This document shows positions 1-30,645 of a DNA stretch of 30,645 nt, piece by piece. A program made the position numbers and the translations under genes. The notes below the pieces were generated by a model. It searched no databases. It saw only the letters and a program-made list of their open reading frames with translations, and was not told the DNA's origin. Origin of the DNA: a virus (taxonomy: Duplodnaviria; Caudoviricetes); the IMG/VR virus record IMGVR_UViG_3300033487_000032, positions 1 to 30,645 of that record. The stretch is one strand, 5' to 3'. Each line of letters begins with the position of its first letter. Position 1 is the first letter of the stretch.

Positions 1-1410
1 CATCACAGCCGGACGGTTCGCCGCAACTACTTCTGTTGCTACATGAGCAACATGAATCCGTTCAAGATTCTGAAGAATAACCTCTGTTGCGAGGTGAGAC
101 AGAAGCGAACGTGGCTGATTTTGTGCAATAACTTCAGTTGTGATCTGTGCTACTTCTGCGTTTGTCGGTCCCCAAAAAGCCTCTATGACTACTTCTGTTG
201 CTACCTGTGCGACTTGTCCAGAAGTTGTAACCTCAACTAAAACTTCAAATGCTGACTGTGCAACCCATATATCTGGTTCGCCAGCTACTAAAACCTCAAA
301 AGCAGACTGTGCTACCCACTCATCTGGTTCACCTGCCACCAACACTTCAAACGCAGATTGAGCCACCGACTGTGCGGGAACGTCGGTGATCATTACTTCA
401 TAGGCAATCTGTGCAACCTGAGCTACCTGTGAAGTTGGCTGCAACATTACTTCATGTGCAACCTGTGCGACCTGTGCCTTCTGATCGGTCGGCTGGATCA
501 TGGCCTCAGTTGCTACCTGAGCAACTTGAGCCTGAATGTAATCTGCGAGAACAATCTCCTGTCCTACTTGGGCAACTTGAACAGGTGCGGAGTCCGTCGT
601 GTAAACAATTTCTTCAGCAACCTGTGCAACCTTGACAGTATCAGTTACAACAGCATATACATTCGCTTTCGCAACCGAAACGCCGTCAGGTGGTCTAAAA
701 ACAGCATAGGCATTTGCCTTACCTACACTTACCCCATCTGGTGGACGAAGAACAGCATAAGCATTCGCCTTCGCTACATCTATACCTTGCGTGATTTCGT
801 TGAATGCTGCAACGCACACTCCCCAGTCATCTGAAGCTACTGTCCATGACGATGCTCTCGCACCTGCCGCTGTCTGGATGTAATATTGATGAGCACTGTT
901 CCATGTTGTGTAGGCATTTTCGTAAAGTGCTGTACCATTTCTTGATGTGACGGCGGTGTTGTATCCATCCGCGAGCACACCCACAACAAGGGAAATCGCA
1001 GTTGTTGTTACGCTAATAGACGGATTGGAGCTGGAGGCACTCCCGCCAGACGCAATGTGAAGTGCTGCACAATATCCAGAAGCAGTATTGTAGCTTGAAA
1101 CAACCACTTCCAAAGACAGCGCATTCGGATTAGGCACACTGACGGTGTAGGAAGATCCTGTGGGCGGGGCCAGCATGTACCATATTTCGGCACATGCTTC
1201 TGGACTGGAGGAGTAATTGCGAACCTGGTCTGCCTGAGTCAGCGCAACACTGTTGTAAGTCGGAGCACCGCCGCCGCGTCCGCTGGAGTTGTAAGCATAG
1301 GCAAGAGTAACAACAAGGAGCTTGGCACTCGCGCCACAAGTATAACTTGTGGTGACAGGGTTGCTTGTACTAGGTGCAACCCGTGCACTGGTGTCGAGTG
1401 TGAATGCCAT
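1..1410 (-). CDS. Virion fibre/scaffold protein (3' end outside window): N-terminal beta-sandwich-like domain of ~205 aa followed by >=15 short beta-strand repeats
   Basis: Translated by hand; absent from the ORF track because no stop falls inside the window. ATG at 1410 lies 4 nt after the stop of 1415..2389. The frame is open for 470 codons: MAFTLDTSARVAPSTSNPVTTSYTCGASAKLLVVTL...VAKANAYAVLRPPDG...VAQSAFEVLVAGEPD...VAHVATEVVAANRPAVM. Confidence 0.9.
   Translation of the reverse strand, partial: MAFTLDTSARVAPSTSNPVTTSYTCGASAKLLVVTLAYAYNSSGRGGGAPTYNSVALTQADQVRNYSSSPEACAEIWYMLAPPTGSSYTVSVPNPNALSLEVVVSSYNTASGYCAALHIASGGSASSSNPSISVTTTAISLVVGVLADGYNTAVTSRNGTALYENAYTTWNSAHQYYIQTAAGARASSWTVASDDWGVCVAAFNEITQGIDVAKANAYAVLRPPDGVSVGKANAYAVFRPPDGVSVAKANVYAVVTDTVKVAQVAEEIVYTTDSAPVQVAQVGQEIVLADYIQAQVAQVATEAMIQPTDQKAQVAQVAHEVMLQPTSQVAQVAQIAYEVMITDVPAQSVAQSAFEVLVAGEPDEWVAQSAFEVLVAGEPDIWVAQSAFEVLVEVTTSGQVAQVATEVVIEAFWGPTNAEVAQITTEVIAQNQPRSLLSHLATEVILQNLERIHVAHVATEVVAANRPAVM
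25..780 (-). repeat. Protein-level tandem repeats of ~15-20 aa: 3x V(A/G)KAN(A/V)YAV, then 12x VAQxxxE(V/I/A)-like
   Basis: Read directly from the translation, e.g. VAQVAEEIV, VAQVGQEIV, VAQVATEAM, VAQVAHEVM, VAQIAYEVM, VAQSAFEVL x3, VAQVATEVV, VAQITTEVI, LSHLATEVI, VAHVATEVV. Confidence 0.92.
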
Positions 1411-1414
1411 CTAA

Positions 1415-2389
1415 TTAAGTCTTGGCTCTCATGTTTAACTGTAGCGCATCCAGCTCTGCTGGAGTCCAGGGACTGGATGTGAGAGGATTTACTGTCATAA
1501 GGCGAAGATATGAATCCCAAGCAACCGACAAATTCTGTTTTGAGCCATAATCGTAGCTGCTATTGCTTTTGATCCCCAAAGCAAGCCCATTCGTTGTTCC
1601 GTCCGCTGTCTTTACTGCTCTGGCAGACAACTGAACTGCTTTGACGGTGTAACTACCAGATGGGGTCGGGTACAGGTTGATCTGCGCGTCCGCATCGCTA
1701 GTGTTAGATGCCATCACAGTGTTTTCACTCAGTGTGTTTTCAGCAATATCTGCGTAACCACCACTCCAGTTTGTTTTCGAATCACCATCTGCATTCGGGT
1801 ACAGCGTCACAAGACCGAAGGATCGTGTGTCTTCATCAGCAACGATCAGTTCTGATATATAGCAGTTTGAATTTGGCGTCTGTCCAAGTATGATGCAGTC
1901 AAGATGTGTGACGCCAGAGGAGGATATGTCTCCGTCATACGACAGAATCAATGATCCGTCTATGTATAAGTAAAGATGACCTGTCGCGCCATAGTCCACA
2001 ACATTCAGATCCATTTTGCGCTGATCAGTCAGCCGTATCACATTATCTTTGACCAGTTCTGTCCAAGTCGTGCCGTCATATTTCCAGAGGGAAGGCATGG
2101 CACCCGTTCCGCTTGAAGCACTTCTAAGCCATATTCCCCTGCCGTTGTTGTCGGAATCACCAAGACCTAGCATGCTAGTTGATGTACCTTGACAGCCACC
2201 CTGCTGTCGCCACGAAAACCAGCATGACGTGACGCCACCACCAGGGAACAAAGTTGATCTGCCATAGCCAGGACCACTGTATAAGTTGATGGCTAGTCTG
2301 GAAAATCCTGTGCGAATTCCACCAGTAGTCATTACTGGCCGGCCAATAGGAAAATCCAAATCTTCCCCACCACACCACAGAATGCTCAC
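1415..2389 (-). CDS. Putative tail receptor-binding/lectin-like protein, most divergent array member (paralog 7)
   Basis: 324 aa with a GTG start and GGAGGTG SD inside the end of the upstream gene. Same two-domain layout as its neighbours (LYIDG...YISELIVADED; C-terminal NP..PWTPAELDALQ) but a different N-terminus, MSILWCGGED. Confidence 0.65.
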   Translation of the reverse strand: MSILWCGGEDLDFPIGRPVMTTGGIRTGFSRLAINLYSGPGYGRSTLFPGGGVTSCWFSWRQQGGCQGTSTSMLGLGDSDNNGRGIWLRSASSGTGAMPSLWKYDGTTWTELVKDNVIRLTDQRKMDLNVVDYGATGHLYLYIDGSLILSYDGDISSSGVTHLDCIILGQTPNSNCYISELIVADEDTRSFGLVTLYPNADGDSKTNWSGGYADIAENTLSENTVMASNTSDADAQINLYPTPSGSYTVKAVQLSARAVKTADGTTNGLALGIKSNSSYDYGSKQNLSVAWDSYLRLMTVNPLTSSPWTPAELDALQLNMRAKT

Positions 2390-2390
2390 A

Positions 2391-3836
2391 TTACACCTCC
2401 AACTTCATGCCCATCTCGGCATCCTTCGTGTCTTGAACAGACCACGCACCGCCTCCTGGTTTTGTCTCTTGGATGAATTGCAGAAATCCCCATGAAGATG
2501 GGATGCTCTTTTCGCTAGATTCAAGGTCCGTACTGGACAGGCGCGTGACCATCTTCAACGTACGGGAGCCTGCATCAGCTTTCTGGACATAGTAATTTCC
2601 AACAACCGCCTTCACAGTTCCAGATGACTGTGAAATGTCCTGCATTGCATAGGAATCGATCTTGTCAGTCCCGATCGCTTGAACATAGTCAGTTGTCACT
2701 GGCGGGCTCTCATCCACAGTTGTGTAGTTATTGATTGGTCCATATAGACGAATTTCATCCAACTGCCACCCATTCGCCCCACCTTCTTTTGTGGTGAGAT
2801 TCAACTTGTAATACCTGTAAGCTGTCTCGTTGTTGAATGTGAAATTTCGTGTTTCGCTGTTCCCCCACGCTGATGCGCCGGATCGCGAGTCTAATGTATC
2901 CCAATCAGCATCATTGTTAGAGCCTTGCAAGTTCCATGCTGTCGGCATCCCTGGGTACGACGCATTGTTCGTGTTTGATTTCAAATCATAGTTCGTAATT
3001 ATTCGCGCATTCCCATTACCAAAATCATACTTGAGCCATTGAGGAGCTGAAGTAGAGTTGTAGTACCACGGATTTCCCTGATCTTCATCCCAGGCTCTCC
3101 AAGCATCATAGGGAGACGTAAAATTAGAGCAAGACACGACATTTGGCGAAGGTGTCGAATTGTCTTGCATGTCCGCATTTTTCTTTTCCGTCGTAGAGGA
3201 AATCCACTGTGTGTAGTACCCCGCACCCTCCGGTGCACGGTAAATAATCCGCACGTCACCGTGAAATTGCGCGGTGTCCACATACAGATCATCATAATAT
3301 GTAGTCTGCGTCCCGCTCCCTACTGTGTCAGGAAGGTGCAAGGAATCCATCGACAAAAGTGCGCCATTACGCGTGTCTCCACTCGCGTTGATCCAGCCAG
3401 AATTTGTCCCATCAACGCGAACCTCAAACACCCCTGACGAATCGTCGATCGTGACTTTGATTTCTATGTAATGCCATTCGTTCGCAGGATACAAATTGGT
3501 TGATGACCCAAGGACAGTTCCTCCTCCGTGAATTGCCTGTAATTGACCGGAGGCAAGCAAACTCAAATAGCAGTGTCGTGTGCCGCCGCTGAAAAAGCCA
3601 ATAACTGTTCGCGGATTTGATCCCGCACCACTTTGTTTATACGCAAACCCAACATAGTATGTCACAGCTGCAGGCATGGGCCAAATCGTATAGTATGTAC
3701 CAGCAGTCCCAGCCACAAGACAGCCGCCACCAAATCTTCCTGCGCTTGCATCTATCCAACATGCATTGTTGGCAGATATGTTCTTGTTTGGAAGTGCGGT
3801 GTAATGGTCAAAGCTATCAACAAATAGAAAAGCCAT
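2391..3836 (-). CDS. Putative tail receptor-binding protein (paralog 6): LamG/ConA-like domain with an inserted discoidin (F5/8 type C)-like domain
   Basis: 481 aa. MAFLFVDSFDHY start, WHYIEIKV...VRVDG...YYDDLYVD, insert PQWLKYDFG...PTAWNLQGSN...YRYYKL...DEIRLY, and the conserved TKPGGGAW...AEMG C-terminus. Confidence 0.75.
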   Translation of the reverse strand: MAFLFVDSFDHYTALPNKNISANNACWIDASAGRFGGGCLVAGTAGTYYTIWPMPAAVTYYVGFAYKQSGAGSNPRTVIGFFSGGTRHCYLSLLASGQLQAIHGGGTVLGSSTNLYPANEWHYIEIKVTIDDSSGVFEVRVDGTNSGWINASGDTRNGALLSMDSLHLPDTVGSGTQTTYYDDLYVDTAQFHGDVRIIYRAPEGAGYYTQWISSTTEKKNADMQDNSTPSPNVVSCSNFTSPYDAWRAWDEDQGNPWYYNSTSAPQWLKYDFGNGNARIITNYDLKSNTNNASYPGMPTAWNLQGSNNDADWDTLDSRSGASAWGNSETRNFTFNNETAYRYYKLNLTTKEGGANGWQLDEIRLYGPINNYTTVDESPPVTTDYVQAIGTDKIDSYAMQDISQSSGTVKAVVGNYYVQKADAGSRTLKMVTRLSSTDLESSEKSIPSSWGFLQFIQETKPGGGAWSVQDTKDAEMGMKLEV

Positions 3837-3844
3837 CTATCACC

Positions 3845-4828
3845 TCATGCAACCATTTTCACACCAAACTCGGCGCTGTTCACGTCTGAGATAGTCCACG
3901 CACCGCCGCCAGGTTTTGTTGTTTTGATGTCACACATATATCCCCAACTGGATGGTAACACAAGAGTGCTGCCGACATCGTCCGTGCTCGAAAGTCTTGT
4001 AGCCAGAGCTATTGACCTGTTACCTGCATCTGACTTTTGACAGTAGAAATTCCCCTGCACAGCCACAACAGTGCCTGCAGTCGGAGTCACGTCTCCTGTG
4101 GCATACGTGTCGATCTGTCCAACTGTTCCAGAGCTAATATACTCAGATGTACTTGGTGGTTTTTCCTCTACACAATCCCAGTTGCTTCCTGCTGACGGTG
4201 TCCACTGCGCATAGTTGCCTGCACCTGTTGGCGAGATGGCTTGGATGCGACAGTCGCCATAGAACTGATCGTCGGCAATCCAGAAGTCATCATAATAGCG
4301 ATTGTTCCACCAATCACAAAGACCATATCCAATCCAGTAGTTGTTTGCGTATGCGTTGCCGCTCGCGCTCGTGTTCAGGTTGGCTGAAGTGTTGATATAC
4401 TCCACACCATCGACCTTCACGATGATCTGTCCTACGCTCGTGCTGAAAACAACCTTCACTTCATAGTAATGATAAACATCAAGGTTTTGAACTGGATTAT
4501 CCGAGGTGACCAACACATTGTAGATGTTTTGGCGATATGCCCTGATCTTGTTGCCAGGCTCTATTTCGATGTGTACTTGATTTGTTCCAGCATCACCAAA
4601 GCCACAGATGCTTACCGGACCCGCCTGTCCCGCCGCGAATATTGCTGCAACGCCCAAGTACAGCGTGCCTTTATTGCTGCACGTTCGCGCGATGTTAGTG
4701 GATGAGTGCTGTATCCTAATGCCGTTTGTCCCATTTCTGCCATAAGCACCAATATCTCCACCACTAGCAACCCACTTATGCCCAGGTGTCGTATAATGAT
4801 CAAATGAATCCATGAACAAAACGCCCAT
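3845..4828 (-). CDS. Putative tail receptor-binding/lectin-like protein (paralog 5)
   Basis: 327 aa. MGVLFMDSFDHY, YHYYEVKV...VKVDG...YYDDFW, and a C-domain GDCR...WTPSAGSNW..VEEKPP...TKPGGGAWT...AEFG. Confidence 0.72.
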   Translation of the reverse strand: MGVLFMDSFDHYTTPGHKWVASGGDIGAYGRNGTNGIRIQHSSTNIARTCSNKGTLYLGVAAIFAAGQAGPVSICGFGDAGTNQVHIEIEPGNKIRAYRQNIYNVLVTSDNPVQNLDVYHYYEVKVVFSTSVGQIIVKVDGVEYINTSANLNTSASGNAYANNYWIGYGLCDWWNNRYYDDFWIADDQFYGDCRIQAISPTGAGNYAQWTPSAGSNWDCVEEKPPSTSEYISSGTVGQIDTYATGDVTPTAGTVVAVQGNFYCQKSDAGNRSIALATRLSSTDDVGSTLVLPSSWGYMCDIKTTKPGGGAWTISDVNSAEFGVKMVA

Positions 4829-4836
4829 CTCTCACC

Positions 4837-5814
4837 TCACGCAATCATCTTCTGGCCCATCTCAGCGTCATTAACGTCTGCGACTGCCCACGCACCACCA
4901 CCTGGTTTTGTCTCTTTGATGTCCTGAATGAATGCCCAGTCACTTGGAAGAGCGATGCCAGAACCTGCGTCATCTGTACTAGACAAACGTGTGGCAAGCG
5001 CGATCGTGCGAGAGCCACCATCCAGTTTTTTGCAATAGAAATTTCCTGCTACTGCGTACACTGTACCAGCACCCACACTCAAATTCTCCACGACATATGT
5101 GTCGATCTTCCCTGCTGTTCCTGCGCTAACATAATCGGCTGTGTCGGGTGGTTTTTCATCTACACAGGCGTAATTGCTTCCTGCGCTTGGAGTCCACTGA
5201 GAATAATTACCGACGCCAGTTGGGACGAGGCAATGCACGCGACAATCACCATGCTGTGTCGCATCATCCACATACAAATCTGTCAGATACACTACGGCAC
5301 TTTGTGCCCACTGAAGTGGATAGAGCGTAGCTGCGTATGCGTTCGCAGTTTGGTTGGTGTCTTGGCTTGTCAGGTTCAAGAACTCAACACCGTCCACTTT
5401 CACTATGACCACACCAGCCGAGTTGTCGATAACGTACTTCACGTCGAAGTAATGCCAAGCATTCGGTGTTGCTGTCAGAGTAGATGTACCGAGAGATGTT
5501 CCACTGTAACCTCCACGTTTTGCGGTTACAGTACCATCAGCATTCCACAGAATAGACATCTGGATCGTCGAGCCGTCTTCTACACAGAAGAAGTGCGCGT
5601 ACCCACTGCCAGTGTTCTTGATTGCAGCTCCGATGCACCACGTCTGCATCTGCTTTATTGGACGGTAACAGTAGTTGTTGTCAGAATTGAGCCGTAACGC
5701 ACCCGTGTTTGACCACCTACCATCTGTTGAACCGATAGTACACCCGTAAGTGTAGTACCCTTTCTTCGTCAGGTCTGTGTAGTGGCTGAACGAGTCTATA
5801 AAACAGACTGCCAT
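4837..5814 (-). CDS. Putative tail receptor-binding/lectin-like protein (paralog 4)
   Basis: 325 aa. MAVCFIDSFSHY, WHYFDVKY...VKVDG; the C-domain is very similar to that of 3845..4828. Confidence 0.72.
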   Translation of the reverse strand: MAVCFIDSFSHYTDLTKKGYYTYGCTIGSTDGRWSNTGALRLNSDNNYCYRPIKQMQTWCIGAAIKNTGSGYAHFFCVEDGSTIQMSILWNADGTVTAKRGGYSGTSLGTSTLTATPNAWHYFDVKYVIDNSAGVVIVKVDGVEFLNLTSQDTNQTANAYAATLYPLQWAQSAVVYLTDLYVDDATQHGDCRVHCLVPTGVGNYSQWTPSAGSNYACVDEKPPDTADYVSAGTAGKIDTYVVENLSVGAGTVYAVAGNFYCKKLDGGSRTIALATRLSSTDDAGSGIALPSDWAFIQDIKETKPGGGAWAVADVNDAEMGQKMIA

Positions 5815-5822
5815 CTCTCCTC

Positions 5823-6827
5823 CTACGTGGTCAGCTTCACGCCAAACTGTGCGTTGTTAATGTCGTCGATGGTGAACGCAGCAGACGTCCGCTCATTTTC
5901 ATACATCATGCTCTGACGCATCTTATACGCCGCATCCAGAGTAATCTCGTTTCCGAGAGTTGTCGTGCCTGTTTCAAGACACGCGCCACTTATTCCTCTT
6001 GCAGCCGTCCCCACTTTCTGCGCAAACATATTGACGACCACAGCAAACACGCTACCAGTTAGCGGAGATACGTTCTCCGTAACGTATGTATCAACATCAT
6101 TAAGGGTAGCACTCTCAATGTAATCACCTGTGTTTGGTGGTTTCTCATTCACACATTCAAAGTTCGAGCCAGAAGAAGGCGTCCAGTCTGTGTTAGACCC
6201 CACACCAGTAGGTGATATGCACTGAATAATTACATCACCCAAAAAATTATTGCAATAACTGTCGGCCGTGTCCATAACGACCACATCATCGCGATAGGTA
6301 TAACTGCTTGCGCCTGTACCCATCCCGCCAAGAACAACATCGGTGCAATAATCGTTTGAGGTGTTTTGTGTATCCTTGCCTGTATCTGCTATCTTCGATA
6401 CAGTATCCACCTTCACGTCCACCGTACCAGTGCCACTGGCGATGAGAATTTTTATCTCAACGTAGTACCAAATGGAGGCAGACATTCCATGTGCGGCAGA
6501 CGAAATCTCTGTGGCACCACAATACACCTTGATGTTCGCGCCCTCTTGCTTTACAACAACCTGAACGTCATCATCGTCATCATCATAAAGCGTAAGCAGG
6601 ATGTGCGTGTCGGTCACGTTTTCAAAATAAACTGCCTGACCAACAATAACTGTGGATTTGCCGGCAGGTGGCTTGAAACCAACACCGGCATCACCAGTGT
6701 TGATCTTCAGGCCATTTGTTCCCAGCCGGCCATAACTACCACCAATGGAACAACTTCCATAAGTGGTTAGCCACTTTTGGCTGATCGTGGTGTAGTGGTC
6801 GAATGAATCACTAAGCAATAGAGCCAT
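5823..6827 (-). CDS. Putative tail receptor-binding/lectin-like protein (paralog 3)
   Basis: 334 aa. MALLLSDSFDHY, WYYVEIKI...VKVD...YRDDVVVMD, C-domain WTPSSGSNFECVNEKPP...AQFGVKL. Confidence 0.72.
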   Translation of the reverse strand: MALLLSDSFDHYTTISQKWLTTYGSCSIGGSYGRLGTNGLKINTGDAGVGFKPPAGKSTVIVGQAVYFENVTDTHILLTLYDDDDDDVQVVVKQEGANIKVYCGATEISSAAHGMSASIWYYVEIKILIASGTGTVDVKVDTVSKIADTGKDTQNTSNDYCTDVVLGGMGTGASSYTYRDDVVVMDTADSYCNNFLGDVIIQCISPTGVGSNTDWTPSSGSNFECVNEKPPNTGDYIESATLNDVDTYVTENVSPLTGSVFAVVVNMFAQKVGTAARGISGACLETGTTTLGNEITLDAAYKMRQSMMYENERTSAAFTIDDINNAQFGVKLTT

Positions 6828-6835
6828 AACTCACC

Positions 6836-7903
6836 TCAAGAGTAAATCTCTTGGCCGAACTCACAAGCTGCAATGTTTTCCCACGTCCATTCATTTCCAT
6901 CTGGATCGAGGTCAACTCTGAACCACTCCATACCACGTGGATATGTGTAGTAATCTGTCAACGGCCACCAGCCATACACATGGAAAGGATCGGTGTAAAC
7001 TTCTGTTGTCCCTAACTTCATGATCCCACGCATTTCGCGTGGTCCAATGTTTGTTTTCCGTGCCTCCCATGTAAACATGATGCTGATGGGTGTGCCGGAA
7101 TGTTCAGTGACGTCAAAGGTATATGTATCTTGATTTCCTACGTCGTCAGCTTCAGGCGAGAAGATGTAGGTTGTGTCACTGTCGTGTGGTTCTTCATCTA
7201 TAAGTGCGTAATTGTCTGAACCGGCGGAACGATCCCAATCTTTATGAGAGCCATCAGCACCTGGCATGTATGTGTTTACTGCGCAATCTCCAGTGGACAC
7301 GTCTGGTGTTTGTAAATCACAAACGTAAAAATCATCGAAATAAATCCTAGAAATATCGGTGCGTATCCACTCTGTTCTTCCGCCAATCGCTATATTGCTG
7401 AGCGTTCGTTCTTCATGCATCGCCTCCGAACCCATCACGTCCACAGCTCTCGGAGGAAGATAATACCCATCTACCCATACTGTTATGTAGTCACCAAATA
7501 CATGAAGTTCAATATGGTTATACCCACTAGCTCTAACCGTAGCTCCGAGGTATGTGCGAGGGATAAGGTAGTGATCTTGACAACCAGTAGACCACACCAA
7601 CTGTCCGTTCCGCACACATAAGCCACTCGTAAACTCTACTTGCCCCCATTCATTGGTTGTGTAAAAACCAAATATACAGAAATGACTTATCACTCCTGTA
7701 GGTTTAACCGCGACACCTAAACCAAACCCGCTACTGCTTGGTGGCACATAGGCCACAAGAATCATCGCTCCCCAAGTATCCGCGTAAGAACACGAACCTC
7801 CATCCCTTCCATTATCTGTATGAAACTGAGGTGCGTACCAACCCCAGGGAGACCAGTTCGGATTAGGTTGCTGTTCAAACCCATCCCAGAACAACATCGT
7901 CAT
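6836..7903 (-). CDS. Putative tail receptor-binding/lectin-like protein (paralog 2)
   Basis: 355 aa with an ATGA overlap with the upstream gene. MTMLFWDGFE, YNHIEL...VWVDG...YFDDFYVCD, GSDNYALIDE...WTW...CEFG. Confidence 0.7.
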   Translation of the reverse strand: MTMLFWDGFEQQPNPNWSPWGWYAPQFHTDNGRDGGSCSYADTWGAMILVAYVPPSSSGFGLGVAVKPTGVISHFCIFGFYTTNEWGQVEFTSGLCVRNGQLVWSTGCQDHYLIPRTYLGATVRASGYNHIELHVFGDYITVWVDGYYLPPRAVDVMGSEAMHEERTLSNIAIGGRTEWIRTDISRIYFDDFYVCDLQTPDVSTGDCAVNTYMPGADGSHKDWDRSAGSDNYALIDEEPHDSDTTYIFSPEADDVGNQDTYTFDVTEHSGTPISIMFTWEARKTNIGPREMRGIMKLGTTEVYTDPFHVYGWWPLTDYYTYPRGMEWFRVDLDPDGNEWTWENIAACEFGQEIYS

Positions 7904-8955
7904 GTGGTTAGTTTTGGCCCGAAGTTGGTGCTGTTCACACTAGAAATGGTCCACAGTGTATCTGTGGGATCCCGTTCCATTATCGACTGGTAGAAGATAT
8001 AATCTCCACCAACTCTTCTCTCTGTTCCATCCCCATACGTCCCACCACTTAACTTAGCTGTCATCGAAACTCCACGCGAACCTGAATCTATCTTCTTCGC
8101 GTAGAAGTTCATCATTACTCCCTTTACCTCTCCTGTCGTAGTAGGAAGATCGGGGAAGGTGTAAGTGTCTTTGGCATCTTCAGTTTGGGTGGTAATGTAA
8201 GTGGTGTCATCGTCTATACTGTCGTAAGGATCATCCACCAGCGCGTAGTTATCAGAACCTGTATTGCGGGTCCACTCCTTATCTACGTCTGCTGTGGGAA
8301 GTTGCTCCACCACACGAACATCACCAAGTTGATCCTTGTTATCATCTCCAGTATTGTCTGTAAGATAAAAATCGTCATACAGAATTATGCCAGGATAATC
8401 TGTTCGCTGCCAGCTCGCTGGTCCACCCAACGCAACTGCCTCAGCCACCGAATACGAGGATCCACTATTACTATTTATGTCAGATAGATTGAGCACCAGC
8501 ACTTCTTGCAACCACACTTTCGCTATGCCAGCGGACCCATGAAAACTCTGGATTTGAATTTCGACGTAATTATAGGCTTTGTTGCGAATGGGTGTGTTAG
8601 CGTACCATCTTACTTCACCTGACCAAAAATACAGGTTGAATGTCTCCGTTACACCCACACCACAAAGCCACGTCCCGCCCGATACGAATGAGATAATCAT
8701 ACCGGGGGCTGACACTAAACCATCCGTCGGTTTGTACGCAACCCCTGCCGTCACGTATCCAAGAGGTCCATTCGGCATGGCCTTGATGACTCTGCCCCAA
8801 GAATCACCATGCCCCATTGCATTTGTCTCAAACCTACCCTGGCCTTCGTAGATAGCTGGAGGTGAAACCCACGGAGTACCACCCGAAAAGTCCCACTTCT
8901 TATTTAACTGCGCGCTGTCGTAATGGTCAAAACCATCACTAAATATCAGAGCCAT
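7900..8955 (-). CDS. Putative tail receptor-binding/lectin-like protein (paralog 1)
   Basis: 351 aa. MALIFSDGFDHY, YNYVEIQI...YDDFYLTD, GDVRV...GSDNYALVDD...WTISSVNSTNFG. Confidence 0.72.
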   Translation of the reverse strand: MALIFSDGFDHYDSAQLNKKWDFSGGTPWVSPPAIYEGQGRFETNAMGHGDSWGRVIKAMPNGPLGYVTAGVAYKPTDGLVSAPGMIISFVSGGTWLCGVGVTETFNLYFWSGEVRWYANTPIRNKAYNYVEIQIQSFHGSAGIAKVWLQEVLVLNLSDINSNSGSSYSVAEAVALGGPASWQRTDYPGIILYDDFYLTDNTGDDNKDQLGDVRVVEQLPTADVDKEWTRNTGSDNYALVDDPYDSIDDDTTYITTQTEDAKDTYTFPDLPTTTGEVKGVMMNFYAKKIDSGSRGVSMTAKLSGGTYGDGTERRVGGDYIFYQSIMERDPTDTLWTISSVNSTNFGPKLTT

Positions 8956-8968
8956 ACTTTACCATCTA

Positions 8969-8993
8969 TCTTTGGAAATACGCTTATCGTACT
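8969..8993 (-). promoter_or_regulatory. 25-bp intergenic element, copy 1 (AGTACGATAAGCGTATTTCCAAAGA); candidate late promoter/operator
   Basis: Exact match to 21315..21339. It lies between the tip gene stop and the first paralog start. The repeat is observed; its function is inferred. Confidence 0.6.
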
Positions 8994-11900
8994 CAAACGG
9001 GTCTGTAGTCCCTGACAAACGCAACCACGTCCAACACATCTAACGGAGAGTAATACAGTGTGCCTAACCAATGACGTGTGTTGTTTTGTGGCACCAGCAT
9101 TACAGGATTTACGTCCTGATTAGAACTTTCGATGAAAGCGATGTCTAGTGTGATAGCCTTATCACCAGTATCCGCCTGTTCAATGATCCACGCAACTGGC
9201 TGTCCGCAATACGTTAAACCTGTAGGTTTGTCAAGGATGAAGTTTTCAGTCGCCTTGATATAAAAGACCGTGCCCAAACTTGCATCCGTAGAAACATGAC
9301 CGGCCACGATGGGTAAAGTGGTGCAGCCGCTCTGTGTGGGGAAGCCTTCTTTGATATCCCCCATTATAGAACATTTGTTATCGTCTGCTCTAGACCACAG
9401 ATTGTCGAACCACACTCTACCTATGAGAATGGAGGGGTCTGTTGCTGGTGGTACTTTAATTGGAGGGCTGGTAAATACTTGCTGGGTCTTGTCTCCACCC
9501 ACCTTCCAATAACTTAACTCAGACATCCCTCCACCGAGTTCATCACCGAAGAAGCCGTCGCCAACCCACGTGTTTGGCATCTTGACGACTTTAATACGAA
9601 TATCGGTGGTGTCGCCGGTCAGGGGAACAAATGCCCCATCCACCTCTATCCATGTAGCAGTGGTAGGATCTCCACCCTCAATCGCACTTACTGTGCCCCA
9701 TTCGCAATAGTGGACACTGAAATCTCCAGCTGTTACATCACATATTATGAGATCACCAATATGCGTGGTACCAAAACCACTACCACTGTCCCTCGTTATT
9801 CTCTTACCACCAAGCGAGAGCGTGTGACTAATTGCGCTGCCATCGTAATAGGTTGGTGCGGTTGATGTACCAGCATCAACATCGTATGCACCACCAACAG
9901 AGCCATCCTTAATCTGTGCGGCCATCCACCATATTCTACTGCCATTTATTTTGGGGCGTGTGGCACATACGCAGTAGGTATCAGGTTGCGGCCCATATAT
10001 TAACCACACACTCCAATTAGATGGAGGACCGTCATCCGCGCTATCTGCTTTCTCAGTGTCGACAAAATCAACAACAGCACTGGGTGTTTCATTCCCATCC
10101 GTCCACAACGACCACCCAATGTTATTCTTCAACCTACCTACGCAGTACCATCTACCATGGTCTGTGCTCGTCCAGAACCAATTAGCTCCTTTATAAGTTC
10201 CAGGGATACTTTGGATGTGGAGCTTGGTGGTTCCATTAGGTGTCCATGAGCCACCTTCAGACGCCAGCCTCATATCTACAGGACTGACATCTGAGCCAAT
10301 AGGAAAGTACTGCGCACGGAACTCACCTTCAAACACTGATGCAGTGTAGGCGTCAGAATACCATCCGGCGCGTATCGCCAACCCAGTGGCGTTAAGCACC
10401 ATGTGGACACCGGATGTAACTTGGTCTTTCCCCTCTCCTATTGTTTTGGGGCCTGCAGTTAACCGTGTGCCCACGCCAAAAGTATTGCGCGCATACACTG
10501 TGCCATAAAACGTGCCGTTCGGGGCGGGAATTGGTGGTGTGCGCCAAATCTCCGCTTCCTTGACAAACGTATCAACAGGGAACTGTGCGTAGACACTATT
10601 AGTAGTATCTCCACCTGTCCCCGTATGCCAGAATCTCTTTATGACAGCGTAACTGAAATCTCCACTCTTACTAAACGCTTTAGAGATAACAAAGTTATCC
10701 GCACCATGTCCTGTAATGATGTCTGCGTCAAGGTCAGAGTCAGGATCGCCATCAGGCGTATATATGCACAAGACTCGAGCTTGAACGTCTGGATCATCTC
10801 CACCAGGCCTTGTTGCCTGAACGGTGGTTTCACCCGCTGTAACGTGACACGTTCCTACCTCTATAACTTCGTCAGAGTGGGCGGTGCGTTCCGCAGAATA
10901 CGGACCTTCACCTGGCATATCTACTGAAAGGATACAAGCTACCGCGTATATAGAAGAGTAGTTTGCGGTGTCACGGTGGAACTGAAATACTACATGACCT
11001 GTAGGGATGGTTGCGTCATCCGTCGTGGTCAACATCTGAAGGTCATGAGCACCAGAAGGATTAGCACCATCTGTAGAACCATCAACCAGAACACACTGAC
11101 GAGGATACTTAAAATTATCCGCAGAATCCTTTGTCTGCGGGTCAGGGACACCTCCCGCCAAATTTTGACTAAGGGCGGCAAAGCACTCCAGCTTATTGGT
11201 GATCTCATAATAGATTGTACCTGGAGCCCTAATAATTTCAGTAACAAATCTCCAGTCATTTACTGGTTGACCCAGACTGTCTGTGGTCGACCGCTCAATA
11301 ACAACATCCTTAAACCCATTCCTCTCCTCCATCCTTATAACACTGAGCAGAGCATTATCAGCAACATCAAACTCCAGCCCAATATCTAATGGAAGAGTAC
11401 CAGCCCCACCAGATAACGTAACGTCGCTGGTGAGATGATAATGGCGGATGTGGCCTTCTATTCTGAGGGTGTCTCCGAGCTTGAGAGCGAGATCAGTTGG
11501 CGTGATACCATCAACATCAATCGTCTCGTCGTTTTGAGAAGCACTACCAGCAGCCGCTCCCCTATACTCCCCAGGCTCATCGTATGTGAAGGTAATTTTG
11601 GCGTGCGGGATTCCGTGTCTGTCATAAACACCCTGCTCCAAAACTTGAAAATTTGTTACCGCCGGGGCTTCTTGGTTAAATCCTCCGGGAATACCATGAC
11701 GAGTAAGATCAGTACAAGTAAAAGCAGTATCATCATATATGGCATTATCGTGTAGTGTACAGGCAATCTTCCGCTTGAACAGGAACCCGCCACCCTCGAC
11801 ATCTACCGATTCATCTTCCATATTAACGATGCGGAAAAATGCCTCGTTAACAGGATCTAATAGTGCGTCCTCAACCTGTATAAGGTCACCGAGTTCTAAG

Positions 11901-14074
11901 TCAGAGGTATCTTTATAAAAAGCATCAAAGATGATCGTAAGATTATTGGCGGTGCCACCCTTGGCAAAGTCTCCAGCCCTCAGCACCAATGTGCCGATTC
12001 GTGCTGCTTCATCTATTGTTGTGACCCCAGGAAGGTCCAACGTCCTGGTGATAGCTTTAAGAGAGTTATCACCAAGCACTGCACCGACGTGCGTCTGCGC
12101 TTCTCTATCAGCAAGAACTAACTGTGTTTTGATCCACTGGCCATTCTCATACGCAACAAAATTAACCTTAACTTCATTAGGAACTTCAAGCATCGACTTT
12201 CTGTTTTTTGTAAGTGTCGATGCCCCATCACGATCAATAAGAATGTTTCGAGATGTGCCAGAAGTAGAAGAAAAGATTGGAAGATCATCTATGGACTCCT
12301 GCTTCAGCATCTTGATTTTGTACTTACCATCTTTGTCTAAGAAAGGTGGTAGACAATACATGCCGGTACAGATAATCCGTTCGTGTTCTTGGAAGCTTTT
12401 CTTTCCATCAATGGCACCATTAAAGGTCCATCGAGGAACACTACTACCGTCAACAACGCTTGTCACCGTTTCAGCGCAGTAAGTGCGGGCGTCTATAAAA
12501 GACTGGATATTTACACGAGAGTAAGCTAACCCGCCGCCGGCACGCTTGCTTGTCTCATAATCAAACAAAACGTCTGCGGGGCTTGTAGTGGGTTTGAATG
12601 TGTAAGCAGAAGGTGTGGTATAAACCCTCACACATCTTCCATAACGAATCTCGAAGTCACCATCTACTTGTCCCGTTGCACAATCTACTGCACCAGATCC
12701 AGATGAATTATTGTCCTCCTTTATTCTAACCATGACCATCGCTGTACCAGCGAATTGGTTCATGTAGTTAGTAAACTCAGGCACCCCCGAAAAAGGTGGT
12801 GGGGGCTGATCCATGTATCCACCACTTATCCATATCCCCCAACCCGCCCTTGGATCATGCCTTCTCTTGCCATTTACATATATGGCCTCCATACCGTCGG
12901 CTGCGACGGCATAGGCGTTCATCGGATTATCTTGGTTGCCGTTACTTGCGTTGCAAGCTAACGTACCTTCGCACACCGCAAACAACGCACAAACGAAAAC
13001 CTGATCTTCTCCTGCTTTCCCCTCATTCCTTGCAACCAACAGAGGAGGATCGAGAAGTCTGCAACGACCATAAATGAGAGGAATGGTCTTTCCGTAAGCA
13101 CTCTCATTTCCTGCAAACGAAATAGAGGTCTTAGCCCAAATGCTAAGATCCCTCATCTTATATCTACCAGTTACCTGGCCTGTTATGAGGGGAAATCCCC
13201 CGAAGTAGTTGCGTCTGTAGGTAGAACCACCTGAGGAATATGTATCACTGGTATTGTTACCATACATCCCGCGTCGTTTACAAGCGGCCACGGTATAATG
13301 ACAATTTGAGAAAAGAACTGTGGTACCTGAAATGTGGGAGGTAATAGTTGTTCCACGTTGTCCTCTTATAGCAGTAACATTGCCGCTCCCGACGGCCGTG
13401 ATCCGCATAATCTCATTGTCGAGCTTTATTTCATCATCTAGTCTGTAAAGCTGACTGTCGGGAAGAGCGGTGTGGGTAAAGGTAACTGGATCGTCACTGT
13501 CGTTAATTCCTTCTGATGTTGTGGTGACGAATCCCACAGTGGATACATTTCTATAAGGACATTCACTCCCATCGAAGTCTGTACTATCGTGGCTGGCGTC
13601 ATGCGCAGCGAACACCCACGGACAACTTGCCTGAATAGTTCGCTTGGGTATTTCTGTGCGGATGGTTGGGTTGCCTGAATAGGCGACCAACGTAGCGTCT
13701 TTGACCGAAAGTTCGCGGAGATCATCGGCCCATCCTATCCATTTTACATGAGCCAGAGGTGTGACAGGATCATCCAGATATTCAATGAGTTCAACCTTCG
13801 CACCTAAGAAAGAGATAGTTCTTTCTAGTGTGGTGAACTCACCATCAACATTCGCTAATACAATGCTGATTTCGCCTGAATCTGCGATTGTCTGGGGGAT
13901 GCGAGATATGTCTAAGACTTTCGGGAGGTAAGCATGCCCACCATAGGTGATGGCGCGCTCTGCGTAATACTTTACGAGCGTAGAAGATAGAGTAATGCGG
14001 ACGAGATAAAAAATCCCTGCGACAAGAGTTGCATCAAGTTTGGCCTTGATGCCAGCGTCAATTCCACGAGGCAT
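8993..14074 (-). CDS. Tail tip/hub protein: lambda gpL-like N-terminal part fused to a gpJ-like tip attachment/central fibre region
   Basis: 1693 aa, located after the tape measure and distal tail genes. Cys cluster SCPW..ECPY..CHYTVAAC ends in YFGGFP. It is followed by IPLIYGR, SPADVLFDY...GGL...SF..A..YC and PNEVKVNF hub motifs, then a beta-rich C-terminal region. Confidence 0.8.
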   Translation of the reverse strand: MPRGIDAGIKAKLDATLVAGIFYLVRITLSSTLVKYYAERAITYGGHAYLPKVLDISRIPQTIADSGEISIVLANVDGEFTTLERTISFLGAKVELIEYLDDPVTPLAHVKWIGWADDLRELSVKDATLVAYSGNPTIRTEIPKRTIQASCPWVFAAHDASHDSTDFDGSECPYRNVSTVGFVTTTSEGINDSDDPVTFTHTALPDSQLYRLDDEIKLDNEIMRITAVGSGNVTAIRGQRGTTITSHISGTTVLFSNCHYTVAACKRRGMYGNNTSDTYSSGGSTYRRNYFGGFPLITGQVTGRYKMRDLSIWAKTSISFAGNESAYGKTIPLIYGRCRLLDPPLLVARNEGKAGEDQVFVCALFAVCEGTLACNASNGNQDNPMNAYAVAADGMEAIYVNGKRRHDPRAGWGIWISGGYMDQPPPPFSGVPEFTNYMNQFAGTAMVMVRIKEDNNSSGSGAVDCATGQVDGDFEIRYGRCVRVYTTPSAYTFKPTTSPADVLFDYETSKRAGGGLAYSRVNIQSFIDARTYCAETVTSVVDGSSVPRWTFNGAIDGKKSFQEHERIICTGMYCLPPFLDKDGKYKIKMLKQESIDDLPIFSSTSGTSRNILIDRDGASTLTKNRKSMLEVPNEVKVNFVAYENGQWIKTQLVLADREAQTHVGAVLGDNSLKAITRTLDLPGVTTIDEAARIGTLVLRAGDFAKGGTANNLTIIFDAFYKDTSDLELGDLIQVEDALLDPVNEAFFRIVNMEDESVDVEGGGFLFKRKIACTLHDNAIYDDTAFTCTDLTRHGIPGGFNQEAPAVTNFQVLEQGVYDRHGIPHAKITFTYDEPGEYRGAAAGSASQNDETIDVDGITPTDLALKLGDTLRIEGHIRHYHLTSDVTLSGGAGTLPLDIGLEFDVADNALLSVIRMEERNGFKDVVIERSTTDSLGQPVNDWRFVTEIIRAPGTIYYEITNKLECFAALSQNLAGGVPDPQTKDSADNFKYPRQCVLVDGSTDGANPSGAHDLQMLTTTDDATIPTGHVVFQFHRDTANYSSIYAVACILSVDMPGEGPYSAERTAHSDEVIEVGTCHVTAGETTVQATRPGGDDPDVQARVLCIYTPDGDPDSDLDADIITGHGADNFVISKAFSKSGDFSYAVIKRFWHTGTGGDTTNSVYAQFPVDTFVKEAEIWRTPPIPAPNGTFYGTVYARNTFGVGTRLTAGPKTIGEGKDQVTSGVHMVLNATGLAIRAGWYSDAYTASVFEGEFRAQYFPIGSDVSPVDMRLASEGGSWTPNGTTKLHIQSIPGTYKGANWFWTSTDHGRWYCVGRLKNNIGWSLWTDGNETPSAVVDFVDTEKADSADDGPPSNWSVWLIYGPQPDTYCVCATRPKINGSRIWWMAAQIKDGSVGGAYDVDAGTSTAPTYYDGSAISHTLSLGGKRITRDSGSGFGTTHIGDLIICDVTAGDFSVHYCEWGTVSAIEGGDPTTATWIEVDGAFVPLTGDTTDIRIKVVKMPNTWVGDGFFGDELGGGMSELSYWKVGGDKTQQVFTSPPIKVPPATDPSILIGRVWFDNLWSRADDNKCSIMGDIKEGFPTQSGCTTLPIVAGHVSTDASLGTVFYIKATENFILDKPTGLTYCGQPVAWIIEQADTGDKAITLDIAFIESSNQDVNPVMLVPQNNTRHWLGTLYYSPLDVLDVVAFVRDYRPV

Positions 14075-14075
14075 A

Positions 14076-14516
14076 CTATGCTCGAACTTCTACTAGGCTC
14101 AAGCCGACGTTGTACACGTGCCATACAAAATTATCTCGTGACAGGTTCGCGTCGGCGAAACGAACCAGATAGCGACCAGTGGTGCTGTTTCCTGTGGGGT
14201 CGATAGCAGCCTCGACCGGATTGTAGAAATAGAATGACTCATAACTGCCCAAACGCGCAACATAAAAAGACCACAGTTTGTTTGCAAGTTCGGTAGAGCT
14301 ATTGTTAACATGGCGTAAATGCGTAAGCTGAAGTGTGAAATAGTTCAGCCCTTTGTATGATGTGTAACCACCTAACCCGTCCGCTCTACTCCCCCACGAC
14401 AGGTTTTTGTTAACTCTCTGCTCAAACCCATCCCCCATCTCCGCTATAAAATTGTGAAAGCGAATCTCATGCGTAAGATTGTATGAGGGCGGAATAGGAA
14501 AGACTGCTGTCGGCAT
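14076..14516 (-). CDS. Distal tail protein (lambda gpM/DUF2460-like)
   Basis: 146 aa directly after the tape measure, with a GDGFEQR motif, ESFYFYNP, YLVRF and a terminal LVEV. Confidence 0.78.
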   Translation of the reverse strand: MPTAVFPIPPSYNLTHEIRFHNFIAEMGDGFEQRVNKNLSWGSRADGLGGYTSYKGLNYFTLQLTHLRHVNNSSTELANKLWSFYVARLGSYESFYFYNPVEAAIDPTGNSTTGRYLVRFADANLSRDNFVWHVYNVGLSLVEVRA

Positions 14517-14517
14517 A

Positions 14518-17500
14518 TTATGTCTCCCCTAATACAGTCTGTTGCATGGCTTGGCGCTGGGTTGTGTTTGTCTGTAAAGTCCTGTTAACAGATGTGAGAA
14601 TTGCCACACCTGCAGTCCTAGATCCCTCTGCCACAACCACTCCCGCCGGCCTCGTTTCCCAACCAGACAATGTACCATTCATGCGATCCATTGTTTCCGC
14701 GATGCGCTTGAACATCTGGTTCTGTTGCTGGAAATAAGGCTCCATGTAAACGGTTCGTGTTTCGGTGGGCTTCGTGGGTTCTACGGACGCGGCGGTTGCG
14801 CCTTTGCTTGCTCGTCCACCTTGACCACCCATCAACGCTGAGATCCCGTATATGACGCCAGCGAGCGCAATCAAAGCTGCACCTTTTGCAAGTAACGCAG
14901 GATTGGGTGGGAAGATGCCCTCTGCTATCGCAGCTAAACCTTTAGCCAACACGTAATCGCCGAATGTTTTCACAACACCGGCCATGATCTTCTTCAGGGC
15001 TTTGCCAAAACTTTCCGTGCCGGCGACCGCAGCTCCAATCGCCTGTGCGATAGCAACACCAGCGATCTGCGTTAATTGAACAACCGTTTGTTCAGCGTCA
15101 CCCAACTCAAACAACGCCACAATCAATCTTTGTGTAGATTGTTCAACGGAGGGTATCTCGAATACGATAGAAGCTATGGCGTCAAGAAAATCATTCATCT
15201 GACGTTGTGCATCCGCAGCAGCTTCCTGGAGAGATTTTAACGCATCTTCGTATCTCTTTAGTTCCTCTCCCGTAGCTCCCTTGTCTATTTCAGCTTGAAT
15301 GAGCTTCTGCCATTTAAGAACATCTTCTTGAGAGTCTTTGACTTTCTTGTACGCTTCTCTAATCTTCTCCATCGCATCGCCCCAAGAGCCAATACCTTTC
15401 TTGGCCATCTCAAGCAATACCAGAGCACGTTCCATCTCTGCATTTGCTTGACGATAGTTGTCTATGGCGACACGAGCATTTCTAACATTCTTCTCCGCTT
15501 CTGCCAGCCGCTTCTGTTTTTCGTAAAGCTCATCGTTGAGATCCAGGAACCACAACATCAGTTCAATCTTCTCATTATAGACATCAACGATTCTCTGCTC
15601 TTCCGCGAAATGTGCGGCCTCAGCCGATCGCACTTCATCAAACTGACCGTTTATTCTTTCAAGCGCAACCGCCATTCTCAGATACTCGTCCGTAATCATC
15701 CGAGTCTTGGCGGCTTCAGCCTCACGATTCGCGACCTTGGTAGCCCGTTCAATAAGATCGGGCATTCGATCGTACTCTATTTCAGCGTCTTTAATTGCCC
15801 GCAGTCTTTGCAATTCAATAGAGTAGAGAGTTTCTGACCCAGCACGCATCTGCTCAATCCGAACAGCACTATCATCTTCCGCACGAGTAATGTTGATCTC
15901 TCGTTGGATGCGCAACTGCTTCAACATCTCCTCGTTGGCTTCTTTTCTCTTCTTTATTATCTCCTCTTCATCAGGCCCAACCTTCGCCACTTCTGAAGCC
16001 AAATCTAATCTAGCCTGTCGTTCTGCCTTAGACTCTCCGCTACCCATCCCAGTCTTGACCGCGGTTGCGACGGGCTTAACAGCAGCGGCTGTTTGCTGTG
16101 CGTTAACGGCGGCTTCCGCCTCTGCCTTAATGTTGCTCAGTCTCTGCTTATGGCAGGACATTTCATAGGCCATCCGCTGTTGTTCCGCACTCATCACAGT
16201 CTTATGCGCGGATAGCATTGCATCTTGTGTTTCCTGAACTGCCTGAGTCTGAGCCTGACCTGCTTGTAACTTGAGGGCGTTGATCTTTTGGTCTGCTGCG
16301 TAGCCGGCGGCTGCGATCGTGGGCGCATGAGCCACCATCATGTCTCTGGTCTGCATCAGACCAATAAGCTCACGCATTGAAGTAACCTGCCGTTCCGTGG
16401 CTTCCGCGATCCTATTGTTTGCGTCAATCACTTCTACCGATATCTTGAAAGGAACGACAGCAGCTCTCGCAGCAGCTTTCCGCTTTTCTGCGGATAACGT
16501 AGCTGACAACTCTTCGTTGATAGCTGAGAGGGTGTTAGTGTGCGCGGACATCATCAACGCATCACTATTCTTCGCATGGTATTCCTTCAACCGCTCCATC
16601 AAATCTGTCAAAGAAATGTTGGTGCGGATGGCCTCAGCTTCTGCTGCATACGAACGTAATCTGATGTCGGAAGTACGTTGAACTGCCAACGCCTCTTCTT
16701 CGGCTCTGACTGGCGCGTGTGCCGACAACATATCACGCTGCCCCAATAAACTGATGACTTCTCGAAGCGAAACGGCCTGTTGGTTTTGGGCTTCTGTGAT
16801 TCTCGTCGTAGTGTCAACAGCGTCTGTAGCAGCGCGAGCAACAGGAGCAGCAGCACGTGCTTCATTTTTCTGCCTTTCTGCTGTCAATGTCGCAGCCACT
16901 TCAGTTTGAAGTGACTTGAGAGTGTCTGCGTGGGCAGCCAACATCTGATTTCTGTTATCTTGGATCTGGAGTGCCTTCAGGCGGTTGACAAGCGATGACA
17001 TCCGCTCAGTGTTGCGAAGGGCATCTTCCTCCTCACGATACATACTCAGCTTGGTGGTGGCGAGGGTGCGCAAAGATGCGAACTCATCTTCAATCTGTTG
17101 AGCTGTGTGCGCTACCATCATATCTCGCTGACCCAACAGATCCAAAAGGGATCTTAACGAAATAGTCTGGCGAGACTGAGCATCTGCGATCTTATCATTT
17201 GCCTCGACCACAGTTGGGTCTACACGCATGATAGGTGCGGCGGCGCGTACTTCAGCCTTCTGTCTCTCTGCGGCGATTGTTTCAAGCAGCTCACGATTGA
17301 TTGCGCGGATAGTATCGTCGTGCGCAGACATCATTTTGAGGCGATTTTCGTCAATCTGCGAGGATTTTTGCGCTGCGGCGGATGCGTTCAGACGCATTAA
17401 ATCTTGAATGGCTGAGGACTCAGCATGCGCAGACATCATCTTGAGATCTGCCACACGCTTTGTTTCATCTGCTTCAACAGCCAGATAATTTCTTATCTCG

Positions 17501-20500
17501 TTAGCTATCCGCAGCTCATCAAGAAATGCGCTGACTCCTTCCACACGGGCAGAAGTTTTGAGGTCGGCGTTTCGTCTAATTGAAGCAGCTTCAACCTCAG
17601 AAGAGGTTTGTATGAGTGCGGTATTTCTTGTTATGGCCGCTGCTTCTTGTGAATGTGCCGACATCGCTGCAGCCGAAGCACTTCGGATAGCAGTTGGATC
17701 AGCACTCGGCGGTGGCTTTACAGCAGCCACCGCTTTCATCTCATCAATGATTGATCGCAGTTTCTCTACATGAGTTGCGCGATTCAGTTCTGCGTTCTTC
17801 TTTGCCGCATCTGCTTCTGTTGCCTGTGATGCTAGAATGGCAGAATTAACCTGACGCACCATATTTATTTCACTGGCGCGTTCTCTATTCACATCCATTA
17901 AAGCACGAATCTCATCCTGCGTTGCCGCTTCCGCCGTCGCAGCAGTTGATTGCGTAACGATGGCTTTTCTGTTTGCTAAAGCAAGCTCATCTGCGTATGC
18001 GGACGTTGTTGTCGCGACATTTGCTTTCAGCGCTGCTGCTTCATCCGCTCGAGCTTTTGTTAACGCTTCACTCGTCCTTACATGAGACGCAACCGCGACC
18101 GCCTCAGAAGCATATGCGGCAGTCTTTACATCAGCGGTGCGAAGTGCGGCAGCAGTTTCCTCTCTTTGTGCGGCAAGCGCGGCTTGTGTATTCTGTATAA
18201 GCTGTGCGTGATTTCTTTTCCAGATCGGATCAAGAGAAGCAACAGATACAATAACAGAAGCGGCGCGAGTTTTCACGCCATCAATCCAAGCCTGTACTGC
18301 GGAACGTGAATTCTGAAGCTCTGCAGTTTGTGCTTGGTGAGAGGACATTCGCGCAGCTGAATCCCACGCCACGGCATCTTTATTCTGTTTGTTGAGCGCA
18401 GCCCACGCACCCGCACTATCTTGAACAGCGTTGGTGAAAGCCTGAACATGCGATGGCATCATCTGCAGCGTAGCATCAGTTTGCTTTACCAAATCGAGGT
18501 TGGTTTGGAGCGGACCTGTGCTCTCTTTATGCGCAGCTGCCACATCTCTTGCTGCATACCCTACATTCTTCTCAGCAGCAATCCTATCTGATATCTGCTG
18601 TCTGCCTTCTTCATACGCCGCCACGCCACGCTTAATCGCCTCAGTATCTCTATTGTACTGCTCTTCAAGTGCGGCGGCCTCGCCCTGCGTCATCCTAATG
18701 ATTTCCAGCGAGGCATCTTCAATCTTCCTTCTCGACTCCGCGATCATCTCCAAAATGCTCTGCTGCCGCATGAGATCGAGCATTTTCCTGCGCGCTTCTG
18801 TCTGTCCCTGCAGCTTCTCCATGATCGACTCTTCGCGACGAGCGATCTGCAACCCTAACCTATCATACTCATTAGTACCCGCGATCAACTCTCTGATAGC
18901 GTAGGTAGCTTCTCGGATCGGACCTCTTTCTGTCTTTCTTGCGAGTGCCCGCTTCTCCGCTGCCTCCAGCTCCTTATTGAGTGCGAGGAGTGTTTTTACC
19001 TCTTCTCCTACCGCGCCGTACTTTATCTGAATTTCCTCAGCAGCTTCCGCGCGCTTTATTTCTATCTTGAGAACTTCATTCTCATCTGCATTGACAAGAG
19101 CAATCTCACGTTGAAGTTTCGCGATAGCTTTCAGAGCCTGCTCTGATTCCTCCGTAGATCGTTTGTTGAAATTGATGGACTCTGCGGGTGCGGAGAGTGC
19201 CTTCTTGATGTCGAGAGCAATCTGCGCAGCGGACTTCTGCACGTTCGCCAGATTCTTCTCGTAAAGATTCTCGAAGCCAAGGTATATAGTTTCCTTCAAA
19301 GCATCAGCTTCGGCCAGCTTCTTAACACCAGCGTCCCAATCAAGCGACACGAAATCTCTTAACGCACCAATCCACTTAACCAGAGCTTCAACTCTAACGC
19401 CCAGCCATTCAATGATACTACCAAAATAAGTCATCCCCTTCGCTGAACCTATCAAGAGTTCAGTGAACGCGTCTACTGCATTTTGCGTTCCAGTGAAGCC
19501 TTGAACAAGCATAATAATCGTTCTTAGAACTTGTTCAATCGCTGCACTGAGCATAGAGAAAGCACCCAACAACTTCTTGGATTGCATACTCATCTGCTCT
19601 GGGGTATTTAGCAGTTCCTTTAGTGTGTCGGCAAGCGCATCCCTAATGCTACGAAACACTTCAAGGATAGGCTTGAGACCACCTTGGCGCATAGCCAGCA
19701 TATTCAGAATCTCCACCGAACCTTTGATGGAGTTGAACGCGCCAGTTACTGTCTCACCTAACTTTTCTCCTGCCTGTTCCAGTGGGCCAATCATTGCCCG
19801 CAGAGACTGTAACAGGGTACCGGCGGCTTTCTGCTTCTCGAGCCATGCGCCCAGATCTCCCACCTGTGCTTTGATGAGTCTGGCGAGGACGGAGCCTGCC
19901 CGTGCCTGCCCTTCCATCAACGATCCTATTTCTGTGGTAATCTGTTTTTCGGCCTGTTGGCCCTGAGTCAACGCGAGCGTGGCATCTACCAATATCTTGG
20001 TGACTTGTGCGGCTTCTTCCAACGACTTCACAAACTCACCACCACCCCTGGCGAGGAAAGTCTGGAAGCCCATCATCATCTGTTGCGGGGTTGCGAGTGA
20101 CTTCGCAGCTAATTGTGTGAAGGTGACGAGAAGTCTCTCTGAGGCTTTGGCCGCTACTTCAAACGAAGTAGCCATGTTAGGGCCAAAAGTCGCAAAGGTA
20201 GCGACTATGCCGGCGAGGGAGAGAATAGCGCGCTGTGTCTCATCTGCACTCGTAAGAGCGGCTTTAGCCAGCCCCACAAGTCCACGAGCTATCTGCTGTG
20301 GAAGAGTGATAAAGAGATTAAACGCAATGAGGACGCCGACCATCGACAGCAATGCTTTGCTGACAACAGTTAGAGATTGGTGCAGGTTATGAAGATTCTT
20401 AGCGGCTGCTGATGCCTTCTGCCCCAGGTTCGCAGTATTTACACCTAACTGATTGAGAACCTGAGCGGAGCCACCACCGTGCACCACTATGTTTATAACT

Positions 20501-20523
20501 ACTGTCTGGGTCGAAATAGCCAC
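14518..20523 (-). CDS. Tail tape measure protein
   Basis: 2001 aa, Ala/Glu/Gln-rich and helical, with hydrophobic segments near both ends; immediately downstream of the chaperone pair. Confidence 0.92.
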   Translation of the reverse strand: MAISTQTVVINIVVHGGGSAQVLNQLGVNTANLGQKASAAAKNLHNLHQSLTVVSKALLSMVGVLIAFNLFITLPQQIARGLVGLAKAALTSADETQRAILSLAGIVATFATFGPNMATSFEVAAKASERLLVTFTQLAAKSLATPQQMMMGFQTFLARGGGEFVKSLEEAAQVTKILVDATLALTQGQQAEKQITTEIGSLMEGQARAGSVLARLIKAQVGDLGAWLEKQKAAGTLLQSLRAMIGPLEQAGEKLGETVTGAFNSIKGSVEILNMLAMRQGGLKPILEVFRSIRDALADTLKELLNTPEQMSMQSKKLLGAFSMLSAAIEQVLRTIIMLVQGFTGTQNAVDAFTELLIGSAKGMTYFGSIIEWLGVRVEALVKWIGALRDFVSLDWDAGVKKLAEADALKETIYLGFENLYEKNLANVQKSAAQIALDIKKALSAPAESINFNKRSTEESEQALKAIAKLQREIALVNADENEVLKIEIKRAEAAEEIQIKYGAVGEEVKTLLALNKELEAAEKRALARKTERGPIREATYAIRELIAGTNEYDRLGLQIARREESIMEKLQGQTEARRKMLDLMRQQSILEMIAESRRKIEDASLEIIRMTQGEAAALEEQYNRDTEAIKRGVAAYEEGRQQISDRIAAEKNVGYAARDVAAAHKESTGPLQTNLDLVKQTDATLQMMPSHVQAFTNAVQDSAGAWAALNKQNKDAVAWDSAARMSSHQAQTAELQNSRSAVQAWIDGVKTRAASVIVSVASLDPIWKRNHAQLIQNTQAALAAQREETAAALRTADVKTAAYASEAVAVASHVRTSEALTKARADEAAALKANVATTTSAYADELALANRKAIVTQSTAATAEAATQDEIRALMDVNRERASEINMVRQVNSAILASQATEADAAKKNAELNRATHVEKLRSIIDEMKAVAAVKPPPSADPTAIRSASAAAMSAHSQEAAAITRNTALIQTSSEVEAASIRRNADLKTSARVEGVSAFLDELRIANEIRNYLAVEADETKRVADLKMMSAHAESSAIQDLMRLNASAAAQKSSQIDENRLKMMSAHDDTIRAINRELLETIAAERQKAEVRAAAPIMRVDPTVVEANDKIADAQSRQTISLRSLLDLLGQRDMMVAHTAQQIEDEFASLRTLATTKLSMYREEEDALRNTERMSSLVNRLKALQIQDNRNQMLAAHADTLKSLQTEVAATLTAERQKNEARAAAPVARAATDAVDTTTRITEAQNQQAVSLREVISLLGQRDMLSAHAPVRAEEEALAVQRTSDIRLRSYAAEAEAIRTNISLTDLMERLKEYHAKNSDALMMSAHTNTLSAINEELSATLSAEKRKAAARAAVVPFKISVEVIDANNRIAEATERQVTSMRELIGLMQTRDMMVAHAPTIAAAGYAADQKINALKLQAGQAQTQAVQETQDAMLSAHKTVMSAEQQRMAYEMSCHKQRLSNIKAEAEAAVNAQQTAAAVKPVATAVKTGMGSGESKAERQARLDLASEVAKVGPDEEEIIKKRKEANEEMLKQLRIQREINITRAEDDSAVRIEQMRAGSETLYSIELQRLRAIKDAEIEYDRMPDLIERATKVANREAEAAKTRMITDEYLRMAVALERINGQFDEVRSAEAAHFAEEQRIVDVYNEKIELMLWFLDLNDELYEKQKRLAEAEKNVRNARVAIDNYRQANAEMERALVLLEMAKKGIGSWGDAMEKIREAYKKVKDSQEDVLKWQKLIQAEIDKGATGEELKRYEDALKSLQEAAADAQRQMNDFLDAIASIVFEIPSVEQSTQRLIVALFELGDAEQTVVQLTQIAGVAIAQAIGAAVAGTESFGKALKKIMAGVVKTFGDYVLAKGLAAIAEGIFPPNPALLAKGAALIALAGVIYGISALMGGQGGRASKGATAASVEPTKPTETRTVYMEPYFQQQNQMFKRIAETMDRMNGTLSGWETRPAGVVVAEGSRTAGVAILTSVNRTLQTNTTQRQAMQQTVLGET
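16200..17334 (-). repeat. About three tandem 130-aa (390-nt) degenerate repeats in the tape measure
   Basis: Repeat-start Met codons at 17334, 16944 and 16554 (MMSAH/MLAAH/MMSAH). Each unit contains AE(R)xK...RAA and RDM(M/L)xAH. Confidence 0.85.
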
Positions 20524-20524
20524 T

Positions 20525-20887
20525 TTATCTCATCCGAGAAACACGTGAATCAAGATCCACGCTCTTCTGATTCATTCGCTGTGACTCAAACGTAGCTTTC
20601 TTGCTAACTTCTTCAGACAGGATTGTTAAGTAACAGATCTCTTCGTAACCAAGATCGAACGGAATCCTTCCAATCGCTTCCTTCACAGTGCTGAGCCATA
20701 GGATGTGGTTGGCGTATGGGAGGAGATCATAACAATCATAGAACTCAAGAACTTGTCTGAGCTGTACGTTGCTGATCTCCTCCTCCGTGTCGGCTACGAA
20801 CAAATCTTCGATCACCGGCTGAGGGTTCATCTCCGCGTATATTTCATCATCTTGATACGGAGACCTTCCCTCAGATCCGTAGATCAC
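20525..20887 (-). CDS. Tail assembly chaperone, C-terminal (gpT-like) frame, probably reached by -1 frameshift
   Basis: Lies between the chaperone and the tape measure. It is in the -1 frame of the upstream ORF and open back through the A8 tract. Confidence 0.78.
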   Translation of the reverse strand: MIYGSEGRSPYQDDEIYAEMNPQPVIEDLFVADTEEEISNVQLRQVLEFYDCYDLLPYANHILWLSTVKEAIGRIPFDLGYEEICYLTILSEEVSKKATFESQRMNQKSVDLDSRVSRMR

Positions 20888-21291
20888 TGCTCGGAAGATA
20901 GCTCTAATTTTTTTTCCTGGTCCGCCTCTTCCGAACTGAGGCTTTCCATGAGCATATCTACCGCGTTGTCAACATGGATGCGGCCGATCGGGTCCGCGAA
21001 ATAGTCCTTCCATCCTTCTCCCACTGGGAGATCGTCATATCCTTCGACTTTAAGGATGGAGTGGACCCAAAGATACCAGTTGGCTTCCGACCTGGAACCA
21101 GTCTGGATCTTCTTTCCACGGACCTTGAGCAGCCGCCGTTGCCACTCTTCCCTAACATTCGGGAGAGGGATCTTGAAGATGTGGGCCACTTCGACCTGAA
21201 CCAAACCGGTCCCATCTTCATTGGCCATGTTGACGAGCATCGGCACTCGTATTTCTTCTAGAGCTTTAGACTTCCTGAATCCACCAGCCAT
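20884..21291 (-). CDS. Tail assembly chaperone (gpG-like)
   Basis: 135 aa after the major tail genes, with a strong RBS (AAAAGGAG) and a slippery site at the 3' end (EKKL). Confidence 0.8.
   Translation of the reverse strand: MAGGFRKSKALEEIRVPMLVNMANEDGTGLVQVEVAHIFKIPLPNVREEWQRRLLKVRGKKIQTGSRSEANWYLWVHSILKVEGYDDLPVGEGWKDYFADPIGRIHVDNAVDMLMESLSSEEADQEKKLELSSEQ
20908..20916 (-). other. Programmed -1 ribosomal frameshift site (GAA AAA AAA; heptamer A-AAA-AAA)
   Basis: A8 run near the end of the chaperone gene. The -1 frame reads IRAIFRAVIYGSEGR and joins ORF 20525..20887. Confidence 0.82.
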
Positions 21292-21314
21292 TTTATTCTC
21301 CTTTTGTTACTACT

Positions 21315-21339
21315 TCTTTGGAAATACGCTTATCGTACT
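21315..21339 (-). promoter_or_regulatory. 25-bp intergenic element, copy 2
   Basis: Identical to 8969..8993; lies between the major tail gene stop and the chaperone RBS. Confidence 0.6.
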
Positions 21340-21343
21340 TACC

Positions 21344-22345
21344 TTAGAGTAGGTACGCAGCGGTGTGATTGTAAACCACAACCGTCACCGGCGTGGCGTC
21401 TGTGGTGTCGTAAAAGACCTTGTAGGTGATTTCGAGAAGATCTCGAATACCGTCGAAGGACTGCTTCGCGGATGCGACCTTCACAACCGGGAAGTTGTAA
21501 GTGATCTTGCTGTTCGTGTCGATCGTCAGCTCAAGATCAACTTCCTGGACGGTCTCACCAAGCATCGCGTTCCAGAACTCATCTCCCTGATGGCCTTCGA
21601 CCCTCACCACCAAGTTGTATGCGCGAGAGCCAAACCTCAGCGAGGACAAATACCTCCCCGAGTTTACCACGTCGGCGCGGCCGTCCGCGACATCCAAATT
21701 GTTGTTGATGGTGAAATCCAGGCCTCTCAGTTTCGCCTTCTTCGACACGCCGCCGATCTTGAAATCACCCATGCCACCAGTGACCCACTCTGCGTGAGCG
21801 GACGATGTGGGGAAGGAGAAAGAAGGCTTGGCGGTGAGCGTGCCGTCTGAAAGCGCAGTACCTGTGAGGTTGAGCCTCCCGGCGGAATCAAGCGTGATCT
21901 TCAATTCATTGATGACCACGCCCTTGACCAGCATGTACGATGCTGTGTCACCAGTCAACCCCAACACCCACGATGTTGACGGAAGGGTGTCAGTGGTGCA
22001 GGCCTGAAGAGCCTTACAGGTGTGCGTGTAGTTCGATGGCGCACCGCCGGCTGTGTATCCGCCCATTGAGAGCGCATACATCAATCCTGCAAGCGTCAAA
22101 GAGCAGGGGAAAGAAAAGGGGATCGAGATGTCTTGAGCTGTGACAATGTCCAGCGACGTGTCCTGAGGCCACTCATGCCCCTTAATCACAGCAGAATCGT
22201 CGATCCGCGTTTGTGTCAGATCAAGGATCACGGGTTCGTTTGGCTCAAACAGCTTGTTGATGTTGGCATCAAGAACCTGCGTACCAAACGCGGTCTCCTT
22301 GTAATAACTCAGCGCGAGTTTCGCGCATTGTGGTCTAATAGGCAT
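21344..22345 (-). CDS. Major tail (tube) protein, paralog B
   Basis: 333 aa just before the chaperones, with tube-like motifs KETAFG, GVVINELKITL, FTINNNL and PVTVVVYN. Confidence 0.82.
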   Translation of the reverse strand: MPIRPQCAKLALSYYKETAFGTQVLDANINKLFEPNEPVILDLTQTRIDDSAVIKGHEWPQDTSLDIVTAQDISIPFSFPCSLTLAGLMYALSMGGYTAGGAPSNYTHTCKALQACTTDTLPSTSWVLGLTGDTASYMLVKGVVINELKITLDSAGRLNLTGTALSDGTLTAKPSFSFPTSSAHAEWVTGGMGDFKIGGVSKKAKLRGLDFTINNNLDVADGRADVVNSGRYLSSLRFGSRAYNLVVRVEGHQGDEFWNAMLGETVQEVDLELTIDTNSKITYNFPVVKVASAKQSFDGIRDLLEITYKVFYDTTDATPVTVVVYNHTAAYLL

Positions 22346-22382
22346 TGTCTAGCTCCTATTGAAGGTTATAAAACCCCGAAAG

Positions 22383-23429
22383 TTACACCTCGTCCAACAA
22401 GTACTCCGCCACGTCATTCGTCACAACGATTGTGACCGGCGTGGATGTTTCGGTATCGTAAAAGGGCTTGAAGGTGACTTCTAGCACGTCACGAATCCCG
22501 TCGAAACTCTGCTTTGCAGACGCGACCTTCATGTGAGGGAAGGTCATGACGATTCCACAGCCCATATTTGTGCCGGATGGAACCACAACCGAAACCACGA
22601 CTGCCAGAACTGTTTCATTCATCATGTAGTTCCAGCGAGCGTCACCCTGGTGGCCCTCAAACCTTACCACCAAGTTGTAGGCACGATTCCCAAACCTCAG
22701 TGAATCGAGAAACACACCTGCATTGACCACATTCGAGCGACCATCTGCCACGTCGAGGTTGTTGTTGATGGTGAAATCGAATCCCCTCAACACAGTCTTG
22801 ACTGAATTAGGACCGCCACCTGAGTCGATGGTCATGTCGCCCATCGCGCCTGTCACCCAGATTGAATGTGCGGAGGGTCCGGCTGGCCACACATATGTGT
22901 CTGGGTCTGCGACAGGAAGCACTTCACCGTCAGAAAAAGCTGTTCCTGTGAGATTGAGGCGGCTGGCGGTGTCGAGCGTGAGTTTAAGCTCATTGATCAT
23001 CACGCCCTTCGCCACCATCACCGAATCATGATCGCTCAACAGCCCCATGATCCAAGTTGTTGATGGAAGGAGGTCGTTGGTGCAGACGACCTGCGCCTTA
23101 CAGGTGTGATCGTAGAAGCTTCCATTTACAGCATGGGCATAATCGCCCATCGCGAGAGCGTAAAGCAGACCTGCGAGAGAAAGAGAGCAGGGGAAAGAAA
23201 AAGGCATGGAAACGTCTTGTGCCGAGACGATATCTAAGCCTGTGTCCTGCGCCCACTCATGCCCTTTGATTCCGGCGGCGTCATCTACCCGCGTCTGAGC
23301 AAGGTCGATGATCACTGGCTCGTTCGGCTCAAACAACTTGTCGATGTTTTCTTCCTCAAGGGCTACACCATAGGTGCCCTCTTTGTAGTAAGACATCGCA
23401 AGTTTGGTACATTGCGGTCTAGTTGCCAT
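22383..23429 (-). CDS. Major tail (tube) protein, paralog A
   Basis: 348 aa, colinear with paralog B over its full length (KLFEPNEPVI, IKGHEW, FTINNNLDVADGR, KVASAKQSFDGIRD). Confidence 0.82.
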   Translation of the reverse strand: MATRPQCTKLAMSYYKEGTYGVALEEENIDKLFEPNEPVIIDLAQTRVDDAAGIKGHEWAQDTGLDIVSAQDVSMPFSFPCSLSLAGLLYALAMGDYAHAVNGSFYDHTCKAQVVCTNDLLPSTTWIMGLLSDHDSVMVAKGVMINELKLTLDTASRLNLTGTAFSDGEVLPVADPDTYVWPAGPSAHSIWVTGAMGDMTIDSGGGPNSVKTVLRGFDFTINNNLDVADGRSNVVNAGVFLDSLRFGNRAYNLVVRFEGHQGDARWNYMMNETVLAVVVSVVVPSGTNMGCGIVMTFPHMKVASAKQSFDGIRDVLEVTFKPFYDTETSTPVTIVVTNDVAEYLLDEV

Positions 23430-23490
23430 CTTCTACTCCTATTTGCCGTTTAACTTCTTCTAGGATTCGCCGAACCCTATCGGAAGGGCA

Positions 23491-23709
23491 TCAGTTAGGT
23501 TTTATTGGACCACCTGTGGCAACCACAGGTAGCACCTTGTGCCCGTTTGTGCTACCAAACACAACCTCAAACCCATCGCACCCCAGGATGTTCGTGAGGT
23601 CATTATAAGAGACCTCAAAGTGCGTATAATCAAGGGGAAATCGCCAAGAATGCCGTCCTATACTAAGCCCCGACACAAACGTATGTGCGGTGCGTTTTAT
23701 CAAGATCAT
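23491..23709 (-). CDS. Hypothetical protein
   Basis: 72 aa with an ATGA overlap with the upstream gene; fills the operon gap. Confidence 0.55.
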   Translation of the reverse strand: MILIKRTAHTFVSGLSIGRHSWRFPLDYTHFEVSYNDLTNILGCDGFEVVFGSTNGHKVLPVVATGGPIKPN

Positions 23710-24260
23710 ATAACAGTAGCGACATTTCCCTGTCGCGCAGCGGCCATTTGTATTCTTGCGGTTAAAGAAATAGCAACAGCTTGTGCTAAAGGCCGACTAA
23801 GCGTGTCTAGATGGGCTTTCGTGAACACCTGTTCCGCTGCTTGGCTGAAATAGCCTTTTCTGGTAATTGTTTGTCCAGACTTTCTTGAATATGCCCACCT
23901 TCTACGCATATACGACCCATCTTTGAAATAGAAGGTGAAACGGCCTCCAGTCGAAGGGAAATTCCTTGCATCGTAGCCGCCCGGAGGAACTGTGAAGGTG
24001 TAATCAAAGGCCCACTGTTCGATGTACGGATGAGGCGGCTCTCCTCCAACTTGATAGATGGCGACGTGAGCGGACTCCTTATTAGGAAAAGCATAAGGTA
24101 CAATGGTCACATCCACTGTGGGCGGCGTTTTGCCACAATTACTCTTCGCCTTTGTCGCCAACTGATCGACAGTATCCTTCAACCATGCACTTATGATTGG
24201 AGGAAACATACGGTCGGTAGCTACAACCGACCACTGAAACAGATTTTCTAAAAAGGCCAC
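23706..24260 (-). CDS. Putative neck/tail completion protein (HK97 gp10-like position)
   Basis: 184 aa, basic, with a GTG start overlapping the upstream TAG. The call rests on synteny and weak motifs (PYIEQ, YFSQA). Confidence 0.5.
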   Translation of the reverse strand: MAFLENLFQWSVVATDRMFPPIISAWLKDTVDQLATKAKSNCGKTPPTVDVTIVPYAFPNKESAHVAIYQVGGEPPHPYIEQWAFDYTFTVPPGGYDARNFPSTGGRFTFYFKDGSYMRRRWAYSRKSGQTITRKGYFSQAAEQVFTKAHLDTLSRPLAQAVAISLTARIQMAAARQGNVATVI

Positions 24261-24721
24261 TATTCAACCCACTGTACGGTCAATGGCACGTTCATGTAAG
24301 CCAAAGGTTCTTCCAACTCTGCGTGTTCTACTGTCACTGGACCAATTTGGATGATGGAGAAAGTGCAAGCGACCATATCAAGAAAACCTTGCGAGGTTAA
24401 TTTGGTCATGATCGCTTGTACGCACTCCTCAGCCGCTTCTGCGAGGGGGCTCAAGTTATCTTCCTCTATGACAATACGTGATCCGCCATCAACGTAGCCA
24501 AAGAGGTTAATCATCATGGTCCTATCCATTGTGAGGCCCATGATTCCCACAACAACAGTCTCTGGCGCAGGTGTTACCGAAAATATCGGATAATATGCCT
24601 CTTTTGTAGGATCGAAGAGCGTGTCGGTGGTGTGAATGGCCCGTGGTTCTCCTCCCACCGCAACTTCCAGACCATCAATCGCGTTTTTGATGGTCAGTAA
24701 GATATCTCGCCTTCGACCCAT
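24260..24721 (-). CDS. Putative tail terminator/completion protein
   Basis: 153 aa, acidic, with an N-terminal RRDILLTIKNAI helix, YPIFSV strand and terminal VPLTVQW strand; located in the neck region. Confidence 0.55.
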   Translation of the reverse strand: MGRRRDILLTIKNAIDGLEVAVGGEPRAIHTTDTLFDPTKEAYYPIFSVTPAPETVVVGIMGLTMDRTMMINLFGYVDGGSRIVIEEDNLSPLAEAAEECVQAIMTKLTSQGFLDMVACTFSIIQIGPVTVEHAELEEPLAYMNVPLTVQWVE

Positions 24722-24724
24722 GAA

Positions 24725-25162
24725 CTATTCACCAGAGTTCGAGTTTTCGCTCGAATCGTCCTCAGTTTGCGGATTTTTATGTATTCCGCGATAGAAAAAT
24801 GGCTGAGGAATGTCGGTATCCAGAGTATTCGCGTCCTTATCCGCTTGAGAAACAGAAGGCATCACAAATGACCCCGCTTTAACAGCAGATGCCCTTAACC
24901 GCTTCGCGATCTCTAAATACTTCGCTGTGACGGTTAATTTGTTCGCCTGAACTGCCCCCGCACGAAAACCTTCGGAGCGAGCAAAGCGAGCGGCGAGCGA
25001 TTCACAAATTCTCGCCGCTGCCCCTCGCACCGTACCTTCCACGGATAGAGCGTAAAGAATGTCCTCATCTTCAACAAGATGGTCCCGATCGAGAGTATCT
25101 CCGACCTCGAATCGGACAGCATCTTGATCCCGTTCACCTGGGTTTATGTATGAGAATGTCAT
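24725..25162 (-). CDS. Head-tail adaptor/connector protein
   Basis: 145 aa. The MTFSY...DAVRFEVGDT...LVEDEDI...AAARICESLAARFAR pattern is typical of adaptors encoded after the capsid gene. Confidence 0.75.
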   Translation of the reverse strand: MTFSYINPGERDQDAVRFEVGDTLDRDHLVEDEDILYALSVEGTVRGAAARICESLAARFARSEGFRAGAVQANKLTVTAKYLEIAKRLRASAVKAGSFVMPSVSQADKDANTLDTDIPQPFFYRGIHKNPQTEDDSSENSNSGE

Positions 25163-25530
25163 TCAACTAGCTCCAGGTTTTCCTCAAGCCGGCCAGCATC
25201 GTGAAGGGACATCAATAACCGTGCGCGGCTTGCTTCTGCCCCGTCATGATGCTGTTGTGCACGTTGATACAATCCGATAAGGAGTCGTTGTAGGATTCTC
25301 CTACGATCACCAGCCACAATCAAGCAGATCCGATTGTACTCCATATCCGTAAAATACCCCTTCGTGTTAATCTTACGAAAGAGTTTAAGATAACGGATAG
25401 CTGCAGGAATCAAAGGAGCTTCCGGTGGTGCTGGCTCAGGCTTTGGCTCGGGTGCTGGATAAACAACCACAGGCACAAACTCCCCTACTGGTTCGGAAGA
25501 AATGACAGTTGACCTAGCTCTTCGGCCCAT
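25159..25530 (-). CDS. Hypothetical protein with Pro-rich linker
   Basis: 123 aa, translationally coupled to both neighbours. Confidence 0.6.
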   Translation of the reverse strand: MGRRARSTVISSEPVGEFVPVVVYPAPEPKPEPAPPEAPLIPAAIRYLKLFRKINTKGYFTDMEYNRICLIVAGDRRRILQRLLIGLYQRAQQHHDGAEASRARLLMSLHDAGRLEENLELVE

Positions 25531-25531
25531 G

Positions 25532-25846
25532 TCAATCCTCCACCTTCATTTTCTTCGGGTCTACACCAGCAAGCATAGCCGTTTCCTCTACCGTGATGTC
25601 GGGAGATGGGGCCATGCACCCGCCCTTTTTCTTCTTATGCACGAGCAAGAAGGCTTCACTAGCGAATGCTCTCGGACACATATCGCACTTCGTGCGTTTG
25701 TGTTCGTTTGGATCAAAAACCAGGAAATACCCTAGTCCGCGGAGTTGGTCGTCCCGAGGTGTACTTCTCAGTTCGACCAACTCTCCGCGTTCTAGCTCAC
25801 GACCCGCGTACAGAAAAGGTACGCGAGCAAACATTGTCTCTGCCAT
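25532..25846 (-). CDS. Small protein with zinc-finger-like motif
   Basis: 104 aa with CDMCPRAFASEAFLLVHKKKKGGC and a strong RBS (AAAAGGAG). Confidence 0.7.
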   Translation of the reverse strand: MAETMFARVPFLYAGRELERGELVELRSTPRDDQLRGLGYFLVFDPNEHKRTKCDMCPRAFASEAFLLVHKKKKGGCMAPSPDITVEETAMLAGVDPKKMKVED

Positions 25847-25878
25847 GTTATTCTCCTTTTACTCAGTTACAGATCGGC

Positions 25879-26832
25879 TTACGGCACAACGTTGTACATG
25901 TAATAGCCAAGGTCCGTACCAACGGCCTTGTGATCGAAGTAGGTGTGCGCTTCGATCCGGTCCACCTGGGTGAAATCGTTTCGCAGCCGTCGGATGAAAG
26001 ACAGCGCGCCGAAATTCGACCAGTGGAAGGTGTAACCTGCGGACGGGGTCAGCAGTGCGGGGCGGGCGGCCACATGCATGAGCAGCGCCACCTTGCCCAT
26101 CACATACGAGTAAGCGGCCGCTGCATCCGTCTGGCCCTCATCGTATGTGTGCTTGATCGCCTTACCGATCATGAGCCGAGGCACTTCGAGGATCGACGCG
26201 ACGATCTCAGTGGTCAGAACGCCCCGTTGAGTGTACTTGATCCTCTCAATGAAATCGGGGTGATGCTTCAGCTTGGTCCAGACCTGGCGGCCGATCACGA
26301 GGGTGTTAGCCTCACGAGCGGTGTAGCCATGAATGGCATCCTTGCCGGTTTCCACATCACCGATCGGATCAGACAGACCATAATCTGACCACGGTGCGGC
26401 CACGAGATCCTTGTCCGTCCCCCACAGTGTAGTCTTGAGGAAATCGGTCGCCCATGCGATCTCTCGACGAAGCATCAGCCGGTCGGTGACCAGCATGGTA
26501 GCTTCCAGATCTGGATCGAACGGGTTGTCGGTGTTTTCCCGAACCTCATCTGGGACATCCTTGTGAACTGCGAAGTTGTCACAGAAATAGGTGTCGGTGG
26601 TGTTCACCGTGTAACCCGTGCCGGCGGTTTCAGTTCCAGGGGCGCGAAGCTGAGCTTCGTCCCTGAACCAGTCCGCCTTCGTGTACTTCGCGATGCGCGC
26701 CGACTGTTTCCGAACGGGCACGATCGGGAAGATTTTGTCCGAAATGTAGCTCTCCGCCTCATTCATGTAAGCGGAGGAGAGGATGGTCATGAGTTGATCA
26801 ACATGAGCATCCCTTATATCAGGTTGCGGCAT
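25879..26832 (-). CDS. Major capsid protein (HK97 fold, lambda gpE-like family)
   Basis: 317 aa after the cement genes, with AYMN..YISDKIFPIVPV, RAPGTE, WSDY..SDPI.D and LKHHP motifs and a GGAGG RBS. Confidence 0.9.
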   Translation of the reverse strand: MPQPDIRDAHVDQLMTILSSAYMNEAESYISDKIFPIVPVRKQSARIAKYTKADWFRDEAQLRAPGTETAGTGYTVNTTDTYFCDNFAVHKDVPDEVRENTDNPFDPDLEATMLVTDRLMLRREIAWATDFLKTTLWGTDKDLVAAPWSDYGLSDPIGDVETGKDAIHGYTAREANTLVIGRQVWTKLKHHPDFIERIKYTQRGVLTTEIVASILEVPRLMIGKAIKHTYDEGQTDAAAAYSYVMGKVALLMHVAARPALLTPSAGYTFHWSNFGALSFIRRLRNDFTQVDRIEAHTYFDHKAVGTDLGYYMYNVVP

Positions 26833-26875
26833 TTGTTAATCCTCCAATAGATTGAAGAGCGCCGTGCTCGTTCAG

Positions 26876-27280
26876 TTAAGCTGTTACTTGAACGAAGCAT
26901 GGGAAGATGTAGGCGCGAAAAACATCATTCTCGTCTGCGGCTTCCAATGCTCGTCCGACTGCGACGTTTGTCGTGTCTCCAGGCGCGCCGAGTGTGATAC
27001 CGACGGCATGACCGCTTGCGTCAGCAACAATATACTGACCAGCAGCAATGCCACCAGCACCTGCCACCAACTTCGACTCGCCTAGCACCACAACTTCTGC
27101 GGGCCATCCCTCTGCTTCAGGCTTGTTTTGCAGCGCACCAATGACCAGATCAGTAGCGGCGGATGCAAGAGCGACCGTGCCGGTTGCACTCAGTAGCACA
27201 ATGTGATACTGATTCAGATGCAAATCGGCCGCGGCCTTAAACGAGCCTTTGAAGAATGGGATTCCATACCCCTTACCCAT
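26876..27280 (-). CDS. Capsid cement/decoration protein, paralog B (DUF2190-like)
   Basis: 134 aa, Ala/Gly-rich, with IGALQNKP...AGAGGIAAGQYIVADASGHAV...VGRALEAA. Confidence 0.82.
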   Translation of the reverse strand: MGKGYGIPFFKGSFKAAADLHLNQYHIVLLSATGTVALASAATDLVIGALQNKPEAEGWPAEVVVLGESKLVAGAGGIAAGQYIVADASGHAVGITLGAPGDTTNVAVGRALEAADENDVFRAYIFPCFVQVTA

Positions 27281-27326
27281 GACGTATCCCCTTTCTTTTC
27301 GAGCGGTTTACAGTGCCCGAACGAGT

Positions 27327-27719
27327 TTACACCTGAACGAACTGCGGAAGAACGTACGCACGGAAGATGTCATGATCATCGGCATCCTCCAGCGCACGAG
27401 CAACCGCAACTCTGGTGTTGGTTACGCCAAGGGTAACTGCGACAGCTTCCCCATCACTGTTCGGGACGAGGAACTGTCCTGCAGTAATGCTGCCCCCAGC
27501 TTTAAGCTTCGTTTCGCCGGCAACGACGACCTCTACAGGCCAACCCGCTGCTTCCGGCTTATTCTGCTGAACGCCGATCGAGAGATCAGTCGCCGCAGTC
27601 GCAAAGTCCACGATGCCCGTAGACGTAATCTTGACGATGTGAAACTGCTTCGTGGCAAGATCGGCATCAATGGCTTTGAACGTGCCCTTAAAAGTGGGAA
27701 TGCCATACCCCTTACCCAT
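27327..27719 (-). CDS. Capsid cement/decoration protein, paralog A (DUF2190-like)
   Basis: 130 aa; shares MGKGYGIP.FKG.FKA, AATDL.IG..QNKPEA.GWP.EVVV and RALE.AD..D.FRAY with paralog B. Confidence 0.82.
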   Translation of the reverse strand: MGKGYGIPTFKGTFKAIDADLATKQFHIVKITSTGIVDFATAATDLSIGVQQNKPEAAGWPVEVVVAGETKLKAGGSITAGQFLVPNSDGEAVAVTLGVTNTRVAVARALEDADDHDIFRAYVLPQFVQV

Positions 27720-27767
27720 GATACATTCTCCTACTCAAAACACAAATGGTTGAGGTGAAGTAAAAAA

Positions 27768-28547
27768 CTAGGCGGTCTTGGCCCGGTGGTTGAATTCCTT
27801 GCGATACTGCTCGTACCGATGCGCACCGACCGACTTGATGGCGTCGACGATGATCTCAGACTGCTTCTGACCACTCGCTGACTTCCGGATGTCTCCGGCC
27901 GCCTTTGTGACCTCGGCCACGAGGTTGTTGCACAAAGGGTCCATCGCCTCCCCATCTCTCCCAACTTCCCGGAGAATGACAGAGGACTTGAGTGCGTCGG
28001 AGGTGGACTTGAAAGACTTCCGCAGGGTTTCTGCGGTATCCTTGTCGACCTTCTCCGCCTTGAGGATCTGATTGACAGCCTCGTCCACGTTCATGTTGAG
28101 GTGAGCGCACTCATCGTCCACCCACCGCTTGATCTCCGCCCGATGCTGGTCCTCTTCGATCTTGTTGAGCCGGGTTTCCAGCTTCTGCTTCTCTTCCTCA
28201 GCCTTCTTCGCTTCGGCCTGGGCCTTTTCGAGGGCAGAGGTATCGGGGGCGGGCATCATCGCGAGAAAGTCACGAACTTCGGTGACTTCTGCGTCTGTCG
28301 CCTTCAACGTGGCATCTTCCTTCAGGAGAGCAACAACTTTTTCAATGTTGCGCTCAGCCTTCAGGATTTCAGCCACCTTCGATTTGATTTCTGGTCGCAC
28401 GGTAGTTGTGCCTCCTGAATTGATGTTATTGTTTACAGAGGTGTCAAAATCAGCACTCTTCGCGAGGAAGAATTGCTTTCTGTTCGCGCCTCTGGACACG
28501 AACGAAACTTTTTTGACCTTCAAATCCCTAAGATAGCAAGTAGCCAT
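27768..28547 (-). CDS. Capsid scaffolding protein
   Basis: 259 aa of charged coiled coil between the protease and the cement/capsid genes; N-terminus LRDLKVKKVSFVSRGAN. Confidence 0.7.
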   Translation of the reverse strand: MATCYLRDLKVKKVSFVSRGANRKQFFLAKSADFDTSVNNNINSGGTTTVRPEIKSKVAEILKAERNIEKVVALLKEDATLKATDAEVTEVRDFLAMMPAPDTSALEKAQAEAKKAEEEKQKLETRLNKIEEDQHRAEIKRWVDDECAHLNMNVDEAVNQILKAEKVDKDTAETLRKSFKSTSDALKSSVILREVGRDGEAMDPLCNNLVAEVTKAAGDIRKSASGQKQSEIIVDAIKSVGAHRYEQYRKEFNHRAKTA

Positions 28548-28557
28548 GCTTCAGCTC

Positions 28558-29493
28558 CTATATGATCTCTTCCATCCTCACGGCAGATCCTTCAAGTGAG
28601 TATCCCGTAATTTCGCCTTTGAGGATCGCGTCTTTGAGCTCTTGGTTGAGAACTTTCGTAACAAGGACCCAACTCCCCTTACGAACGAGCTGGCCTTCGA
28701 TAGAAAAGTCGCAAGGCGCGATGTATGACTCAACAACTTGGACATCTTCAAGGTCTTGTGAGTGGTGGAGGTTGAGGACGGCTTCTGGAAGGAAGGCATG
28801 GGCAGCCTTTTCGATTTCTTCGGAGCTTGTGAAGTCGCCATGAGAGTCCACCACATCCGGCTCATACACGATGCCGTAAAAAAGGCCCTGAGGAGCGTTT
28901 GTGGGCAGGATCTTTACGATATTGTCGAGTTTTCCGTCGCTCTTCTTATACTTTTCAGGGTCCAATTTAATCCCCAGTCGATACGCCGCAGTTAGCACCT
29001 TAACCTTCGCCTTTTCACCAAATTCTGACTGACTCAGCCGCGTGAGGTTGTTACGAACATGCGCTTCATCGTGCATGGGGAAATGCCGGAGAGAGCGGGG
29101 CACTGTCTTACCGGATTCATCCTTTTCTCCGCCTGGCTCTATGTATGCGAAAATAGAATCGGGTAGATCGTTGAGAGCTGCGTCCGCTTTCTCCAGCTTT
29201 TCAATAAATTCGTCCCCATTCACATAACCTGTGGCGAAAATGAGTCCATCTTCAGCCTCAAGACTCTTGTGAACAACGCCCCATGCTTGTGCGAAAGCAC
29301 TTGCTTCACAATCCGCGCCGCCCTTTTCCAGACAGGATTGATACGCACTGTTCCAAACGGCCATCCACTGCCGCTGACGTTTTTCCGGCAATTTCTTGAC
29401 TGCCGGCGGCAAATCCCCTACTGTTGAGTATGGCATCTTTTTGTCTCCCAGAAGCCCATCAACGTGTGCGTCACCTATATCTGGCTGCGGCAT
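28558..29493 (-). CDS. Multidomain prohead protease: capsid-like N-peptide + ChaB-like + DUF6582-like + XkdF-like serine protease domain
   Basis: Start placed at ATG 29493, 1 nt after the upstream stop. An alternative ATG at 29436 has a GGGAG SD. Motifs are MPYSTVGDLP..V..LP...QRQWMAVWNSAY, LPDSIFAY...RHFPMHDEAHVRN, and YEPDVVDSHGD...EIEKAAHAF...VESYIAP...KGSWV...GEITGYSLEG. Confidence 0.8.
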   Translation of the reverse strand: MPQPDIGDAHVDGLLGDKKMPYSTVGDLPPAVKKLPEKRQRQWMAVWNSAYQSCLEKGGADCEASAFAQAWGVVHKSLEAEDGLIFATGYVNGDEFIEKLEKADAALNDLPDSIFAYIEPGGEKDESGKTVPRSLRHFPMHDEAHVRNNLTRLSQSEFGEKAKVKVLTAAYRLGIKLDPEKYKKSDGKLDNIVKILPTNAPQGLFYGIVYEPDVVDSHGDFTSSEEIEKAAHAFLPEAVLNLHHSQDLEDVQVVESYIAPCDFSIEGQLVRKGSWVLVTKVLNQELKDAILKGEITGYSLEGSAVRMEEII

Positions 29494-29494
29494 C

Positions 29495-29842
29495 TTATAC
29501 CCATGTGCCGAAGTATTTGGTGGCGAGTGTGCCCTGACTGCCACCAACGGCCGCTTTCACCTGCACCTTTAGGTGCGTGTACATATCTGTGTAGACTTTT
29601 TCGACCGCCGCACCTGTAGTAACACTGATCGCGGACTCGACGGCTGCAAATGTTGTCCCACCATCCTTCGATCCCAGCACATTTACTAAAAGGTTGTTGG
29701 TGGTAGCGGAGAAGGTGAAGGTTTTGGTCTTGTAATAGGCAACAGACCAGACTCCCACGTCCACATAAACGTCTGTGGAGAGCTTATTTGCAAAAGCATC
29801 CCATTCACACACCGCACCGCTGGACCTAAATCTCATTGGCAT
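29495..29842 (-). CDS. Small beta-sandwich protein, probably virion-associated
   Basis: 115 aa, Thr/Val-rich, with VLGSKDGGTTF and YTHLKVQV; GAGGAG RBS at the end of the portal gene. Confidence 0.6.
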   Translation of the reverse strand: MPMRFRSSGAVCEWDAFANKLSTDVYVDVGVWSVAYYKTKTFTFSATTNNLLVNVLGSKDGGTTFAAVESAISVTTGAAVEKVYTDMYTHLKVQVKAAVGGSQGTLATKYFGTWV

Positions 29843-29844
29843 GG

Positions 29845-30645
29845 CTACTCCTCATCACTTTCGGTAGCTGCGGGCTTTTTAGGGGCTGGTTTTGCAGGTT
29901 TTGGAGTGTTTTTCTGGCCCTGCGGCCCCGCACCACCACCAAAAGCCGTCGCAGATCCCGGCAAAGGTGGCGCCTGAACCAACTTTTCGCCCTTCTCATC
30001 TTCGTCAATCTCGCCAATTCTTTCTGCATCTAGACCAGAAAGGCCCGCAACAGTCTCCAACTCCTCAAGTATGTGCTCTTTGGGCAGCATAAAGCCCTTT
30101 CCAGCCAACCTCATGACGTAATTGCTGAGTTCGTCGAGGTTTGGATCGGTTACTTTGCCTGGAATGAGCTGAGGAAGGCCACTTCCGAGTGATGCAAACT
30201 TCGGATTCAGCGCGAAAAGGCGCGGAATTGCTACTCTGTTGATGTGAGCAGCGATTTTTGACAAGAGAGATTGAACGGCGACAAGGAAAATATCGTTTTG
30301 ATTGCGGCTTAAAGCAAAAGATCCTACCCTATCCATCCCTAAAAGTATGAATTGTGCTAGTGCCGTAGCTGCAATTCTCTTGTCATATCTGTTAATAATG
30401 CGGTCAGAATCGAACTGACGCCTCGAAACACCCATGGAAAGGAGCGAAAGTGTCCATCCAGAAGGCAAACAGATGCCTTCCTGCTCATCTCTCCTCAAAT
30501 TGGAGATGATTTTGGTGACTTGATCGCGCACGGGCTTGTTTTCGGTGGCGTCTATATCGTAATTCTCGGGCGGGGTGAAAACAGGAAGCCCCACGAGGTC
30601 TCTTTCCATCCCGATCGCTTCAATTTCCTCGATATTCTTCTGAAA
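29845..30645 (-). CDS. Portal protein, C-terminal part (DUF935/Mu gp29-like); 5' end outside window
   Basis: The frame is open to the window edge (FQKNIEEIEAIGMERDLVGLPV), with IINRYDKRIA...LAQFILLG...GSFALS and IPRLFALN motifs. Confidence 0.88.
   Translation of the reverse strand, partial: FQKNIEEIEAIGMERDLVGLPVFTPPENYDIDATENKPVRDQVTKIISNLRRDEQEGICLPSGWTLSLLSMGVSRRQFDSDRIINRYDKRIAATALAQFILLGMDRVGSFALSRNQNDIFLVAVQSLLSKIAAHINRVAIPRLFALNPKFASLGSGLPQLIPGKVTDPNLDELSNYVMRLAGKGFMLPKEHILEELETVAGLSGLDAERIGEIDEDEKGEKLVQAPPLPGSATAFGGGAGPQGQKNTPKPAKPAPKKPAATESDEE

What the first reader, a model, noticed from the sequence alone, without database searches (positions are those of the whole stretch)
1..8955. 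Candidate modular multi-receptor tail apparatus: seven docking paralogs plus a repeat 'scaffoldin'
Seen in sequence: seven tandem paralogs each have a variable N-terminal LamG/ConA-like domain and a conserved C-terminal beta domain ending abruptly at W(T/S/A)...AEFGxK-like residues. The next gene encodes at least 15 single beta-strand peptides (VAQxxxEV, KANAYAV) separated by short Pro/Gly/Asp linkers. Inference: each peptide supplies a missing final strand to the C-domain of one paralog, as in donor-strand complementation of chaperone-usher pili. That would string many different lectin-like heads on one flexible fibre, like a cellulosome for host recognition. From memory and unverified, stand-alone domains of this kind continue into a V(T/S)QxxVEV strand, which is what the repeats resemble. 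I know of no description of this architecture but cannot search for one.
Basis: partly seen in the sequence, partly recalled or inferred. Interest (0 to 1): 0.92.

Follow-up and report, generated by a model that had tools for sequence, protein, structure and literature searches.

The report
Snap-on lectin heads on phage rope
This phage encodes seven related lectin-fold proteins that each stop one beta-strand short of a domain their relatives have whole, and the next gene carries at least 15 look-alike copies of that strand, so it likely works as a rope onto which many different host-binding heads snap.

Summary
Observation confirmed: seven tandem phage tail-region paralogs (phrog_2448/6368) and a next gene with 15 visible strand repeats, cut by the contig end (relatives have about 22). 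The donor-strand idea gained real support. Intact relatives of the C-domain continue into a strand, [CV]TQxxVEV, matching the repeat consensus VTQxxVEV. In AlphaFold models the residues likely to pair with that strand are beta in an intact relative and unassigned in a window paralog. Repeat genes and heads co-occur in both search directions. Strand blocks are gained and lost with particular head genes. The same pairing occurs in Chi, roseophages, Vibrio jumbo phages and some bacteria. Corrections: there is no one-strand-per-paralog match (blocks of 2-3 similar strands), and rope-and-bead fibres are already known (GP4, A1002), though with other beads. Binding itself is untested, because the complex predictor was unavailable. 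Verdict: new variant of a known kind.

The parts
7900..8955 (-). Head P1, 351 aa: lectin-fold N-domain plus truncated jelly-roll dock domain
   Evidence: phrog_2448 E 4.8e-37; alignment
6836..7903 (-). Head P2, 355 aa, divergent
   Evidence: phrog_2448 E 1.1e-12; C-domain 62-63% identical to heads in L050/L051
5823..6827 (-). Head P3, 334 aa
   Evidence: phrog_2448 E 8.5e-38; tblastn matches in Chi-like, Brevundimonas and Mesorhizobium phages
4837..5814 (-). Head P4, 325 aa
   Evidence: phrog_2448 E 2e-34; C-domain 63% and N-domain 28% identical to P5
3845..4828 (-). Head P5, 327 aa; N-domain about 4265-4828 (ConA-like), dock domain about 3848-4261
   Evidence: AlphaFold2 pLDDT 95.9, residues 186-199 and 253-256 without strand assignment; fold search
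2391..3836 (-). Head P6, 481 aa, with an F5/8 type C (discoidin) domain inserted in the dock domain at about 2763-3131
   Evidence: PF00754 E 4e-07, above cut-off; phrog_2448 in two stretches; alignment
1415..2389 (-). Head P7, 324 aa, the most divergent type; likely partner of the KANAYAV strands
   Evidence: phrog_6368 E 1e-27; distinct groove strands; co-occurrence test
796..1410 (-). Rope protein N-terminal domain (aa 1-205), no named family
   Evidence: No Pfam or PHROG hit; look-alike unnamed viral clusters, score 0.96; absent from the L053 rope
649..777 (-). Strand block 1: three KAN(A/V)YAV repeats
550..630 (-). Strand block 2: two VAQVxxEIV repeats
391..525 (-). Strand block 3: three VAQxAxE(A/V)M repeats
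238..366 (-). Strand block 4: three VAQSAFEVL repeats
1..213 (-). Four further strands (Q/H)xxTEV; the gene runs off the contig, relatives continue for about 6 more strands
   Evidence: L050 604 aa, L069 599 aa
8993..14074 (-). Context: 1693-aa tail hub/central-fibre-like protein directly upstream of the head genes
   Evidence: phrog_1101 tail E 6.9e-13; weak PF13550

Best explanation
The seven proteins each have a lectin-fold domain on a jelly-roll dock domain that lacks its last beta-strand, and the next gene's repeats likely supply that strand in trans, so many heads would snap onto one extended rope protein to form a multi-receptor virion fibre. Shown by sequence: the truncation, the intact relatives, the match between their last strand and the repeats, and the gene linkage. 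Predicted: the fold, and an empty slot between the first strand and the fourth (inferred from secondary-structure assignments, not from coordinates). Inferred: binding; several copies of each head type per rope; blocks of similar strands preferring particular head types (KANAYAV with P7, EIV with P6, the EVM and AFEVL blocks with P5/P4); host-surface glycan binding by the N-domains; attachment to the tail.
For: (1) 146 of 156 full-length C-domain matches in fetched loci end within about 2 residues of the profile end. (2) Intact forms: 233 of 309 domains in the top 150 representatives carry a further strand, consensus C/V-T(87%)-Q(90%)-V-Y-V-E/V-V(86%)-x-Y; the repeat consensus is R-V-S/T-Q-x-A/V-V-E-V-L. 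(3) A profile built from intact strands only picks 10 of the window's 12 Q/H-type repeats in register (12 sites in all; shuffle mean 4.3, max 11 of 500), and 10 and 9 sites in the L031 and L005 repeat proteins (shuffle max 5). (4) Intact model: E2-6, E63-75 and E143-155; the equivalent 194-198 and 253-256 of P5 have no strand assignment, in a model of mean pLDDT 95.9. (5) Reverse test: of 140 loci picked by a repeat DNA pattern alone, 10 held true arrays; 7 of these have a head gene 2-127 nt away; 0 of 127 loci without an array hold a head. (6) Forward: 38 of 67 head loci have an array within 3 kb, against 1 of 5473 background ORFs. (7) In L053 a P3-type head is followed directly by a P6-type head and the rope, and that rope lacks the K, EVM and AFE blocks. 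(8) KANAYAV-type runs occur in 4 of 12 loci with a P7-type head and 0 of 146 without. (9) N-domains shuffle on conserved docks: one L050 head is 75% identical to P5 in the C-domain and 31% in the N-domain. (10) Heads start directly with a paired strand of the lectin domain (E3-7), so they have no free donor tail of their own.
Against: No complex was modelled or measured. An earlier scan note on the same family (e1-7843454) concluded against strand donation; I could not see its grounds. Five of 49 head loci with enough flank show no repeats (L033, L036, L038, L062, L089), and a jumbo-phage head stands alone (L004). On the independent set of 69 cellular-genome loci the profile found arrays in only 2; repeats in others were seen by eye only, in 12 of 14 inspected. 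The forward count used a profile trained on the same loci. Repeats differ from intact strands at two positions (small hydrophobic for Tyr, Leu for Asp/Asn), which would also fit self-association. The intact-strand profile does not score the three KANAYAV repeats. Three of the four positives are close relatives, and that test was post hoc. L180 and L196 arrays have a non-head gene upstream (short loci). The slot is inferred from DSSP strings only.
Confidence: 0.74

Rival explanations
1. The rope and heads bind, but by edge-strand augmentation or on a sheet that the repeats form among themselves, as in the A1002 and GP4 chain-like fibres, not by filling a missing-strand slot.
For: This mechanism is published for phage fibres (PMC13730344, section 11). 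Repeats are hydrophobic at positions that are polar or aromatic in intact strands. They often come in threes. The truncated domain is modelled with high confidence alone.
Against: It does not explain why the repeats copy the exact strand that intact relatives carry and truncated ones lack, or why that strand's neighbours are unpaired in the truncated model.
Confidence: 0.15
2. Strand donation occurs but is unselective: any head fits any strand, and the blocks only record recent tandem duplications.
For: Neighbouring repeats are 62-74% identical in DNA within blocks, as duplication would give. One-head loci have 2-8 strands. This overlaps with the best explanation and differs only on selectivity.
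Against: Block loss tracks head loss in L053. K-type runs were found only with P7-type heads. Vibrio phage sm033 has three heads and three strand classes. In L249 each head has its own small repeat gene with its own class.
Confidence: 0.3
3. The heads are ordinary stand-alone receptor-binding proteins that trimerise or bind the baseplate directly, and the repeat protein is a separate fibre that merely travels with them.
For: Some head loci have no repeat gene nearby. Tail genes cluster anyway.
Against: Two-way co-occurrence; the intact archaeal form L243 has no repeat gene beside it; the sequence match to the missing strand.
Confidence: 0.08

Closest known systems
Chain-like (rope-and-bead) tail fibres of podophages GP4 (PDB 8JOU), VP1 and A1002 (PMC13730344)
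   Same: An extended rope protein carries many globular subunits through beta-sheet contacts; A1002 uses two different bead proteins in two blocks (7 + 4 dimers), proposed to widen receptor range (abstract, passages, sections 11 and 12 read; GP4 and VP1 known only through this paper).
   Different: Those beads are 140-171-aa single-domain homodimers on podophage tails. Here the heads are 324-481-aa two-domain proteins of seven types in a phage with a tape-measure gene and no sheath gene seen. No sequence link to any solved structure of that kind. The docking strand here has an intact counterpart in relatives, pointing to a split domain.
Donor-strand complementation in chaperone-usher pili (recalled, not read)
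   Same: A beta-sandwich lacking its last strand is completed by a strand from another chain.
   Different: Pilins donate an N-terminal extension to the next pilin and need a chaperone and usher. Here the heads have no free extension, all donor strands are on one separate protein, the fold is a CBM-like jelly roll, and no chaperone or usher gene is seen.
Cellulosome cohesin-dockerin scaffoldin (recalled)
   Same: One scaffold recruits many interchangeable functional heads through a conserved docking module.
   Different: Cohesins are folded domains binding helical dockerins; here the scaffold unit is a 11-13-residue strand. No homology.
Salmonella phage Chi gp32-gp36 and Enc34 ORF33-37 (phrog_2448, 10924, 7226)
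   Same: Three or four tandem homologous heads ending at the same point, followed by a protein whose N-terminus has strand repeats (six in Chi gp36, by eye).
   Different: Annotated only as hypothetical. Published work assigns the long Chi-like fibre to YSD1_29, the gp30-type protein (PMC12264135, section 7), not to these genes.
DUF7941 fibre cloud of jumbo phage Goslar (bioRxiv 10.64898/2026.04.21.720040, passages read)
   Same: A family of paralogs with a shared docking module and varied host-binding domains forms a multi-headed appendage.
   Different: Head-to-tail self-polymer without a separate rope; a different domain family.

Membership tests
phrog_2448 / phrog_6368 | Profile match over the protein | tested here: met
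   six of seven match phrog_2448, one matches phrog_6368
GP4/VP1/A1002 chain-like fibres | Extended rope protein with repeated docking sites | tested here: inconclusive
   15 strand repeats are present; that they dock anything is inferred
GP4/VP1/A1002 chain-like fibres | Bead is a 140-171-aa single-domain protein | tested here: not met
   Heads are 324-481 aa with two or three domains
GP4/VP1/A1002 chain-like fibres | Bead fold like GP4 gp80 | tested here: inconclusive
   8JOU is not among the rows listed by Foldseek for the intact dock model; the wider aligner was unavailable for that model
GP4/VP1/A1002 chain-like fibres | Beads are homodimers joined to the rope by sheet augmentation | not testable with these tools
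   Complex predictor unavailable
Donor-strand complementation (chaperone-usher type) | Acceptor lacks its final strand, leaving a groove | tested here: met
   Truncation relative to 233 intact domains; unpaired partners in the model; groove inferred from DSSP, coordinates not inspected
Donor-strand complementation (chaperone-usher type) | Donor strand is an N-terminal extension of the next subunit | tested here: not met
   Heads begin with a paired strand; strands lie on a separate gene
Donor-strand complementation (chaperone-usher type) | Dedicated chaperone and usher | tested here: not met
   None among 27 window proteins scanned; the contig is partial
ConA-like lectin/glucanase domains | ConA-like beta-sandwich fold | tested here: met
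   P5 residues 1-195: Z 19.1, rmsd 2.7, 187 aligned to 8q28; Z 18.5 to PL20 lyase 2zzj; only 1 of 7 heads folded
ConA-like lectin/glucanase domains | Carbohydrate binding or cleavage | not testable with these tools
   A shared fold shows no function

The most novel reading that the evidence does not exclude
An addressable plug-in code: each block of rope strands recruits one specific head type, roughly in reverse gene order, so the rope sequence programmes the order and number of different receptor-binding heads. The same split jelly-roll module would build an unrecognised appendage in Chi-like flagellotropic phages (gp32-36), roseophages and Vibrio jumbo phages, and surface adhesins in Saccharibacteria and Bdellovibrio.
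Probability: 0.4. Interest if true: 0.86.

Novelty: new variant of a known kind. Interest (0 to 1): 0.72.

Why it matters
If right, it gives a structural role to a very large unnamed domain family (24,537 representatives at E up to 0.001) and to five hypothetical genes of the classic phage Chi. It would show how a phage can carry and swap many host-recognition heads without a separate fibre and anchor for each. It would also be a natural set of possibly orthogonal peptide-tag and catcher pairs. All of this can be tested directly in cultured phages.

Tried and rejected
Complex prediction of P5 with a two-strand rope segment: not available, queue full; no verdict. Sequence searches of the PDB with three alignments gave nothing relevant (only two weak hits, both in the N-domain, E 0.013 and 0.04). 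tblastn of the rope against cultured phages: no match, so the repeats are too divergent or filtered as low complexity. Locus search with P7 found no viral contig; with the L031 repeat protein only itself. Foldseek with the intact dock model listed CBM-like jelly rolls at modest scores (TM 0.42-0.56) and did not list GP4 fibre chains; that absence is not evidence. The wider aligner could not be run on that model. The repeat DNA pattern was mostly noise: 127 of 140 loci had no array, and 3 of 13 arrays were judged by eye to be low-complexity shadow frames and dropped (L158, L159, L161). One-strand-per-paralog was rejected: 15+ strands for 7 genes here, 9 scored for 2 in L031, 4 for 1 in L035. 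A pilus-like chain of heads was rejected because the heads have no free terminal strand. Literature searches found no paper describing this family's pairing; the library lacks most subscription papers, probably including the GP4 and Chi structure papers, and I read no supplements.
Full report
CONTEXT. The window is one 30.6-kb contig with a minus-strand virion gene module: portal, protease, major head protein, two tail-tube genes, a 2001-aa tape-measure-like protein and a 1693-aa tail protein. No sheath gene was detected among the 27 proteins scanned, so the tail is likely non-contractile. Seven paralogs and the repeat gene follow, tightly packed. The host is unknown.

THE OBSERVATION. The seven ORFs align end to end and stop at the same motif. 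Six match phrog_2448 and one phrog_6368, both of unknown function. P6 has an F5/8 domain inserted in its C-domain. The last ORF has a 205-aa domain, then 15 repeats before the contig ends. The repeats fall into blocks of similar neighbours: 3, 2, 3, 3, then 4 more. Relatives L050 and L069 hold the complete gene (604 and 599 aa) with about 22 strands, counted by eye.

FOLD. AlphaFold2 of P5 with 117 sequences gave pLDDT 95.9 and pTM 0.92. Its N-domain is ConA-like: Z 19.1 to 8q28, 18.5 to a PL20 lyase, 15.0 to a mycobacteriophage Douge baseplate chain. The C-domain, folded as an intact relative, matches CBM-like jelly rolls at modest scores (one search gave a cleaved-adhesin look-alike, TM 0.59). 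Only one of the seven heads was folded.

THE MISSING STRAND. Among fetched loci, 146 of 156 full-length C-domain matches end within about two residues of the profile end. Of the other ten, three continue into one more strand (L092, L093/L095 as a near-identical pair, L097), five are Vibrio jumbo-phage heads with a further domain, and one has an 11-residue tail. A profile including the extra strand finds 24,537 representatives. In the top 150, 233 of 309 domains carry the strand, 20 end abruptly at the protein's C-terminus and 56 are partial or otherwise; the profile favours intact forms, so these are not family-wide proportions. The intact consensus is [CV]TQ[VLI][YW][VA][EV]VxY and the repeat consensus RV[ST]Qx[AV]VEVL. 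A profile from intact strands only picks 10 of the 12 Q/H-type window repeats in register, but the total of 12 sites is only just above the shuffle maximum of 11 (mean 4.3); for L031 and L005 the margin is clearer (10 and 9 against 5), for L008 it is nil (5 against 5). In the intact model, residues 2-6, 63-75 and the last strand 143-155 are beta. The equivalents 194-198 and 253-256 in P5 are not. I read this as an empty slot between the first and fourth strands; it rests on DSSP strings, since I could not see coordinates.

CO-OCCURRENCE. Forward: of 75 viral and metagenome loci (83 less 8 duplicates), 67 have a truncated head; 38 have an array of two or more strands within 3 kb; 18 of the other 29 have under 2 kb of flank; of the remaining 11, six show repeats by eye and five show none. 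The profile was trained on these loci. Background: 1 of 5473 ORFs far from a head. On 69 cellular-genome loci the profile found only 2 arrays. About 58 of these look like one prophage family. I inspected 14 of the 69: seven have clear repeats of divergent classes (five Patescibacteria loci, a Bdellovibrio chromosome, L242), five prophage loci have degenerate ones at the start of the next tail gene, L243 is an intact form without a repeat gene, and L247 is unclear. Reverse: of 140 loci picked by a repeat pattern only (a partial scan), 13 scored as arrays; I dropped 3 as low-complexity frames; 7 of the other 10 have a head 2-127 nt away on the same strand; L206 repeats the L005 protein; L180 and L196 are 717-nt loci whose upstream gene is not a head. 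None of 127 array-free loci has a head.

RANGE. By eye, the pairing recurs in cultured phages of all three tail types: Chi gp32-35 with gp36, Enc34, Brevundimonas and Mesorhizobium phages, Loktanella, Rhodobacter, Phaeobacter, N4-like roseo- and vibriophages, and Vibrio jumbo phages. GenBank calls the RD-1410W1-01 head a 'virion protein', as deposited. The strands sit alone in 75-200-aa proteins, after passenger domains, or at the N-terminus of tail proteins, which would anchor heads directly. How the window's rope attaches is unknown. A head in jumbo record LR756511 stands alone.

SELECTIVITY. Orthologous heads are recognisable by their C-domains (59-77% between the window and L050) while N-domains are exchanged. 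L053 goes from a P3-type head (58 residues seen) to a P6-type head to the rope, and its rope lacks the K, EVM and AFE blocks. K-type runs occur in 4 of 12 loci with a P7-type motif and 0 of 146 without; three of the four are close kin, and the pattern was chosen after the fact. Brevundimonas phage Polewnik has about ten K-type strands after a P7-type head, and sm033 has three heads and three classes. This favours block-wise preference but does not prove it.

MECHANISM. Most likely the dock domain is a jelly roll split before its last strand, and the rope supplies that strand many times over. A period of about 17 residues leaves roughly five linker residues per strand, so heads would be packed closely along a semi-flexible fibre (inference).

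WHAT IS KNOWN. Rope-and-bead fibres are published for GP4, VP1 and A1002, the last with two bead types and sheet augmentation (PMC13730344: abstract, passages, sections 11-12). I was led to this paper by scan note e1-6066420. Their beads are small homodimers; no sequence link was found and the fold link is untested. For Chi-like phages the long fibre is assigned to YSD1_29 (PMC12264135: passages and section 7), which neither supports nor excludes a role for gp32-36. I read passages of the Goslar preprint and of PMC12014285 (nothing relevant). Pili and cellulosomes are recalled. Eight searches showed no description of this pairing; subscription papers and supplements were not seen. The scan has noted the same family before (e1-7843454, which rejected strand donation) and a similar split-domain case (e1-9723193); these are unchecked notes.

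VERDICT. Real feature; works like a rope-and-bead fibre; probably built by donor-strand complementation (0.74); not shown to be a member of the GP4/A1002 family. New variant of a known kind, interest 0.72.

Noticed in passing
window 21344-22345 and 22383-23429: Two tandem tail-tube paralogs (PF18906, phrog_290), 333 and 348 aa.
   Followed up: no
window 26876-27280 and 27327-27719: Two tandem paralogous cement/decoration-like genes before the major head gene (phrog_673; PF09956 weak).
   Followed up: no
window 28558-29547: Head protease (XkdF-type) fused to a ChaB-like N-terminal part.
   Followed up: no
L307 14142-16271 (Chi gp36); L001 12965-14971 (Enc34 ORF37): After the N-terminal strands the protein carries a second repeat type of about 26 aa (V.Q(V/I).(E/Q)HV...YP); 709 residues fully extended would span over 200 nm, so it could be a long fibre backbone.
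   Followed up: partly
L238-L240, L246, L249: Patescibacteria/Saccharibacteria contigs with no phage genes in the inspected flanks carry heads plus repeat genes; in L249 each of three heads has its own neighbouring repeat gene with its own strand class.
   Followed up: partly
L245 10744-11082: Bdellovibrio chromosome: two heads followed by a 112-aa protein with a twin-arginine-like leader and four TQ/TR..K strands, suggesting an exported bacterial version (the signal was judged by eye).
   Followed up: no
L051 9548-9991: A 147-aa gene resembling a sigma-factor/HTH protein (by eye) is inserted in the middle of the head array of a close relative.
   Followed up: no
P0155, P0171, P0177, P0179 and similar ~460-aa proteins: Tandem dock domains in which the first lacks the last strand and runs straight into the next domain, so other ways of completing it exist.
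   Followed up: no
L243 6097-6654: An intact 185-aa dock domain on a Bathyarchaeota contig among virus-like genes.
   Followed up: partly
L057: Head genes in many short fragments, probably sequencing frameshifts.
   Followed up: no
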